Shown here piece by piece: positions 1 through 64,000 of a stretch of DNA of 64,000 nt; position 1 is the first letter of the stretch, and every line of letters starts with the position of its first letter. This DNA is from Candidatus Freyarchaeum deiterrae (lineage in GTDB: Archaea > Asgardarchaeota > Jordiarchaeia > Jordiarchaeales > Jordiarchaeaceae): the NCBI GenBank assembly GCA_037305845.1, contig CP147778.1:2816001-2880000 (forward strand), written 5' to 3'. The position numbers and the translations under genes are program-made. The notes under the pieces were generated by a model, which saw only the letters and a list, made by a program, of their open reading frames with translations, was not told the DNA's origin and did no database searches.

Positions 1-4
1 CTTA

Positions 5-50
5 CTGATCCTAGCGATAGACTTTCTGACCCTAGCGATAGACCTACTGA
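5..50. repeat. 21-bp tandem repeat (about 2.2 units, possibly continuing past the window edge)
   Basis: CTGA recurs at 5, 26 and 47. Units are ctgatcctagcgatagacttt and ctgaccctagcgatagaccta. Confidence 0.8.
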
Positions 51-106
51 TTGAAACCAATTTTCCCCTTCTTCTTTATTTATATTCCACTTGGAAGCAA
101 AGCGTT

Positions 107-799
107 TCAAACAATGGTTTTGATGATTTTTCCGTACGGTAGAGTCATGTCGTATTCCACGTACACATTAGCCGCTAGCTTCTTAGGCTCAAGAAGGTGA
201 ACCGGATCCTCTTTTGATTTTTTAAAATTTATTTTACCTTCCCCCGCCATCATTTTCGTGATTTCTAAAGGATTCATGGTTAAAAGAACTTTCTTCACAT
301 CTAAACCCGAGCCGTCACCCTTAAGCATCTGCTTGAAAGTCATAATCGAAGCGTCAAAGGGCATCTCCAAGGGACTAGTGGGCTCCACGACAGCTTCTAT
401 GAACTTGACACCCTTTCGCTCAACAGTGCCCGTAACCCTTTCCTCCTCCTGAACCACTTTGATATCCGCCATTTTCTTCGGAAAGCCCCAAATCTCCCTG
501 CCAGCCGTTAAAGCCTCCTCCGTGGTCACCCACATGAAGGGATCGAACCATGCGGAAATATCGTCACACTTAGCCTGCACCATGAGATAAGCCTCGTTAT
601 AGGGTCCGAGAGGTTCACACTTCGGATACTCCATAATCCCCAGCAAAGCCAGAGGCATATCGCCAATCTCGAGAACATCCGGCAAAACCTTCCTAATATT
701 ATTAGGCTCTGTCTCGTAGATGAACAAAACGCCACGAGCACCAGGATACTTGTACGGTGGTTCGGGATACAAGGGGGCATGAATAGGAATACTCTTCAA
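107..799 (-). CDS. Acetoacetate decarboxylase (Adc) family protein
   Basis: PLYPEPPY N-terminus, GPYNEA, and GREIWGFPKK with the Schiff-base Lys. TTG start after GAGGAGG. Confidence 0.85.
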   Translation of the reverse strand: MKSIPIHAPLYPEPPYKYPGARGVLFIYETEPNNIRKVLPDVLEIGDMPLALLGIMEYPKCEPLGPYNEAYLMVQAKCDDISAWFDPFMWVTTEEALTAGREIWGFPKKMADIKVVQEEERVTGTVERKGVKFIEAVVEPTSPLEMPFDASIMTFKQMLKGDGSGLDVKKVLLTMNPLEITKMMAGEGKINFKKSKEDPVHLLEPKKLAANVYVEYDMTLPYGKIIKTIV

Positions 800-948
800 A
801 ACAAACCAACCTCCTCAACAAATACATCCCTTTTAATTATGGAATTGAGAATTACACATAATTAAGTTTTCGAAAGACAAACAAAAAAGGATAGGGAATT
901 GAGTTTTAACTCTTTAAATTGCACCTTAATCCTTTATTTTTAGGATTC

Positions 949-2118
949 CTACTTTCTTCCAAGAATTGATACGGAGGCAACTGAACCCGGACCGCCCAAA
1001 TTGTGAGCTAGGCCCAAGACGGGATCCTTCGCCTGTCTTCCGTCCGCCCTACCCTGCAACTGTTTGGTAATTTCGACTAACATCCGGCATCCCGAAGCTC
1101 CAATGGGGTGACCGAAGCATTTGAGTCCTCCGCTGGGGTTCACCGGTAGTTCTCCGTCTATGGCGGTGACTCCGTCCCGGATTAATTCTGCGCCCTCACC
1201 TTTCTTGCAGAATCCCAAGTCTTCATAGTCAAATAGTTCCGTGCTTGTGAAGCAGTCATGCACCTCAGCTACGCTGATTTCTTTTCGAGGATCTTTTATT
1301 CCCGCCTGTGTGTAGGCTTCTTGTGCTGCCTTTTGTGTTGCGGGGAATCCCAAGTAGTCGTAGCTAGGTTTGTAATAGGGCATCACGGTTTCTACTGCGA
1401 GACCGTTTCCCTTCACCAGCACGTAGTCATCCGAGTGGTTGTACTCTTTTGCTATTTCTGGACTGCCTATTATAAGTGCTGCAGCTCCATCGCTCACCGC
1501 GCAGCAGTCCAATCTGCCAAAAGGATACGCTATCATGGGGGCGTTCAAAACTTCTTCCATCGTTACTTCTTTTCTGAAGTGAGCCTTGGGATGCTTCACA
1601 CCATTGAAATGATTCTTGACAGCTACGCGTGCCAAATCTTCTTTCGTCCATTCATATTTATGGAATGCTCTCGTGGCTGCGAGGGCGAACATTGCTGGGG
1701 CGCTCGCGTTCCCGTATACTGGGTGTCCGACGTCACTCAGTCCGGGTAGTCCTCGGGATCCGGCGTCCAAGATTTTTTCCACTCCGCATGCGAGTGCGAT
1801 ATCGTAGACACCACTAGCTACTGCGAAGCAGGCGTTCCTGAAGGCATCCATTCCTGTGGCGCAGAAGTTTTCGACCCGGGTTGCGGGTTTGCCGAACAGC
1901 TTCAGGGGTTCAACGGCTGTGCAGCCAGATATTCCGGTGAAGTAGTAGAAAACTCCTACCCATATTCCTTGGATATCTTTGGGTTCTATGCCCGCGTCGT
2001 TGTAAGCTTCGTATGCTGCGTCCACCATGAGGTCTTCCTGACTTTTGTCCCATAACTCTCCAAATTTGGTGTAGCCAACTCCCATTACAGCTACTTTGTC
2101 TTTTATGGTTCCTGGCAT
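949..2118 (-). CDS. Thiolase (archaeal/SCP2-like acetyl-CoA acetyltransferase)
   Basis: ENFCATG, VKNH, DGAAA, EVHDCF and GHPIGASG motifs. Confidence 0.9.
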   Translation of the reverse strand: MPGTIKDKVAVMGVGYTKFGELWDKSQEDLMVDAAYEAYNDAGIEPKDIQGIWVGVFYYFTGISGCTAVEPLKLFGKPATRVENFCATGMDAFRNACFAVASGVYDIALACGVEKILDAGSRGLPGLSDVGHPVYGNASAPAMFALAATRAFHKYEWTKEDLARVAVKNHFNGVKHPKAHFRKEVTMEEVLNAPMIAYPFGRLDCCAVSDGAAALIIGSPEIAKEYNHSDDYVLVKGNGLAVETVMPYYKPSYDYLGFPATQKAAQEAYTQAGIKDPRKEISVAEVHDCFTSTELFDYEDLGFCKKGEGAELIRDGVTAIDGELPVNPSGGLKCFGHPIGASGCRMLVEITKQLQGRADGRQAKDPVLGLAHNLGGPGSVASVSILGRK

Positions 2119-2177
2119 TTTTCAATTCTCCTTATCCACAATAATTATTTTCACTTTTTTATTTTATTTTGATTTGT

Positions 2178-3593
2178 TTAATTTCCTCCTCTTATCGGTC
2201 GGCATTTCCAGTAGTAGTGCTTAAAGTATGCGGATTCGTGCAGCCATCGGAACGTTAGTTCTACAGGCATGTCGATTTTTACCTCTTTGGGGTCGCAGTC
2301 GGTCATCTCAAGGAAAATTTTTCCTCCGCCGTCCAGATTTATGACTATTCGGGGTACGGGTGTTACCAGATATTCTCCACCCCCCAGATGATCCAGGGTG
2401 TATGTGAACACCTTTCCGGTTTTGGGCATTCTTACTTCTTCCCAGTTGTCTTTCGCTCCGCATTCTACGCAGACCCTCTGGATGGGGTACTGAATAGTTC
2501 CGCAGTTTTTACACTTCATTCCGTGTAGGTTTAGAATTTTGTTTTTATCTCGATAGTAGATAACGGTGCTGGTTCTTCTGGAGAATCTCTCCCTCTCCAA
2601 GAGCTGCTTGTTTCTCAAGTACTCGTTATAGTTTTTGACGGGTTTCATTGAGAATACATGTCCGGTTATTCCTCTTTTGCCCTTTGTTTGCGCAACCTTG
2701 TCCGTAGTTGTTAGTAATAGAGCGTCGGCTCCGTCTCCTACTCCAACCACAACCATTTTTTGATTGGGTTGAGCTTGTTCAAGAGCTGCTGCTAGCATCA
2801 TTAGGGCTAGTGGAGTTCCGGTGTTTCCTATCGCGAAGAACATTGAGTCTTGGACTTTCGCCGCTTCCACTCCCATTCTCTTAGCTATTTCCGCGGGTGC
2901 TCGGGGATCCGGGGAATACATGACGAGCTTCGCTATGGCTTTGGGGTCTACTTTGTACTTTTGGGCTAGCGCCATCAGGACTGCACCGACCTGGTTCGCG
3001 TAGCCGTATAGTGCGTCGTGTTTAACCTCAAATTCTCTGGTGTAGGTGTCTTTTTCTCTCCTCCACGGTCCAGTGAACTCATCCGAGACCGAGTTGAATC
3101 CGTCTATTGTGGCACCCACATCGTCTTTCGCTAATAGTACTGCTGCGGCTCCGTCTCCGTACTGGAACTCAAACATACTTTCTGGTTCCGCTATTCTGCA
3201 GTCAGCAGCTACGACGAGTATGCTCTTGGCGGCTCCGCTCTGGATAGCGTTGCAGGCCGCTATCAGGGCTGTGGTTCCCGCCCTTAGGGAGTCTGTAAAG
3301 TCTATGGTTTGAATGTCCTTTCTCATGTCCAGCGCGGCTGCTATAAGGGCCGAGCCCTGCTTCTCAGCGTAGGGTGCTGTAGTGGTAGCGAAGTATAGTC
3401 CATCAACTGTTTTCGGCTCTATTTTGTTAAGGCAGTCCCCGCCGGCTTCAACCGCCATGGTTATGCTGTCCTCATCATTATTTGCGAGGGCTTTGGACCC
3501 GGGTACTGAGGGGAAGTCCCAAGCTTTGGCGACTAAATCTCGACCTAAACTATAGAGAGGAATGTAGGCTCCACACGCCTTAATTCCAACCAT
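2178..3593 (-). CDS. HMG-CoA synthase-like domain (catalytic Cys absent) fused to DUF35 Zn-ribbon/OB-fold
   Basis: EDSITMAVEA, GDGAAA and IGNTG motifs. C-terminal CKNC..CVEC followed by GKVFTYT...IDMPVELTFR. DSLRAGT stands where the archaeal enzyme has FACKAGT. Confidence 0.85.
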   Translation of the reverse strand: MVGIKACGAYIPLYSLGRDLVAKAWDFPSVPGSKALANNDEDSITMAVEAGGDCLNKIEPKTVDGLYFATTTAPYAEKQGSALIAAALDMRKDIQTIDFTDSLRAGTTALIAACNAIQSGAAKSILVVAADCRIAEPESMFEFQYGDGAAAVLLAKDDVGATIDGFNSVSDEFTGPWRREKDTYTREFEVKHDALYGYANQVGAVLMALAQKYKVDPKAIAKLVMYSPDPRAPAEIAKRMGVEAAKVQDSMFFAIGNTGTPLALMMLAAALEQAQPNQKMVVVGVGDGADALLLTTTDKVAQTKGKRGITGHVFSMKPVKNYNEYLRNKQLLERERFSRRTSTVIYYRDKNKILNLHGMKCKNCGTIQYPIQRVCVECGAKDNWEEVRMPKTGKVFTYTLDHLGGGEYLVTPVPRIVINLDGGGKIFLEMTDCDPKEVKIDMPVELTFRWLHESAYFKHYYWKCRPIRGGN

Positions 3594-3897
3594 ATCTCAT
3601 TTCGCCTCTCAAAATTTCAGTTCGCGAAATTAAAAACCTATGCCCTTTATTCTCTTATAGACTATAAACTATATTTTGTCTTTTTTATGCTAAAATTAGT
3701 TGCTCATATTGAAGTTTTTATAAATTTAAATTTTGTGTCACCATTAATTAAAACCTTGCACTGAATACGCCGCTTTTCTTCTACTACACTTTGGTATCAC
3801 TAAGCGCATGTTCCTTCGCAGGACAAGGTTGTTAAATAATGCGGAAAAAAAGTAGTAGGGAAAGTCTTCCCTCCAAGCGTCTTTTAGTTGACTAATT

Positions 3898-4800
3898 TTA
3901 GAGTTTTAGAGATATCGCGTATCCTGTTATGAGTTGGTTTATTAACATTTTTCGAACTAGTTCCATATATTTTTTAATGGGCTCATCGACACCGTACTTT
4001 TCTAGTAACACATTGTATACTTTATCTACGCTCTTGGTTTTTCCGTAAACGTCGACTATTATTTTCTTCCACTCTTTAGCTGTTTCTGCGGCTTTCTTCA
4101 CAACCTTTTTTGCCTTTGGTTGCTTTAGGGTACCGAAGTGTCCCATGCAAAGATACTTGAAGTCATAACCGAGTATTTTCTCCAGCGACTCGAGATACGC
4201 CTCATAGTCGAAAAGTGGAGGGAAGGAAGGCGGCAAACAAAAATCGAGTTGCTCATTATAGTTGCACACCGCGTCTCCAGCAAAAAGGGTCTTGGTTTTC
4301 GACTCGAATAACCCTATGCCCCCCGGCGTGTGTCCCGGAAGCGCCACCACCTCTAGGCTGATTTCTTCCCCGAGGTCTATCATGTCTCCCTCCTCTACTA
4401 CCTGCACGGTTTTTACTGGGGGAAACGGGCTCACGAGTCCCGCTGCCTCACCATAATATTCCTTTGATGCTTCTAGGACTTTTTCGGGGTCTCTCAGTAT
4501 TTCAGCTGTTATCTCCGAGGCTAGAACTATGGTTGTGGGCATCTTCTTTAGGAGTTCCGCGGCTCCGGCTCCGTGGTCGTAGTGTTCATGGGTTATAACA
4601 ATGGCGTTTATAATTTTTGGACTAATTTTGAATTCTTGTAGCGTATTTAGAATCTTCTCCGTGGTTTGGCTGGTTCCCGAGTCGATGAGAAATATCTTCT
4701 CACCCTTAGCCACGTAGCATGTTCCTACTCGCGGTAAACCCCATTGCTGGGTATCTATCTGGTAACAATTATCATTTATTTGAGAATCGGAATCCAACAT
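3898..4800 (-). CDS. MBL-fold metallo-hydrolase
   Basis: LIDSG, THEHYDHGAG, PGHTPG, FAGDA and MGHFG motifs. Confidence 0.9.
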   Translation of the reverse strand: MLDSDSQINDNCYQIDTQQWGLPRVGTCYVAKGEKIFLIDSGTSQTTEKILNTLQEFKISPKIINAIVITHEHYDHGAGAAELLKKMPTTIVLASEITAEILRDPEKVLEASKEYYGEAAGLVSPFPPVKTVQVVEEGDMIDLGEEISLEVVALPGHTPGGIGLFESKTKTLFAGDAVCNYNEQLDFCLPPSFPPLFDYEAYLESLEKILGYDFKYLCMGHFGTLKQPKAKKVVKKAAETAKEWKKIIVDVYGKTKSVDKVYNVLLEKYGVDEPIKKYMELVRKMLINQLITGYAISLKL

Positions 4801-5002
4801 GACACAATATCTCCCACAAATTATACTCGTCTATTCTCTTCATTCTCACACCAAATTAAGATTTCTATCCGCCTATGAACTGATAACCTAAACTCTTCCT
4901 AATGTTTCAAAGGCAAATTCCCCGATCAATCGTAGAAAAAATTTGAATCAGCCTTTTATATACGTAAGACGGAGAGTGCACCATAACTCGGGTGGTGTTT
5001 TG

Positions 5003-6181
5003 TTGGCGTCGTACAATTTTTTTGATAGGGCGTCCTGTGATTTGTGTGGTCTGTGTTTAAACCAATGTCCTATAATGGAGATGCCTATAGATCAGGCGAG
5101 GGCGGAATTCAAAAAATTGGTTGACGGAGAGGAAACCGAGGTTTTAAAAAAATGCACGAGTTGCATGTCCTGCAACAACTTCTGCCCCCATTACAGCCGC
5201 CCCTACGAACTAATACTATACCGCTGGTATGAACGCTACAAGGAGAAGGGTTTACCAAAGGCAGCCAAGTTCTTTCTGCCTTACCAGTTCCCAAACTTCG
5301 GCTCAGCGCTCATGGAGCACCTTCCCGAGGATGAAAAGAAAACCGTTGAATCCTGGGCCAGGCTCAAAAAATGCGAAGAGATATTTTATCCAGGATGCAA
5401 CATGATTTTTCTCTCCTATCTCAGTTTTTCCAAAATTTTTGAAAACGTGACTTTTATGGGTTCGCAGGAACTTTGCTGCGGGGAGCCGTGGTACCGTATA
5501 GGCTTGCTGGAGACCTCCGAGCAGATCGCGAAGAAGCTGGAGAAGCAGTTACGAAATCTGGGAGTGAAGAGGATGATTATTCCCTGCTTAGCCTGCTGCA
5601 ACATGTTCAGTAATGTGTATCCCCGATTTGGTGTGAATTTTGATTTCGAAATAATTCCTCTTCTGGACTGGCTGTGGGAAAAAATAGACCAGGGAAAGCT
5701 GAAACTGAAAAGCAAATTGAATAGGACGGTAACACTTCACGATAATTGCCAAGCGAAGCCCTTCGGAAACAAATACTACGACCTATCGAGAAAAATACTC
5801 GAATCTCTAGGAGTCAAAGTCATAGAAATGGAGCACAACAAAGACAAGGCCCTCTGCTGCGGAATGGCAGCCTTCGCCGGAAGCCACAGCGTAGACGACA
5901 TACTAAACGCGGCCATGAGACGATATAAGGAGGCTGAGAACACCGGCGCCAGCGCCCTAGCATTATACTGCGGAGGATGCCAATGGGTACTCTCAATAGC
6001 GAAAACGCTAAGCCAAGGAAAAACACCAATCTTCCACATACTAGAACTAGTACAAATGGCGACGGGTGAAAACCTGGCACATAGAAACATTGAAAGAGCC
6101 CAAAAAATCTTAGAGCTGGCAATGGTTGAAGCAGCCCGAGCAGACCCCAAAGAGAGATTCTGGGCTGAAAAAATAGAATAA
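5003..6181 (+). CDS. Fe-S binding CCG-domain oxidoreductase (HdrD/GlpC-like)
   Basis: Two CxxCxxCxxxCP motifs, YPGC, two CCG motifs and HDNC. Start moved from 4943 to the TTG at 5003, which follows GGTGGTG. Confidence 0.8.
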   Translation: MASYNFFDRASCDLCGLCLNQCPIMEMPIDQARAEFKKLVDGEETEVLKKCTSCMSCNNFCPHYSRPYELILYRWYERYKEKGLPKAAKFFLPYQFPNFGSALMEHLPEDEKKTVESWARLKKCEEIFYPGCNMIFLSYLSFSKIFENVTFMGSQELCCGEPWYRIGLLETSEQIAKKLEKQLRNLGVKRMIIPCLACCNMFSNVYPRFGVNFDFEIIPLLDWLWEKIDQGKLKLKSKLNRTVTLHDNCQAKPFGNKYYDLSRKILESLGVKVIEMEHNKDKALCCGMAAFAGSHSVDDILNAAMRRYKEAENTGASALALYCGGCQWVLSIAKTLSQGKTPIFHILELVQMATGENLAHRNIERAQKILELAMVEAARADPKERFWAEKIE

Positions 6182-6223
6182 AGCAAAAATGAGAAATAAG
6201 AAAGAAAGAGGAAAAAACCGGGA

Positions 6224-8743
6224 TCAGATTTGAAGGTGGTTAGTCAAGTATAAAAATGAAGACAGTTCGTTAGCTAGACCGTATCCATATTGAGGATCCC
6301 AACCCGGAGGACCGAGATCATGCTCCTGCGCTCCCGCTATAATCGCCCACCGGATTGACGCGGCTCGGAGAGCAGGAGGCAAACCCATCTCATTGTATTC
6401 TTGTGTTAAGAGAAGTGCAATTCCTGTAACCGTTGGAACAGATCCACTGGTGTATGGACCGGGACCCGTTACCTCTGGTTTTGGAAGCCACCAGTGGGGG
6501 GAGGGTCCAAGTGGACTTACTGGAGACCAAGACGAGTCCTTAATACTCATAGTAGCTCCAACAGTTATTGCCCAGTCCGCTATTCCTGGCACCAACAATC
6601 CGCCGACATGGTTCTTACTGAAGTCCAAATAGCCGCCGCCAGCAACAACTACCACTATGCCGTCTAGAAAGGCGCGATCCACCGCCTCCGTTAAGAATCC
6701 ATAGACTTGGTTTTCGTTACCCAGAGCGAGTTCCGCCGCAGAGATGTTGAAGAGGTCTTTGTTCGCCACGCACCAGTCCAGAGCCTCCGCCATATGAACA
6801 CAGGTCATATAGAAAGCCTCTCCGCTATCCGTTTTGATTTTGAGATCTATGATATCAGCATCGGGAGCTATTCCGTACACACCAGCGGTATCCAATGCAA
6901 TTCCCGTTCCATGACTTGAGGGATCCAGTGTGGTCGGTTCGCCCAGTATTCTGGGGTCTCCCGCCTGTCCTGTGAGAAAGTTTACTTGGTAAATCACTCT
7001 ACCGTTTGTCTTCCCTGAGATCACTGGCACGTACCAATCTATCCCGGAATCAATTACCGCGACAGTGGTTCCTTTCCCAGTAATATTAAATGATTGAAGT
7101 ATATCCGCTCCAACAAAATAGTACCGAGCGTCATGAGCGTAAATATCTGGAGGTGTTGACGGATTCTGATTAAACAATATGTAACTCAGATGAAAGTCAT
7201 TAACCAGCTGAACCAGTTTTATCCCAAGATCTGAGCTGTCGTTAGCACTAACATTACCATAGATGGCATAGTAAGCATTATCCTGATAGACAGCATCAGT
7301 CCCACTATAATTCTCAAAAGTGAAGAAAGCAGAATAGGTCGTATTTTTTAGGCCATCTATGTAACTCTGGGGAATGGGATCCATAAATCTCAATATAACA
7401 GAAACATTTTGTGGAAAGCTACTGTTGCTAATGTTAAGTAAACGGGGATCGATTTTATCCACTGCACTCAAGCCTTGGGATGTCACTGGGGCCTGTGTTG
7501 AGGGTATCGAAGTTACTCTGGCATTCATGAATAAAATTGGTATGAGAATCGCCAATATCACCAGCAACGCTGCTACATTCCTAGCGGAGGGTTTCAACAC
7601 TCTACGTACAATGTTTATAACGCCCCAACCCTGTTCCTGTGGAATTGTTGGAACCGATATCACTGCGGCGACTATTGCTAAGCCGAGGTAAATCAGTATA
7701 GGGACATCAGGAGTTGGGGTTGGCATGTAATAAGTCAGGAGCACAACTCTGTAAAATCCCGGGTAAAAGTATACATAGATTATAAACCCGATCAAAATCA
7801 CAGTTTTAATCTTAGAGTTTTGAGTGTAAACACAAATTCCAATTGTAAACAGAATTAAGGAGATATAAGTGTAAAGATTAAAATTCAGGGGAAAGATGCC
7901 GTGGAGAGCGTCGATATCGAGGGATGCGAGAAGAGATGAGTAGAAAATGTATCTCTCTATAAAAAGCTGGACCGAAACAAAGACTAATGGAAAGGCTACC
8001 ATTGTGAGAATAGATCCAGCAATCAGTTGATATCTCTTGATAAGGGGAGGATTTCTCTGAAAACTGATGATCACACACCCCAGTATCAGGAAGTAAACGC
8101 CAATCAGATCAAAAGAACCAACCGCATAAAGCATAACTTGCTGAGTGTAATAGAAGCTAAGCCCAGTGAGCGGGTAGTAAGAATAACTCGGGATCGTAAA
8201 CATCGACAGAAGAATCATAACCACTCCAAAAAGCACTGTTACTACCCCTGAGAATCGATAAAACTTTTCACTCGGCTTCTCAACCATCCCGCCTCTCAAC
8301 AGAAAATCAGCAGTCAACACCATGGACAAACTAATAATAACGGAGGCCAAAACAACGCTCTGAACTAGACCAGTATACTGGTTATCCAAATAAAACGAAC
8401 CACTAAACAGAATAGAGCTAAAAGTGGTGTAACCACTACTCCTCTGCACAAGAGTCACACACGCAACCAGAAACAACGCGGTTTTACCCATGTACGCCGT
8501 CCAAGACTCCGTAATCTTCCTTTTTTTAATAAGAAGCATCAACGAGGAAAAGAAGCAAATCTCACCCGCCGCAAAAATTAGAAACCCAGTTAAAGTCCAA
8601 ACAATCTGCCCAGAAATAGAAACAAACGTAGGAGGCCCCGCGAAAAAGGTGTAAGACCAAAACTGCCACTCACTTAAGGATAAACCGGCTAACGCCAGGA
8701 AGATTCCTAGAAAACAGAGAAGTAAGTACTTCTCCCCCAACAA
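6224..8743 (-). CDS. Polytopic membrane protein with C-terminal S8 (subtilisin-like) peptidase domain
   Basis: About 400 aa of hydrophobic helices, then GKGTTVAVIDSG, SHGTG, GIAPDA, KPEV, YTSGSVP and DPQYGYG. Confidence 0.8.
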   Translation of the reverse strand: MLGEKYLLLCFLGIFLALAGLSLSEWQFWSYTFFAGPPTFVSISGQIVWTLTGFLIFAAGEICFFSSLMLLIKKRKITESWTAYMGKTALFLVACVTLVQRSSGYTTFSSILFSGSFYLDNQYTGLVQSVVLASVIISLSMVLTADFLLRGGMVEKPSEKFYRFSGVVTVLFGVVMILLSMFTIPSYSYYPLTGLSFYYTQQVMLYAVGSFDLIGVYFLILGCVIISFQRNPPLIKRYQLIAGSILTMVAFPLVFVSVQLFIERYIFYSSLLASLDIDALHGIFPLNFNLYTYISLILFTIGICVYTQNSKIKTVILIGFIIYVYFYPGFYRVVLLTYYMPTPTPDVPILIYLGLAIVAAVISVPTIPQEQGWGVINIVRRVLKPSARNVAALLVILAILIPILFMNARVTSIPSTQAPVTSQGLSAVDKIDPRLLNISNSSFPQNVSVILRFMDPIPQSYIDGLKNTTYSAFFTFENYSGTDAVYQDNAYYAIYGNVSANDSSDLGIKLVQLVNDFHLSYILFNQNPSTPPDIYAHDARYYFVGADILQSFNITGKGTTVAVIDSGIDWYVPVISGKTNGRVIYQVNFLTGQAGDPRILGEPTTLDPSSHGTGIALDTAGVYGIAPDADIIDLKIKTDSGEAFYMTCVHMAEALDWCVANKDLFNISAAELALGNENQVYGFLTEAVDRAFLDGIVVVVAGGGYLDFSKNHVGGLLVPGIADWAITVGATMSIKDSSWSPVSPLGPSPHWWLPKPEVTGPGPYTSGSVPTVTGIALLLTQEYNEMGLPPALRAASIRWAIIAGAQEHDLGPPGWDPQYGYGLANELSSFLYLTNHLQI

Positions 8744-8819
8744 AGTTCCTATTTTCTTATACGCCTAAATCACCCACCAATACTATACTGATTTGAAGTA
8801 CTCTTAAAAAAGGCTTTCT

Positions 8820-9019
8820 TTTGAGGAAAAAGGCTTTAGTGTTACAAGAACTAAGGGTTCACACATAAGAATGAGAGCGGAAGACGAAGAGCAACCACCA
8901 TTCCCGTTCATGGGAACAAGGAAATACCCAAAGGGCTTATGCATAAAATAATCAGAGAAGACTTGGAATTAAGCCTAGATGAATTTTTAGAAACGTGCTC
9001 AAGACACAAAGAAAAATAA
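8820..9019 (+). pseudogene. hicA: HicA-family toxin remnant (5'-truncated, frameshifted)
   Basis: Manual translation gives FEEKGFSVTRTKGSHIRMRAED, then a 1-nt deletion near 8886, then RATTIPVHGNKEIPKGLMHKIIREDLELSLDEFLE. GSH and TTIPVH are HicA motifs. Confidence 0.75.
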
Positions 9020-9085
9020 AGAAATAACAACCCCTCATCCAGCCCAACATACCACTAAAAAATTAGGGCTTATCTATTTTTGAAA

Positions 9086-9970
9086 TCACTTTCCTTTCTT
9101 CTTTTTGCTGCCTTTTGTATCTTGCTTAGATTGTTCAGACTCTACTTTTTTAACTTGTTTTTTCTGCTCAACCAGAATGTTTGTAAAGAACTGAGCCGAG
9201 GAGTACGCACTCTCCACCTCACCCAAGGAAAGATTCTTCATTTCACTTTTCATCGCTGGAGCTGCCGCGACTCCTTTCTCCGCCGCGTAAGCCTCTGCAC
9301 TCATCTTTTGTCTTTCTGTTCTAGTTTCGCTTCTCTGCAGATAGTAGTGGCTAATCATGTGAATTACTCTGCCACCGCCTACTGTGAAGGTAATTGCTAC
9401 TGGTGATTCGCCGTACTTTTCTTTCAGCTCGTCGCTCTTGATTAAGACTCTAACCTTTTCCTTATCCAAGATTCGGATAGGGTACGAACTTCCCTCAAGC
9501 CACCAGACAGGCTCATCTTTCTTTTCCACTACACCCTTTACTAGAGGATTTTCAGCATCTAAAACCTCGATTTTTACAACTTCATCGCCAGTGGAATTAT
9601 TATTGTACTCCACATATCCCGGGAAAGCCTTTTGCAGCACGTTTAGGAGAGACCAATCCGTGGTAAAAAGAAAGCCGCCATCCCTGACAAACCCCTGAAC
9701 CTTCTCAATCCCCTTATCATTCAGATACCCTGGACAGTCAATCAGTAACAACTGTTTAGAGCTAAGAGGAATATCGTCAACCTGCTCGGGGCTAATAACC
9801 ATGTGGGGGACGCCTAATGCTTGGAAAACATTTTCAATGTGATCGTAAGCTCCACTCACAACAATTATGTCCGATTCCTTAGTCTCGTCCACTAGCGCTA
9901 GGTCTTCTTCTCTTTCCTTCTTCATCTTTTCACGCAACAAATTCCAAGATGCCCGATACGCTTTCTCCAT
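9086..9970 (-). CDS. Hypothetical protein, probable class I glutamine-amidotransferase-like fold
   Basis: LLLIDCPG, FVRDGGFLFTTDW and VGGGRVIHMISH segments. Start moved from 10036 to the ATG at 9970, which follows AGGTGG. Confidence 0.6.
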   Translation of the reverse strand: MEKAYRASWNLLREKMKKEREEDLALVDETKESDIIVVSGAYDHIENVFQALGVPHMVISPEQVDDIPLSSKQLLLIDCPGYLNDKGIEKVQGFVRDGGFLFTTDWSLLNVLQKAFPGYVEYNNNSTGDEVVKIEVLDAENPLVKGVVEKKDEPVWWLEGSSYPIRILDKEKVRVLIKSDELKEKYGESPVAITFTVGGGRVIHMISHYYLQRSETRTERQKMSAEAYAAEKGVAAAPAMKSEMKNLSLGEVESAYSSAQFFTNILVEQKKQVKKVESEQSKQDTKGSKKKKGK

Positions 9971-10227
9971 AGAATGATTCCACCTAACAAAATAATGAAT
10001 ACGAAAAGCGCAACGTTTTATGACCATTATATGCACAGAATAATCTATTAACTATTTCTTAGTTTTGCGTAACTACACTAACTCCTCATTACCGATAAGT
10101 TAATCCAAGTAAAACCCTAAAAGAATGCTTCTTCATTTATTTTGGAAGCATATAATACAGCATGTGGAAGCAAACCATTATCATAAAAATAGAATCTTAA
10201 AATAAAAAAAAGTTGAGGATGGGTGGT

Positions 10228-10983
10228 TTAACTCATTTGACGTGATCCGTAGAATACTAAAGCGGACATTATCAAGCCTACGAATAGGATGATGAATGCT
10301 AACCATGGTGCTAGTACTCCCATGAATAGGAAGATTCCCGCGATTATGGATAGTACTCCTGTCGCTACGCTTAGTCCCGGGCTGTCTAGTCCTTCTCTCA
10401 GATTGACGAATGTGGCTCCGAAAATGATTAGTGTGCTTCCGACTGCTATGAGACCGAGCCATAAGAACACACCGTTAACGGCGGGTACGCCGCCCATAAC
10501 GACTAGGAACGCAAGCGTCCAAATAGGGGTTAGACCGATGATGTCGCTAAAATGTGTGATTAAGTATATTGAGGTAAGGTTATGCGTAGTGCCGCCAGTC
10601 GCCGCCCCAGCAAGCAATAGTATTAGGGCTAGTATGGCTCCTATTACTCCGAATACTAGGCTGACGGTGCCCATAGATTTTCCTTCTATTTTTCCCAGTC
10701 CGTAGAGTCCTACACCCATAAGAATTAGAGTAAGAACCAACAGTAACGCTAGAATAAAGGTTACAAACATGAAGCTGCTTAATGCACTACTTAAAGCCAA
10801 GTTCTGGAAGAGGCCTACAACTATGGTGTAATCATAGAGAATGAAAAAGAGATTTTGTATGGCCATCGCTTGTTGGTACATTGAACTGAAAGTGTAGTAT
10901 TGTATAATCCAAAATATTCCTATTACGGTCGCTACTATGCCGAGCACTGAGCCGATAATTCCCGCTGTAACTGATTTACTCAT
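10228..10983 (-). CDS. Hypothetical multi-pass membrane protein (tandem paralog A)
   Basis: 6-7 hydrophobic segments. Near-identical blocks shared with 11238..11990. Confidence 0.8.
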   Translation of the reverse strand: MSKSVTAGIIGSVLGIVATVIGIFWIIQYYTFSSMYQQAMAIQNLFFILYDYTIVVGLFQNLALSSALSSFMFVTFILALLLVLTLILMGVGLYGLGKIEGKSMGTVSLVFGVIGAILALILLLAGAATGGTTHNLTSIYLITHFSDIIGLTPIWTLAFLVVMGGVPAVNGVFLWLGLIAVGSTLIIFGATFVNLREGLDSPGLSVATGVLSIIAGIFLFMGVLAPWLAFIILFVGLIMSALVFYGSRQMS

Positions 10984-11237
10984 ATATCCTCACTCATTCG
11001 TTGTTTCTATAATGAGATATTTTCTCAAATAAGCATATAGACTTTACGGTATTAAAGGGGATTAAACGTACTTTTGTAAGAGTGCTTCGAGCAATTTAAT
11101 ACTTTAAAAGCATCATTAGTAGCGCAGATGTCTCTTTTCTTGCACCCCTCATCTTTTTAATTCTTTTTTACAAGAAAATCAGAGAAGATGCATTATTGTT
11201 GAATCAGAATCTAAAATAAAAAAAATATGAGAATAGT

Positions 11238-11990
11238 TTAATCCATTTCACGTGATCCGTAGAATACTAGGGCTGCCATTATGAAGGCAACGAACAGGAT
11301 GAATGCAGCTAGCCATGGAAGCAATATTATCCCAAACAAGAAGATTCCCGAGATTATAAATAGTACTCCTGTAGCCGTGCTTAGTCCCGGGCTTTCCAAT
11401 CCTTCTCTCACACTGATGAACGTTGCACCGAATATAATGATAGTAACACCGACTACTATGAAACCTAACCATAACCAGATTGAACTGACGTTAGCCACTC
11501 CACCTAAGAGGACAAGTATGTAAATAGGATACGTTGTAATCAACGGGAGATCGTAAATGAATGTCAGCAGTGAGATAAGTGTTGGCGTGTTGGGACCAGT
11601 TGCCCCCATCAGCAAAAGTAGTATAGCTAGGATGGCTCCTATTACACCGAATACTAGGCTGACGGTGCCCATAGATTTTCCTTCGACTTTACCGAGTCCG
11701 TAGAGTCCTACGCCAGTCAAAATTAAAGTTAAAACTAGAAGAACACCAAGGATAAATGTTAAACCAGCTAAATTACTTTGCAAGTCACTCACATGGATGT
11801 TCATGAAGAAACTTATCTGAACTACACGATCAAGTAAGCTTGGTTGAATGATTGGAAGATTTTGAATACCAACCGCGGCGTCATGATTTGCAACGAAGTC
11901 CACGTACCTTATACCCCACAGAATTCCAACAATAGCTGCCACTATGCCTGAAACAGCGCCGAAAATACCGGTAACAATAGATTTACTCAT
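11238..11990 (-). CDS. Hypothetical multi-pass membrane protein (tandem paralog B)
   Basis: Shares GVGLYGLGKxEGKSMGTVSLVFGVIGAILA, REGLxSPGLS and ALVFYGSR with paralog A. Confidence 0.8.
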   Translation of the reverse strand: MSKSIVTGIFGAVSGIVAAIVGILWGIRYVDFVANHDAAVGIQNLPIIQPSLLDRVVQISFFMNIHVSDLQSNLAGLTFILGVLLVLTLILTGVGLYGLGKVEGKSMGTVSLVFGVIGAILAILLLLMGATGPNTPTLISLLTFIYDLPLITTYPIYILVLLGGVANVSSIWLWLGFIVVGVTIIIFGATFISVREGLESPGLSTATGVLFIISGIFLFGIILLPWLAAFILFVAFIMAALVFYGSREMD

Positions 11991-12249
11991 AAATCCTCAC
12001 TTTTAATAGCTGTTGTTATAAGTTAGTTTTAAAAAAAATATATAGATTTTACGGTATAAGCAAAATGTATGGTAATCAATACAAAGATTCTTTGAGGATT
12101 GTGGGTTGCACAGCATCTATCTTTTCATGGAGGCTCTCATCCTATACTATGAAAAGTTCTAAAATTTCCGCTCATAAAAAAGTAGAAAGAAGAGCGTATC
12201 GATTTTTTTAAAAAAATGTTTGAAAATATGTACCCTTCACTTCACATTT

Positions 12250-12615
12250 TCATTTTGAGTGATTATGATTCTTCGATGGGTAAAGTACATGTCTTGTGTA
12301 CGCGACTCCTAGGGGCGTTAAGTCTACGTCGCTTCCTTGCACTGTAATATAAAAAGAGTCTTGCAGTAGTTGGAGATGAAACTTTATAGTTTTTTCGTCC
12401 ATACTCATTTTTTTGGATATATCTTTTATTTTTAGAGGTCTGTCTTTGAGAAGCGTCATAATCTCTCGCCTGGTTGGGTTTTGCATGGTGTGAAGTTCTC
12501 TTCTGTGTTCCTCAGTCTGATTTCCCAACAGTTCCTTGTTTACTTCCTTTTCTCTCCAAGCGTCGATTTCCTCATCACTCATTCTTCTATAATCTATCTT
12601 AGGCAACACTCTCAC
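12250..12615 (-). CDS. ArsR-like winged-helix protein (paralog A)
   Basis: MQNPTRREIMTLL...KTIKFHLQLL...LTPLG. Confidence 0.75.
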   Translation of the reverse strand: MRVLPKIDYRRMSDEEIDAWREKEVNKELLGNQTEEHRRELHTMQNPTRREIMTLLKDRPLKIKDISKKMSMDEKTIKFHLQLLQDSFYITVQGSDVDLTPLGVAYTRHVLYPSKNHNHSK

Positions 12616-12885
12616 CTTTCAACTCTACTCTTTACAAAAATGACACGTACCAATTATTAAAATGCATTCAACAGTGTTATTGTATCATATTGAAATGCTT
12701 TCAAAATAAAGTTTGCGTGTCGTTCTTTAAACTGAAATTCCAACATCACACATTCACATAATGCCTTTACTAGATTTAGCGGCACAAGGTGGCTCTAATG
12801 TTATATGCGGAAAAAGAGCATATTAAAGTCAAAGTATTGGAAGAGTTGGTTGTCCGAACACAACTTTCTTTACATTTTCATATTT

Positions 12886-13254
12886 TTATTTTAACACATT
12901 TCTTGTGTACGCTACTCCCGGAGGTGTCAAGTCTACCTCATTTCCTTCTATTTTAATAAAGAAGGATCGTTCTAGGACTTGTAGATGGAACCTTAATGTT
13001 TTTTCTTCTAGTTTCAATTCACCTGCTATCTCTTCTATTGTTAGAGCCTTATCTTTGAGAAGTGTCATAATCTCTCGTCTGACTGGGCTTTGCATGACGT
13101 GTAGCGACCTTCTGGCTTCAGTTGGGTTTCCTACCAGCCCTGCATCTGCTACTTTTTTCCTCCAGGCTTCAAGTTCTTCGTTACTCATTTCTCTACAATT
13201 TTTCTTCTTCAAACCTCTCACCTTTTCTTCAGCTATCCGAGATGGATGTACCAT
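12886..13254 (-). CDS. ArsR-like winged-helix protein (paralog B)
   Basis: MQSPVRREIMTLL...KTLRFHLQVL...LTPPG. Confidence 0.75.
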   Translation of the reverse strand: MVHPSRIAEEKVRGLKKKNCREMSNEELEAWRKKVADAGLVGNPTEARRSLHVMQSPVRREIMTLLKDKALTIEEIAGELKLEEKTLRFHLQVLERSFFIKIEGNEVDLTPPGVAYTRNVLK

Positions 13255-13581
13255 GGATTTAAGTAAGATAAAACAGTAATCTGTATGCTTCCAAGTTATA
13301 TATCTAACAAATTTTTCATCATGTTTTTTCTCAGATTAAAATTCAGCACCAACCGTTTCCATGCTGCCCCTAAAGGTATTCATTAGCATCATGGTTCATG
13401 CTAAGAGTTGTATGCAGAAAAAAACTTGAGGACTGCTACACAATTTTACCTTGGGAGCCATGCTTAGGCTTTGGATTGGAATTTGGGGCAATCGAAAATA
13501 TAGAGTTAACTGAACCTCTTCTTTTTTAGTTCATCTATAATCGTAAAACGAGGCCTTTTCTTAGGAGAGCTTGAAAAAAAA

Positions 13582-13848
13582 TTATTCTTCGAAAACCCTT
13601 GTTTTTATTCTATTAAATTCTTTTACCGTGATTGCTCCAGCTTCTAAGGCTTCTAAGGCTACCGTGATTTCTTCCAATACTATGCGTGCTTTTTGGCAAA
13701 CCTCACTGGGGGTGTCTTGATCCCTTTCTATTTTTTCGTATTCTTCCCAGCACTGTTCTAGGCACTTGTGTATATCGTTGGATTTGCCGCTCTCCTCTTC
13801 TAAGAGGGAGGCCAACTCCCTTAAGTTATTCATAGCCGCTTTTGACAA
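13582..13848 (-). CDS. Small helical protein with C-terminal SHOCT-like motif
   Basis: GAGGGTGG upstream of the TTG start. C-terminus LEAGAITVKEFNRIKTRV. Confidence 0.6.
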   Translation of the reverse strand: MSKAAMNNLRELASLLEEESGKSNDIHKCLEQCWEEYEKIERDQDTPSEVCQKARIVLEEITVALEALEAGAITVKEFNRIKTRVFEE

Positions 13849-14298
13849 TATCTTCCACCCTCACGGAAGTTTATTCATTACCTTAAAATGTAATCCACGC
13901 ACTTATATCCCTTATGCATCTAATTTATTTAGCTCTCCTTATATTTTTTTAGATTTTTATCAATAGTTTCTAGGTTTTCCTAACATTTCAATCTTTATAG
14001 AACACATATTACTATTAAGTATGTAGAATATCATGATATTAGCGCCATATATATCTAAACAGATATAACAGTGTTACTTAATACAAAAAGCTATTTCTAC
14101 CACCCACATTGTTTCAAAATAACTAGTTCACCCTAAAAAGATTATACACCTGTAAAATATATGTGCCAAATTTAGTACTGGTTTCACAGTCCAGAACCCA
14201 AAAAGAAAAAGACAGAATGGATTAAATCAAATAGGTAACGCAAAGTATTTCTCTGATTAGTTATCGAAATAGAAAAAGGGAAATATCCCTTAACCTCC

Positions 14299-15843
14299 CT
14301 ATTTGAAGAGTTCCTTCCTCGCTCTTCTCGACTGTTTAGCGTTTCCCACAGTAGCTTCATCTTCTGAAGTCCCCTTTCTTGACCTTAATTCATTGAGTTC
14401 ACCTGCTAAAGCCTTATTGACACTTGCTGCTTTCGGCGCTGCCATGGGGGCTCCTGCAATTTGTTGTTGATATCCTGAGATTATTTCTTCGGCTTTGTCT
14501 TGTTTGCCTTGATAGGCTGCTCTTCCTGCTTGCTGTACTCTCATTGCTCCCGAGATTTCTGGTTCATATGTTTTTACGTACTCCTTTTCGTCTTTAGCCC
14601 TTTGGACTTTTTTTGAAACTACTCGTAGGTGCTTCTTTCCTTCGGCGTCTGTGTACTGGATTTGTGCCTGGATTGAAACTTCTTCATCTTTTATTTCCTT
14701 GGCTGATTCCATTTCGAAGTAAATCTCTCTGTCAGATGTTACTCCTCCCAGTCGAATAGGTTCTTCTGGTTTCAAGGTTTCGGACGCTGTTCCTGTCGCA
14801 TCCACAAGTTTTAAGGCAGGTGGAGTAAACATTTGCACTTCTACGTTTCGAGCTATGTATCCCTTACCTCGAATGTCGGCGAATGTTTTCTCAATTTCCT
14901 CCATAGTTACGTAGTAGATGTCTCCTCCGGTTTCCAGAGCGAGGTTTCCCAGAGTCTTTAAAGCTAATTGACTCTCTGTTGACTGCTCACGTACACCGAC
15001 CACATCAACTATTATGTTACTGAGATTGCAGCTTCCCGCAGCTTCTTTGTAGAAGTTTTTACCCGTGGCACTCGCGCCTTCGAGGGTTCCGAACCCTGTG
15101 TTGGCCAGTCCGTCGGTGAGCAGGAGTAAGCGTCCTCCGCTTCTCATCTTGAGAAGAGTGTATCCTCCGAGGAGTCCCGGTCCTAGGGATGTCATATCCA
15201 TGGGCTGAAGTTTAGATACGGTTTCTATCCATTTTTTCGCAGTTTTTTCAACAGGCTCAAAATCGTACTTCGCTTGGCTGAACTTTTCTGCGGCTTTTTC
15301 CTGAGAATAAAGATCATCACCGGTCACTGTTAGAGCGTTTGTACCTCTATAGTCGATTAGATAAACGCTGGATTCAAAGGCGATTAAACCGAACTTGCTC
15401 TGAGGCGCATTGACCTTAAGGTCCTTTATGGTTTCAGCCAAGCTATGCTTGACCGCCTCAAGTTTTCCTCCGGACATTGAGCCTGAAACATCTATTACTG
15501 CAACAATGTTGTCCCCTGTCAATGCTGGCTTTGTTGTCTTAATCTCCATGGCTTCTTCTATTATGAAGTCGACGTCATCGATTAGGTGAGCTGGTAAATC
15601 CTTGGGATCAACCACGTTTATTGCGCCGCAAAAAGCGCATTTAAAATGCGTTCCTATTTTGGGGTCTTTTTTAACACTGCTGGGGTCCGTTAAGACTCCG
15701 CCGCACTTTTGGCATTGGATAGGCTTTCCCACAATAACCTCTTTAGGCTTTTCCAAGTCTTCAAAAGACAGGGAGGCTACGTAAGGTAAATCTTCTTTGG
15801 TAGCTTTTCTCTCCAAAATCTTGTTAAAAGATGTTTTAAACAT
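14299..15843 (-). CDS. Sec23/Sec24-like protein: Zn finger + vWA domain + beta-sandwich
   Basis: PIQCQKCGGVL...FKCAFCGAIN, then VAVIDVSGSM, MTSLGPGL, LLLTDG, LALETGG, and a beta-rich QAQIQYTDAEGKKHLRV segment. Confidence 0.75.
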   Translation of the reverse strand: MFKTSFNKILERKATKEDLPYVASLSFEDLEKPKEVIVGKPIQCQKCGGVLTDPSSVKKDPKIGTHFKCAFCGAINVVDPKDLPAHLIDDVDFIIEEAMEIKTTKPALTGDNIVAVIDVSGSMSGGKLEAVKHSLAETIKDLKVNAPQSKFGLIAFESSVYLIDYRGTNALTVTGDDLYSQEKAAEKFSQAKYDFEPVEKTAKKWIETVSKLQPMDMTSLGPGLLGGYTLLKMRSGGRLLLLTDGLANTGFGTLEGASATGKNFYKEAAGSCNLSNIIVDVVGVREQSTESQLALKTLGNLALETGGDIYYVTMEEIEKTFADIRGKGYIARNVEVQMFTPPALKLVDATGTASETLKPEEPIRLGGVTSDREIYFEMESAKEIKDEEVSIQAQIQYTDAEGKKHLRVVSKKVQRAKDEKEYVKTYEPEISGAMRVQQAGRAAYQGKQDKAEEIISGYQQQIAGAPMAAPKAASVNKALAGELNELRSRKGTSEDEATVGNAKQSRRARKELFK

Positions 15844-16040
15844 TCCACAATTCTCCAGCTATTCCGATTAAACATTTAACATAGTGTTAGAAATATAAAA
15901 AATTGAAACTAGGTAGTTAACTAATCAACTTACGAATAAAAATGTGTTATGGAATCGAAGGAATATTTTTATGCGATAGAATAATAAACCATTCCATTTT
16001 TATATTGTGTAAGAATTTTGAAACTAAGGAGGTTAAAATA

Positions 16041-16559
16041 TTGCCAATTATCGAATACTTGGGTAAGGCTCCAAAGATTCACTCGACAGCTTATGTCAGC
16101 CCTAATGCCTTTGTTTCGGGTGCCGTTGAAGTAGGTGAGCGGGGTTCAATTTTTGATTACGCAGTGGTTAGAGGCGACTTCTCAGCTATTAAAATTGGCA
16201 AGAACTCTAATGTTCAGGACTGCTGCTCGGTTCACGCGGCTACAACTGAGTGCGTCATAGGCGACAATGTGACAGTGGGACATGGAGCTGTTATTCATGG
16301 TGCAAAAATTGGTAATATGATAATAGTGGGAATAAACTCAACAGTACTTGATGGGGCTGAGATAGGCGATAACTGCATCATTGGCGCAGGAGCCGTTGTC
16401 ACCCCGAGTACCAAAATTCCCCCAAACAGTTTAGTTGTTGGCAACCCGGGAAAGGTCGCAAGAGAAATCAGCGAAACCCACCTCGCCACAATAAAATTCA
16501 GTGCTGAGAGTTACTCACAACTGGCGCAAAACTACAAAAAGATTTTTAAAAAACCCTAA
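16041..16559 (+). CDS. Gamma carbonic anhydrase family protein (YrdA/CaiE-like)
   Basis: Hexapeptide repeats, VRGD, NVQD, and His ligands in VH..GH..IHG. Start moved from 15942 to the TTG at 16041, which follows AAGGAGG. Confidence 0.88.
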   Translation: MPIIEYLGKAPKIHSTAYVSPNAFVSGAVEVGERGSIFDYAVVRGDFSAIKIGKNSNVQDCCSVHAATTECVIGDNVTVGHGAVIHGAKIGNMIIVGINSTVLDGAEIGDNCIIGAGAVVTPSTKIPPNSLVVGNPGKVAREISETHLATIKFSAESYSQLAQNYKKIFKKP

Positions 16560-16577
16560 TCCTAACTCCTTTTATTT

Positions 16578-17204
16578 TTAGGGTCTTTTTACAACATCGA
16601 ATAGTTTGTCCAAATCTTTGGTTATCTTTTCTTTTTTCTCGTTTAACGTCTTCGTTATCATCTGGTATTCATTTTCAGTGATTCTCTTTTCTTCCCTAGC
16701 AACCTCAACTTCTGCCATTCTGCTGAAGAGTCTTTCGAGTTCTCGCTCCAGATCGTGCAGTGAAACTTTAGGTCTTTGACCCATTAGGTCCCAATAACTT
16801 GCGCGAGAGATTTTCCCTTCTTCCTTTAACTCAGGCTTTTTAACTGGTTCAGGTTCTTTCTCCAACATGTATTCCCGTTCTTCCGCTTCCGGCTTAACGC
16901 TGGCTTGCTCTTCTTTCACCATAAGGGTCTCACCAGCGGAGACGAAAATCAGTTCCTGAATCAGGTTGACCGCGGTTTCTAAAAGGGTTTCAACATTTCG
17001 AACCCGCTCGTCTAATCTGTCTATTTTCTGTACTAGGGAATCGAAGCCGTTGTCTATTTTTTTCTTCTCAGTGATCTTATCAAGCATTCTATCAAGGAGT
17101 GATTTCATTCTCTCTATCTCTTCCCTTCCAACCAAAGCCGCTCCCTCCACAATGTCGTATGGGCTCTCAACTTGTTTCATTTTTAAAGGCTCCCTTCTTA
17201 CCAA
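16578..17204 (-). CDS. Coiled-coil hypothetical protein with C-terminal helical-hairpin motif
   Basis: Heptad-rich segments. C-terminal LFSRMAEVEVAREEKRITENEYQMITKTL. Confidence 0.7.
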   Translation of the reverse strand: MVRREPLKMKQVESPYDIVEGAALVGREEIERMKSLLDRMLDKITEKKKIDNGFDSLVQKIDRLDERVRNVETLLETAVNLIQELIFVSAGETLMVKEEQASVKPEAEEREYMLEKEPEPVKKPELKEEGKISRASYWDLMGQRPKVSLHDLERELERLFSRMAEVEVAREEKRITENEYQMITKTLNEKKEKITKDLDKLFDVVKRP

Positions 17205-17476
17205 TTAATCGTATTATTTTATAAACATATTACTTATTTCAAACTACCACAAATCTATTTGTAATACCCATGTAATACCTTATCTTAAGTATTCTCCGCT
17301 ATTTCGCCCAAGAAATGTTGTAATGTATTTTTTAAATAAGTATTTAAATTTTATTATTTACTCGCTTTGTTAAGAGATTCGAGAACTAGTAACCCTTCAG
17401 TTAAAGGAAAAAAATATGAAGTTAAAAAGAAAGAAACTTCTTTTCCCATAGTAAAAAGAAAAAAATTGATATGAGA

Positions 17477-17908
17477 TTATAAGTAGAATACGCCACCAAG
17501 TTGGAAATAATAGAACAATATGGCTCCAATTGCGGCAACTATGATAAAAATGGCCAGTGTTGTTATCATCACAAGTCGGGCTCTTCGTATAAGCTGTAGG
17601 GGTGCTTTTGGTCTAAGCAAGAATATCGTTATAAGAGTGACACCTAGGCCTACCGTTACGAGCCCAACTATGGCATGTACTATTATGAATAAGTTCTCAT
17701 TGGGGTAGGAAAAAGAACTAAGATATGTAAGGGCGCTAGGAGCCATCCAAAGGATTATGATGGCTACTTGTGTAGCGATCACCGAATAAACTATTCCGTG
17801 GTGCAGCCTTAGGTTTAGTCTTCTTGCTCCGAAACGCCAACCAATAATAAGTGCCGCTACTAAAGCTATTTCAACTGGTAGCACGATTATAGCTTGTAAA
17901 GCAGGCAT
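17477..17908 (-). CDS. 4-TM membrane protein with His residues (DUF420/cytochrome b-like)
   Basis: Four hydrophobic helices, LHHG and IVHAIVG. Starts 7 nt after the stop of the upstream gene. Confidence 0.65.
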   Translation of the reverse strand: MPALQAIIVLPVEIALVAALIIGWRFGARRLNLRLHHGIVYSVIATQVAIIILWMAPSALTYLSSFSYPNENLFIIVHAIVGLVTVGLGVTLITIFLLRPKAPLQLIRRARLVMITTLAIFIIVAAIGAILFYYFQLGGVFYL

Positions 17909-17915
17909 GTTCTTT

Positions 17916-18689
17916 TCACTTCCTCTTCTTTTTCTTCTCTACTTTGGCACTAATATCGCTGATGCTTCCCCTAGTAGTGAACATACAGGAATCAATTGAA
18001 GTTTCCCTATTCTCATGACTAGTCAGAATTGCTGATCCTATCATTCCCCAGGGGCAAAACCTGGTATTGGCTTTTAGGTAAGCATCTGAATCATGAATCT
18101 TTGCGAAGGCGCAACCATTTGCAACAACTTTGACCTTGTTATCTTCAGTCACTGTAGCTCGGGCGTATTTTACAAATTTCTTTTCCTGAATGTATTTGGT
18201 GTACGCGTCGAGTTTATCTTTCAGTGGAACTTTTTCTCCTATAAATGCCGCCGGGAGGTAAGCCGAGAGGATGTCAGCTAATCGTTTGAACACATAATTC
18301 TTAATTGCAGTGTCACCCAGGATGTTTATGAAAACACTTTCGTAGCCAAAAATTGCAGCTCTAAGTTCCCAAATTTCCTCCATTGTGAAAGCCTGTGCCG
18401 CCCGTTCTTCACTAGTTCGTTCTACCTTTTTTTTGAGTCGCGACATGAAAGATTTAAGCTCGGAAATCAATTTATCAGAGTCCCCTTTCTCGGAGAAGAT
18501 TTCTGGAAGAAACTCTCGGACATAATAAACCATTCTCGGTAATACGTGCTCCTCCAGAACGTTTGGGCCAATCAGTTCAATTCCAACCGCTTCATAGGCT
18601 TCTAAAATACCGTTGTAAAGGAACACCGCTTCCAATTCTTCTTTATTAGTCTTGGATTCATCCATTTCGTTCCCTTGCATAATATACAC
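17916..18689 (-). CDS. V4R/MetOD1-like domain protein with duplicated N-terminal helical half
   Basis: VKVVANGCAF...FCPWG...DSC C-terminal pattern and an internal repeat. Confidence 0.6.
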   Translation of the reverse strand: MYIMQGNEMDESKTNKEELEAVFLYNGILEAYEAVGIELIGPNVLEEHVLPRMVYYVREFLPEIFSEKGDSDKLISELKSFMSRLKKKVERTSEERAAQAFTMEEIWELRAAIFGYESVFINILGDTAIKNYVFKRLADILSAYLPAAFIGEKVPLKDKLDAYTKYIQEKKFVKYARATVTEDNKVKVVANGCAFAKIHDSDAYLKANTRFCPWGMIGSAILTSHENRETSIDSCMFTTRGSISDISAKVEKKKKRK

Positions 18690-18761
18690 TTCCCTTCCTT
18701 TTGTGGCAGTTACTAATCATTAAAAAATATAACATAAAAATATTTCTACTTAACTAGATAG

Positions 18762-19802
18762 TTAAGAGTACCGAAATAGCGAAACTGCAAAGTCCTCGCT
18801 TGAATTCTTCCGGTGAAGTGAGAGCCGTTTCGTACCACCATCGATAATGAATACGTTCAACTCATCGAACGCCCGGTGATTAATCAGCTTGGAGAAACCA
18901 TTGATATTATTTATCAAAGTTGAGAGAATGATTCCACTGAGCTGAGGAAGCGGCTCACCTTCCTCATGGATGATGCTCCCATTTTTTGGGAGAGTTGATC
19001 TGTTCAGGGTGAATGTATTTTTGTGGGATAAGCTAACTAAAGAGTCTAAGGAAGCGTAGTAACACATGTTAATTGCAGCATCTAGAACCTCCTGTTCAGG
19101 AGTCTGCGGTGCACCAGTTGCCAAACTGAGGATTTTTCCACTCCAAACAGAAGCGACCGCATATTCTTGTGAACGGATGGTGAAATAAGAATACGAATCT
19201 GAGAGTCCTAGTTTCGAGAGAGCTTGTTGCAGCGTCGTGAATAAGAGTAAAAATTCCTTAATCTGCTCTTCTCTGAACAAAGGTTTTGGACGGGCAAAAT
19301 GGGTGATTTCCTTTCTCTCCTCTGAATCTACTAGAAAGGCAAGCGGTATGTTTGTTCTCTTCTGAAGCATTTCCTTGATGTAAGATGCCTGTCCTTCTAC
19401 ACTAAAAAGTTGAGATACTAGCACCGAAATCTCCTTTTTTAACTTCTCCTTCTCCGGAGTGTTTAATACCGGAAACTCTTCTTTGGAAACCAGAGTTTGC
19501 TCAACAAGGTCGTGAATCTTCTTTAGAGCATCTCTAGCAAGGCGCTCTGGCACTTTTCTATCGAAGATACTCACAACCACTTTGTCCTCGTCGCAACACT
19601 TCATAAAAAGAAAGTACTCCCTTTCCGTCGAGAAGGAATCAATAACATCCGAACGAGTAGTCTCACTGAAATCCTTGATTGCACTTAGAAGACCTGAAGA
19701 AAGAATAATAGATGAATCACTATCCTTCATCTTTTTATCACTAGAATAATAGAAGAAGGGAATACCATTGCCAATAACAAAAACCTCTTTGAGCATTTCC
19801 AT
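18762..19802 (-). CDS. Longin-domain protein, putatively with three longin/roadblock-like units
   Basis: N-terminal VFVIGNGIPFFYY...ILSSGLLSAIKDFS...IDSF matches the Asgard longin pattern. Start moved from 19853 to the ATG at 19802. Confidence 0.7.
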   Translation of the reverse strand: MEMLKEVFVIGNGIPFFYYSSDKKMKDSDSSIILSSGLLSAIKDFSETTRSDVIDSFSTEREYFLFMKCCDEDKVVVSIFDRKVPERLARDALKKIHDLVEQTLVSKEEFPVLNTPEKEKLKKEISVLVSQLFSVEGQASYIKEMLQKRTNIPLAFLVDSEERKEITHFARPKPLFREEQIKEFLLLFTTLQQALSKLGLSDSYSYFTIRSQEYAVASVWSGKILSLATGAPQTPEQEVLDAAINMCYYASLDSLVSLSHKNTFTLNRSTLPKNGSIIHEEGEPLPQLSGIILSTLINNINGFSKLINHRAFDELNVFIIDGGTKRLSLHRKNSSEDFAVSLFRYS

Positions 19803-20385
19803 TGAACTCACTTCCCGCCTGACGAAATTGATTCGCACATGAGGTTGTGACAACTTGCTCTTAAGCGACTTTTTTCTCCTAAACCATTATAGAACATATT
19901 TCGAAGGATAGAATATATTCTTTCACATTGCTCATTCCTTACTATAAGATAATAAGAATGCTTAGTCACCAAGTGGATTAAACCAGGATTGGGATAAACA
20001 CATACCAGCATCCCGTTTCTTCCCCTTATAACTAGTTGCTCAGCGTTTAGTAAATAATTAGCTGAGAAAAATGATTTTTAATTTTGAGCTAGGCTTTTAT
20101 GAAATTATTTTACAAGCAAAATTTGCGAAAGAATTATTTTATTAATTTTATAAGTGAATATCCCTTATCAACTTTTCTTACCGTATTATTATTCTGCCAC
20201 AAGTTTTTGTACTAAAAAGCCAAAACTTATAAGTTCCAAGCCAACAAGAAAACATTTTTATTGACTCGCTTCCCCATCTGTAAAATTTCCCCATTTATGC
20301 ATTTGGAAGTTACAGAACAAGCTGCATTTACTAATTAATCAATAAAACAAAATAAGAAATTAAGATAAAAAGTTTAAAAAATATG

Positions 20386-21189
20386 TTACCTACCTAGCCT
20401 TTTAAGTTCATCAGGTTCCATTTTTGCTATTTTCCCGTTTTTGTCGATAACGCCGACTTGGCGTACAGGCACCCCTGCCCAAACTGTATTCGGCGGAATC
20501 TTTGTATCCTTTGGAATAAATGACATACCCGCGATGAATGAATTGTCTCCGATAGTAGTCCCTGGAAGAACCATCGTTTCGCCTCCAACTACTGCATTAT
20601 TTCCTATTCTTATCTTCGCCATGTAGAATCGGTTTCCTTCAATCATATGTGTTGCCAGAATAGAGCTGACTCCACAGATAGCATTGTCGCCCATTTCAAC
20701 CATGTACGGCTCACCCATTATAGCGACTACAGCGTTTTTACCCATTTTTGCACCAAGGAATCTGTGAATTCTGGTCTGTAGACCTGGTTGCCCCCAAGGG
20801 AAGGCACCTACAGTCGCAGAGGCGAAAGCGGTCATAGCGGCATTCGAGACCCATTTTCTAACAGTCTCATCACGCATATCGAAATCGTGGGACCCCTCCT
20901 CCAGAGGCTTTACTGTAAAGTGTGCAAAGAGTAGCAACGTTAGTTTGAATGTCCACTTTACCACAAAGTACAGAAACGGGGTGAGAGCAATCCAAACCCA
21001 AATCGGCATATCAATACGATACATACTATAAAGCAGTATCGAAAGCAGGTACACGCCGTAACAAATTGCACCAGACACTGCACCTGCAGCTATAAAACTT
21101 ATTAGCGTAGCACTACCCAAAAGAACGCCGGTCTTCGGCGGTCTCCGTGTTTTTAAATCCTCTACTTTTTCTTCCTTCTTTTTAGCCAA
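20386..21189 (-). CDS. Membrane-anchored left-handed beta-helix acyltransferase
   Basis: Two N-terminal TM helices, then FLGAKMG, IRIGNNAVVG and WAGVP. Start moved from 21246 to the TTG at 21189, which follows GAGAGGTG. Confidence 0.75.
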   Translation of the reverse strand: MAKKKEEKVEDLKTRRPPKTGVLLGSATLISFIAAGAVSGAICYGVYLLSILLYSMYRIDMPIWVWIALTPFLYFVVKWTFKLTLLLFAHFTVKPLEEGSHDFDMRDETVRKWVSNAAMTAFASATVGAFPWGQPGLQTRIHRFLGAKMGKNAVVAIMGEPYMVEMGDNAICGVSSILATHMIEGNRFYMAKIRIGNNAVVGGETMVLPGTTIGDNSFIAGMSFIPKDTKIPPNTVWAGVPVRQVGVIDKNGKIAKMEPDELKRLGR

Positions 21190-21397
21190 GTTACAACACC
21201 TCTCATAAAATATTTTAACTACATTAACTCCAAGAGAATAAAACATTTACGTATTATAAATCATTGTCCATTTGTGCAGAAAGAATTTTCTCATTATCCA
21301 ATAAATTTATTAAATTGGAATATAGTCAAGCCATTCATAAGTTAAACGATTTCCACTTGTCCGCTTCTCCATTTAGAATTTAAAGGATGTAACTTGT

Positions 21398-21925
21398 TTG
21401 AGTGATGATAATGTTGTTCCCGTGTTTGCTCACGCTTTCTTCAGCGTATCAAGCGTCGGGGAGTTCCATCAACTCCTAACATACGATTACTACGATCCCG
21501 ACGAATACTACCTGAATCTTGAGTCAAACCCCGAGGAGTACAACAAGGAAATAGAAAAACTCTGGTTGAACATGCAGGGCTTCCTCAAGGAAGAGAAAAA
21601 CAAAGTTAATGGTAAAGCCGTCTACCCCAAAGTTATCTACACAGATATACAGTTCCGCGGTAGCGAAGACATGCCCTTTATTTTCTGGGTAATTAGTTTC
21701 AAGGGAGAGTTTAAGGAGGGAGAAAATGTTTATGTAACGTTCACAGAGGAAGAGGTTCTGGAATATGATTGTGATGCAGTATGGACATTTCCTGAGGACT
21801 GCGAAATTTTATCCGTTACTACTCCCATGGACTATGAGATTATGAATAATATTCTGCTCTTCTGGGCTAGGAAAGGTGATAAAATAGGGGGACATGAGGA
21901 GATAAGGTTCAAAATCAAGGGTTAG
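21398..21925 (+). CDS. Acidic hypothetical protein
   Basis: 175-aa ORF with protein-like composition and no recognisable motif. Confidence 0.65.
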   Translation: MSDDNVVPVFAHAFFSVSSVGEFHQLLTYDYYDPDEYYLNLESNPEEYNKEIEKLWLNMQGFLKEEKNKVNGKAVYPKVIYTDIQFRGSEDMPFIFWVISFKGEFKEGENVYVTFTEEEVLEYDCDAVWTFPEDCEILSVTTPMDYEIMNNILLFWARKGDKIGGHEEIRFKIKG

Positions 21926-22121
21926 AATTTTAATTGGTTTTTATTGTTCACGGTTATGGGTGATTGTGTACCAACCGATAACTTTATAATTCGGCAACCA
22001 TTTCTAGTCGTTCGATGGAGTTATTGCTTTTTGAAAAAATAAAATAACTGATACCCTAGTAGGAAAGGAAAAATATATCTATACCTATAATAATTTAAAA
22101 TAAGAAAGGGGAAAATAATAG

Positions 22122-24683
22122 ATGAAGAAAGAAAAAATTCCGATTCAGGGAATGCATTGTGCGACCTGCGCCGGAACTATAGAGAAATCACTATACGAAC
22201 TACAGGGTATTTCAAAAGCTGATGTTAGTTACGGTTCCGAGAGCGCGATTGTCACTTATGATGAAAACAAGGTTAATTTAAGCTCCATACACAATCAGAT
22301 AACCAAGGCTGGTTACGACGTTAAAAAGGAGAAAGTAAGACTGAAAATCGTTGGAATGCATTGTGCGACCTGTGTACAGACCGTTGAAAAAGCTCTACTG
22401 AGTGTGGAGGGTGTACTATCCGCCGAAGTTAGCTTAGGTGCCGAGAGTGCAATTGTTACCTACACTTCCCCTGCAACAATTGCTGATATGAAAAAAGCGG
22501 TTAAAGAAGCGGGTTACAAGGTAATAGACGAGTATTCAGAAAAAGAGGCTGCAAAGGTTCTCACAAGGCAGAAACGGATTTTCGCTTTTACAGTACTCCT
22601 CACAATTCCCATAGTTATTGGAAGTTTTGCTAGCGTACTTCCATTCCCGGTTCCCGCTATCATGCAGAATCCAATATTCCTGTTTCTACTCGCAACACCT
22701 GTTCAATTTATTGGAGGTTACCAATACTATAGAGGCTCTTATTATTCTCTCAGGAATAAGGTAGCGAATATGGATGTCTTAATAGCCATGGGTACGTCCG
22801 TGGCTTATTTCTACAGCGTATTTGCCACTTTCATAATTCCCGGTCAATTATACTATGATACCGGAGCCATGATCCTGTCGTTCATTTCTTTGGGAAAGCT
22901 CCTAGAAGCAATCGCTAAAGGCAGAACGAGTGAAGCGGTTAAGAAGTTAGTGCAGCTACAGGCCAAAACCGCTGTTGTTATCAGAGATGGGGAAGAGGTG
23001 GAAATTCCCATAGACGAAGTTGCTGTGAAAGATATCCTTGTAGTAAAACCCGGTGAAAAAATTCCTGTAGATGGAACCGTGAAAGAAGGGCACTCGACCG
23101 TCGATGAATCTATGATAACCGGAGAACCAATACCTGCTGAGAAGAATGTAGGAGACCAAGTTATAGGTTCAACCATAAATAAAAACGGTTACCTGCACGT
23201 AGAGGCGCAGAAGGTTGGCAAAGACACTATGCTTTCACAAATAATTCGAATGGTGGAGGAGGCTCAAGGCTCAAAGGCACCCATACAAAGTTTAGCTGAT
23301 AAGGTAGCTTCAATTTTCGTACCCTCAGTTATTCTTCTAGCATTTGGAGCCTTCCTATACTGGTTAATTATTGGGCAAAAAGATCCTCTGTTCTCGATGC
23401 TTATTCTGGTCGCGGTTCTCGTTATTTCATGTCCCTGCGCTCTAGGGTTAGCTACCCCAACCGCCATAATGGTGGGTACGGGTAAGGGAGCGGAAGCCGG
23501 TATACTCATTAAAGGCGGAGAATCCCTAGAGAAAGCCTACAAAATTAACACCGTGGTTCTCGACAAGACCGGAACCATAACTAAGGGTGAGCCAGAAGTA
23601 ACCGATGTAGTGGGCGATGTGCTAGAAATTGCAGCGGCGGTGGAAAAAGATTCCGAGCATCCACTGGCCGAAGCAATAATAAGAAAAGCCAAGGAAGAAA
23701 AAATCAAAATTCCAAACGTGAAAGCCTTCTACGAATATCCCGGTAAGGGAGTGAAGGCGGAGCTTAACGGAATGGAAATACTCGTAGGAAACAGAAAACT
23801 GGTCAAAGAGGAAAAACTGAAAAATAGCTTTGAAAAGGAGTCACGAAAACTCGAGGAGATGGGAAAAACAGTACTATTCGTAGCAGAAGACCGAGAAGTA
23901 AGGGGACTAATCGCCATAGCCGACACTCTAATGGAACACTCCATGGAAGCAATCCAGGAACTGAAAAACATGAACCTGGACGTGGTTATGATAACTGGTG
24001 ATAATCAGAAAACCGCTCAGGCAATAGCCAGCCAGGTCGGCATAGACCGAGTATTATCCGAAGTTCTGCCCGAGGACAAGGCAAGCGAAGTGAAAAAAAT
24101 CCAAGAGGAAGGAAGAATCGTAGCCATGGTGGGCGATGGAATAAACGACGCACCAGCCCTCGCACAGGCAGACGTAGGGATAGCCATAGGCTCGGGAACC
24201 GATGTGGCAATCGAAACCGGCGACATAGTTCTCATAAAACACGACCTGAGAGACATCGCAACATCCATAAGGCTGAGCAAAAAATCAGTAAACAAGATAA
24301 AGCAGAACCTGTTCTGGGCATTCATATACAACATTATAGCCATCCCTATAGCGGCTGGAATACTCTACCCCATACTATTACCTCCCGCCCTAGCAGCGGC
24401 GGCGATGGCAATGAGCTCAGTAACCGTTGTATCCAACTCACTCTTACTCAAAAGATTCAACCCCCAAAAGAGAAAAATAAAAATAAAAAAAGAAAAAGGA
24501 GGAGAAAAAATGGCAAAAGCTAAAGCTACCAAAGCTACCAAAGCTACAGACCCAGTGTGCAAGATGGAAGTAGATCCAAAAACAGCCAAATTAAAGAGCG
24601 ATTACAAAGGAAAAACTTACTATTTCTGTGCTCCCGGCTGCAAGAAATCATTTGACGAGAATCCCCAAAAATTTGTAAAGTAA
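22122..24683 (+). CDS. copA: Cu(I)-translocating P1B-1 ATPase with two HMA domains and a C-terminal YHS/TRASH domain
   Basis: GMHCATC twice, [30 protein letters not shown], and C-terminal [14 protein letters not shown]. Confidence 0.95.
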
Positions 24684-24827
24684 AGTAAGAAACAAAATAA
24701 AAATTCCAATTTCTACCTTTACTTCTTTTTTTATTTTTTTGGATAAATACTTCTAGAATAATAATTATCTAAGTGCTGATTTGTTTTTCAAAACTTTATG
24801 TTGAGATGCAAGAAATAATTTCTAAAC

Positions 24828-24846
24828 AAGCTATATCAGATAGCTT
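24828..24846. promoter_or_regulatory. Inverted repeat upstream of copB (candidate operator)
   Basis: AAGCTAT-N5-ATAGCTT. Confidence 0.3.
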
Positions 24847-24997
24847 AAAATTAAAACTTACTACATATCTATATTGTCCGTGATAAACATGGTGGGGATA
24901 CATGAACATTTTAAGTAAATTGCACCTCGCTTCCTCAAAAGATTTCCAAAATTCATAAAGGAGGGGTAAAACGAAACATAAACAACAAGACCACCAA

Positions 24998-27181
24998 ATG
25001 CATAATCAGATGCAACATAAAGAGCATCAAAATCACGCTCATCACATAGAAGAGTTCAGAAGGAGACTATGGGTTTCTCTCATACTAACAATACCCGTTT
25101 TACTTCTTTCAGCGACTATCCAGTCGTGGTTTGGTTTCAAAATAAACATCCCATACCAGAATGTGGTTTTGCTCCTTCTGTCTTCCGTTATTTACTTTTA
25201 CGGCGGATGGCCCTTCATAAAAGGCATGGTGCAGGAAATAGGAGACCGACATCCCGGAATGATGACCCTTATAAGTACAGCAATATCCGTGGCCTTTTTC
25301 TACTCCGCCGGGACGGTATTCTTCATAAGCGGAGAGGGCTTCTTCTGGGAACTTGCTACCCTAATTGATGTAATGCTTCTCGGACACTGGATAGAAGCAA
25401 AAAGTGTCCTCGGTGCTTCGAGAGCACTAGAAGAACTAGTTAGAATAATGCCCACAACAGCCCACCTAGTGAAAAACAGTAATATCGTAGATGTACCAGT
25501 CTCCCGGTTAAAGGCCGGTGATATCGTTCTGGTTCGTCCAGGCGAGAAAGTACCTTCTGATGGCTTGGTAGTTGATGGGGAATCCTTTCTCAACGAAGCC
25601 CTTCTGACAGGGGAATCCAAACCAGCCCATAAAAAAATAGAGGACAAAGTTATAGGCGGCTCCATAAACACGGAAGGCGGTCTGAGGGTTAGAATAGAGA
25701 GGACAGGGGAAGAAACCTATCTGTCACAGGTAATAAAACTTGTGAGAGAAGCTCAGGAAAGCAGGTCCAGAACTCAGGATCTGGCAAACAGAGCAGCGGC
25801 TCTTCTTTTTTACGTTGCAATAAGTGTTGGAGCAACAACCTTCCTAGTATGGTACCTCCTCGGAACTCCTGACTTCGCCCTTGAGAGATCCGTCACCGTT
25901 CTGGTCATAGCCTGTCCCCACGCCCTAGGCCTGGCTATACCTCTCGTTGTCGCTTTATCCACCTCAATAACTGCGAAGAGTGGAATCCTCATAAGAGATA
26001 GGAGAGCCTTTGAAGAGGCTAGGGATATAAATGCTGTTGTGTTTGACAAGACCGGCACACTAACGGAGGGCAAGTTTGGTGTAAGCGACATGGTTTCCTT
26101 CGTCTCAGAAGACGAACTCTTAAATCTGACCGCGAGTGTAGAACTCGACTCGGAGCATATAATAGCAAAGGCTATCGTGGAATACGCCAAGGAAAAAGGT
26201 ATACAAACTCCTCAGGTGCAGGAATTCAGAGCGATACCCGGTAAGGGTGCCTACGGAAGGGTTGAGGGCAGAGAAGTTTATGTGGGAAGCCCAAACCTCT
26301 TGGAAGAGATGAACATAGAGATAAAGGACAAGAAGATAAAAAAACTAATGGAGCAGGGAAAAACGGTCGTTTTTACAGTGGTTGATGGAAAACTCGCCGG
26401 TGCCTTCGCGCTCTCCGATAGGATAAGGAAAGAATCCTACGAAGCGGTTAAAAAACTAAAGGAATTAGGGGTAAAGGTTTACATGCTCACAGGTGATTCC
26501 GAAGAAGTCGCTCGATGGGTTGCAAAGGAACTCGGTATAGACGACTACTTTGCCCAGGTTCTACCTCATCAAAAGTCAGAAAAAGTCGAACTCTTGAAGA
26601 ATCAAGGCTATAGGGTTGCTATGGTTGGCGACGGTATAAACGACGCCCCAGCCCTAGTTACAGCCGATGTTGGAATCGCCATAGGTGCTGGAACAGATGT
26701 AGCTATTGAAAGCGCAGACATAATTCTTGTGAAAAATGACCCGAGGGATGTTACAAAAGTTGTTGATATTTCAAAGAAATCATACTCAAAGATGTACCAG
26801 AATCTGTGGTGGGCGGCGGGTTATAACATATTCGCCATACCCTTAGCAGCAGGCATCCTATACAATTACGGCATACTTATAATTCCTGCTCTCGGGGCTC
26901 TGTTCATGTCCGCAAGCACCATCATAGTCGCCTTAAACAGCCAAACTCTGAGGAAATATGAACCAAAAGGAGTAGAATTTTTAGAGAAGAAGCAAATAAC
27001 CACAGATCCAGTTTGCGGGATGAAGGTAGAACCAGAAGAGGCTGCGGGTAAGGCTGAGTATAAGGGGTACGTTTTCTACTTCTGTTCAGAAGAACATGAA
27101 AAGGAATTCAAGAAAAATCCTGAAAAATACTTCTCCAAGGCGAAGAAGAAACAGGAGGAACATAAGCCCCATCATCACTAA
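24998..27181 (+). CDS. copB: P1B-3 (CopB-type) copper ATPase with His-rich N-terminus and C-terminal YHS domain
   Basis: His-rich N-terminus, PGMMTL, CPH motif, DKTGT, GYN, MSAST and DPVCGM..FCSEEH. Confidence 0.92.
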   Translation: MHNQMQHKEHQNHAHHIEEFRRRLWVSLILTIPVLLLSATIQSWFGFKINIPYQNVVLLLLSSVIYFYGGWPFIKGMVQEIGDRHPGMMTLISTAISVAFFYSAGTVFFISGEGFFWELATLIDVMLLGHWIEAKSVLGASRALEELVRIMPTTAHLVKNSNIVDVPVSRLKAGDIVLVRPGEKVPSDGLVVDGESFLNEALLTGESKPAHKKIEDKVIGGSINTEGGLRVRIERTGEETYLSQVIKLVREAQESRSRTQDLANRAAALLFYVAISVGATTFLVWYLLGTPDFALERSVTVLVIACPHALGLAIPLVVALSTSITAKSGILIRDRRAFEEARDINAVVFDKTGTLTEGKFGVSDMVSFVSEDELLNLTASVELDSEHIIAKAIVEYAKEKGIQTPQVQEFRAIPGKGAYGRVEGREVYVGSPNLLEEMNIEIKDKKIKKLMEQGKTVVFTVVDGKLAGAFALSDRIRKESYEAVKKLKELGVKVYMLTGDSEEVARWVAKELGIDDYFAQVLPHQKSEKVELLKNQGYRVAMVGDGINDAPALVTADVGIAIGAGTDVAIESADIILVKNDPRDVTKVVDISKKSYSKMYQNLWWAAGYNIFAIPLAAGILYNYGILIIPALGALFMSASTIIVALNSQTLRKYEPKGVEFLEKKQITTDPVCGMKVEPEEAAGKAEYKGYVFYFCSEEHEKEFKKNPEKYFSKAKKKQEEHKPHHH

Positions 27182-27321
27182 AAAAACATTTTTCAGTTTA
27201 TCCCGTGGCTTCGGGCTAAGCAACCCTTAACATCATATCTCACCTTTCGACCTGGTCACTTAACTGAAGGTACCACTTAAGGGCTTAGACTTGCTGATAG
27301 TCAGAGAATAGAAAACTTTCA

Positions 27322-28722
27322 TCACTCCACACAACAGCTCATTTTGGTTATATCCCTTCTGAAGGATTGAGCAGTAATTTTTATTGCTTCGGATAATGTT
27401 GGGAATATGTGCAATGTGTCTATTACATCATCAATAGTCATTCTATTTTTGACAATCATAACTCCCTCATGTATTAAATCGGCAGCCCCGGATGCTAAGA
27501 TGTGAATTCCTATTATCTCCTGTGTTTGTTTATCAATTACAATTTTTACCGCTCCCCTTGTATCCTTGATTGCCTGTCCTTTCGGCACCAGTTCCATAGG
27601 AACGGTGTTGCATGCACAACTTATTCCCTTTTCATTTGCCAGTGCGTCTGTTAAGCCTACCCCTGCAAGCTGAGGATCGGTGAATACTGCCTGGGGGACA
27701 ACCCGGTAATCCATTGTTTTCTTATTTTCAGAAAGAGCATTGTTTACTGCAATCATCCCCTCTTTCGCTGCAACAGTTTCAAGCATCGGTTCTCCGGTAA
27801 CATCTCCAGCAGCCCAAAAATTCTCCACTGCCCGCATTTCCTCATTAACAATAACTTCTCCTTCCCTACCCAACCTGATTCCGAGTTTTTCCAACCCCAT
27901 ATCGGAAGTATTTGGTCTTCTTCCAGTTGCAACTAGTAATTGCTCTCCTCTGTATGATTTTTCTTTTCCATCAACAACCGCTTTTACAATTTTTTCCTTT
28001 CCTTCCAGTCTAACTCTTTTGATTTCAGCCCCCGTGTGAATTTCTATTCCCTCATCTTGTAAGTATCCTTGCAGAAGGCTGGTAAGTTCTGGTTCCTCTT
28101 TTGGAATAATCCTATTCGCTCTTTGCAGAAGACAAATCTCAGTTCCAAATCTTGAAAACATCTGAGCAAATTCTATTCCTAACGGCCCTCCACCAAGAAC
28201 TATTAGGGAGTTAGGTAATTCTTTCAACTGTAACACCTCAATGTTGGTGAGATAATCAACTTCGTTAATTCCCTCAATGGGAGGTACAGATGTTGAAGAA
28301 CCGGTTGCAATAATGAACTTATTTGCTTTGTAAACTTCTCCGTTCACCTGAACTTCAGTTTTTGAAACAAATTTAGCGTTGCCTTCAACGTATTCAACAC
28401 TAGAGAATTCCCTTAACACGCTCTCGTACTTTTCTTTCCTAAATTTCTCAACGAGTTTATCCTTTTCCTCGATAATGGTTTTGAAGTCAAAAGAAGCTGA
28501 TGCACTCAACCCTTCAAGGTTATGTGCTTTCATTTTGTGAATAACTTCTCCCACGTACAATAAGTGTTTAGTTGGTAAACAACCAACATTTACACAGGTT
28601 CCACCCATTCCAACAGCACTATTGTTTACCATCAACGTCTCAGCTTCAAATTCGTTGGCCTTCATAGCCGCAGCAAACCCTGCCGCTCCACCACCCAAAA
28701 TAATCAGGTGAAATCGGTTCAA
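27322..28722 (-). CDS. merA: Mercuric reductase (no N-terminal NmerA domain)
   Basis: GGGAAG, GGTCVNVGCLP redox pair, FTDPQ, HIFPTLSE and the C-terminal SCC pair. Confidence 0.9.
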   Translation of the reverse strand: MNRFHLIILGGGAAGFAAAMKANEFEAETLMVNNSAVGMGGTCVNVGCLPTKHLLYVGEVIHKMKAHNLEGLSASASFDFKTIIEEKDKLVEKFRKEKYESVLREFSSVEYVEGNAKFVSKTEVQVNGEVYKANKFIIATGSSTSVPPIEGINEVDYLTNIEVLQLKELPNSLIVLGGGPLGIEFAQMFSRFGTEICLLQRANRIIPKEEPELTSLLQGYLQDEGIEIHTGAEIKRVRLEGKEKIVKAVVDGKEKSYRGEQLLVATGRRPNTSDMGLEKLGIRLGREGEVIVNEEMRAVENFWAAGDVTGEPMLETVAAKEGMIAVNNALSENKKTMDYRVVPQAVFTDPQLAGVGLTDALANEKGISCACNTVPMELVPKGQAIKDTRGAVKIVIDKQTQEIIGIHILASGAADLIHEGVMIVKNRMTIDDVIDTLHIFPTLSEAIKITAQSFRRDITKMSCCVE

Positions 28723-28871
28723 GTTTATTCACCATCTTCTTTTTGCTTGGCAAAAATATACTCTGCTCAATAAGTACTAAATGAAACTTCTGTGTTTAAT
28801 CTATAAAATTATAAAAATTACAAGTTTTTTCGAGTTTAGTACGGTATGAGAATCCGTGTAAGTACAATATG

Positions 28872-29033
28872 TTAATACACGAAATACATCATCCACAACA
28901 TCCACCACATGCCGGACATGTGCCACCACATACCGCCTGTCCATATTAGTGCTCCAACTAGGATCACTAATACTACTAAAACAGCTAATATACTACCCAA
29001 TAATATTGTATTAGTAGATCTGTCTTCACTCAT
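28872..29033 (-). CDS. 53-aa membrane micro-protein with Met/Trp/His-rich tail (absent from the ORF track)
   Basis: GGAGG upstream of the ATG. Translation: MSEDRSTNTILLGSILAVLVVLVILVGALIWTGGMWWHMSGMWWMLWMMYFVY. Confidence 0.7.
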   Translation of the reverse strand: MSEDRSTNTILLGSILAVLVVLVILVGALIWTGGMWWHMSGMWWMLWMMYFVY

Positions 29034-29062
29034 TTTGAAACCTCCAAATGTATTATTCCCAA

Positions 29063-29078
29063 CTTTACAATAGTTAAG
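29063..29078. promoter_or_regulatory. Palindromic operator-like site upstream of the micro-protein and merA
   Basis: The minus strand reads CTTAACTATTGTAAAG, 15/16 identical to the palindrome at 35633 and 35659. Confidence 0.55.
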
Positions 29079-29184
29079 TACAATTAAAAACCTCTACTTT
29101 GATATTATTAAATTTATTCTACTAAAGGCAGCAATATACCTGTATGAAACTCATTGCGCTATTTCCTAGAAAACTAGCCTATTC

Positions 29185-29721
29185 TCAAAAGAGCTTGTTA
29201 CGCCCCTCAGGATGCCGATTACGACGATCTGGAGGAACCATCACGTAGCAGTTGCTCGTGGAGTGTCTTATTATTTGCCACACATTTGCTCCAAGACCCC
29301 ACAAAAAGATTTTTTCATCAGGTTCAATTCGGATAAATATGGGGTCACCCAGCATCCTAGTGTGTTCCAGACTGCTTTTCAGAACTCTTGAACTCTGGAA
29401 CATCCTTAGAGCAACCGGATCATCGGCTGCGAGAATTTCTGCTGTCCCCTGAAACTGAACACACGACTGTGGTACGAATCGCAGAAAATAGTGGGGAAAG
29501 GGCACAACAAACGAAACATTATGATTCATCTTGATGTTCTTTGCTTTCCTTAGCGTTGGTCTTGTTATTAAATAGAGAGAAAATGGCAGCTCTGAAGACG
29601 GGATGCCGTAGACGACTCCAACCGAGTGGGGTCTTCCTTGAGGAGTTACAGTGCTTAGAATTCCAAAGTTTTTCTTGCGTAACTGCTTTTCAACATAGGC
29701 AAATGTAAAGGGAGCTAAAAT
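29185..29721 (-). CDS. Pyridoxamine 5'-phosphate oxidase-like (split beta-barrel) protein, probable ATT start
   Basis: The frame stays open upstream of the tracked ATG (29529) and reads FGILSTVTPQGRPHSVGVVY...RKAKNIKMNHNVSF..VQFQGTAEIL. Confidence 0.7.
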   Translation of the reverse strand: MLAPFTFAYVEKQLRKKNFGILSTVTPQGRPHSVGVVYGIPSSELPFSLYLITRPTLRKAKNIKMNHNVSFVVPFPHYFLRFVPQSCVQFQGTAEILAADDPVALRMFQSSRVLKSSLEHTRMLGDPIFIRIEPDEKIFLWGLGANVWQIIRHSTSNCYVMVPPDRRNRHPEGRNKLF

Positions 29722-29783
29722 TGTAGCCCCCCCTTTGACTTTTTGTTTCTGTCATTTAAGTGATCTCCTTCCGTTCGATGCGT

Positions 29784-29987
29784 CTAGCAACAACAACCAT
29801 GATGTCCTGAATGCCCTGAGTGTCCTGATTGTCTACCAGTGCCCATGTATTCCATTGGGTTTTCGTCAAACGTTGTCTTGCATGCTTGGTTGCAGAAATA
29901 GTAGGTTTTGCCCATGTGCTCCGACTTGTACTTGGCTGTCTTTTCGTCCACGTTCATACCGCAAACTGGATCTTTAGCCATATTCAT
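29784..29987 (-). CDS. Stand-alone YHS/TRASH metallochaperone-like protein with His/Cys tail
   Basis: KDPVCGM..GKTYYFCNQAC..F and the tail SGHSGHSGHHGCCC. Confidence 0.85.
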   Translation of the reverse strand: MNMAKDPVCGMNVDEKTAKYKSEHMGKTYYFCNQACKTTFDENPMEYMGTGRQSGHSGHSGHHGCCC

Positions 29988-30007
29988 TCACACTCCTTTT
30001 CTAATTT

Positions 30008-32275
30008 TTATTCAATTATTACCTGTTTTTCATCAGTTTCTACACTACTCGCAAGTTTTTCTGGAATTGTTTTTTTAGCTTTGAGTTTCTTCTCGAATTT
30101 AAATTTGGAAAATTTTAGTGTCGCTGAGTTGGTGACCACGGTTAGCGAGCTAATCGCCATCGCTCCCGCAGCGAATATCGGATTTAGTAGTCCCAAAGCA
30201 GCTATAGGCACCATGACTGTATTATAGATGAATGCCCAGAACAGGTTAGAATTGATTTTTCTCATGGTTTTTTTGCTCAGCTCTATACTAAGAGCCACAT
30301 CTCTCAAATCGTCTTTAATCAGAACTATTCCGCCAGTCTCTTTTGCGATGTCTGTTCCACTTCCGATCGCTATGCCGATGTCGGATTGTGCAAGTGCTGG
30401 TGCATCGTTTATACCGTCTCCTACCATAGCTACGGTTTTGCCTTGGTCTTGCAGTTTTTTAATGGCGTCAACTTTTTCCCACGGCAACACGTTCGCTATT
30501 ACGTTGTCGATGCCCAATTGTTTGGCTATTGCGTCTGCGGTTCTTCCGTTGTCTCCTGTGAGCATCACTACTTCCAAGCCCATGTCTTTCAGTTCTTCTA
30601 TTGCTTCAACAGCGTCTTCTTTGGGTGTATCCATAGCAGCGACTATTCCCGCGGGTTTTCCACTTACCGCCAAAATCATTGCTGTTTTGCCTTGTCTCTC
30701 AAGTTTCCTAAGATCCTTTTCCAAGCCTTCAATGGAAATTTTTTCCTTTTTCATGAGTTTCCGGTTTCCAAGGAATATTCTCTTGTTCTTGTATTTGCAT
30801 TGCACCCCGTGCCCAGGCACTGCCTCAAAAGAGTCTGCATCAGGAATATTAAGACCAGATTCGTGTGCTGCATTCACTATTGCTTCTGCCAACGGATGTT
30901 CAGAACCCTTTTCAGCGATGGCTGCAAACTTCAGTACATCCTTCTCTGTGTAGTCGCTATAAGTTACGATGTCTGTGACTGACGGTTCACCTTTGGTCAA
31001 CGTTCCCGTTTTATCAAATATTACGGTACTAAGTTTTCTGGCTTTTTCTACGTATTCGCCGCTTCTAAGTAATACACCGTATTCTGCACCTTTGCCAACA
31101 CCAGCCAAAATCGCGGCAGGAGTGGCAATACCTAACGCACACGGACATGCAATCAAGATAACAGCGAGCAAAGCAAGAAAAGCAAAGGAGAACCCCCTAG
31201 CAAAATACCAGTACGTAAATGAAATCGCTGCAGTAGCGAAGATTATAGGAACAAATTTCGAAACAACACGGTCAGCAAACTTCTGAACGGGTGCGCTCGA
31301 AGCTTGGGCCTCCTCAACTAAACGCACAATTTGCGATAAAGCAGTATCCTCTCCGACTTTAGTGGCTCTTATTTTCAATAAGCCGTTTTTGTTCATTGTG
31401 GCACCTATAACTTCGCTTCCTACGTTCTTTTCGACAGGAATGCTTTCACCCGTGATTATCTTCTCGTCGACAGAAGAGTCTCCTGTAATTACTTCCCCGT
31501 CTGTCGGAATCTTCTCGCCAGGCTTGACGATAATAGTGTCGCCCAACTGAAGTTCATCTATTGGAATTTCAACTTCTTCTCCGTTCTTAAGCACTCTTGC
31601 TATAGTTGGTTGAAGCTCAAGTAACTTCCGAATCGATGCCGCTGATTTTCGTCTTATGGTTTCTTCAATGTATTTACCTAACAGGACAAAGGCTAGTATT
31701 GCGACTGATATTTCCAAGTATCCGAATCCGCTTCCGGCAGGCAAAATTTTGTTCGCAAGTTGCGGGAGAAATGGATTGAGAAAATTATACCACCAAGCGG
31801 CTAGCTGTTCCAAGAAGGTGCTACTGTTCATTTGCAGTGCAAATTGTGGGAAAAAGGCATTTACAGCACCATACCCCCAGCCCGCCAATACTCCAGCAGA
31901 GACCAGTACATCCATGTTTATAGCTCGATTTCTTAGCGAGTTGTATGCTCCTTTAATAATACTCCATCCAGCAATCCAGACGATAGGTGTTGCCAGCAGA
32001 AACATCCCTAAGTTGTAAGCAGAAATACCAGCAATGCTGAAGTACATCAAGAAGGCCACTATGCCGAACGTCACCAGTAACCGCAAAATTCCCACGGCGA
32101 TTACTCCGGCGAGCGCCATTGCAACTCGGCGTTTCATGCTTTTGAGTTCTTGTTCCGGTTGCTCATATGTTCTGGCGCATGATTCACTGCAAAAGAAATA
32201 CGTTCTGTCTCCTATCTTCCTTTTTATCGCCTTATCGGCTTCAACAGTCATTCCACAAACTGGATCTCTCGGCAT
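30008..32275 (-). CDS. copA: Cu(I)-translocating P1B-1 ATPase with N-terminal YHS/TRASH domain
   Basis: RDPVCGM..FFCSESC, NMDVL, TGES, CPC, DKTGT, EHP, YN and MAISS. Confidence 0.92.
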
Positions 32276-32314
32276 TTTATCATCCTCTTCTTTTTTTCAA
32301 TTAATTTTTAGAAA

Positions 32315-32358
32315 ATATCTCTATGCCATAGAGATATGTCTAATAAAGATATATCTTT
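32315..32358. promoter_or_regulatory. Two palindromes in the divergent copA/PadR promoter
   Basis: ATATCTCTATG-C-CATAGAGATAT (32315-32337) and AAAGATATATCTTT (32345-32358). Confidence 0.55.
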
Positions 32359-32461
32359 TAACATATATAAATATATCGTTTAAGTATATATCTTAAAAAG
32401 TAATGTTTATATCCACGCACCTATAATTACATATTAGAAGACATGCTAGGAGGATACAAAA

Positions 32462-32929
32462 ATGGTAACCGACGAAGAAGAATCTGAAAACATGGAAGAA
32501 TATTTGTCAGACTTTAGCCGCTTCTACATCCTAACTTTTCTCTATGAGGGCCCAGTTCACGGCTACAGCATCATTAACCGATTCAAGAAAATATTAGGAA
32601 AAACAATCAGCCCAAGTCTTGTCTACCCATTTCTTGAACAACTCGAAAAAAAGGGTTTAGTAAAGCATACACTGGAACCTGTAGGGGATAAACCCAAAAA
32701 AGTCTTCGAACTCACCGAGGAAGGAAAAGAAGCCTGCACTCGCCTGTTCAAACGTTTCGCCAATCTTGTCTCCATAGCCATAGAGCCAAGCCTCGAAATT
32801 TGCGCCCACTGTGGCACCAAGATCTACGAAGGAGGACATCGAGAAGTCATCAACGGAAAAGAAACAGCTTTCTGTTGCGTACACTGCGCCAACGCCTACA
32901 AACAAGAAGCCGATGAGAAAAAACTCTAA
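32462..32929 (+). CDS. PadR-family regulator with C-terminal TRASH metal-sensing domain
   Basis: PVHGYSI..SLVYPFL..GLV..FELTEEG, then CAHC...FCCVHC. Confidence 0.85.
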   Translation: MVTDEEESENMEEYLSDFSRFYILTFLYEGPVHGYSIINRFKKILGKTISPSLVYPFLEQLEKKGLVKHTLEPVGDKPKKVFELTEEGKEACTRLFKRFANLVSIAIEPSLEICAHCGTKIYEGGHREVINGKETAFCCVHCANAYKQEADEKKL

Positions 32930-33033
32930 AAGATGGAAAGTGTGATGTGAGAAAATAATACGTGCCCCTTGTCTAAAGCGATGCGTCTGCTAAATGTTTC
33001 GGGAAGGGGTCATTCGAACGCAGATTTTTAAAA

Positions 33034-34191
33034 TTAAGCCTTGTCTAACGCGTGAGTTAAATCTTCTGTTAAATCTTCGATGTCTTCGACACCCACGGAT
33101 ATCCTTACCAAATTGTCCTTGATTCCGATTTTTTCTCTTTCTTTCTGAGGTATGCTGGCGTGTGTCATTGACGCTGGATGTTCGATCAAGGATTCAACTC
33201 CGCCTAGACTTTCTGCTAATGTAAAAATCCTAACCTCCTTCAGGAAGGCTTTAACATCCGTCTGATTGCCATCTATCTCAAAGGAAAGCATCCCTCCAAA
33301 CCCTGACATTTGCTTTTTCGCCAGTTCATGCTGTGGATGACTTTTTAGTCCTGGGTAATTTACTTTTTTAATCTTTGGATGAGATTCAAGATACGTTGCG
33401 ATTTTTTGCGCATTGAAGTTGTGTCTCTCCATTCTTATCGCCAAGGTTTTTATCCCTCTCAAAACTAGAAAACAGTCAAAGGGTGAAGGAACAGCGCCAA
33501 TTGCATTTTGGCTAAATTTTAGTTTGTGGTAGAGTTCCTCGTTGGAAAGCATTATGGCACCTCCGACCACATCGCTGTGTCCGCCAAGATACTTTGTGGT
33601 GCTGTGAAGTGCTACATCGGCTCCTAAATCCAGAGGGTTCTGAAAATAAGGGCTCATGAAGGTGTTGTCGACAACCGTCAAAATGTTTCTCCCCCCACCG
33701 ATTTCAGAAATCGCCTCTATATCGCATAATTTCATCAAAGGATTAGTTGGGGTCTCCAACCAGAACATTCTCGTGTTACTTTGGATGGCTTTTTCAACGT
33801 TTTTCGGATTTCTAGCATCCACATAAGTGAATTCCAATCCAAAATTGGAGAGAACCTGATTGAATAGTCTCCGCGTTCCTCCGTATAGATCATCGAACGC
33901 TACGATGTGGTCACCACTTTTCAACAAGGTCATCGCGAGCGTAGCCTCAGCCGCTAGACCAGAAGCAAAAGCCAAGCCGAATCTCGCGTTCTCTAAAACG
34001 GCTAATCGTTTTTCCAAGGCATGCCTAGTGGGATTTCCGCTCCTCGAATACTCATATCCACCAGTAGGTTTGTCTACTTCACTTCTGCCAAAAGTGGAAG
34101 ACATGTGGATAGGAATAACAACATCGCCACTACCGCCTTCTCTAAAATCTGGTTCCTCTCCAACATGGATGGCCTTTGTTGCAAACCTCAT
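33034..34191 (-). CDS. Cystathionine gamma-lyase/synthase (Cys/Met PLP-dependent family)
   Basis: YEYSRSGNPT, ETPTNP, DNTF, HSTTKYLGGHSD and AESLGGVES. Overlaps the upstream gene by 4 nt. Confidence 0.92.
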   Translation of the reverse strand: MRFATKAIHVGEEPDFREGGSGDVVIPIHMSSTFGRSEVDKPTGGYEYSRSGNPTRHALEKRLAVLENARFGLAFASGLAAEATLAMTLLKSGDHIVAFDDLYGGTRRLFNQVLSNFGLEFTYVDARNPKNVEKAIQSNTRMFWLETPTNPLMKLCDIEAISEIGGGRNILTVVDNTFMSPYFQNPLDLGADVALHSTTKYLGGHSDVVGGAIMLSNEELYHKLKFSQNAIGAVPSPFDCFLVLRGIKTLAIRMERHNFNAQKIATYLESHPKIKKVNYPGLKSHPQHELAKKQMSGFGGMLSFEIDGNQTDVKAFLKEVRIFTLAESLGGVESLIEHPASMTHASIPQKEREKIGIKDNLVRISVGVEDIEDLTEDLTHALDKA

Positions 34192-35567
34192 TTAATAGCC
34201 TCTCTTTTCATGAAATAGTTTATCACGTCTATTGTGGCTATAATATCAACAATTTTATTGTTGTCAAGAACTAGAACTGCGTTCTTATCTTTTAACAGAG
34301 AAAACGGGTTAAGTATATTGTCCGTTTTTTTTACGGTTGGCAGAGGGTCGTCCATTACATCGCCAACCTTTTGTTCGCGCGATATTTCCTTGCTGGCCAA
34401 CTTCTTCATAATGCTGATTTCGCTCACACTTCCAACCTGAACACCGTCTGCGACGACAGGCAATTGGGATACGTCGTATTTGCTCAGAAGGACTATGGCA
34501 GTTCCTAGCGTGTCCTCTGGCTTCACCGACACAATAGTTTTAATCCTCTTTGATTTGTGTTTTAAGATATCCGCGACTAAAATTCTTTCCTCTACGCTTT
34601 CAAGGAATCCGTACTCTCTCATCCATTCGTCTGAGTAAATCTTACTCATGTAGTTCCTTCCCGTGTCTGGAAGAATAACCGCCAAAATTTGCCCCTTCTT
34701 CAAGTTCTTCGCTACTTGTAGAGCGGCGAATACTGCGGCTCCAGCAGAGCCCCCAGCGAAAATGCCTTCTTCCTTAGCCAGCCTTCTCGCGGTCAGGAAG
34801 GCATCTCGATCACTAACTACGATAATTTCATCTATCAATTTCAAATCCAGAGTGGATGGCATAAAGTCCTCGCCGATTCCCTCAACCTTGTATGTGTGAA
34901 TTTCTCCGGTTGTTCCATAGAATTCGTGATGAATCATTGAACCTTCTGGGTCTACGCCGATAACTCTGACATTTGGGTTCTTTTCTTTCAGATATTTTGC
35001 TGTTCCCGTAATGGTTCCTCCTGTGCCCGTGCTGGCCACCAAAACATCAACCTTGCCATCTGTTTGCTCCCAGATTTCTTTTCCAGTGGTTTTATAGTGA
35101 GCTTCGGGATTTGCGGGGTTAAAGTATTGATTAGGCATGAAGGCTCTTGGAGTTTCCTTGACTATTCTTTCTGCAACCTTTACATAATTAGTGGGATGAT
35201 CTGGGGGAACTGCGGTGGGGGTGACTATGACCTCCGCGCCGAAGGCTTTCAAAAGATCAATTTTTTCCCTGCTCATCTTATCTGGAATTGTAAAAATGAT
35301 TTTGTACCCTTTAGCAACAGCGGCCAATGCGAGTCCGATGCCTGTGTTTCCACCGGTTGGTTCAACGATAACGTACCCTGGCTCGATGAGCCCTTGGTTT
35401 TCCGCAGCTTCTATCATAGAGATTCCTATCCTGTCTTTGACGCTTCCGCCTGGGTTAAACATCTCCAGCTTTGCCAGAACGGTAGCCTCAATCCCTTCGG
35501 TGACCCTGTTAAGTTTCACCAGCGGGGTGTTGCCAACAGCTTCCAGAATATTGTTAAGATGTTTCAT
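34188..35567 (-). CDS. cbs: Cystathionine beta-synthase with C-terminal CBS (Bateman) domains
   Basis: GNTPL, NPGGSVKDRIG, NQYFNPANP, GTGGT, YKVEGIG and PDTGRNYMSK, plus a C-terminal CBS pair (VSQLPVV). Confidence 0.85.
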   Translation of the reverse strand: MKHLNNILEAVGNTPLVKLNRVTEGIEATVLAKLEMFNPGGSVKDRIGISMIEAAENQGLIEPGYVIVEPTGGNTGIGLALAAVAKGYKIIFTIPDKMSREKIDLLKAFGAEVIVTPTAVPPDHPTNYVKVAERIVKETPRAFMPNQYFNPANPEAHYKTTGKEIWEQTDGKVDVLVASTGTGGTITGTAKYLKEKNPNVRVIGVDPEGSMIHHEFYGTTGEIHTYKVEGIGEDFMPSTLDLKLIDEIIVVSDRDAFLTARRLAKEEGIFAGGSAGAAVFAALQVAKNLKKGQILAVILPDTGRNYMSKIYSDEWMREYGFLESVEERILVADILKHKSKRIKTIVSVKPEDTLGTAIVLLSKYDVSQLPVVADGVQVGSVSEISIMKKLASKEISREQKVGDVMDDPLPTVKKTDNILNPFSLLKDKNAVLVLDNNKIVDIIATIDVINYFMKREAIK

Positions 35568-35630
35568 TTCAGACCCTCATAATGACGACCGGTCTATTCT
35601 TTAATTTTATTCATAGTAAACTTTTATCTA

Positions 35631-35676
35631 TTCTTAACTATTGTTAAGTCAATTTGTTCTTAACTATTGTTAAGAA
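35631..35676. promoter_or_regulatory. Tandem palindromic operator-like sites upstream of cbs
   Basis: TTCTTAACTATTGTTAAG occurs at 35631 and 35657 (26-bp period). The core is CTTAAC-N4-GTTAAG. Confidence 0.65.
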
Positions 35677-35906
35677 ATCTTTTAAATTTTTGGGTGTGAA
35701 AACTGAAGCTCCTCCTCTAAATAGAATCATTACTACATTAAAGGAATCTTCTAAAACATAATTCTTTTAACAATGAGTTTATACGTTGAATTTGTATGAT
35801 TTAATCCAAAATAGCCGATTAAAGAAAATGAAGAGAATAAAAAGAAGTCAAAAAGCGAACGGGAAAGGTTGAACTCTTCAAGGTTGAAAACATTTGGTTC
35901 GCACCC

Positions 35907-37142
35907 TTATAATAGGGATTGAAAGTTGAAATCCTCTTTCAGAAGATCCGTTTTGTAAGCGCCCAATTCCGCATTCTTTAGTATGGTTTGTCTAATCTGC
36001 TGCTTCAACAGGGATCTATTCAAGTTCTTTCCAATAATTAATGCCCCTATTAATTTATTCTCCCGTAGGAGAAACTTCCTATATACGTTTTCGTGAAATG
36101 AGAGCCTCGAGAGTTCCTCAAAGCTTTGATCAGATCGGGTGACGCCAGCGGTCACGATATCGAGATCATAAACTCCCATCGAAAATAAATTTATTACCCC
36201 CTGAACCTCTCTTTCGGAGCCAGCCATATTATGAGCTACGATTTCTCCTTGTTCCTCGGCGTAGCTCCAACTGGGGTGAAGCCTAGGTTCTGATAGGATG
36301 GGGTCAAAGGTTTGGGTTACATCACCGGCGGCAAAGATGTTGGGTATACTGGTTCTCAGATATTGATCTGCTAGCACACCTCTCTCCGTTTTCACCCCGC
36401 TGCCTTCTAGGAAAGCTATGCTTGGACGTATCCCGACGGTTATAATAGCTAAGTCGCACGGAAGTTTTTGTCCATTCTTCAATACCACGGACTTGATCCT
36501 AGCATTTTCGCCCTCCAACTCGACAACTTCCTCGTTGAACCATAACTCTGTGCCCTCCCTCCTGAGCCGCTCTTCAATGATCTTTGAAGCTTTATTGTCA
36601 AGCGTTTCTGACCACAGGCGGTCCGCCTTTTCGACCACGGAAACATTAATACCGATTTTCCTTAGATGGGGAATCATCTTTAGTGCTATAGTTCCTCCAC
36701 CTATAACGGCCACGTTCTTGGCTTTCCTAGCTAGTCTAGTCACCCTTCTGGCATCATCAAGATTATAGAAGGTCGATACACCTTCTAGTTGAATTCCTCT
36801 CCATGGCGGGACGATGGGCTTTCCTCCCGTCGCGATAAGAAGAGAATCGTAATCCAGCGTCCGTCCGTCTGTTAATGTCACTTGATTCTGTTCACTGGAG
36901 ACTTTAAGTACTGTTCCCCCTACAAAGTTCACTCCCATTTTCTTGTAGAAATCCTTTCCTTTTTCGAACAGTTCTTCTTCACTCTTGTCTCCTGAGATCA
37001 GACGAGCGAGATGTTCCCTTCTATAGTAAGGGTATCCTTCATCGGATATTACTGTAATATCTTCTTTTCCGTCTAGCTTCCATAATGTTTCGGTTGCTGT
37101 GGCCCCCGCAGGACCACTTCCAATAATAAGATAACGCTTCAT
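35907..37142 (-). CDS. FAD/NAD(P)H-dependent oxidoreductase (NirB/rubredoxin-reductase-like)
   Basis: GSGPAG, LIATGG, GGGTIA and IFAAGD motifs. Confidence 0.85.
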   Translation of the reverse strand: MKRYLIIGSGPAGATATETLWKLDGKEDITVISDEGYPYYRREHLARLISGDKSEEELFEKGKDFYKKMGVNFVGGTVLKVSSEQNQVTLTDGRTLDYDSLLIATGGKPIVPPWRGIQLEGVSTFYNLDDARRVTRLARKAKNVAVIGGGTIALKMIPHLRKIGINVSVVEKADRLWSETLDNKASKIIEERLRREGTELWFNEEVVELEGENARIKSVVLKNGQKLPCDLAIITVGIRPSIAFLEGSGVKTERGVLADQYLRTSIPNIFAAGDVTQTFDPILSEPRLHPSWSYAEEQGEIVAHNMAGSEREVQGVINLFSMGVYDLDIVTAGVTRSDQSFEELSRLSFHENVYRKFLLRENKLIGALIIGKNLNRSLLKQQIRQTILKNAELGAYKTDLLKEDFNFQSLL

Positions 37143-37358
37143 TACGTAACCACCCTCCCATTACCTAATTATGGCAAGGTTATAGAACATATAAATCTAA
37201 CCTCTCAAATAAATCGGGTTAGAGTTAAAAGGATTACTTAAAGAGCTTGATGTTGACGTAATCGAGCTTGAGGATATTCTGGCTGAAGCTAAAAGGAATC
37301 TTATTATAAGATAAATTTTGATTTATCCTTTTTAGAACGGTTTTTGTCTTGTTCTGTG

Positions 37359-37492
37359 CTAAGGTTCTTTTTTAGGTAGGTTCTTTACAAGTGCTCTCAG
37401 TATTATTATCGCAGCCTTTTTGTCCAACGGTTCATTGTTGTTTCCACACTTCGGAGAAAAAATACAGGAAGGACGACCATCTTCACACTCAC
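37359..37492 (-). pseudogene. Orphan copy of the helicase 3' end (direct repeat of 38534..38661)
   Basis: 128 bp with 10 mismatches. Reads [43 protein letters not shown]. Confidence 0.9.
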
Positions 37493-37764
37493 CGTTCTTA
37501 ATTTCATAACTCTGTTCGGAGAATATTTAGCGACACAAACCCGCCTAGTAGCCCAACGGGGAGTAGATTTAAAGGTCGCAGTCTACAGCTGGCTCTGCTT
37601 AACCGTCCTTCTGAGAATCCGAGGTGGGCAGACAGAGGCGAAAACCCAGCCAAAAAAGGAATAATTATGCCATACAAATACATATTGAAAATATTTATTA
37701 TTGCTAATACCCTAAAATAACATAGCTATATTGGCCAAAATGATGTCAAGTGAGGCTGTAAATA

Positions 37765-38475
37765 TTGTCGGGTTTGAAAGTTTCTGATTTCAAAATGTTT
37801 GAGAAGGCTCCCTATAAACTACGCGACTACAAGAACCACTTAGCAAGCCTTATAATGGGTATAAAAGAACAAGAAAAAACTTTTGGTTCCGCATTCGCCG
37901 GCAGATTCATAAAAAACGCTCTAAGGTTCATTGCTCAAAAAACCCAAGAGAAAACACCCGAAGATATTAAAAATCTAGACCAGTTGGCAGATTATATACT
38001 CTCAATCTCCGACAAACACCCAGACGCTTCCAACGCAATTTTGTATGCTCAGTGCAAGACCGAAATGGAGTTACAAGGTCAGTCTGGAGCAGGAACTCGG
38101 ATTGGGACGATAGGTTATCAGAGATCTAGCGGTATTGCGAAACCTTCCAGCGCTAAAGAGAGAAATGTTGATTTAGATCAGCTGATATCAAATCTTCGCA
38201 AGCTTGGGGTTGATATGAAGGTCGCTCCATTTGAATATGGATATAAAAAGAATGAAGATGAAAGTGTTGACATAATTTTGCCAGACTGTTACCTCAAGAG
38301 TGGGTGCCTAATGGCTCTCGATGAGGGCTTGTTAAAGCGGGCAGTCGGCGGGATGGACTGTGGTTACAGTAATGTTATGTGCCAGTTTTTAAAAATGTAT
38401 ACGGGCTATGAATGGGACTATAAACTATTAGAATTCGATAAACCCCACTGCATATTGAGAGTCTTCATGATCTAA
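37765..38475 (+). CDS. V4R/MetOD1-like domain protein
   Basis: C-terminal IILPDCYLKSGC...MDC...PHCILRV. TTG start after GTGAGG. Confidence 0.6.
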   Translation: MSGLKVSDFKMFEKAPYKLRDYKNHLASLIMGIKEQEKTFGSAFAGRFIKNALRFIAQKTQEKTPEDIKNLDQLADYILSISDKHPDASNAILYAQCKTEMELQGQSGAGTRIGTIGYQRSSGIAKPSSAKERNVDLDQLISNLRKLGVDMKVAPFEYGYKKNEDESVDIILPDCYLKSGCLMALDEGLLKRAVGGMDCGYSNVMCQFLKMYTGYEWDYKLLEFDKPHCILRVFMI

Positions 38476-38524
38476 TCATTCATTCGGGAGACTTCAACAG
38501 AAAGAACAAACAAAACATTTTCCA

Positions 38525-40834
38525 TCATTCTTTTTCTTTTTTAGGTAGGTTCTTTACAAGTGCTCTCAGTATTATTATCGCAGCCTTTTTGTCCAAGGGT
38601 TCATTGTTGTTTCCGCACTTTGGAGAGTAAATGCAGGAAGGGCAGCCGTCTTCACACTCACAGCTCTCAATTAGTTCCAAGGTGTTGCTTGCCAATTCTT
38701 GGAAGAGCTGGTAGTTTTTTTCGCTTATCCCTATTCCCCCTTGGTAGCCATCGTAAATGAATATCGTTGCCTTTCCAGTGTTTGGATGCTCGTTTGTCGA
38801 AACTCCGCCAACATCTCTGCGGTCGCAGAGGGCGAAAAAGGGTGTCATAGCAATCATAGCATGCTCAACGGCATGTATTCCTCCCTCAAAATCCAAGTAT
38901 TTTTCTTTGACTTCTTCTACTACGTGGTCTGGGATTATAAACCAGAGTGCGGTTGTATCAAAGATAATTGGTGGGAGCTCTAGCGGTTCAATGTCCAGAA
39001 CTTCATCGTACTTCTTCAGAAAATACTTGTTATACCGCTTAGTGACTGTGACTTCACCCACTTTCACAGTAAAATCATTAAAGGTCTTTTCCTCAAATTC
39101 ACGGATTATCTGTATGTCAGACGTCTCCGCTGCCTCTGTGTAGTAATCGACATCCTCCTTCCTAACATAGGCAACATTATTATCCAAGTCTAAATCTTCA
39201 ACAAAGTATGTTTCACCCTGATGCAGAAAAATTGCCCCTCTATGAGCTTCAGAATAAGCCCGGCTGCGGTCTATAACCTCAAGAACCTTCCCTTCACAAA
39301 TCACCTTCACTTGATCACTGGAAATACTGTCTAAAGAAATCATGTCCACAGCTCGACGGGTTCCAGCGTATACAAATCCTTTAGGGCTCTTCATAATTAT
39401 TTTTTTGTCTTCAAGAATTTTCAGAGCTGATAAAAACGGGTTAGAATCTGCGTCCTCGTTTTTGACATTTTGGGATAAGAAATATTTAGAATCAGAATCC
39501 TTTAATGGAAGCTCCGCAGCAGCACACATCAAATGCCCGAGATTAATATACGGATTCTCAAGATCTATAATTGCGTGTTCATGAGGTTTTCCGAAGAATT
39601 TGTCCGGATGCTTCATGAAGTACTGGTCAAGCGGATTTTCAAAAGCTACCAGGGTAGCAAGAGCATCTTCAGTTCCTCTACCCGCTCTCCCTGCCTGTTG
39701 CCAGATGGATATCATAGTTCCCGGATAACCCGAAATTATTACCGCGTCCAGAGAACCAATATCTATACCCAGCTCCAAAGCGCTGGTGGACGCTACACCC
39801 AAAAGTTGCTTCTCCCTCAGCCTCTTTTCAATTTCTCTTCTCTCAGAGGGAAGATACCCCGCTCTATAAGACGTTATCCTCTCCTTCAGTTCAGGAATTT
39901 CTTCCCTAGTCCACCTAGCCATCAGCTCCGCCATTTTTCTTGAAACTGTGAAACAAAGAGTCTGAATGCCGTCTGCCACATGCTTGGCGAGCAGATTTTT
40001 CGTTTCCTGGTGTGGAGATTCTCGAACACCCTTGCCGATGAGCGGTGGATTCCAGAACACGAAATATTTCTTTCCGTGAGCTGATCCATCCTCAGAAACA
40101 ACTTCAAACTCTTTTCCGGTGAGTTTCGATGAGAGTTCCTCAGGATTCGCTATAGTGGCTGACGAGAGTATTATCTGTGGATTGGAACCATAGTGTTCAC
40201 ATATTCGAAGTAGACGCCTTATAAGCATAGCCATATTGGAGCCGAACACACCCCTATAGGTGTGCACCTCGTCCAGAACAATGAACGCCAAGTTGCTATA
40301 GAACCTCACCCATTTATTATGCCACGGCAAGTAAAGGTGAATCCCGTAAGGATTACTCATAACAATATTAGATTCCCGCCTAATTTTCGGACGAAGATTG
40401 GACGGTGTATCACCATCATATATATTCGCATTAATGTTAATCCCCGTTTCCAGCTCCATTTGCCTTAATACTTTAAGTTGGTCGTTGGTTAGAGCCTTCA
40501 AGGGATACAGATACAAGGCCGTAGCCTTGGGATTACCATAAATCCTTTCCAAAACTGGTAAATTGAAACACAGAGTTTTTCCCGAAGCAGTGGGTGTTGT
40601 AATGATAACGTTTTTGCCCTTCCTTACTTCGTTTATTGCTCTCGCCTGATGCGAGTAAAGTTTTATCCCCAATTTTTCCAGATAATTCTGCAACGGTTCT
40701 GGTAGTGGCTTGTCCAGCTTACCGTACTTAGCTTCTCTCGCGGGAATTACTTCCACATGCTCTATCTGACCGTTGTAGGAGACACCGTGCTGGATTTCAT
40801 TGATAAAGTCCGCAGGACTCACAGTCACTGTCAT
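38525..40834 (-). CDS. DEAD/DEAH-box helicase with DUF1998 Zn-binding C-terminus (MrfA/Hrq1/SftH family)
   Basis: TPTASGKT, DEVH, SAT, ELGIDIG, QQAGRAGR, IYDG..GGIG and CECEDGCPSC. Confidence 0.93.
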   Translation of the reverse strand: MTVTVSPADFINEIQHGVSYNGQIEHVEVIPAREAKYGKLDKPLPEPLQNYLEKLGIKLYSHQARAINEVRKGKNVIITTPTASGKTLCFNLPVLERIYGNPKATALYLYPLKALTNDQLKVLRQMELETGININANIYDGDTPSNLRPKIRRESNIVMSNPYGIHLYLPWHNKWVRFYSNLAFIVLDEVHTYRGVFGSNMAMLIRRLLRICEHYGSNPQIILSSATIANPEELSSKLTGKEFEVVSEDGSAHGKKYFVFWNPPLIGKGVRESPHQETKNLLAKHVADGIQTLCFTVSRKMAELMARWTREEIPELKERITSYRAGYLPSERREIEKRLREKQLLGVASTSALELGIDIGSLDAVIISGYPGTMISIWQQAGRAGRGTEDALATLVAFENPLDQYFMKHPDKFFGKPHEHAIIDLENPYINLGHLMCAAAELPLKDSDSKYFLSQNVKNEDADSNPFLSALKILEDKKIIMKSPKGFVYAGTRRAVDMISLDSISSDQVKVICEGKVLEVIDRSRAYSEAHRGAIFLHQGETYFVEDLDLDNNVAYVRKEDVDYYTEAAETSDIQIIREFEEKTFNDFTVKVGEVTVTKRYNKYFLKKYDEVLDIEPLELPPIIFDTTALWFIIPDHVVEEVKEKYLDFEGGIHAVEHAMIAMTPFFALCDRRDVGGVSTNEHPNTGKATIFIYDGYQGGIGISEKNYQLFQELASNTLELIESCECEDGCPSCIYSPKCGNNNEPLDKKAAIIILRALVKNLPKKEKE

Positions 40835-41928
40835 TGTACAAGTGCCTCGCTTAACTTTGAAAATAATTGGGCTAGGCTGACGATGTCCTGCCTGTTGTGA
40901 TTAATTATAGCGACTAGCGGTCCAACATTCCCTGTTACAAGATACTCTCTGTAGAACTCGGGAACTAGAGCCCCTGGAACCTCATTCTCGCGTCTCAGCC
41001 CAAGTACGTATTCTTCTACGGTTTGGAGTTTGCAATTGGGAACTGTGTGACGCCACACTCTTCGAATAAAATGCAGGAGGTCGAAATGCGCCTTATCAAT
41101 ATTCTTGTCAAGTCCATAGTAATTGAGTCGCTGTTCTATGAAAGGAACGTCAAACGTCCTCCCGTTAAACGAGATAATCGCTCTGTACTGTTCCAAATCC
41201 TTGATAAATGCTTTTAACGCTGCATTCTCTTCTGAAACCTCTCTAACCAGATATTGGTTGACCTTTAGTTTCCCTTCGCAAGGGTGAGCTACTCCTAAGA
41301 GGATTATTGGTCTAGAAAAAAGACCCATGGTTTCAATATCTATAATTGCAAAATCCTCATCTCGATTCAGTCCCGCCAAACGGAAAGAAAAGGGATGCGA
41401 CTTGGGAATCCGTCTCCACATGACTTCCTGAACCGTTTTAAAGTGGTTCATGTCCAGTAAATCGAGAAACTCTCTAGCCAAACTCCTCCACTTGGGATGC
41501 CTAGTTAAATCAACAATAGTCTGATATCCCCTTCTCTTAAGCTCAGCTTCAGTTTTTTCGCCGATCCCGCGAAGAAACCTGAGATTAGAAATAATAGACT
41601 CCCGAGCCCCCTCAGAGGGATTATGAAAATTCGACTGGCAATCAGAACTAATCAAGTAACATTCTCCAACATCATTCGAAATAATCTCGCCCGGAACCGC
41701 CTTCTCCAGAGCCACCCCCTCATACTCCTCAAGTAGCTGTTTTTTTAGTCTTATTACCTCTAAATAGTAAGAATCCATAATCCAATTGGGAATGTATCCG
41801 GTTTCGAAATCCTCCTCTTCATCCTTCTCCAAGATATCATACTCATGCTTTTGATTGAGCATCCTCTCTAAACCTTTAGCTGCTTTGTCAAAACGCACTC
41901 CGGGTACCTCTTCTGGAAACAGTAACAA
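40831..41928 (-). CDS. RNase H-like exonuclease (MrfB/YprB family) with HhH-like motif
   Basis: IDIETMG, SFNGRTFDVP, HFDLLH, HNRQD and RGIGEKT. ATGA overlap with the helicase. Confidence 0.88.
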   Translation of the reverse strand: MLLFPEEVPGVRFDKAAKGLERMLNQKHEYDILEKDEEEDFETGYIPNWIMDSYYLEVIRLKKQLLEEYEGVALEKAVPGEIISNDVGECYLISSDCQSNFHNPSEGARESIISNLRFLRGIGEKTEAELKRRGYQTIVDLTRHPKWRSLAREFLDLLDMNHFKTVQEVMWRRIPKSHPFSFRLAGLNRDEDFAIIDIETMGLFSRPIILLGVAHPCEGKLKVNQYLVREVSEENAALKAFIKDLEQYRAIISFNGRTFDVPFIEQRLNYYGLDKNIDKAHFDLLHFIRRVWRHTVPNCKLQTVEEYVLGLRRENEVPGALVPEFYREYLVTGNVGPLVAIINHNRQDIVSLAQLFSKLSEALVQ

Positions 41929-42251
41929 GATAGATAGTTAAAACTTACGCTAAACCATGTAGTCTCAGATATCCCCAAAATTCTATACGAATAAACCCAT
42001 AAACGGCGGTTAATGAATTAAAGCATAATTGTTTGAAGGCATATTCCATTAAGTGGAATTAGCGGAGTATAATGCTAGTACCTAACATTGCAGTAAAGTA
42101 TATAACGTAGTAATACTACATAATCATTATATAAATAGAATCTGAAAGGGAAAGCGTAACCATTATTGAAAATGCGGCTTAGTTCATCTATCCGTTGATT
42201 AAGCCATTTAAAATTGAGCTTCTTAAAATTCGATATGAGGTGTATGAAGCA

Positions 42252-42716
42252 ATGACCGATGTAAACCCCTACCATAATGCCATGATTTTCGGTACAATGT
42301 TGTGCGCTTTGGATAAGATGGGAATAAAACCCACACTAATAGCACGCCAAACTTCCGCAGTGTTAGCTCCCATAATAGGCGGCCTCTCCAAACAGCTTTT
42401 GGGCAAAACACTCCCATCAAACATGGAAGAATTTTTACCGCAGCTACAAGAATCTTTAAAAACCTCTGGAATATTAAACCCCAAGTCTGAAATCTCTTAC
42501 TCTAACGGCGTTCTCTCCAGTAAAATAATTGACTGCATGTACCTAACCATGGCTGGCTTCGGAAAAAGCTTAGGATACAAAGCCTGCCCAATGTGTGCCG
42601 CCGCTCTTATTCTATCCTCCGCACTAAAAGCGATAAATATAGCTGAGGTTGTAGACGCCCAAGTAGAAAACAAGGAAGACACCTGCATCTTCAAACTAAA
42701 ATTGATGGAAAAATAA
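42252..42716 (+). CDS. Small V4R-like protein (paralog of 56252 and 56766)
   Basis: NAMIFGT..LDKMGIKP..ARQ and DCMY..ACPMC..TC. Start moved from 42195 to the ATG at 42252 using the paralog alignment and GAGGTG. Confidence 0.7.
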   Translation: MTDVNPYHNAMIFGTMLCALDKMGIKPTLIARQTSAVLAPIIGGLSKQLLGKTLPSNMEEFLPQLQESLKTSGILNPKSEISYSNGVLSSKIIDCMYLTMAGFGKSLGYKACPMCAAALILSSALKAINIAEVVDAQVENKEDTCIFKLKLMEK

Positions 42717-42979
42717 TCTGCACCGTGAAAAATAATAAATAAACTCTTTTTCCCTTTTTTCCCCATATTTTCGACTTTTAAAAACTTTCAAAAGAATCTA
42801 AAAATAATTATTTCAATAAACTCTACTAAGTGAATTTCACATTATAACTTCCGGTAAATCAAACTTATTCTAAAAAAATTATAAAATGCTCAATTCCAAA
42901 ATTTCTTTCTATGGAGAGTTCGCCGAATAAAGAAAGAATTTAAAAACAAAAAACTTCTTAATAGATTAATGATGAGACT

Positions 42980-43528
42980 ATGATACCGAACAGAGAACAG
43001 TGTATGGATCTATTAAGAACGTATAATGTGCCAAGGAACATTGTAAATCATAGTCTAATCGTTAGCAGAGTAGCGGTATTTCTCGCCACGGAACTGAACA
43101 AAAAGGGTTATAACCTTAACATTGACGAAATCGAGGCCGCAGCCCTTTTGCATGATATTAAAAAAATCGACAGCCTAAAAACAGGAACCGGGCACGCCCA
43201 AGAAGGATGGCTCCTACTGAATAAATTAGGTTATAACGAAGTTGCTGAAATAGTAAAGCAACACGTTTTTCTAGATCAGAATAACGACCCCCAAGAAATA
43301 AGAGAAGAGGAAGTGGTGAACTATTCCGATAAACGTGTGCGCCACTCCGAGGTAGTACCCCTAAAAGAAAGATTCGCTTATCTCAAGGAACGTTACGGCA
43401 AAGACGAGGAATCCCTGAGAGTAATAAACCGCCTAGAGAAGAGAGCTCGGGAACTGGAAAATAAAATCTTTTCAAATATCGATTTTAAACCCGAAGAAGT
43501 ATCGAGGCTCCTCAAAACTAGGGATTAA
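42980..43528 (+). CDS. HD-domain phosphohydrolase
   Basis: NHS..AALLHDIKK..HA..QH..YSDKRV. Confidence 0.85.
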   Translation: MIPNREQCMDLLRTYNVPRNIVNHSLIVSRVAVFLATELNKKGYNLNIDEIEAAALLHDIKKIDSLKTGTGHAQEGWLLLNKLGYNEVAEIVKQHVFLDQNNDPQEIREEEVVNYSDKRVRHSEVVPLKERFAYLKERYGKDEESLRVINRLEKRARELENKIFSNIDFKPEEVSRLLKTRD

Positions 43529-43560
43529 CTCTGATTAAAAAATCCAATGTTCGTAATGAT

Positions 43561-44076
43561 TTAACTTTTACTGTTTTTCAAAATTTTTCTGAGAGCACTT
43601 ACTTTTGTCCCTACCTCTTCTTTGTAGGCTTCCAAAACAGCGTGTGGTGTAACTCTCTCCACCCCTTCAATTCTGGAAATGCCCTCAACGAGTCTCGTCG
43701 CTTCCTTTCTATCAGGGCACTTAGCCATGGCCGCGATTTCGAAATCTCCGGCAACATGATAAATATAGCATATACCCTCAAAATCCTCAGTTTTAGATAT
43801 TTCCTCTATGACTTTCCTAACTTCATAACCCGGACGTATTCGGATGAAGAAACAGATAGGGAAAAAGTTCAACCCAGCCTCTTTAGCTAATTTTTCGTAG
43901 TTCAGTTTGACCGAGTATCCGGAAATGATACCCATCTCCTCCATAGCCGTTATTCGCCTACTCACTGTTGAAACTCCTATATCGAGTTCCATAGCTATTT
44001 GTCTAAAAGATGTTCTAGCATCTCTCTCCAGTATGTCTAGGATTCTGAAATCCACATCATCTAAAGAGTTCATCAC
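43561..44076 (-). CDS. Lrp/AsnC transcriptional regulator
   Basis: LDDVDFRILDILERDAR..STVSRRI..GIISGY and HVAGDFE. Confidence 0.9.
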   Translation of the reverse strand: MMNSLDDVDFRILDILERDARTSFRQIAMELDIGVSTVSRRITAMEEMGIISGYSVKLNYEKLAKEAGLNFFPICFFIRIRPGYEVRKVIEEISKTEDFEGICYIYHVAGDFEIAAMAKCPDRKEATRLVEGISRIEGVERVTPHAVLEAYKEEVGTKVSALRKILKNSKS

Positions 44077-44517
44077 AAAGCCTTCCCTTTTACTTCATTT
44101 TTTATGCAGATTTTTTGGATTATCTGGTTAACATCTGATTTTATGTTAAGACATATTACTCCCGACATATATCTGTTTCGTTTATATGCTAAAAATGAAA
44201 CAAATATCCCAATTTTTCTAGAAATATTTATATACATTAAACTTAAACGTCTATATTGGATTACAAATGATTCAACGTGTAGGTTTCTCATAAAGGAACA
44301 ACTATCAGCTACTTAGAGTTGTGGTACAAACATCTTATGGACTGATCGCCTAATCAGAAAGCCCATAAAAAAATTCTGGAGGAGAAGGCGAAGGGAATTT
44401 AGAAACCAAACACATCGCCTGGGTTCTAAAAAAGAAAGGGGTATGCCCCACTATACGTTGAAGACAAATTATGCGTCTAAATTTAGGTAAAATAATAGAA
44501 GAAGGGTGAAATAAAAA

Positions 44518-44940
44518 ATGGACACAATGGCATTTATAGTTGGAAGCGACAAGTTTGAAAAACTGATGATGAGCATAATACTGTCAAGAACAGGAGTAGC
44601 AATGGACGTTGAGACTCACATGTTCTTTACATTCTGGGGACTAAATCTTCTCAGGAAGGGAAAAGCAGACAAGGCCAAAGTCCAAATGCCACCGGGAATG
44701 AGAAGCCTTGCCACATGGATGATGAAGCGGAAAATGATGAAATCAGGATTCAAGAAGCCATCAGAGATGCTCAGTGAACTAGCGCAAACAGGTAAAGTAC
44801 ATTTCCACGCGTGCTCAACAACACTAGAACTTTTCGGTCTTAAAAAAGAAGATTTGATACCCGAAGTGGAAGACATCGTCGGTGCCGCTACATTCCTAGA
44901 CATAGCGGCTGACGCAGACAAAGTGCTGGTTCTCTCATAA
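44518..44940 (+). CDS. DsrE2/DrsH-like sulfur-carrier family protein
   Basis: MFFTFWGL, HACSTT and IVGAATFL. Confidence 0.88.
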   Translation: MDTMAFIVGSDKFEKLMMSIILSRTGVAMDVETHMFFTFWGLNLLRKGKADKAKVQMPPGMRSLATWMMKRKMMKSGFKKPSEMLSELAQTGKVHFHACSTTLELFGLKKEDLIPEVEDIVGAATFLDIAADADKVLVLS

Positions 44941-45056
44941 TCAAAATAAATTCGACTTCCCACTTCTACTTTCTATTTTTTTAAAACAATTTTGCGGAAA
45001 AACACGCAAAGCTTATTACAAAAACCGTTACTTTTTTTATTAGCATAAATTAGGAG

Positions 45057-45251
45057 TTGAGTGATGTGAGTACTAAAAAGGATGAAAAAAGAAAGAAATC
45101 AAAAGACAGCTACGGGAAGAATTCTACTCACAGTGGTTATGATGGCTGTACTCCTGCAAGCGGGTGCGGTCCGAATTTTGAAATAGTACTAAATATTAAA
45201 GAAAGAAAAAAATCCGAAAAAAAGGAAGAAGAAGAAAAAGAAGAAGAATAG
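45057..45251 (+). CDS. Small charged protein with a CTPASGC motif
   Basis: 64-aa ORF with GGAG upstream. Charged termini flank a GYDGCTPASGCGP core. Confidence 0.45.
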   Translation: MSDVSTKKDEKRKKSKDSYGKNSTHSGYDGCTPASGCGPNFEIVLNIKERKKSEKKEEEEKEEE

Positions 45252-45273
45252 AATAACCTATTTTTTGTTATTT

Positions 45274-45831
45274 TTATTGTGTAAAAGTGTTTTTGTAAGC
45301 GAATTTTTCGAGGGGCAATCTTTCTGGTCTTTTCATTTCACTAGCCTTTTGTTGATCCGAAAGAACTGGGCTTAGAGTTTCTGAATGTTTACCGACTATA
45401 ACTAATGTGATGTCTATCATATCATCTGGAATATTAAGCACCTTCTTCACCTGCGCCTCGTCATATCCCGCTATAGGATGCGCCACCAGTCCCAGCTCAG
45501 TCGCTCTCAGAATAATGAACGCCACAGCCATACCGGTGTCGAATAAATAATACTTCCTTGGCTCGATGATGCAATCCTGTTTCTCCTTACTGAAAACTGC
45601 TATAATCATGGAACTTGCCTTAGCCCATTCGTTGCCCTTAGATAAACAATTCTTCACATTATCCAGAGCTTTAGGCTCGTATACAAAAACGAACCGCCAG
45701 GGCTGATTATTAAAACAGGAGGGCGCAATCTGAGCGCTTTCAGCCAAATCCTGAACTAACTGTTCTGTTATTTTTACGGGCTTCAATGAGCGATATGCCC
45801 TTCTTTCATTCATCGCTTTTTTTACATCCAT
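45274..45831 (-). CDS. Nitroreductase family protein
   Basis: ERRAYR, APSCFNNQPWRF and FDTGMA. Start moved from 45846 to the ATG at 45831. Confidence 0.9.
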   Translation of the reverse strand: MDVKKAMNERRAYRSLKPVKITEQLVQDLAESAQIAPSCFNNQPWRFVFVYEPKALDNVKNCLSKGNEWAKASSMIIAVFSKEKQDCIIEPRKYYLFDTGMAVAFIILRATELGLVAHPIAGYDEAQVKKVLNIPDDMIDITLVIVGKHSETLSPVLSDQQKASEMKRPERLPLEKFAYKNTFTQ

Positions 45832-46048
45832 AAAACCTACTCCCAAAAATTTTTTCTAATATGCTCTATTTAAAAAGTCGACTTATAGAAAAGCTTTGTG
45901 GAACAATCTTACACAATTAGTATCCGATGGTCAAGTAGAATTTTTATGCCAATTCTTATACGATAAATTTTTTATACTTCATCTCTATTTAACTCAAAAA
46001 TAGTGTTAAACTAACAAAATAATTATAAATAATTCTCAAGGAGGAGGC

Positions 46049-46603
46049 TTGATTATGGCAAAGACCAGCAGAAGAAGTAATATTATCATACTGTCAGCAA
46101 GCATAATCATTGCTGAGTTGGCGGGCATTATTGGTGCGTTATTCACGACTCCATCAATTCCGTTATGGTACTATTTTCTAATAAAGCCGTCTTTCAACCC
46201 CCCAAGCTTGCTTTTCGCCCCGGTTTGGACCATTCTATTTCTTCTAATGGGTATAGCAGCATACTATGTATGGAATGAAGGCTGGGAAAACAGAAATGTG
46301 AAAATCGCCATATCGGTATACGGCGTCCAACTGGTGCTAAATGTGCTTTGGTCATTCCTGTTCTTCGGAGCGCAATTACCATCCTATGGTTTCTTTGAGA
46401 TAGTAGCGCTCTGGATAGTAATCCTGCTTAATATTATAACGTTCTTCAGAATTTCTAGAAAAGCGGCCTATTTGCTAATCCCGTACATACTCTGGGTAAG
46501 TTTCGCAGCATTACTCAACTTTGCAGTATGGCAGCTCAATCCATGGCCTTACGGAAAATTAATTCTAGACGTCTTGTTTTTCGGAGGATTACCGGTACTC
46601 TGA
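46049..46603 (+). CDS. tspO: TspO/MBR tryptophan-rich sensory protein
   Basis: WY..LIKPSFNPP..FAPVWT, QLVLNVLWSFLFF and PYILWVSFA. Confidence 0.92.
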   Translation: MIMAKTSRRSNIIILSASIIIAELAGIIGALFTTPSIPLWYYFLIKPSFNPPSLLFAPVWTILFLLMGIAAYYVWNEGWENRNVKIAISVYGVQLVLNVLWSFLFFGAQLPSYGFFEIVALWIVILLNIITFFRISRKAAYLLIPYILWVSFAALLNFAVWQLNPWPYGKLILDVLFFGGLPVL

Positions 46604-46844
46604 AAGAGTAGCCAGTTGTGGAAAAATGTCCATTGGTAAAATAAATTAATAAAAATCCTAAATCCCGAGAGAGAATGCAGACAACACTTAATTTCCTTTT
46701 TTCTTTTTTGCGGATAGGTTTTGGTTCTTGCATATCCAATATCAATCTTTGACTTCTTGCACTCATGTTAGTATTTTGTCTTGCATAAAAATCTTCTTGG
46801 GTAATAATTATTGAAGGTTATGAAATTCATTTAAAAACTGTAAT

Positions 46845-47261
46845 TCAGTCCTCTATTCTGATTACTTTTAGATTATCGAAGTGCTTGTCAAAGGAGAATA
46901 TCTCCTTTATTCCCTTTCTTAACATTATTAAGTATGCTAGCATGTCATTTATGCTTATTTTTTTGTTTTTTGCTTCTAAGGTGGCTGAAATGTAGTCTTC
47001 TTTTGTGACTCCTTCTATTTGAATGTTTTTTGTTTTGTAAACTTCTTCGATAAAGTTTACTGAGAGGGTAAGATTTGCCGCGTCTTCTAGTATATTTGCG
47101 ACCTCGGAGAGGTGTACAACTGAGGTGACTACTTCCTCATTTTCAACTATTCTCTGATAAATCCCCTTGGCTTTGTTTTTGAGTTCCTTCTCCTCTTCTG
47201 TTAGATTTCTCTTAGGTTTGAGGATGGCATAGATAAACACATTAGAATCCACGAATCTCAT
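46845..47261 (-). CDS. vapC: VapC PIN-domain toxin
   Basis: FVDSNVF, SEV, IND and SFDKHFD. Confidence 0.88.
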   Translation of the reverse strand: MRFVDSNVFIYAILKPKRNLTEEEKELKNKAKGIYQRIVENEEVVTSVVHLSEVANILEDAANLTLSVNFIEEVYKTKNIQIEGVTKEDYISATLEAKNKKISINDMLAYLIMLRKGIKEIFSFDKHFDNLKVIRIED

Positions 47262-47503
47262 TTGAACTCCCTTCTTAGGCTCCCTCTTAACTTGTGATAG
47301 TCCAAAAATGATCCTTCAGGTACATCAACCTCAACCGAATCCACAAACCCTTTGAGGTCAGATTTTAATGGTAAAATCTCGATTCGGTCATCTAGAATAA
47401 CCACATAGACCTCGTCCACGTCCACCATGTACTTCTTCCTCCACGAAGATGGCAGCAGCAATCTTCCTTGGGAATCAACAGTTCTTCTCTCCACGTTTAC
47501 CAT
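47258..47503 (-). CDS. vapB: AbrB/MazE-type antitoxin
   Basis: VDSQGRLLLP..WR. ATGA overlap with vapC. Confidence 0.85.
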   Translation of the reverse strand: MVNVERRTVDSQGRLLLPSSWRKKYMVDVDEVYVVILDDRIEILPLKSDLKGFVDSVEVDVPEGSFLDYHKLRGSLRREFK

Positions 47504-47530
47504 ATAATCACCAATAATGATAATAATTAG

Positions 47531-47551
47531 GGAAAATATTTATAATTTTCC
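47531..47551. promoter_or_regulatory. Inverted repeat enclosing a TATA box upstream of vapBC
   Basis: GGAAAAT-N7-ATTTTCC. The minus strand reads TATAAATA across the centre. Confidence 0.45.
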
Positions 47552-47684
47552 ATAGAAGCTCTGAAATCCTAGAAAACCAAAAGAGAACCCCCAGAAACTT
47601 CGATTGACTCGCTTTTTATTATTAAAGAGGCGTCTTCCGCAAATTAGTTGAAGGTGTTGGTTTTGTACCCCGATTAATTTGTAA

Positions 47685-48374
47685 TTATTTTTGGGCGCAT
47701 ATTATTCCCATTAATGGGGATTTTATCTCTTCAATTCCTTCTACTATGAAACCCTCTTCTTCAAAGAAGCTCTTTAAATCATAAACATTGGCGGGGTGGT
47801 CTTCTCTCTTCTTCTCTTCTATCTTCTCTTCCAAAGATTTTTGGGAATCCATACTCCTACTCCATTCAGCGATAACTCGGAACTGCTCTTCCTCTTTCTC
47901 GGGGTACTTCCTGTTATCAAAAAACCACATGACATCTCCTAAGATTACTCTACCTCCGGGTTTCAAGAGATTATGCCACACTTTTATTGCTTCTTGTTTT
48001 TCCTCGTCATAAAGGTGGTGAAATGCCAGATTGCTAACGATTAAATTGACCTTTTGACCACAATTTGGTTCAGAAAAACTGCCGTATCCGAAGTCGATGT
48101 TTTTGACTTTGTTTTTCAAAGCCTTTTCTCTGGCAACCTGAAGCATCTTCTCAGAAATGTCCCTCGCAACTACTTTCTTCACTTTGGGAGCGAGTTTGAA
48201 GCTAATAGCACCTGTACCAGTACCCAGATCCAAGACGGTATCCGTGTTTTTAGGTCTCGCTAATTCGATAATCCTTTCAATCATAACCAAGTACACATCA
48301 ATAATCTTGGGCATGTATTCATCATAATACTGTGCCTCTTCGTCAAACTTTCTAGCAACACCCTTTTTGTTCAT
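47685..48374 (-). CDS. Class I SAM-dependent methyltransferase
   Basis: VLDLGTGTG, DISEKML, NLAFHHL and LKPGG. Confidence 0.9.
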   Translation of the reverse strand: MNKKGVARKFDEEAQYYDEYMPKIIDVYLVMIERIIELARPKNTDTVLDLGTGTGAISFKLAPKVKKVVARDISEKMLQVAREKALKNKVKNIDFGYGSFSEPNCGQKVNLIVSNLAFHHLYDEEKQEAIKVWHNLLKPGGRVILGDVMWFFDNRKYPEKEEEQFRVIAEWSRSMDSQKSLEEKIEEKKREDHPANVYDLKSFFEEEGFIVEGIEEIKSPLMGIICAQK

Positions 48375-48609
48375 ATATTCACCCCAGGTACTTCACTTTC
48401 TTCAGTTTTCTATTTTTGCGTATAAGGGTTGGGTAAAGTTGATAAGTTTGGAGTCCGCTAACTGTGTAAAAGATTGTACCAGTATATTTTATTTGATGAC
48501 AGAATAGGTTCACAGAGATGAAGGCGAACCCTTATCAGCTTTTCTGTTTGGGTACAGAATGTGACATTTAAGTTACCTATTCTTGAATTGGAATATCGGA
48601 GGTTGTTTA

Positions 48610-49680
48610 ATGAGAGCTATCGTTACTACTCCACCTGAAAGAAATTCCGTACAGTTGATGGAGATACACAAACCAAAACCCGAGGAAAATGAAGCTTTAA
48701 TCAAAATTTTGAAGGCAGGAATTGATGTAACTGATAGGGAAATAAATGACGGCTATTACGGCACACCCCCAGAAGGATCTCCATACTTAATAATCAGCCA
48801 TGAAGCTGTCGGAATCGTAGAGGAAATAGGAGAAAAAGTAAAGAAGGTTTCAGTTGGTGACATTGTGGTGCCTACGGTTAGGAGACCCTGCATACAGAAC
48901 TGTTTAAACTGTAAAAAGGGCGAGACCGATATGTGCACAACAGGGAACTATTCTGAGCATGGAATTTTAAAGCTGCACGGATTCGCTTCCGATTACACAG
49001 TCACTGATGCGAATTACTTGATAAAAATTCCTGAAGCAGTGAGGGATGAGGCTGTATTTCTAGAGCCGTTAAGCATAGTCGAAAAAGGAATTTCCCAACT
49101 ACTTAAAATTCAAGAAAGAGTGGTTTGGAAACCAGAAGACGTCCTAGTTATAGGAGCTATGCCGCTGGGTTTACTAGCCACTATGATTCTTCGATTAAAG
49201 GGCTTTAATGTGCTCAATGCTTCAAGAACCCGTGTTGAGAGTACTAAGGCTAAAATTGTTAGAGAGGTGGGAGGCGAATACGTTGATGAGAGAGAAAATT
49301 CGCTTCAAACATTAGGAAAGAAATTTGACGTAGTTATTGAGGCATCTGGAGCAGCTTCAGCCGGCATAGAATCCTTTGAACTAATGAAGCCAAACGGTAT
49401 AATTTGCTTGTTAGGACTTTACCGAGAAATAGAAGAGTGCGAAGATTTCGGAAAAATCTTCCGAAATATGGTTTCGGGGAACCGCGTATCATTCGGTTCG
49501 TCGAACTCTAACAAAAAACACTTCGAAATGGGACTGAAAGATCTACTTGAAATAAAGAAAAAATATCCATCAGTAATGAGTGAAATGGTATCCCGAGAAC
49601 TTGAACCCGAAAAAGCAGCCTTAGCATTCAGAAGCGATTTCGAAGAAATAAAAACAATCATCAATTTCCAAAAAAAGTAA
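48610..49680 (+). CDS. Archaeal glucose 1-dehydrogenase-like Zn-dependent MDR protein
   Basis: GIDVTDREI, SHEAVG, VPTVRRP, structural-Zn Cys residues and EPLS. Start moved from 48583 to the ATG at 48610, which follows GGAGG. Confidence 0.8.
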   Translation: MRAIVTTPPERNSVQLMEIHKPKPEENEALIKILKAGIDVTDREINDGYYGTPPEGSPYLIISHEAVGIVEEIGEKVKKVSVGDIVVPTVRRPCIQNCLNCKKGETDMCTTGNYSEHGILKLHGFASDYTVTDANYLIKIPEAVRDEAVFLEPLSIVEKGISQLLKIQERVVWKPEDVLVIGAMPLGLLATMILRLKGFNVLNASRTRVESTKAKIVREVGGEYVDERENSLQTLGKKFDVVIEASGAASAGIESFELMKPNGIICLLGLYREIEECEDFGKIFRNMVSGNRVSFGSSNSNKKHFEMGLKDLLEIKKKYPSVMSEMVSRELEPEKAALAFRSDFEEIKTIINFQKK

Positions 49681-49746
49681 ATAAACACAAGCGCTATACA
49701 CACAATGCTCAGCAAGAGACAAAACTGATATTTTAGGAAGCATTTT

Positions 49747-50574
49747 TCATGTACTCGTATCTAAAAATCTTAAATGAACTATGTTAGCTATCTCATATTT
49801 ATCTATAAGGTTTAACATGCTAATTGTAGATTCCCCCCAAGAATCCTCTCTTTTTATACGGGAGAACATGGGATATTGTTCTAAAACTTCTATTCTTTTA
49901 TCCCATTTCCTAATTTTATTCCCAATATGATCTGCCGAGTGCAAAGATGCTGATTTCATGCCTGTATTTTTAATTACTTGGTTCGTAAAAATTTTACCCA
50001 ATTCGGATATAGTGTTAAATACCATTTCGCTACCGGGGAAATGATCTGCCATATTCGAAAAGAATTGTTTGACTACTTTTTCAGAGAAATATGACAATAC
50101 ACCTCCACAAAAGAAAATAATACCATCAGGAATTGGATTTACCTCCTTTACCCATTCCATATCAAATATTGATTGAGCAATACAAAGAGAGCGGTTAGTT
50201 TCTGGAATAAGCTGTTTTCTGATTTCGATTACATCTGGGAGGTCAACGTCATACCAATGGATTAAACCGTTATCAACCCGGTAAAAAGTAGTGTCCAATC
50301 CACAACCCAAATTTACCACAACTGCTTTTGGGTGTCCTAAAATAAAATTTTTTATAGTATCATCAAACATCTTAGCTCTAACCAGATTCATTAAATTACC
50401 ATAAGGAGGCAAATTTTTGTCCAGCCTCTCAAAATCATAATCCAAGTTTTCAACAATCTCAACGGCCATTGGATCATTCAATATAGAGTTACCTTCACGG
50501 CTGAGTTTCGCCCGACTCCATAAAGGCAATAATAATGTTTCCTGAACACTATCCAGACAGATTTTCATTTTCAT
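49747..50574 (-). CDS. SAM-dependent O-methyltransferase (TcmP/LCM family)
   Basis: VQETLLLPLWSRA, VNLGCGLDT and WYDVDLPDV. Confidence 0.88.
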   Translation of the reverse strand: MKMKICLDSVQETLLLPLWSRAKLSREGNSILNDPMAVEIVENLDYDFERLDKNLPPYGNLMNLVRAKMFDDTIKNFILGHPKAVVVNLGCGLDTTFYRVDNGLIHWYDVDLPDVIEIRKQLIPETNRSLCIAQSIFDMEWVKEVNPIPDGIIFFCGGVLSYFSEKVVKQFFSNMADHFPGSEMVFNTISELGKIFTNQVIKNTGMKSASLHSADHIGNKIRKWDKRIEVLEQYPMFSRIKREDSWGESTISMLNLIDKYEIANIVHLRFLDTST

Positions 50575-50747
50575 ACCTTCTCATTATTACCCAATTACAC
50601 TTCAATTTTAATTATTAATTATTTCGATAAAAGATTTTCAATAATGGAAAAATAATATAATTGCCCCATTCAGTAACTTTAAATACGAAAGATTTTAAGA
50701 GGAGAAAATTGAAGATTAGTAACATTGCCTCTTAAAGGAGGGTTTAG

Positions 50748-51710
50748 ATGTTTAAAACCAGGATTACTGAACTTTTCAATATTAATTACCCCATTATTGG
50801 AGGAGCCATGCATCTTCTCTCGAGAGCCGAGCTTGTTGCAGCCATTTCAAACGCTGGCGGACTCGGAATTTTAGCATCCACAACTTTTGAGAACCCGGAA
50901 GATCTACGTAATGAGATTCAGAAAACGAGGAAGCTAACAAAAAAGCCCTTCGGCGTAAATCTAAACCTGTTTCCCTCCATGAGGCCAAGACCAGTTGAGA
51001 AGGATATCGACCTCTTTATCGATGAGGGGGTTGAAATAGTCGAGTCTTCGGGAACCAGCCCAGCGCCATACGTCCCCAGAATGAAAGAGGCTGGCATAAA
51101 GCTAATTCACAAGGTCGCGGGAGTCAAGTACGCAATGACCGCTGAGAAAGTTGGCTGCGACGCGGTGTCAGTTGTGGGCTTCGAGTGTGGAGGCCACCCC
51201 GGCCTCGATGATGTGACATCCCTCATAATGGTTCCTGAAACTGTAGAGTCTGTTCACATACCAGTGTGCGCTGGAGGCGGATTCTGCGATTCTAAGAGTT
51301 TCCTCGCAGCCCTTTCCCTCGGAGCTGAGGGAATAGTTATGGCAACCCGTTTCGTAGCCACTAAGGAATGCAATGTGCACCCCAAGATTAAAGAATGGAT
51401 AGTTAATGCCAAGGACAACGACACTACCATCATAGGGAAACCCTACAAACTCGCATCGAGAGTTATAAAGAACAAGCCAGCCTTAACAGCCCAGGAAATG
51501 GAAGCAAGAGGAGCCAGCCTTGAGGAAGTCCTGCCAATAATAAGCGGCCAGCAAGGAAAGAAAGCCTGGGAGGAAGGAGACATTGACGCTGGAATTCTTT
51601 CCCTAGGTATGAGTGTTGGAAGAATCGAAAAAATACTCACCGTAAAAGAAGTCATAGACGAGACCGTAAATGGGGCGAAGCAAATTCTTGAACGCTTAAA
51701 CAGGTATTGA
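50748..51710 (+). CDS. Nitronate monooxygenase/FabK-like flavoprotein
   Basis: YPIIGGAM, SNAGGLG, PFGVNL, GFECGGH and ATRF. Confidence 0.88.
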   Translation: MFKTRITELFNINYPIIGGAMHLLSRAELVAAISNAGGLGILASTTFENPEDLRNEIQKTRKLTKKPFGVNLNLFPSMRPRPVEKDIDLFIDEGVEIVESSGTSPAPYVPRMKEAGIKLIHKVAGVKYAMTAEKVGCDAVSVVGFECGGHPGLDDVTSLIMVPETVESVHIPVCAGGGFCDSKSFLAALSLGAEGIVMATRFVATKECNVHPKIKEWIVNAKDNDTTIIGKPYKLASRVIKNKPALTAQEMEARGASLEEVLPIISGQQGKKAWEEGDIDAGILSLGMSVGRIEKILTVKEVIDETVNGAKQILERLNRY

Positions 51711-51746
51711 AATAACTCCGCTTTGACTACGTGTATTGGTGGTACA

Positions 51747-52043
51747 ATGGAAGATTGGGACACGAGGAGGCAGAAAATAGTTAAACTATTGAGCACCAAC
51801 GAGCCAGTGAGTCTTGACGACTTGTGCCTGGAGCTTAAAGTCTTCGATAGAAAATTAATCCTTGAAGACCTACATCACATAGCTATCACTCTAAGGAAAA
51901 CTGATAGTAAACTGGTTATGGCACCTCCGACTTGTTTAAGGTGCGGATTTGTCTTCAAGGAGTTAAAGAAGCCAAAGATGCCCTCAAGATGCCCGAAGTG
52001 TAAGAGTGAAAGAATCACTCAGCCATTATTTCAAATCAGATAA
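51747..52043 (+). CDS. Archaeal HTH + Zn-ribbon transcriptional regulator
   Basis: TRRQKI..EDLHHIA..PPTCLRCGF..PSRCPKCKSE. Confidence 0.85.
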   Translation: MEDWDTRRQKIVKLLSTNEPVSLDDLCLELKVFDRKLILEDLHHIAITLRKTDSKLVMAPPTCLRCGFVFKELKKPKMPSRCPKCKSERITQPLFQIR

Positions 52044-52158
52044 TGCTCCCAAATATGAGGATGTATTCTTAAATGTTTAACTTGCAAACAGAGTAAGTAT
52101 CGATTCAAGTTCAAAAAAATCTCTCTACTCGAAAATTGTGTTCTTCAATCTCTTGTAT

Positions 52159-54117
52159 TTATATTTCCATTTCTTCTTTGTATTCCTGGTCAATTCTTGA
52201 GATTTTTTGAAGCTTCTTTTTTAGTTCTCCCCTTCCCTGTTTCATTATTAGTTTTATTTCATGTATCTGAAGAATATCCGTCCTTGTTAATATACCAATA
52301 ATCTTTTTCGGTTTCTTGCGATCCACTACGATCAATCTATCTCTCCGGTTTTCAAGCATTTTATCTAACGCTTCGTGCAGAGTTTGTTCCGGGAATATTG
52401 CAACCACATTTATATTAGCAATTTCTTCCACCTTTCTTGTCTCATGTTTTTCCGCAATCTCTCTATATAATGTGTCAGCATCGATAACGCCTATTAAATT
52501 CCCCTTATTCAAAACTGGGAAACCGTGATGTTGATATTTGCTTATCATCTCTTGCACTTGGAAAACCTGCATGTCGGAAGACACCGTAACCGGTTTGGAC
52601 ATAACATCACCCACCCGAACTCGGTCAAGAATATCCGCGCGTCTCTCTTCCACTAGTTCAATGCCTTTTTTCAGAAGGGGTTCCGTATAAAGATCTCCTC
52701 TCATAATGAAACGGCTTATTAGGTAAGCTGTTATGCAAGCAATCATAAGCGGCAAAATCATAGTATAGTTTAGAGTAATCTCAGTAACCAAAACTATACC
52801 AGTTAAGGGAGCCCTGGCCGCTGAGGCTATAAGCGCAGCCATACCCACCAACGCGTAAGTCATGGGCTGAAAAACATAAGCGGGTCCAATGTACTGGGCA
52901 ATCGGACCTATTAAACTTCCAATATACGTCAAAAAGGGGGTTAAGGGTCCAAAAGTGTTGCCGAAAAGCAGCCATTGAAGACCAACTCCATAGGCTCCCC
53001 CAAACATTGCTCCAATAAATAACATGGGGGCGAATGCTCCTCCGCTTCCCCCGCTTCCTAATGTTATAGAGGTACCTATAATTTTTAACACACCAAGTAT
53101 AAGGAACAGGACTATGGTTACGGGAATAAAAAGAAGGTTATTAATTACCTGGTAGCCTCCTCCCATTATCTGGGGAAAGAAAAATATAATGAATCCCACC
53201 ATCAGTCCTCCAATTCCCGGTTTCAAATACTTTGACACCTTTAAGCTTCCGAATAACTTGTGCACGTAGTGGAATACCTTTACCCAAGCGACGCTCAGTA
53301 AACCGAAGGCTACCCCCAGAGCAAAGAACAGCAAATACTCGTACGGATTCACAACCGCAAAGCTCCTGAGTTTGAGCACGGGTTCCGCCCCGAGAAGCCC
53401 TTGGGCAATAGTGGTTGAGACAAAGGAGGACAGTACCACTGGGATCAACGCTATTGCTTCCATTCCTCCGTAAACTATCTCTAAACCGAAGAAAACTCCT
53501 CCCAAGGGTGCCTTGAAAACGGCACTTATGCCAGCCGCCGCTCCACAAACCACCAAGAGTTTAACTGAGTAATCATCCATTTTAAAAAGTCTCCCAACCG
53601 CCGAACCGGTTCCTCCACTTATCTGAACCATTGGTCCCTCGTATCCCGCACTTCCCCCAGAGCCAATTGTAATCGCAGACGCCAACATCTTTACCAAGGG
53701 TACTCTGGCACGTATCCTTCCCTTATTTCTAACTATGGCCTCAATAACCTCAGAAACTCCATGGCCCTCACTCTCAGGAGCAAGTTTGTAAATAATAACA
53801 GCAACCATAAGACCTCCCAAAGCGGGCATAACGATTATAATTGGTGCCCAAGAAATTGTCGGGTAACTCGACAGAATATCAGTGAAAAAATTTATCAAAA
53901 ACAGGAAAGCAGCAGCAGCCACACCACCCAGCGCACCAACAATAATCGAAGCGAGTATAAGCTTAAGATGCCTTCGGGATAGAAACGTGGAGCGGAATCC
54001 CTCAAAGCCATTTCTTGAATTAGAAGTAACTGACTCTCTGGCTCCACCACTCCACCAACTCCTACGCTTCCGCTTCCCAGGATTTCCCGTCTTCCCTTTT
54101 CTAGGCGTCTTTTTCAC
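52159..54117 (-). CDS. ClC chloride channel/antiporter with CBS domains
   Basis: GHGVSE, GSGGSAGYEGP, FKAPLGG, GGAFAP and RAPLT, plus a C-terminal CBS pair. Confidence 0.92.
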   Translation of the reverse strand: MKKTPRKGKTGNPGKRKRRSWWSGGARESVTSNSRNGFEGFRSTFLSRRHLKLILASIIVGALGGVAAAAFLFLINFFTDILSSYPTISWAPIIIVMPALGGLMVAVIIYKLAPESEGHGVSEVIEAIVRNKGRIRARVPLVKMLASAITIGSGGSAGYEGPMVQISGGTGSAVGRLFKMDDYSVKLLVVCGAAAGISAVFKAPLGGVFFGLEIVYGGMEAIALIPVVLSSFVSTTIAQGLLGAEPVLKLRSFAVVNPYEYLLFFALGVAFGLLSVAWVKVFHYVHKLFGSLKVSKYLKPGIGGLMVGFIIFFFPQIMGGGYQVINNLLFIPVTIVLFLILGVLKIIGTSITLGSGGSGGAFAPMLFIGAMFGGAYGVGLQWLLFGNTFGPLTPFLTYIGSLIGPIAQYIGPAYVFQPMTYALVGMAALIASAARAPLTGIVLVTEITLNYTMILPLMIACITAYLISRFIMRGDLYTEPLLKKGIELVEERRADILDRVRVGDVMSKPVTVSSDMQVFQVQEMISKYQHHGFPVLNKGNLIGVIDADTLYREIAEKHETRKVEEIANINVVAIFPEQTLHEALDKMLENRRDRLIVVDRKKPKKIIGILTRTDILQIHEIKLIMKQGRGELKKKLQKISRIDQEYKEEMEI

Positions 54118-54613
54118 CTTACTTAATTCTGCTTTTTGAACGATACCTTTTAAATTAAAATGTTTCGCTTAGATTTCACTTTCACAATTTGCTTTCTATC
54201 CTATCTAATCGAGACTTTGCATACTTAAATCTAACACTTTTTATAATCTTACTAGAATTTTTCTTTTGGAAAGCGTTAAATTCGATTTTTCAGCTCCGCG
54301 TTGTTCGGTGACCTGTTTTGATAGCAAAGCCATTCTTCGAAGCAAACTCAGTTGTGCTAGTCCGAGTCTCTCCCAACGAGGACAAACTAGGATTTAACAT
54401 ACACAATTATTACCACAATTCCAATTACCCTTAAGAGAGTTAACTATGTGAATCCCATGGCATACTTCTTTACCGATTCATTTGGCTTTTTACAAATATT
54501 TATATTGTAACATGTCCCTTGCTTATCCTTTTGGAAGCTTTTATTAGAAAGTTAAGCGAATATATACTTACAAAAAAATTATGCCATAAGAGTGAGTTTC
54601 GGAGAAATCGGTC

Positions 54614-55408
54614 ATGGTCAAAAAATTTACAGCTTTTAAAGTTCTCATCGGTCTAATAATTTTGGGCATAATAGCCATACCAGTAACCGCTGCACTCTCT
54701 CTTGCCCAGTTCAAGTACTACCAAAACCCCATAGACTCTCTAACTCCCGGCGTAATAGATAACAGCACTGGAATAATAACAAAGAGTTTCACAATTTATG
54801 CGTACAACCCAGGATATTTTGACATAAACAGCTTAATAATAGGTACCACAGTTCTCAACAATTCACTCTACGCGTATAATGAACCATACTTCATGATATG
54901 GGGCGTCCCCAAAGGGGGTATGATACCCATAAACGTTGCCATGCGTGTAAACACCACCACTTTAAACGCAACAGGAACTATAGGCAACTTTTTGAACACT
55001 ACATCCTTCCTAGGACAAATCATTTTAGATGCCAGATACGCGTACTCGCTGACAGGTATTTCAACCATGCAAATAACCCAACTGGGACCCATGTCACCTA
55101 TGTACAACCTTTCAGTTCCCGTGGGAGTCATAGAGGCTAACACTTCAAGGGCTAATGTAACTTTCGTTTTCGGTAATTTTCTCCAAGGATATCCCTTGCA
55201 TATAGATGCAAGTCTCAGTAATGGAACTACACAAGCTACGGGTAGTGGAGATTTCACTGTACTATCAGCTGGGATATTGTCACCCTCCGTATTCAATGAT
55301 TTCATAGAGTTAGAATCCGCTGGCACCTTAGTTTCAGGAAGTTATAGTGTTACTCTAACTGTGACGTCTCCGTTTAAATACACCCAGGTTCTAAGCGTGA
55401 CTCTTTAG
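54614..55408 (+). CDS. Membrane-anchored beta-rich surface protein (LEA-2-like)
   Basis: N-terminal TM helix, AYNPGYFDI motif and many N-x-S/T sequons. Confidence 0.65.
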   Translation: MVKKFTAFKVLIGLIILGIIAIPVTAALSLAQFKYYQNPIDSLTPGVIDNSTGIITKSFTIYAYNPGYFDINSLIIGTTVLNNSLYAYNEPYFMIWGVPKGGMIPINVAMRVNTTTLNATGTIGNFLNTTSFLGQIILDARYAYSLTGISTMQITQLGPMSPMYNLSVPVGVIEANTSRANVTFVFGNFLQGYPLHIDASLSNGTTQATGSGDFTVLSAGILSPSVFNDFIELESAGTLVSGSYSVTLTVTSPFKYTQVLSVTL

Positions 55409-55437
55409 TTTTGTTTATGTGAATGGAGGTTTGATTA

Positions 55438-56025
55438 TTGGAACCACGCACAAAGGCTATTCTTAGAGGTTTGATACTTGGAATTATTGTATTCATGATA
55501 CTGATGATAGTTCCTCTTCTAATCTATAACTTCGCCACGGGGTTAATCAGGGACGTATTTATTCTCTACACTTTCGGACCACCGCAATACCAGAATTGGA
55601 TATCCTCCCTATCCGCACCCGCACTACCACTTGTATACATTAATTTTGGCACAATTTATCTCCTAGGATTACCTATTTCATTAGCTGTTTTCTTTTGGGG
55701 CCTTTTCAAAAGTGAAACTGTGGGACGTGCCCTGAGCGGTCTAACATTAGTGCTACTTGGGGCGCTATGGTTTCTAGTGGGTTTCGGATCCCTCGGCGTC
55801 ACAACTACTCTATTGTTTAGTCAAATCCCTCTAATCGCGATTGATCCGACTGCTATTCCCCCTATTGTAATCACTTATCTTAGTTACACGGCTCCATTGA
55901 TTGTCAATATTCAGGGTGTCATTAATCTCGTAATAGTAATTATACTCCTTAACGGCTTGGTCTACGTGGTAGAATTCGGGATAGGTGCAAAAAACAAGGA
56001 CTACTGGAGATACTGGGGCAAGTAG
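55438..56025 (+). CDS. Hypothetical membrane protein
   Basis: 4-5 hydrophobic helices. TTG start after GGAGG, 29 nt after the previous gene. Confidence 0.7.
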   Translation: MEPRTKAILRGLILGIIVFMILMIVPLLIYNFATGLIRDVFILYTFGPPQYQNWISSLSAPALPLVYINFGTIYLLGLPISLAVFFWGLFKSETVGRALSGLTLVLLGALWFLVGFGSLGVTTTLLFSQIPLIAIDPTAIPPIVITYLSYTAPLIVNIQGVINLVIVIILLNGLVYVVEFGIGAKNKDYWRYWGK

Positions 56026-56251
56026 GAATCATAAACAAAAATCGACAAAATGTAACCCAAAATATCCTCTAAAGTTTGCAGTTAATAATTCCTCAAACTC
56101 TTCTACTTTTTTATTTTTTCCTGTTCTGAAATAAATACTGTCACTTTTTGGGTATGGTTCGCTATGGTTCTAACTTGGAGTTTTTTAAAAAATCGAATAT
56201 TTTTAAAAAGAGAAAAAAGAGAATTTTATTAATTTGTTTTCTGGGCATGTC

Positions 56252-56713
56252 CTATTTGACTAGTCCCACTTTAACTAGACATATGTTATCCTTGTTTTCT
56301 ATTTGGACATTTGAAATGTCCACACCTAGTCCACCGAGTCGACCCGACAGGATAAGGTTTACCACGCACAGGGGGCAAGCAGCGTAGCCTTGGGCTTTTC
56401 CGAAGTTAGCCAAGTCTTGGTACATGCAGTTGACAAATTTCATATTTATGGTATTATCCGCGGCGCTTATTTCCGATTTCTCCGGGTCTGCGAATCTGCC
56501 TTTTACCAAGGCTTCTTTAACATGTTTTATGAAACTGTTCATGTCTTTTGAGGGTTCTTCGTTGTAAATCTTTTTTGCGAGGTCAGCTATTATGGGCGAT
56601 AATACTCTGTTTGTTTGTCGCGCAACAAGCTCAGGTTTTATTCCCATCTTATCCAGAGAAGTCAATAAAGTGCCGAAAGCTATAGCGTTATATAAAGAAT
56701 TAACTTTTACCAT
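56252..56713 (-). CDS. Small V4R-like protein (tandem paralog)
   Basis: NSLYNAIAFGT..LDKMG..ARQ and NCMY..ACPLC..IC. Confidence 0.7.
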   Translation of the reverse strand: MVKVNSLYNAIAFGTLLTSLDKMGIKPELVARQTNRVLSPIIADLAKKIYNEEPSKDMNSFIKHVKEALVKGRFADPEKSEISAADNTINMKFVNCMYQDLANFGKAQGYAACPLCVVNLILSGRLGGLGVDISNVQIENKDNICLVKVGLVK

Positions 56714-56765
56714 ACGCTTTACACGCTCACTTTTTTGCTATTTATTTTTGGACTCATATTAATTT

Positions 56766-57227
56766 TTAATCAACTGATACTTTAAGCTTACAAACGTTTT
56801 CTTTGTTTTCTACTTTGCTATCTGCAACTTCACCGATACCTTGGGCACCAATAAAGCTTATAACCATAAGATTTACAATGCATATGGGGCATGCGGGGTA
56901 TCCCTGAGATTTTCCGAAGTTGGCCATATCATTGAACATGCAATTGGTTAGTTTCATGTAGAGAGTATTATTGGAGACACTAGCTTCGGTTCCTTTTGGA
57001 TCTGCGAATTGGGCTGTTTCCATAATTTTATCCCAGCTCGATATAAACTCTTTCAAGTTTTTTGCATCCGTTTGGGTACTAATCTGTTTTCCTAATTCTT
57101 TCATCATAGGGGCCAATACTCTACTTGCTTGACGTGCAACCAACGATGGGTTTACTCCCATCTTATCCAGAGCAGTTAATACCGTGCCAAAAGCTATAGC
57201 ATTATACAAAGAATTTAATTCTGTCAT
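56766..57227 (-). CDS. Small V4R-like protein (tandem paralog)
   Basis: NSLYNAIAFGT..LDKMG..ARQ and NCMF..ACPIC..VC. Confidence 0.7.
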   Translation of the reverse strand: MTELNSLYNAIAFGTVLTALDKMGVNPSLVARQASRVLAPMMKELGKQISTQTDAKNLKEFISSWDKIMETAQFADPKGTEASVSNNTLYMKLTNCMFNDMANFGKSQGYPACPICIVNLMVISFIGAQGIGEVADSKVENKENVCKLKVSVD

Positions 57228-57574
57228 ATGCTTTTCACTCTCACTTTTTAAAAGGTCCTACTTTCTCTTTCACCCAAAAAGGTTTGAGACGATGGATGTA
57301 AGTGGTTTCGACTATGTTTTAATATTTGACGCTTTCTAAAATCGAATACCCACTTGCTATAAGTTAGTTATATTAATTATAGACTATTATATTTTTCCAT
57401 CATATAAAATGTGTGCATACATTACAATCTCATCTGTTGTAAAATTAAATTTTCCAATCTAGGCATAATTCCTAAAAAGGGAAAGAAATAATCTTAGAGC
57501 AAAAATTATTACGGAAAATATTTTTAAAGACATATAACTAGAATCAAACGATGATTAACGAGAAGTGAAATAGT

Positions 57575-58738
57575 ATGAAAAAAGTAGCAGTAGTAGGAAT
57601 AGGATCCACAAAATATGGAAAATCGGACAAAACATGCGTAGAAATGTTCGCAGAAGCAGGAATAGACGCCATGCACGACGCCAACGTCGCAGCGAAAGAC
57701 GTCGAAGCCTTATACCTAGGAAATGTACTTGGCGACTACGAAGAAGACTCCAGCAACATAGCACCGTTCTGCGCGGCGGAAATAGGACTAAAAAACGTAC
57801 CAGCAACCAAATTCGAAACCGCCTGCTCAAGTGCCACAGCAGCGTTCAGAGACGCCTACACCGCGGTAGCCTCCGGTCTCACCAACATAGTGATGGCAGG
57901 AGGTACGGAGAGAGCACTGGCAATGGGAACCCCTCTCGCCACAAAAACTTTCGCCATGGCGACAGAAACCAGATATGAACAAAAATCCGGACTCACGTTC
58001 CCAGGAGTATTCGCAATGATGGCGCACGCTTACGCCAAAAAATACAACCTAACCGTAGACAAACTAAAAGAAATAATGGCAATGGTAGCAGTCAAAAACC
58101 ACCACAACGGATCCATGAATCCCAAAGCCCACCTTCAAAAAGAAATAACTCTTGATAAAGCAATAGCTGCCCCAATGGTAGCCGAGCCGCTGAATCTGTA
58201 CTCATGTTGCCCCTTCAGTGATGGTGCTTCAGCCTGCATTTTGGCTTCGGAGGACGTAGCCAAGAAGCTTACTGACACCCCAATCTGGGTAGCTGGTACC
58301 GGCATGGGTTCCTGTGGGCCTTCATACATGCAGAAGGATGTCACTCGAGTAATTGCCCGTGAGGCGGCTTCAAGGATGGCTTATAAACAGGCTAAGCTTG
58401 AGCCTAAGGACATCGACGTTTGTGAACTTCATGATTGTTTCACTATTGCTGAGATTGCTGCTACGGAAGGACTGGGATTCTTTAAGTTCGGTGAGGGCTG
58501 GAAGGGCGTTGAAGAAGGGGAAACTAGCCTTGACGGCAGAATACCCATCAATACATCCGGCGGATTAAAGTCTAAAGGACATCCAATAGGAGCCACTGGT
58601 GTGGGTCAGGTTTACGAGATAGTGAATCAGCTCCGTGGAGCGAATGGCCCAAGGCAGGTAGACGGTGCGGAGATTGGCTACATCGACACTCTGGGCGGCG
58701 ACCTAGCGGTGGTCGTAAACGTTATCCTGAGAAGGTGA
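57575..58738 (+). CDS. Thiolase (archaeal/SCP2-like)
   Basis: ETACSS, VKNH, ELHDCF and GHPIGATG. Confidence 0.9.
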   Translation: MKKVAVVGIGSTKYGKSDKTCVEMFAEAGIDAMHDANVAAKDVEALYLGNVLGDYEEDSSNIAPFCAAEIGLKNVPATKFETACSSATAAFRDAYTAVASGLTNIVMAGGTERALAMGTPLATKTFAMATETRYEQKSGLTFPGVFAMMAHAYAKKYNLTVDKLKEIMAMVAVKNHHNGSMNPKAHLQKEITLDKAIAAPMVAEPLNLYSCCPFSDGASACILASEDVAKKLTDTPIWVAGTGMGSCGPSYMQKDVTRVIAREAASRMAYKQAKLEPKDIDVCELHDCFTIAEIAATEGLGFFKFGEGWKGVEEGETSLDGRIPINTSGGLKSKGHPIGATGVGQVYEIVNQLRGANGPRQVDGAEIGYIDTLGGDLAVVVNVILRR

Positions 58739-59130
58739 TTATGATGAAGATGTCAGTTTATCCTTTAACTTACGAAAAATGGGCTGAGGCCTTTAAACAA
58801 GGTAAACTTTTGGGTTTGAAGTGTAAAAGCTGTGGTGCGGTGTTCAGTCCACCGAGCATGGTCTGTCGAGAGTGTGGCAGTGAAGAAGTTGAGGTAACCG
58901 AGGTTAAAGATAAAGGCGTAATCGATACCTACACAGTCATTCACGTAGCACCACTGGGTTACGAGAAGGACGCCCCATACATTGTTGCCCGTGCCAAGAT
59001 GGACGAGGGCTTCATTATGGTCGGAAGAATAATAGACACGGCGCCGGAAGAAGTCTCGATAGGCACAAAGATTAGAGTTGGCTTCGCTGAGAGACCGAAT
59101 GGATTAATGATAACGTTCAAACCCGAGTAA
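58735..59130 (+). CDS. DUF35 Zn-ribbon/OB-fold thiolase partner
   Basis: CKSCG..PP..CREC and YTVIHVAP..PYIVA. GTGA overlap with the thiolase. Confidence 0.9.
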   Translation: MIMMKMSVYPLTYEKWAEAFKQGKLLGLKCKSCGAVFSPPSMVCRECGSEEVEVTEVKDKGVIDTYTVIHVAPLGYEKDAPYIVARAKMDEGFIMVGRIIDTAPEEVSIGTKIRVGFAERPNGLMITFKPE

Positions 59131-59482
59131 TTTTCTCCAAAATCCACCTTTTTTTTATTTTTAATTATTTATGCACATCTTACGAATTCAAGTTAGAGAA
59201 GCTGAATTTTACCTTTAGACTAAATAACCGCTTTAAGTCAACTCGACCCAAAATTAATAATCATTAGGGCATAAAATGCTCCAATAAATATACACTAAAT
59301 TTATTTCTGTCAAAACTTTTAAAAATTAAAATTGCACTTATTTTGGAGAGAATGTAGGAAAAATAACAAATTTATATATCCCGATAATCATGCGGCAAAA
59401 TTAATTGATTATCACTCTAAAAAGGGGCAGAAACGGATTTACTCACTGTGGCTAAATTAGCATTATAAAAGGGGAGTTAAGC

Positions 59483-62116
59483 ATGGAGCAGTATTCACAG
59501 ACGTTTTGGAGCGTTCCCGCCGCTGATTTGCTTCAGCCGCTTCAAACAACGCCTCAGGGCTTGAAGAGCGAGGAAGCTGAGCAGAGGCTCAAAATCTATG
59601 GACCAAATCGCCTCAAACCCAAAAAGAAAACGACCTCCCTATCGCTCTTCCTTGCACAGTTCAAGAGTCCCCTCATCCTTATCCTTCTTTTTGCAGCGGG
59701 ATTGTCATTCTTCCTGACTGACCCACTGGACGCCACTATCATCTTGATAATTATTTTTGTAAGCAGCCTCCTCGGATTCTGGCAGGAGCGTGGTGCAACA
59801 AATGCAATTGCGAAACTACTCGCTATTGTAATGTTAAAAGCGACGCTGCTGCGTGATGGAAGCGAAAAAGAAATCCCCTTCGAAGACATCGTTCCCGGAG
59901 ATGTTGTAATCCTCAATGCTGGTGACGGTGTTCCCGGAGACTGTCTGATTCTTGAATCCAAAGACCTCTTCGTCAACGAAGCAACCTTAACTGGTGAAAC
60001 CTATCCCGTAGAAAAATCGGTTGGAGTGCTGCCGCTTGATCAACCCCTCAGTCAGCGGACGAACACACTTTTTATGGGAACCAATGTAGTCAGTGGAACA
60101 GCAAAGGCGGTGGTTGTAAACACCGCAACAAAAACTGAATTCGGTAAGGTTTCCGACCGGCTGAGATTCAGACCCCCCGAAACGGAATTTGAACACGGCG
60201 TTAGGCGATTTGGATATTTCCTAATCCAAGTTACGCTGTTGCTAGTGATTGCTATATTCGTTGTAAATATTTTTACGTTCTTTATCAATAATCAGAATCA
60301 ATTAGCTGCCAATGTTTTTGCGTTACTGACGAATTTGCAGTCTCCGTTGTCGATAGTCTTTCAATTTTACAGTTCCACTCTTTCTACAAGAAGCCAGATT
60401 TTGAACTTCTTTCTCTTTGCCTTAACACTAGCTGTTGGATTAACTCCCCAACTTTTGCCAGCGATTATCAGCGTCAATCTTTCCCACGGCGCCAGACGCA
60501 TGGCAAAAAGCAAGGTGATTGTAAAACGGCTTTCCTCTATTGAAAACTTCGGTAGCATGAATGTGCTTTGTTCCGATAAAACTGGCACCCTGACCAAAGG
60601 TACGGTGCAATTACATTCCACACTTGATGTAGAAGGAAACGAAAGTGAAAAAGTTCTTCTCTATGCTTATATCAATTCTTTTTACGAGACGGGGTTCGCT
60701 AACCCTATTGATCAAGCGATCTGCGCCCACCACCATATTGATATGTCAGGCTACCAGAAACTGGACGAAGTGCCCTACGATTTTATTCGTAAGCGATTAA
60801 GCATCTTAGTATCGAAAAGTAACACTCATCTAATGGTGACGAAGGGTGCCTTAGAGAATGTGGTAGAGGTCTGTTCGTCTGCGGAAACTTCCAATGGAAA
60901 AATCGTGGATATAAAAAAGATGAAGGAGCAGATCCAAGAAAGCTTTAAGGAACTCAGCGAACAGGGCTTTCGCACGTTAGGCGTCGCTTACCGAGATGTA
61001 GGCTCTAGCTCGCTTATCACTAAAGACCATGAAGCCGATATGACGTTTTTAGGACTCCTAGTTTTTGAAGATCCACTCAAGCCTGGAATTACCAAGACTC
61101 TCAAAAAACTGGAGGCCCTCGGTATTTCAATGAAAATCATAACTGGAGACAATCGCTTGGTTGCTACAAATTTAAGCGAAAAGATAGGATTACCCTGTAC
61201 GCGAATAATAACAGGACCAGAACTTAGGCAAATGAGCGATGAAGCTCTTCTAGGACAGGTTAATGATGTGGTTGTTTTCGCAGAGGTTGAGCCAAACCAA
61301 AAAGAACGCATAATCATCGCTCTAAGAAAGGCCGGAAATGTAGTAGGCTATATAGGAGATGGAATCAATGATGCCTCGGCGCTCCACGCTTCCGATGTTA
61401 GCATTTCCGTTGAGAGCGCTGTAGATGTTGCCAAAGAGGCTGCTGACATTGTGCTGCTCGAAAAAGATCTAAATGTCCTCGTGCAGGGTGTGAGAGAAGG
61501 AAGATCGACCTTCGCCAACACGATAAAGTATGTATTCATGGCGGCGGGTAGCAATTTCGGGAACATGTTCAGCATGGCAGGGGCATCCCTGTTTCTGACC
61601 TTCCTCCCTCTGCTACCCGAGCAGATTCTTCTCCTCAATTTAGCAACTGATCTTCCAGAGATGAACATTGCCACGGATAATGTTGACCCTGAGACCGTTA
61701 ACAAACCTAGACGCTGGGATATCAGTTTCATCCGAAAGTTTATGATAGTGTTCGGACCTCTCAGTTCCGTTTTCGACTATCTCACATTCGGTGTTCTTCT
61801 ATTAATCCTTGGTGCTTCACCGAGTGAGTTCAGAACCGGTTGGTTTTTGGAATCTATTATTTCAGCTACATTGATAGTGCTTGTCGTCCGAACCCGAAGG
61901 CCTTTCTATAAGAGTAGGCCTGGGAAGGGTCTATTAATAACAACTATAGCAGTTATCATCGTGTCACTGATTATACCCTACACCCCAATAGGAACTATCT
62001 TCGGTTTTGAGCCGCTGCCAATGGAGTTCCTTATATTAATGGGAATAATTATAGTAATCTACATTGCTTCGGCGGAAATCGTGAAGAGGGCCTTTTACAA
62101 AAGGATAAAATATTAA
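59483..62116 (+). CDS. mgtA: Mg2+-transporting P-type ATPase
   Basis: LTGETYP, AVGLTPQLLP, SDKTGTLT, PYDFIRKR, SNFGNMFS and FRTGWF. Confidence 0.92.
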   Translation: MEQYSQTFWSVPAADLLQPLQTTPQGLKSEEAEQRLKIYGPNRLKPKKKTTSLSLFLAQFKSPLILILLFAAGLSFFLTDPLDATIILIIIFVSSLLGFWQERGATNAIAKLLAIVMLKATLLRDGSEKEIPFEDIVPGDVVILNAGDGVPGDCLILESKDLFVNEATLTGETYPVEKSVGVLPLDQPLSQRTNTLFMGTNVVSGTAKAVVVNTATKTEFGKVSDRLRFRPPETEFEHGVRRFGYFLIQVTLLLVIAIFVVNIFTFFINNQNQLAANVFALLTNLQSPLSIVFQFYSSTLSTRSQILNFFLFALTLAVGLTPQLLPAIISVNLSHGARRMAKSKVIVKRLSSIENFGSMNVLCSDKTGTLTKGTVQLHSTLDVEGNESEKVLLYAYINSFYETGFANPIDQAICAHHHIDMSGYQKLDEVPYDFIRKRLSILVSKSNTHLMVTKGALENVVEVCSSAETSNGKIVDIKKMKEQIQESFKELSEQGFRTLGVAYRDVGSSSLITKDHEADMTFLGLLVFEDPLKPGITKTLKKLEALGISMKIITGDNRLVATNLSEKIGLPCTRIITGPELRQMSDEALLGQVNDVVVFAEVEPNQKERIIIALRKAGNVVGYIGDGINDASALHASDVSISVESAVDVAKEAADIVLLEKDLNVLVQGVREGRSTFANTIKYVFMAAGSNFGNMFSMAGASLFLTFLPLLPEQILLLNLATDLPEMNIATDNVDPETVNKPRRWDISFIRKFMIVFGPLSSVFDYLTFGVLLLILGASPSEFRTGWFLESIISATLIVLVVRTRRPFYKSRPGKGLLITTIAVIIVSLIIPYTPIGTIFGFEPLPMEFLILMGIIIVIYIASAEIVKRAFYKRIKY

Positions 62117-62204
62117 AGAAAGCGAACATGGAAGAAACAAAACGCAGTCTCCCTCTGTTGCCTGATAGCAATGTTTAAAGGCTCGAAAATCTCTTGAAAT
62201 TTTC

Positions 62205-63014
62205 ATGAAAACTATAGAGACTAAGGATGAAGATGTTACGATAAAATGTTCCGACGGCGCGGACATGCGCGCTTTTGTTTCGAGACCCAAGAAAACTGGA
62301 CAGTATCCAGGCATCATCGTTATCCACGAAATCTGGGGCCTTAATGACCAGATCAGGGGAGTCGCGCGACGCTACGCGCAACAGGGTTATGTTGCTTTAG
62401 CCCCCCACCTGTTCAGCAGATACGGCGAAACCCTTTCCGAGAAGAACATACAAAGCGCCATGAAGCCTATCTTTACCATACCCCGAGAGAAGCGAAGTGA
62501 TCCCACAACACTTCAAAGCATCATGGGAAGCATGTCTGATTCAGATAAAAAAGTGGTACAGATTCTGTTTGCGGGAAGACAGACGCTTGAGCCTAAACTG
62601 GTGGAGGATATAGGCAGCTGCCACAAATACCTTTCCAGTTCGAGTTTCGTGAAGCACGATAGGCTAGGCATTACCGGTTTTTGCATGGGAGGCGGCCTCG
62701 CCTTCCAAGTTTCCACAATGCTTCCATTCAGCGCGTCAGTCATCTTCTATGGTGCGAATCCGAAACCCATTGAATCGGTCTCAAAAATCAGCGGACCAGT
62801 ACTCGAGTTTTACGCCGGGGAGGACGAAATGCTCGCCGCGGGGATTCCAGCCATCACTGAGGCTATGGTAAAGTACAAGAAGACGTTTGCAATGAAACTC
62901 TACAAGGGAGTTCAGCACGCTTTCTTCAATGAGACGAGCTCAGTCTATAACAAAGAAGCAGCCGAAGATGCGTGGCAGATGGCTATCGCGTTCTTTAACA
63001 GGTACCTCCTGTAA
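62205..63014 (+). CDS. Dienelactone hydrolase family protein
   Basis: HEIWGL, GFCMGG, ED and HAFFN. Confidence 0.92.
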   Translation: MKTIETKDEDVTIKCSDGADMRAFVSRPKKTGQYPGIIVIHEIWGLNDQIRGVARRYAQQGYVALAPHLFSRYGETLSEKNIQSAMKPIFTIPREKRSDPTTLQSIMGSMSDSDKKVVQILFAGRQTLEPKLVEDIGSCHKYLSSSSFVKHDRLGITGFCMGGGLAFQVSTMLPFSASVIFYGANPKPIESVSKISGPVLEFYAGEDEMLAAGIPAITEAMVKYKKTFAMKLYKGVQHAFFNETSSVYNKEAAEDAWQMAIAFFNRYLL

Positions 63015-63247
63015 TTCCGAGGAATTAAACCAAGCACAATGCTGGAGTGAAAGGTCAATGCCCAAAAATGTTAAGGAAGTTGAAATTAACACTGAAGACA
63101 TGGGTCTAATTTGGTCCTGTTTCGTCAATTGGGTCAACACGCTCGAGAAAACAAGGATTTCTTCTCACAAGCCTGCAAATCGCGAAAAATAGACTGAAAA
63201 TAAACTAAATGCCCAGAATTTAGGCTTTATTCACTTTTTCTGACTAG

Positions 63248-64000
63248 TTAAAGACGATGAATTTTTCCACCTTTAATTAAATATTTATCATTCATTAAAC
63301 CAAGATTTTGGCCAATTCTTTTACCTAGAAGTTCCATTGCGCGATTTGTGACTTCAACGATTCTATGTGGTGGTTGTTCCCCGATTGCCATCTGAGCTAG
63401 TTCAGTCATATAGTATGCTTCGATGTTTTTTTCTGCGGCATTCTTCGATAGTGCGAAGACACAGCCTGTGCAGATGAAGGCCATTGCGTCTGCTCCCGCT
63501 TCTTCAGCTTCAGATACTCTTTTGTTTGCTATTCTTTCCGCTGCTTCTCTATTTTTGAACGAAACGGGAGCGCCGCAGCAAAGAGATTTTTTCCGGTTGT
63601 GTTTCATCTCCACTACTTCCGCTCCCATAATCTCGAGAAGCTCCCTTGGGCTCTCATAAATTTTCCTGTCCAAACTTCTCCAGGGACAGGGATCATGGAA
63701 AGTTATTCTTTGGTCGATTTTGTTTGTGAATTCTAGTTCGCCTTTGTGATATTTTTCGATGAGGTATTCGATAATGCTTTGGCTTTCGATATTGTACTCT
63801 TCGATTATTTTTGGGTAAACGTCTCTAATCATTAGGTCACAGCCCGGACAGAATGAGACGAGCTTTTCCACACCTAGTTCATTAAATTCCTTCAGCAATT
63901 TCTCCCCCTTTATTTTTGCTTCCCCCTCGCCAAAAAGACTGTTCACGTATCCTCCGCAGCAGTATTTCATTCCACCCACTAAGGGTAAACTCTCCAATAA
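63248..64000 (-). CDS. CCG-domain Fe-S oxidoreductase, partial (5' end probably outside the window); paralog of 5003..6181
   Basis: CCGG, CPGC, FHDPC, MKHN..LCCG and CTGC. Confidence 0.8.
   Translation of the reverse strand, partial: LLESLPLVGGMKYCCGGYVNSLFGEGEAKIKGEKLLKEFNELGVEKLVSFCPGCDLMIRDVYPKIIEEYNIESQSIIEYLIEKYHKGELEFTNKIDQRITFHDPCPWRSLDRKIYESPRELLEIMGAEVVEMKHNRKKSLCCGAPVSFKNREAAERIANKRVSEAEEAGADAMAFICTGCVFALSKNAAEKNIEAYYMTELAQMAIGEQPPHRIVEVTNRAMELLGKRIGQNLGLMNDKYLIKGGKIHRL

Follow-up and report, generated by a model that had tools for sequence, protein, structure and literature searches.

Two unrelated things lie side by side between positions 13582 and 19802 of the window (the whole 64,000-nucleotide stretch of Candidatus Freyarchaeum deiterrae DNA that was analysed): a genus-level block of genes that includes a Sec23/24-like gene, and a three-gene cassette encoding a longin-roadblock-lamtor protein, a V4R-fold protein and a protein with four transmembrane (TM) helices. 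The trio is common to many Asgard archaea and is probably a membrane sensor controlling a small-GTPase switch. Six minus-strand open reading frames and one plus-strand hexapeptide gene, resembling a gamma-carbonic anhydrase (gamma-CA), were indeed present, and the sequence-only reading had joined the six into a coat, tether and GEF-like module. It is nearly certain that these six genes are not one unit, and very likely that the trio is a functional one. No Rfam match was obtained in the region, and a sigma-70 promoter scan, using a consensus that does not fit archaea, stayed at chance level.

Gene order was followed across 331 Asgard genomes, 41 of which carry the long form of the V4R gene. 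The longin gene lies directly upstream of it in 40 of these (one with an inserted gene) and the 4-TM gene is adjacent and downstream in 38, the exceptions all falling at assembly breaks; the order longin, V4R, 4-TM stays fixed amid many different flanking contexts. A short two-gene form, consisting of a longin-domain protein of 253-272 aa and a V4R protein, occurs in two further families, and across all four architectures no partner is as constant as the longin gene. At five Thorarchaeia loci (L074-L077, L082), with flanks of the cassette type, the 4-TM gene is found without longin or V4R, the latter two having been lost together, and in some distant cassettes (L089, L096, L103) it is flipped. 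As it is flipped in some cassettes and survives alone in some Thorarchaeia, the 4-TM protein can act without the other two. All five congeners lack the trio, and in two of them the empty site was recognized, with a gap of 498 and 896 nt versus 3181 nt here; this genome alone has the cassette here. An AT-rich 17-nt inverted repeat (15/17) at the cassette ends overlaps a stop codon and a T-tract; 3 of 40 shuffles gave one as good, and it was discounted as the mark of a mobile element.

The Sec23/24-like gene (14299..15843, minus strand) is outside the cassette. Two Pfam domains score above cut-off in its product, Sec23_trunk at 34.6 bits and Sec23_BS at 34.2 bits; zf-Sec23 matches weakly (E 0.03), the CxxC pairs lying at 44 and 69. 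The vWA domain has an intact MIDAS (D118/S120/S122/T218/D244) that is invariant in 11 sequences. The Zn finger, trunk and beta-sandwich are shared with eukaryotic Sec23 and Sec24, whereas the C-terminal gelsolin-like domain with its GAP residue is missing: a gelsolin domain gave no Pfam match, and the chain ends ~100 aa past the beta-sandwich. [quoted passage not shown] The same Zn finger, vWA trunk, beta-sandwich and helical region, without a gelsolin domain, characterize the Asgard Sec23/24-like (PMC11914678) and ArnB-type vWA (PMC12852372) proteins, so that the neighbour of the trio belongs to an already published family, with nothing new beyond the intact MIDAS and lineage-specific gene neighbours. 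These are the gamma-CA-like gene (15942..16559, plus strand; Pfam Hexapep, synteny), a coiled-coil gene (16578..17204, minus; 199 aa from the ATG at 17177, 208 aa in the longer form) and a gene for a helical protein of 88 aa (13582..13848, minus), which together with the Sec23/24-like gene, the only notable one, constitute the genus-level block. All five congeners retain the Sec23-like gene and lack the cassette; three of them have the Sec23-gamma-CA-hairpin block intact. Homologues of the coiled-coil protein were found in three of the five congeners and in 0 of 55 other genomes searched; in this genus its gene has long stood beside the Sec23-like gene. The 88-aa family has five members and is nearly genus-restricted; in congeners, 5 kb separate its gene from the Sec23-like one. 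Both proteins had been described as SHOCT-like hairpins, a description that fell: SHOCT (PF09851) and SHOCT_2 (PF20612) match the 88-aa protein at E 0.88 and 0.13, far short of the cut-offs, the coiled-coil protein has no Pfam match to SHOCT, and no relatedness between the two was detectable.

That all six genes make up an archaeal COPII/TRAPP-like coat-tether-GEF module, with the V4R protein binding the Sec23-like protein, is highly improbable. Three of the proteins do have folds resembling trafficking components, and the genes are co-oriented within 6.2 kb in this genome, but the Sec23-like gene adjoins the cassette in none of the 40 other cassette-bearing genomes: in 31 it lies elsewhere (same-contig distances ~189 kb, 204 kb, 255 kb and 1.18 Mb), in nine no match was found, and 92 further genomes have it without the cassette. 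Against such a module stand also the empty site in the congeners, the near genus-specificity of the hairpin proteins, the published binding behaviour of Asgard Sec23-like proteins, and the finding, given below, that the V4R protein is not a Bet3 orthologue. Since unlinked genes in related genomes had been the sequence-only reading's own test, the Sec23-containing module is refuted at the level of gene order and the linkage was rejected; what survived of the claimed clustering is three genes out of six, including the longin-V4R link.

The first gene of the cassette (18762..19802, minus strand) encodes a protein of 346 aa. Its AF2 model (pLDDT 87.5) comprises a canonical longin domain (aa 3-132), a roadblock domain (135-246) and a truncated lamtor-type domain (263-345), assigned to that type from element order only and lacking the last helix, which bears out the earlier multi-longin claim. 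The same longin, roadblock, lamtor-type order in one chain is known from the tri-longin-domain (TLD) RabGEF subunits (Mon1-Ccz1, Fuzzy-Inturned, HPS1-HPS4; PMC8833172), and colinear Foldseek matches to Mon1-Ccz1, Fuzzy-Inturned and BLOC-3 were obtained at E 6e-9 to 5e-5. Global superposition on these subunits, whose domains pack in a triangle, gave a TM of ~0.25 and an rmsd of ~20 A, in a monomer model whose inter-domain packing is uncertain. In VIA a longin subunit of TRAPP is the best match of domain 1 (Z 12.4), level with other longins; domain 2 matches MglB of the MglA-MglB roadblock switch and Asgard roadblocks (Z 9-10). A tandem roadblock protein aligns with domains 2-3 over 196 residues (TM 0.58 in that comparison). 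Unlike the TLD RabGEFs, the window protein lacks domain 3's last helix, a paralogous partner and the alphaX-betaX linker that is part of the definition of their subunits (PMC8833172); in the model, helix 116-132 runs straight to helix 135-147. TLD RabGEFs are heterodimers of two paralogous tri-longin chains; a profile search of the closed genome for a second tri-domain paralogue returned weak single-domain longins only. Of 43 family members, 1-2 matched Fuz_longin, with E values of 0.02-0.08. Searches of PDB sequences, of Pfam and of 1.84 billion representatives showed no sequence link to eukaryotic TLD subunits, a result that leaves room for remote homology. Conversely, the TLD GEFs have neither V4R nor membrane partners, whereas the window longin has both. 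A literature search found no paper on a tri-longin in Asgard archaea.

The second gene (17916..18680, minus strand) encodes a 254-aa protein whose AF2 model (pLDDT 87.8) has the two-layer V4R/Bet3 fold. The earlier V4R-like assignment holds at the superfamily level: the VIA matches (Z 5.5-7.1) are tied among H-NOX, YslB, a yeast TRAPP subunit, BcsD, Thor-TRAPPC3 and DmpR, and no Pfam V4R or TRAPP (PF04051) match was found. The heme domains of H-NOX and soluble guanylate cyclase, of the same superfamily, came out top but tied (Z 7.1, rmsd 4.8, 165 aligned). H-NOX proteins have a YxSxR heme motif and, in the helix that precedes the first strand, a proximal His; when the invariants were compared with model helix 153-166, neither was conserved, and an H-NOX identity was rejected. 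The one feature common to all forms of V4R-core proteins is the Cys pair of a conserved two-Cys motif (N188-x-C190, C209-P210); this pair is kept in 119 of 120 long V4R forms and in 154 of 157 Lokiarchaeia fusions (see below). TRAPP and Thor-TRAPPC3 (PDB 7YH2; PMC10933270) share the pairing of longin with V4R/Bet3-superfamily proteins (Z 5.7 to 7YH2), but the Asgard TRAPPC3 zinc site has four Cys and the window protein keeps two of these positions, the latter carries an extra N-terminal helical segment in duplicate (internal repeat, hhalign 92.7%), and Thor TRAPP proteins align to it at an hhalign probability of 0.6%. As PF04051 genes are moreover encoded elsewhere in the same genomes, separate from the cassette, a Bet3/TRAPPC3 orthologue was rejected, and with it the analogy that had been drawn from the binding of Bet3 to Sec23 no longer applies.

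Complex prediction for the longin-V4R pair gave weak support: ipSAE was 0.52 (runs 0.52, 0.59, 0.08) versus 0.00 for the best control, with contact agreement of at least 0% between runs and a partner pLDDT of at least 70. The ipSAE mark was reached by 58 of 80 solved and 2 of 110 mismatched pairs, and at values of 0.60 or less by just 7 of the 80 solved pairs, yet by both mismatches. Direct contact of the two proteins is slightly favoured. This prediction also speaks for a different reading of the trio, a constitutive proto-TRAPP or proto-Mon1-Ccz1 GTPase regulator, in which the longin would combine with a Bet3-like pseudo-dimer whose ligand would be lipid or hydrophobic, the 4-TM protein would be a plain anchor, and no redox or metal input would exist. 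The domain order, the ranking of TLD subunits in the top 21 Foldseek places, the TRAPP longin as best if tied match of domain 1, the pairing of longin and V4R-fold subunits in TRAPP, a published Heimdall longin-TRAPPC3 fusion (PMC10933270) and a helical repeat that could mimic a Bet3-type dimer are all consistent with it. However, the low global TM, the absent linker and second paralogue, the lack of a sequence link to eukaryotic TLDs and the real TRAPP-domain genes elsewhere argue against it, and a plain anchor leaves the invariant His/Met residues and the Cys pair unexplained; it is an unlikely account.

The third gene (17477..17908, minus strand) was left uninterpreted in the sequence-only reading beyond its four TM helices, which hydropathy confirmed in the 143-aa product, but it is integral to the real unit. 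Alignment showed H36, H37, M55, H78 and M114 to be conserved. The window protein has no Pfam match, whereas PF04238 matches 3 of 20 relatives (best E 4.3e-5) and DUF420 appears in 17-27% of members of its Atlas clusters. The DUF420-like assignment is weak, the four helices and the His/Met pattern being the other shared features. CtaM, a DUF420 member, has been linked with the assembly of heme-copper oxidase and with the handling of copper (PMC13344008); here, in the loci read, the gene is coupled to longin and V4R genes and not near heme-copper oxidase genes.

A second arrangement was found in Lokiarchaeia, where a membrane fusion protein has a C-terminal domain homologous to the V4R core (hhalign 96.9%, E ~1e-10). 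In its membrane domain H47 and H89 are invariant (157/157); homology to the 4-TM protein was not detected (hhalign 0.2%), the His spacing alone being the same. A longin gene lies 64-188 nt upstream in 35 of 41 loci, matching the window longin in domain 1, with no homology detected for domains 2-3. Ferredoxin:thioredoxin reductase and glutaredoxin genes often stand beside the fusion (FTR-beta in 24/41 loci and 7/8 genera, as a single copy in five genomes); CCG Fe-S genes accompany 21/41 loci, and 20/41 have a gene for a small GTPase nearby. The redox genes are on the opposite strand and lost in 17/41 loci, and the neighbourhood, belonging to one family of kin, possibly reflects one ancestral juxtaposition. 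FTR is not supported as an obligatory partner: a search of four Thor/Hod genomes with the split cassette found no FTR-beta, and in the present genome it lies ~1.2 Mb from the cassette. Literature searches returned no paper on SufR/V4R/4Fe-4S or on rdxA/rubredoxin in archaea.

These neighbours could also indicate a cofactor-handling or redox-enzyme unit, engaged in copper/heme trafficking or thiol chemistry, with the longin as scaffold only and no GTPase. CtaM's function, the thiol-redox island around the Loki form, the absence of a GTPase gene from the split cassette and nearest structural families that include RdxA_C and ATC-hydrolase-type proteins suit such a unit. It is nevertheless rather improbable, the longin gene being the most constant partner and co-lost with V4R but not with the 4-TM gene, longin and roadblock domains serving as platforms for GTPases in most of the cases studied (PMC10933270), and GTPase genes occurring near 20 of the 41 Loki loci and directly after a distant member of the tri-domain longin family, where the gene is Rab-like.

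The best reading, to which a probability of roughly 0.4 is given, is that of a membrane redox or metal sensor feeding a longin/roadblock GTPase platform. His/Met residues at both faces of the membrane would let the 4-TM protein bind heme or copper, and it would anchor or feed the V4R-fold protein, whose two Cys may act as a thiol/disulfide or a metal/Fe-S switch; the V4R-fold protein would dock on the longin protein, as is weakly predicted and genetically well supported, and the platform, going by its family, may serve as GEF or GAP for a small GTPase encoded elsewhere. The cassette differs from MglA-MglB in having no GTPase gene, and, as had been noted before, none is encoded in the window, all 16 ORFs with small-GTPase motifs lying outside. 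Taken separately, a small-GTPase output is a little better than an even bet, and a redox or metal input falls somewhat short of one.

Genes for longin, roadblock, V4R and small-GTPase proteins are numerous in Asgard archaea but rarely in operons (PMC10933270), which makes partners hard to assign. The cassette is a fixed, small, soluble longin-V4R pair with a membrane partner, open to expression and testing. That one genome has a Sec23-like gene beside trafficking-like folds cannot be taken as evidence for a proto-COPII machine, and the Loki fusion suggests one definite kind of input, thiol redox or metal, to proteins of this sort before there were organelles. It is doubtful that the trio is both a redox- or metal-gated GTPase regulator in several Asgard classes and the bearer of a longin protein that shares ancestry with the Mon1-Ccz1-type Rab activators; if true, a forerunner of trafficking GEFs would first have coupled membrane redox state to a GTPase switch.

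All six minus-strand open reading frames and the plus-strand hexapeptide gene (15942-16559) were found in the window (C1:2816001-2880000), part of a genome (G000) that consists of one contig (C1) of 3,576,204 bases and has Asgard archaea as its relatives. The six had been read from sequence as possibly one archaeal coat, tether or GEF-like module, but when four gene profiles were run against one set of 331 Asgard genomes, a trio emerged that is independent of the Sec23-like gene: a longin gene (18762-19802, minus strand), a V4R-like gene (17916-18680, minus) and a gene for a 4-TM protein (17477-17908, minus). The long V4R-like protein was present in 41 genomes from four families, with the longin gene immediately upstream in 40 (including two contig-end fragments and one case with a gene inserted between) and the 4-TM gene immediately downstream in 38; all exceptions to this order were assembly breaks, and the genes flanking the trio varied from lineage to lineage. 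The Sec23-like gene (14299-15843, minus), found in 124 of the 331 genomes, was unlinked to this cassette in related genomes. Among the 40 other cassette carriers it gave no match in 9 and lay elsewhere in 31, at ~189 kb, 204 kb, 255 kb and 1.18 Mb on the same contig or, in 27, on a different contig, which might adjoin in a closed genome. No Sec23-like gene was found within up to 8 kb either side of 21 cassette loci, nor any cassette gene in 29 Sec23-like loci, and five congeners had the Sec23-like gene (5/5) without the cassette (0/5); in two congeners, the coiled-coil gene (16578-17204, minus, in the window) was separated from the next hexapeptide gene by 498 and 896 nt, versus 3181 nt here. 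The six genes are not one unit, and a single six-gene module is very improbable; its compactness owes something to the absence here (13849-14298) of four genes that lie between the Sec23-like and 88-aa (13582-13848, minus) genes in the congeners L018, L020 and L021, which makes the apparent cluster tighter. By eye, these are an enoyl-CoA hydratase-like gene, a TPP enzyme and two others. The two hairpin proteins labelled SHOCT-like had no significant SHOCT match in Pfam, showed no relationship when compared with each other, and were found almost exclusively within this genus. The sequence-only reading was partly confirmed as an observation, its headline interpretation being mostly wrong.

The Sec23-like protein (514 aa, two CxxC motifs) was correctly called: its Sec23_trunk and Sec23_BS matches both exceed the Pfam cut-offs, its MIDAS is intact and invariant among 11 relatives, and no gelsolin domain was found using Pfam. 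It belongs to an Asgard Sec23-like family already described in print, whose members have no Sar1-binding surface and with which no nucleotide-dependent interaction of an Asgard Arf was seen (PMC11914678); the core build is shared with ArnB-type vWA proteins (PMC12852372). In Thorarchaeia the Sec23-like gene is embedded among roadblock genes and an MglA-like GTPase gene, and small GTPase genes lie 1-4 genes away at three Loki loci and at two others (loci L025, L026, L151, L153, L155, L156, L161 and L168); the MglA-like homologue of G000 is distant from the window (C1:1970410-1971003).

The multi-longin call was borne out by the AF2 model of the longin protein (pLDDT 87.5), with a canonical longin, a roadblock and a lamtor-type domain minus its last helix, a domain-type order identical to that of Mon1/Ccz1 (PMC8833172). 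Foldseek ranked tri-longin GEF subunits at the top (E 6e-9). The protein is tri-longin-domain (TLD)-like in build, but it cannot be filed as a TLD subunit, since the TM-score was only about 0.25, the linker that defines these GEFs is missing from the model, a profile search found no second tri-domain paralogue in G000, and sequence searches from the family never reached eukaryotic TLD proteins. Convergent assembly from the abundant Asgard longin and roadblock domains is possible. Distant tri-domain homologues without a V4R partner occur at L098:5001-6706, with a Rab-like GTPase gene directly after, and at L102:1600-6263, with two small GTPase genes 2.4 kb off.

The AF2 model of the V4R-like protein (pLDDT 87.8) revealed a V4R/H-NOX/Bet3-superfamily domain with its N-terminal helices repeated in front, and structural matches were tied and middling (Z 5.5-7.1). 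The proposed V4R/Bet3 fold holds at the superfamily level; Bet3 orthology was rejected, because cassette-bearing Thorarchaeia encode PF04051 proteins in other genes, a tandem TRAPP/V4R-like pair lies elsewhere in G000, and the profile comparison with Thorarchaeia TRAPP scored 0.6%. That pair (L172:1315-2565, G000 C1:3195114-3196004; 183/184 aa), ~360 kb from the window, provides better Bet3-like candidates, one with a PF04051 E-value of 1e-5, under the cut-off. The Thorarchaeia TRAPP proteins have several cysteine positions, whereas the V4R-like protein retains two, a pair common to all forms of its family. That the trio is a constitutive proto-TRAPP/TLD regulator, as the shared domain order and superfamily fold might suggest, is unlikely alongside the missing linker and the failed orthology. 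The V4R core of the window's protein clusters with entries labelled Hodarchaeales or Heimdall (97/99) rather than with the short form found in the same order, which would fit a gain of the cassette in this genome. The cassette at L177:6405-9742, which encodes one of the longin proteins most similar to that of the window (P0136, 60%), has a Cas12f1-like TnpB-domain gene and a resolvase after it, which may point to mobility.

The predicted longin–V4R complex reached an ipSAE of 0.52 (runs 0.52, 0.59 and 0.08) versus 0.00 for the best control, with at least 0% of contacts agreeing between runs and a partner pLDDT of at least 70. Among reference pairs, 58 of the 80 solved and 2 of the 110 mismatched ones attained the ipSAE mark; of these, just 7 of the 80 solved pairs, and both mismatches, did so with a value of 0.60 or less. 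This lends weak support: a contact was likely beforehand from gene order, and the prediction shifts the odds little.

The 4-TM protein consists of four TM helices; H36, H37, M55, H78 and M114 are conserved, and DUF420 matches are weak but recurrent. Heme-copper oxidases depend on the DUF420 protein CtaM for their assembly, and CtaM may also transport copper (PMC13344008). In some Thorarchaeia this gene stays at the cassette site after both others were lost, so the longin and V4R genes form the tighter pair. In some distant cassettes (L089, L096, L103) it is flipped, convergent with the V4R gene, and one copy lacks the His pair. Another DUF420-like gene of Thorarchaeia, more distantly related, lies at loci L080 and L081 just downstream of [NiFe]-hydrogenase-like operon genes. 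At a distance of 2.3 kb from the cassette, a metal-resistance region opens with two copper-type P1B ATPase genes (22122-27181). The copper tie of CtaM makes a connection tempting, but in one congener that lacks the cassette an ATPase of this type occupies the same place.

In one Lokiarchaeia family, the V4R core (hhalign 96.9%) forms the C-terminal part of a fusion whose membrane domain carries two invariant histidines. These are spaced by 42 residues, as in the 4-TM protein, but no homology between the two membrane parts was detected. Of 41 such loci, 35 have a longin gene directly upstream; the FTR-beta gene, single-copy in five of these genomes, is adjacent together with glutaredoxin in 24 (7/8 genera), CCG Fe-S genes occur in 21 and a small-GTPase gene in 20. 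The redox link is only a lead, since the genomes concerned are related, their redox genes run on the opposite strand, and a search of four split-cassette carriers gave no FTR. A cofactor unit without a GTPase, which the CtaM link and the redox neighbours could suggest, is somewhat less likely still than the constitutive regulator, with small-GTPase genes at about half of the fusion loci. A form with just two genes, for a 253-272-aa longin-domain protein and a short V4R protein, occurs in two other families.

Elsewhere in the window, tandem winged-helix paralogues (12250-12615, 12886-13254) have four close copies in the genome, and a look-alike follows a membrane-anchored V4R and longin pair at L143. 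Tandem multi-TM paralogues (10228-10983, 11238-11990) belong to a family of ~9 members in the genome, and one of the two had no match in an NCBIfam scan.

The Sec23-like family and the Asgard longin and V4R folds are already in print; no paper was found that describes the longin–V4R–4-TM cassette or any tri-longin-type protein from archaea. Next to the observed co-loss pattern, folds, cysteine pair and Loki fusion stands a tentative chain, given a probability of roughly 0.4, in which the membrane part would bind a cofactor, the two conserved cysteines of the V4R protein would serve as a switch, this protein would dock onto the longin protein, and the trio would act on a small GTPase. The six-gene stretch contains a real, testable three-gene system.
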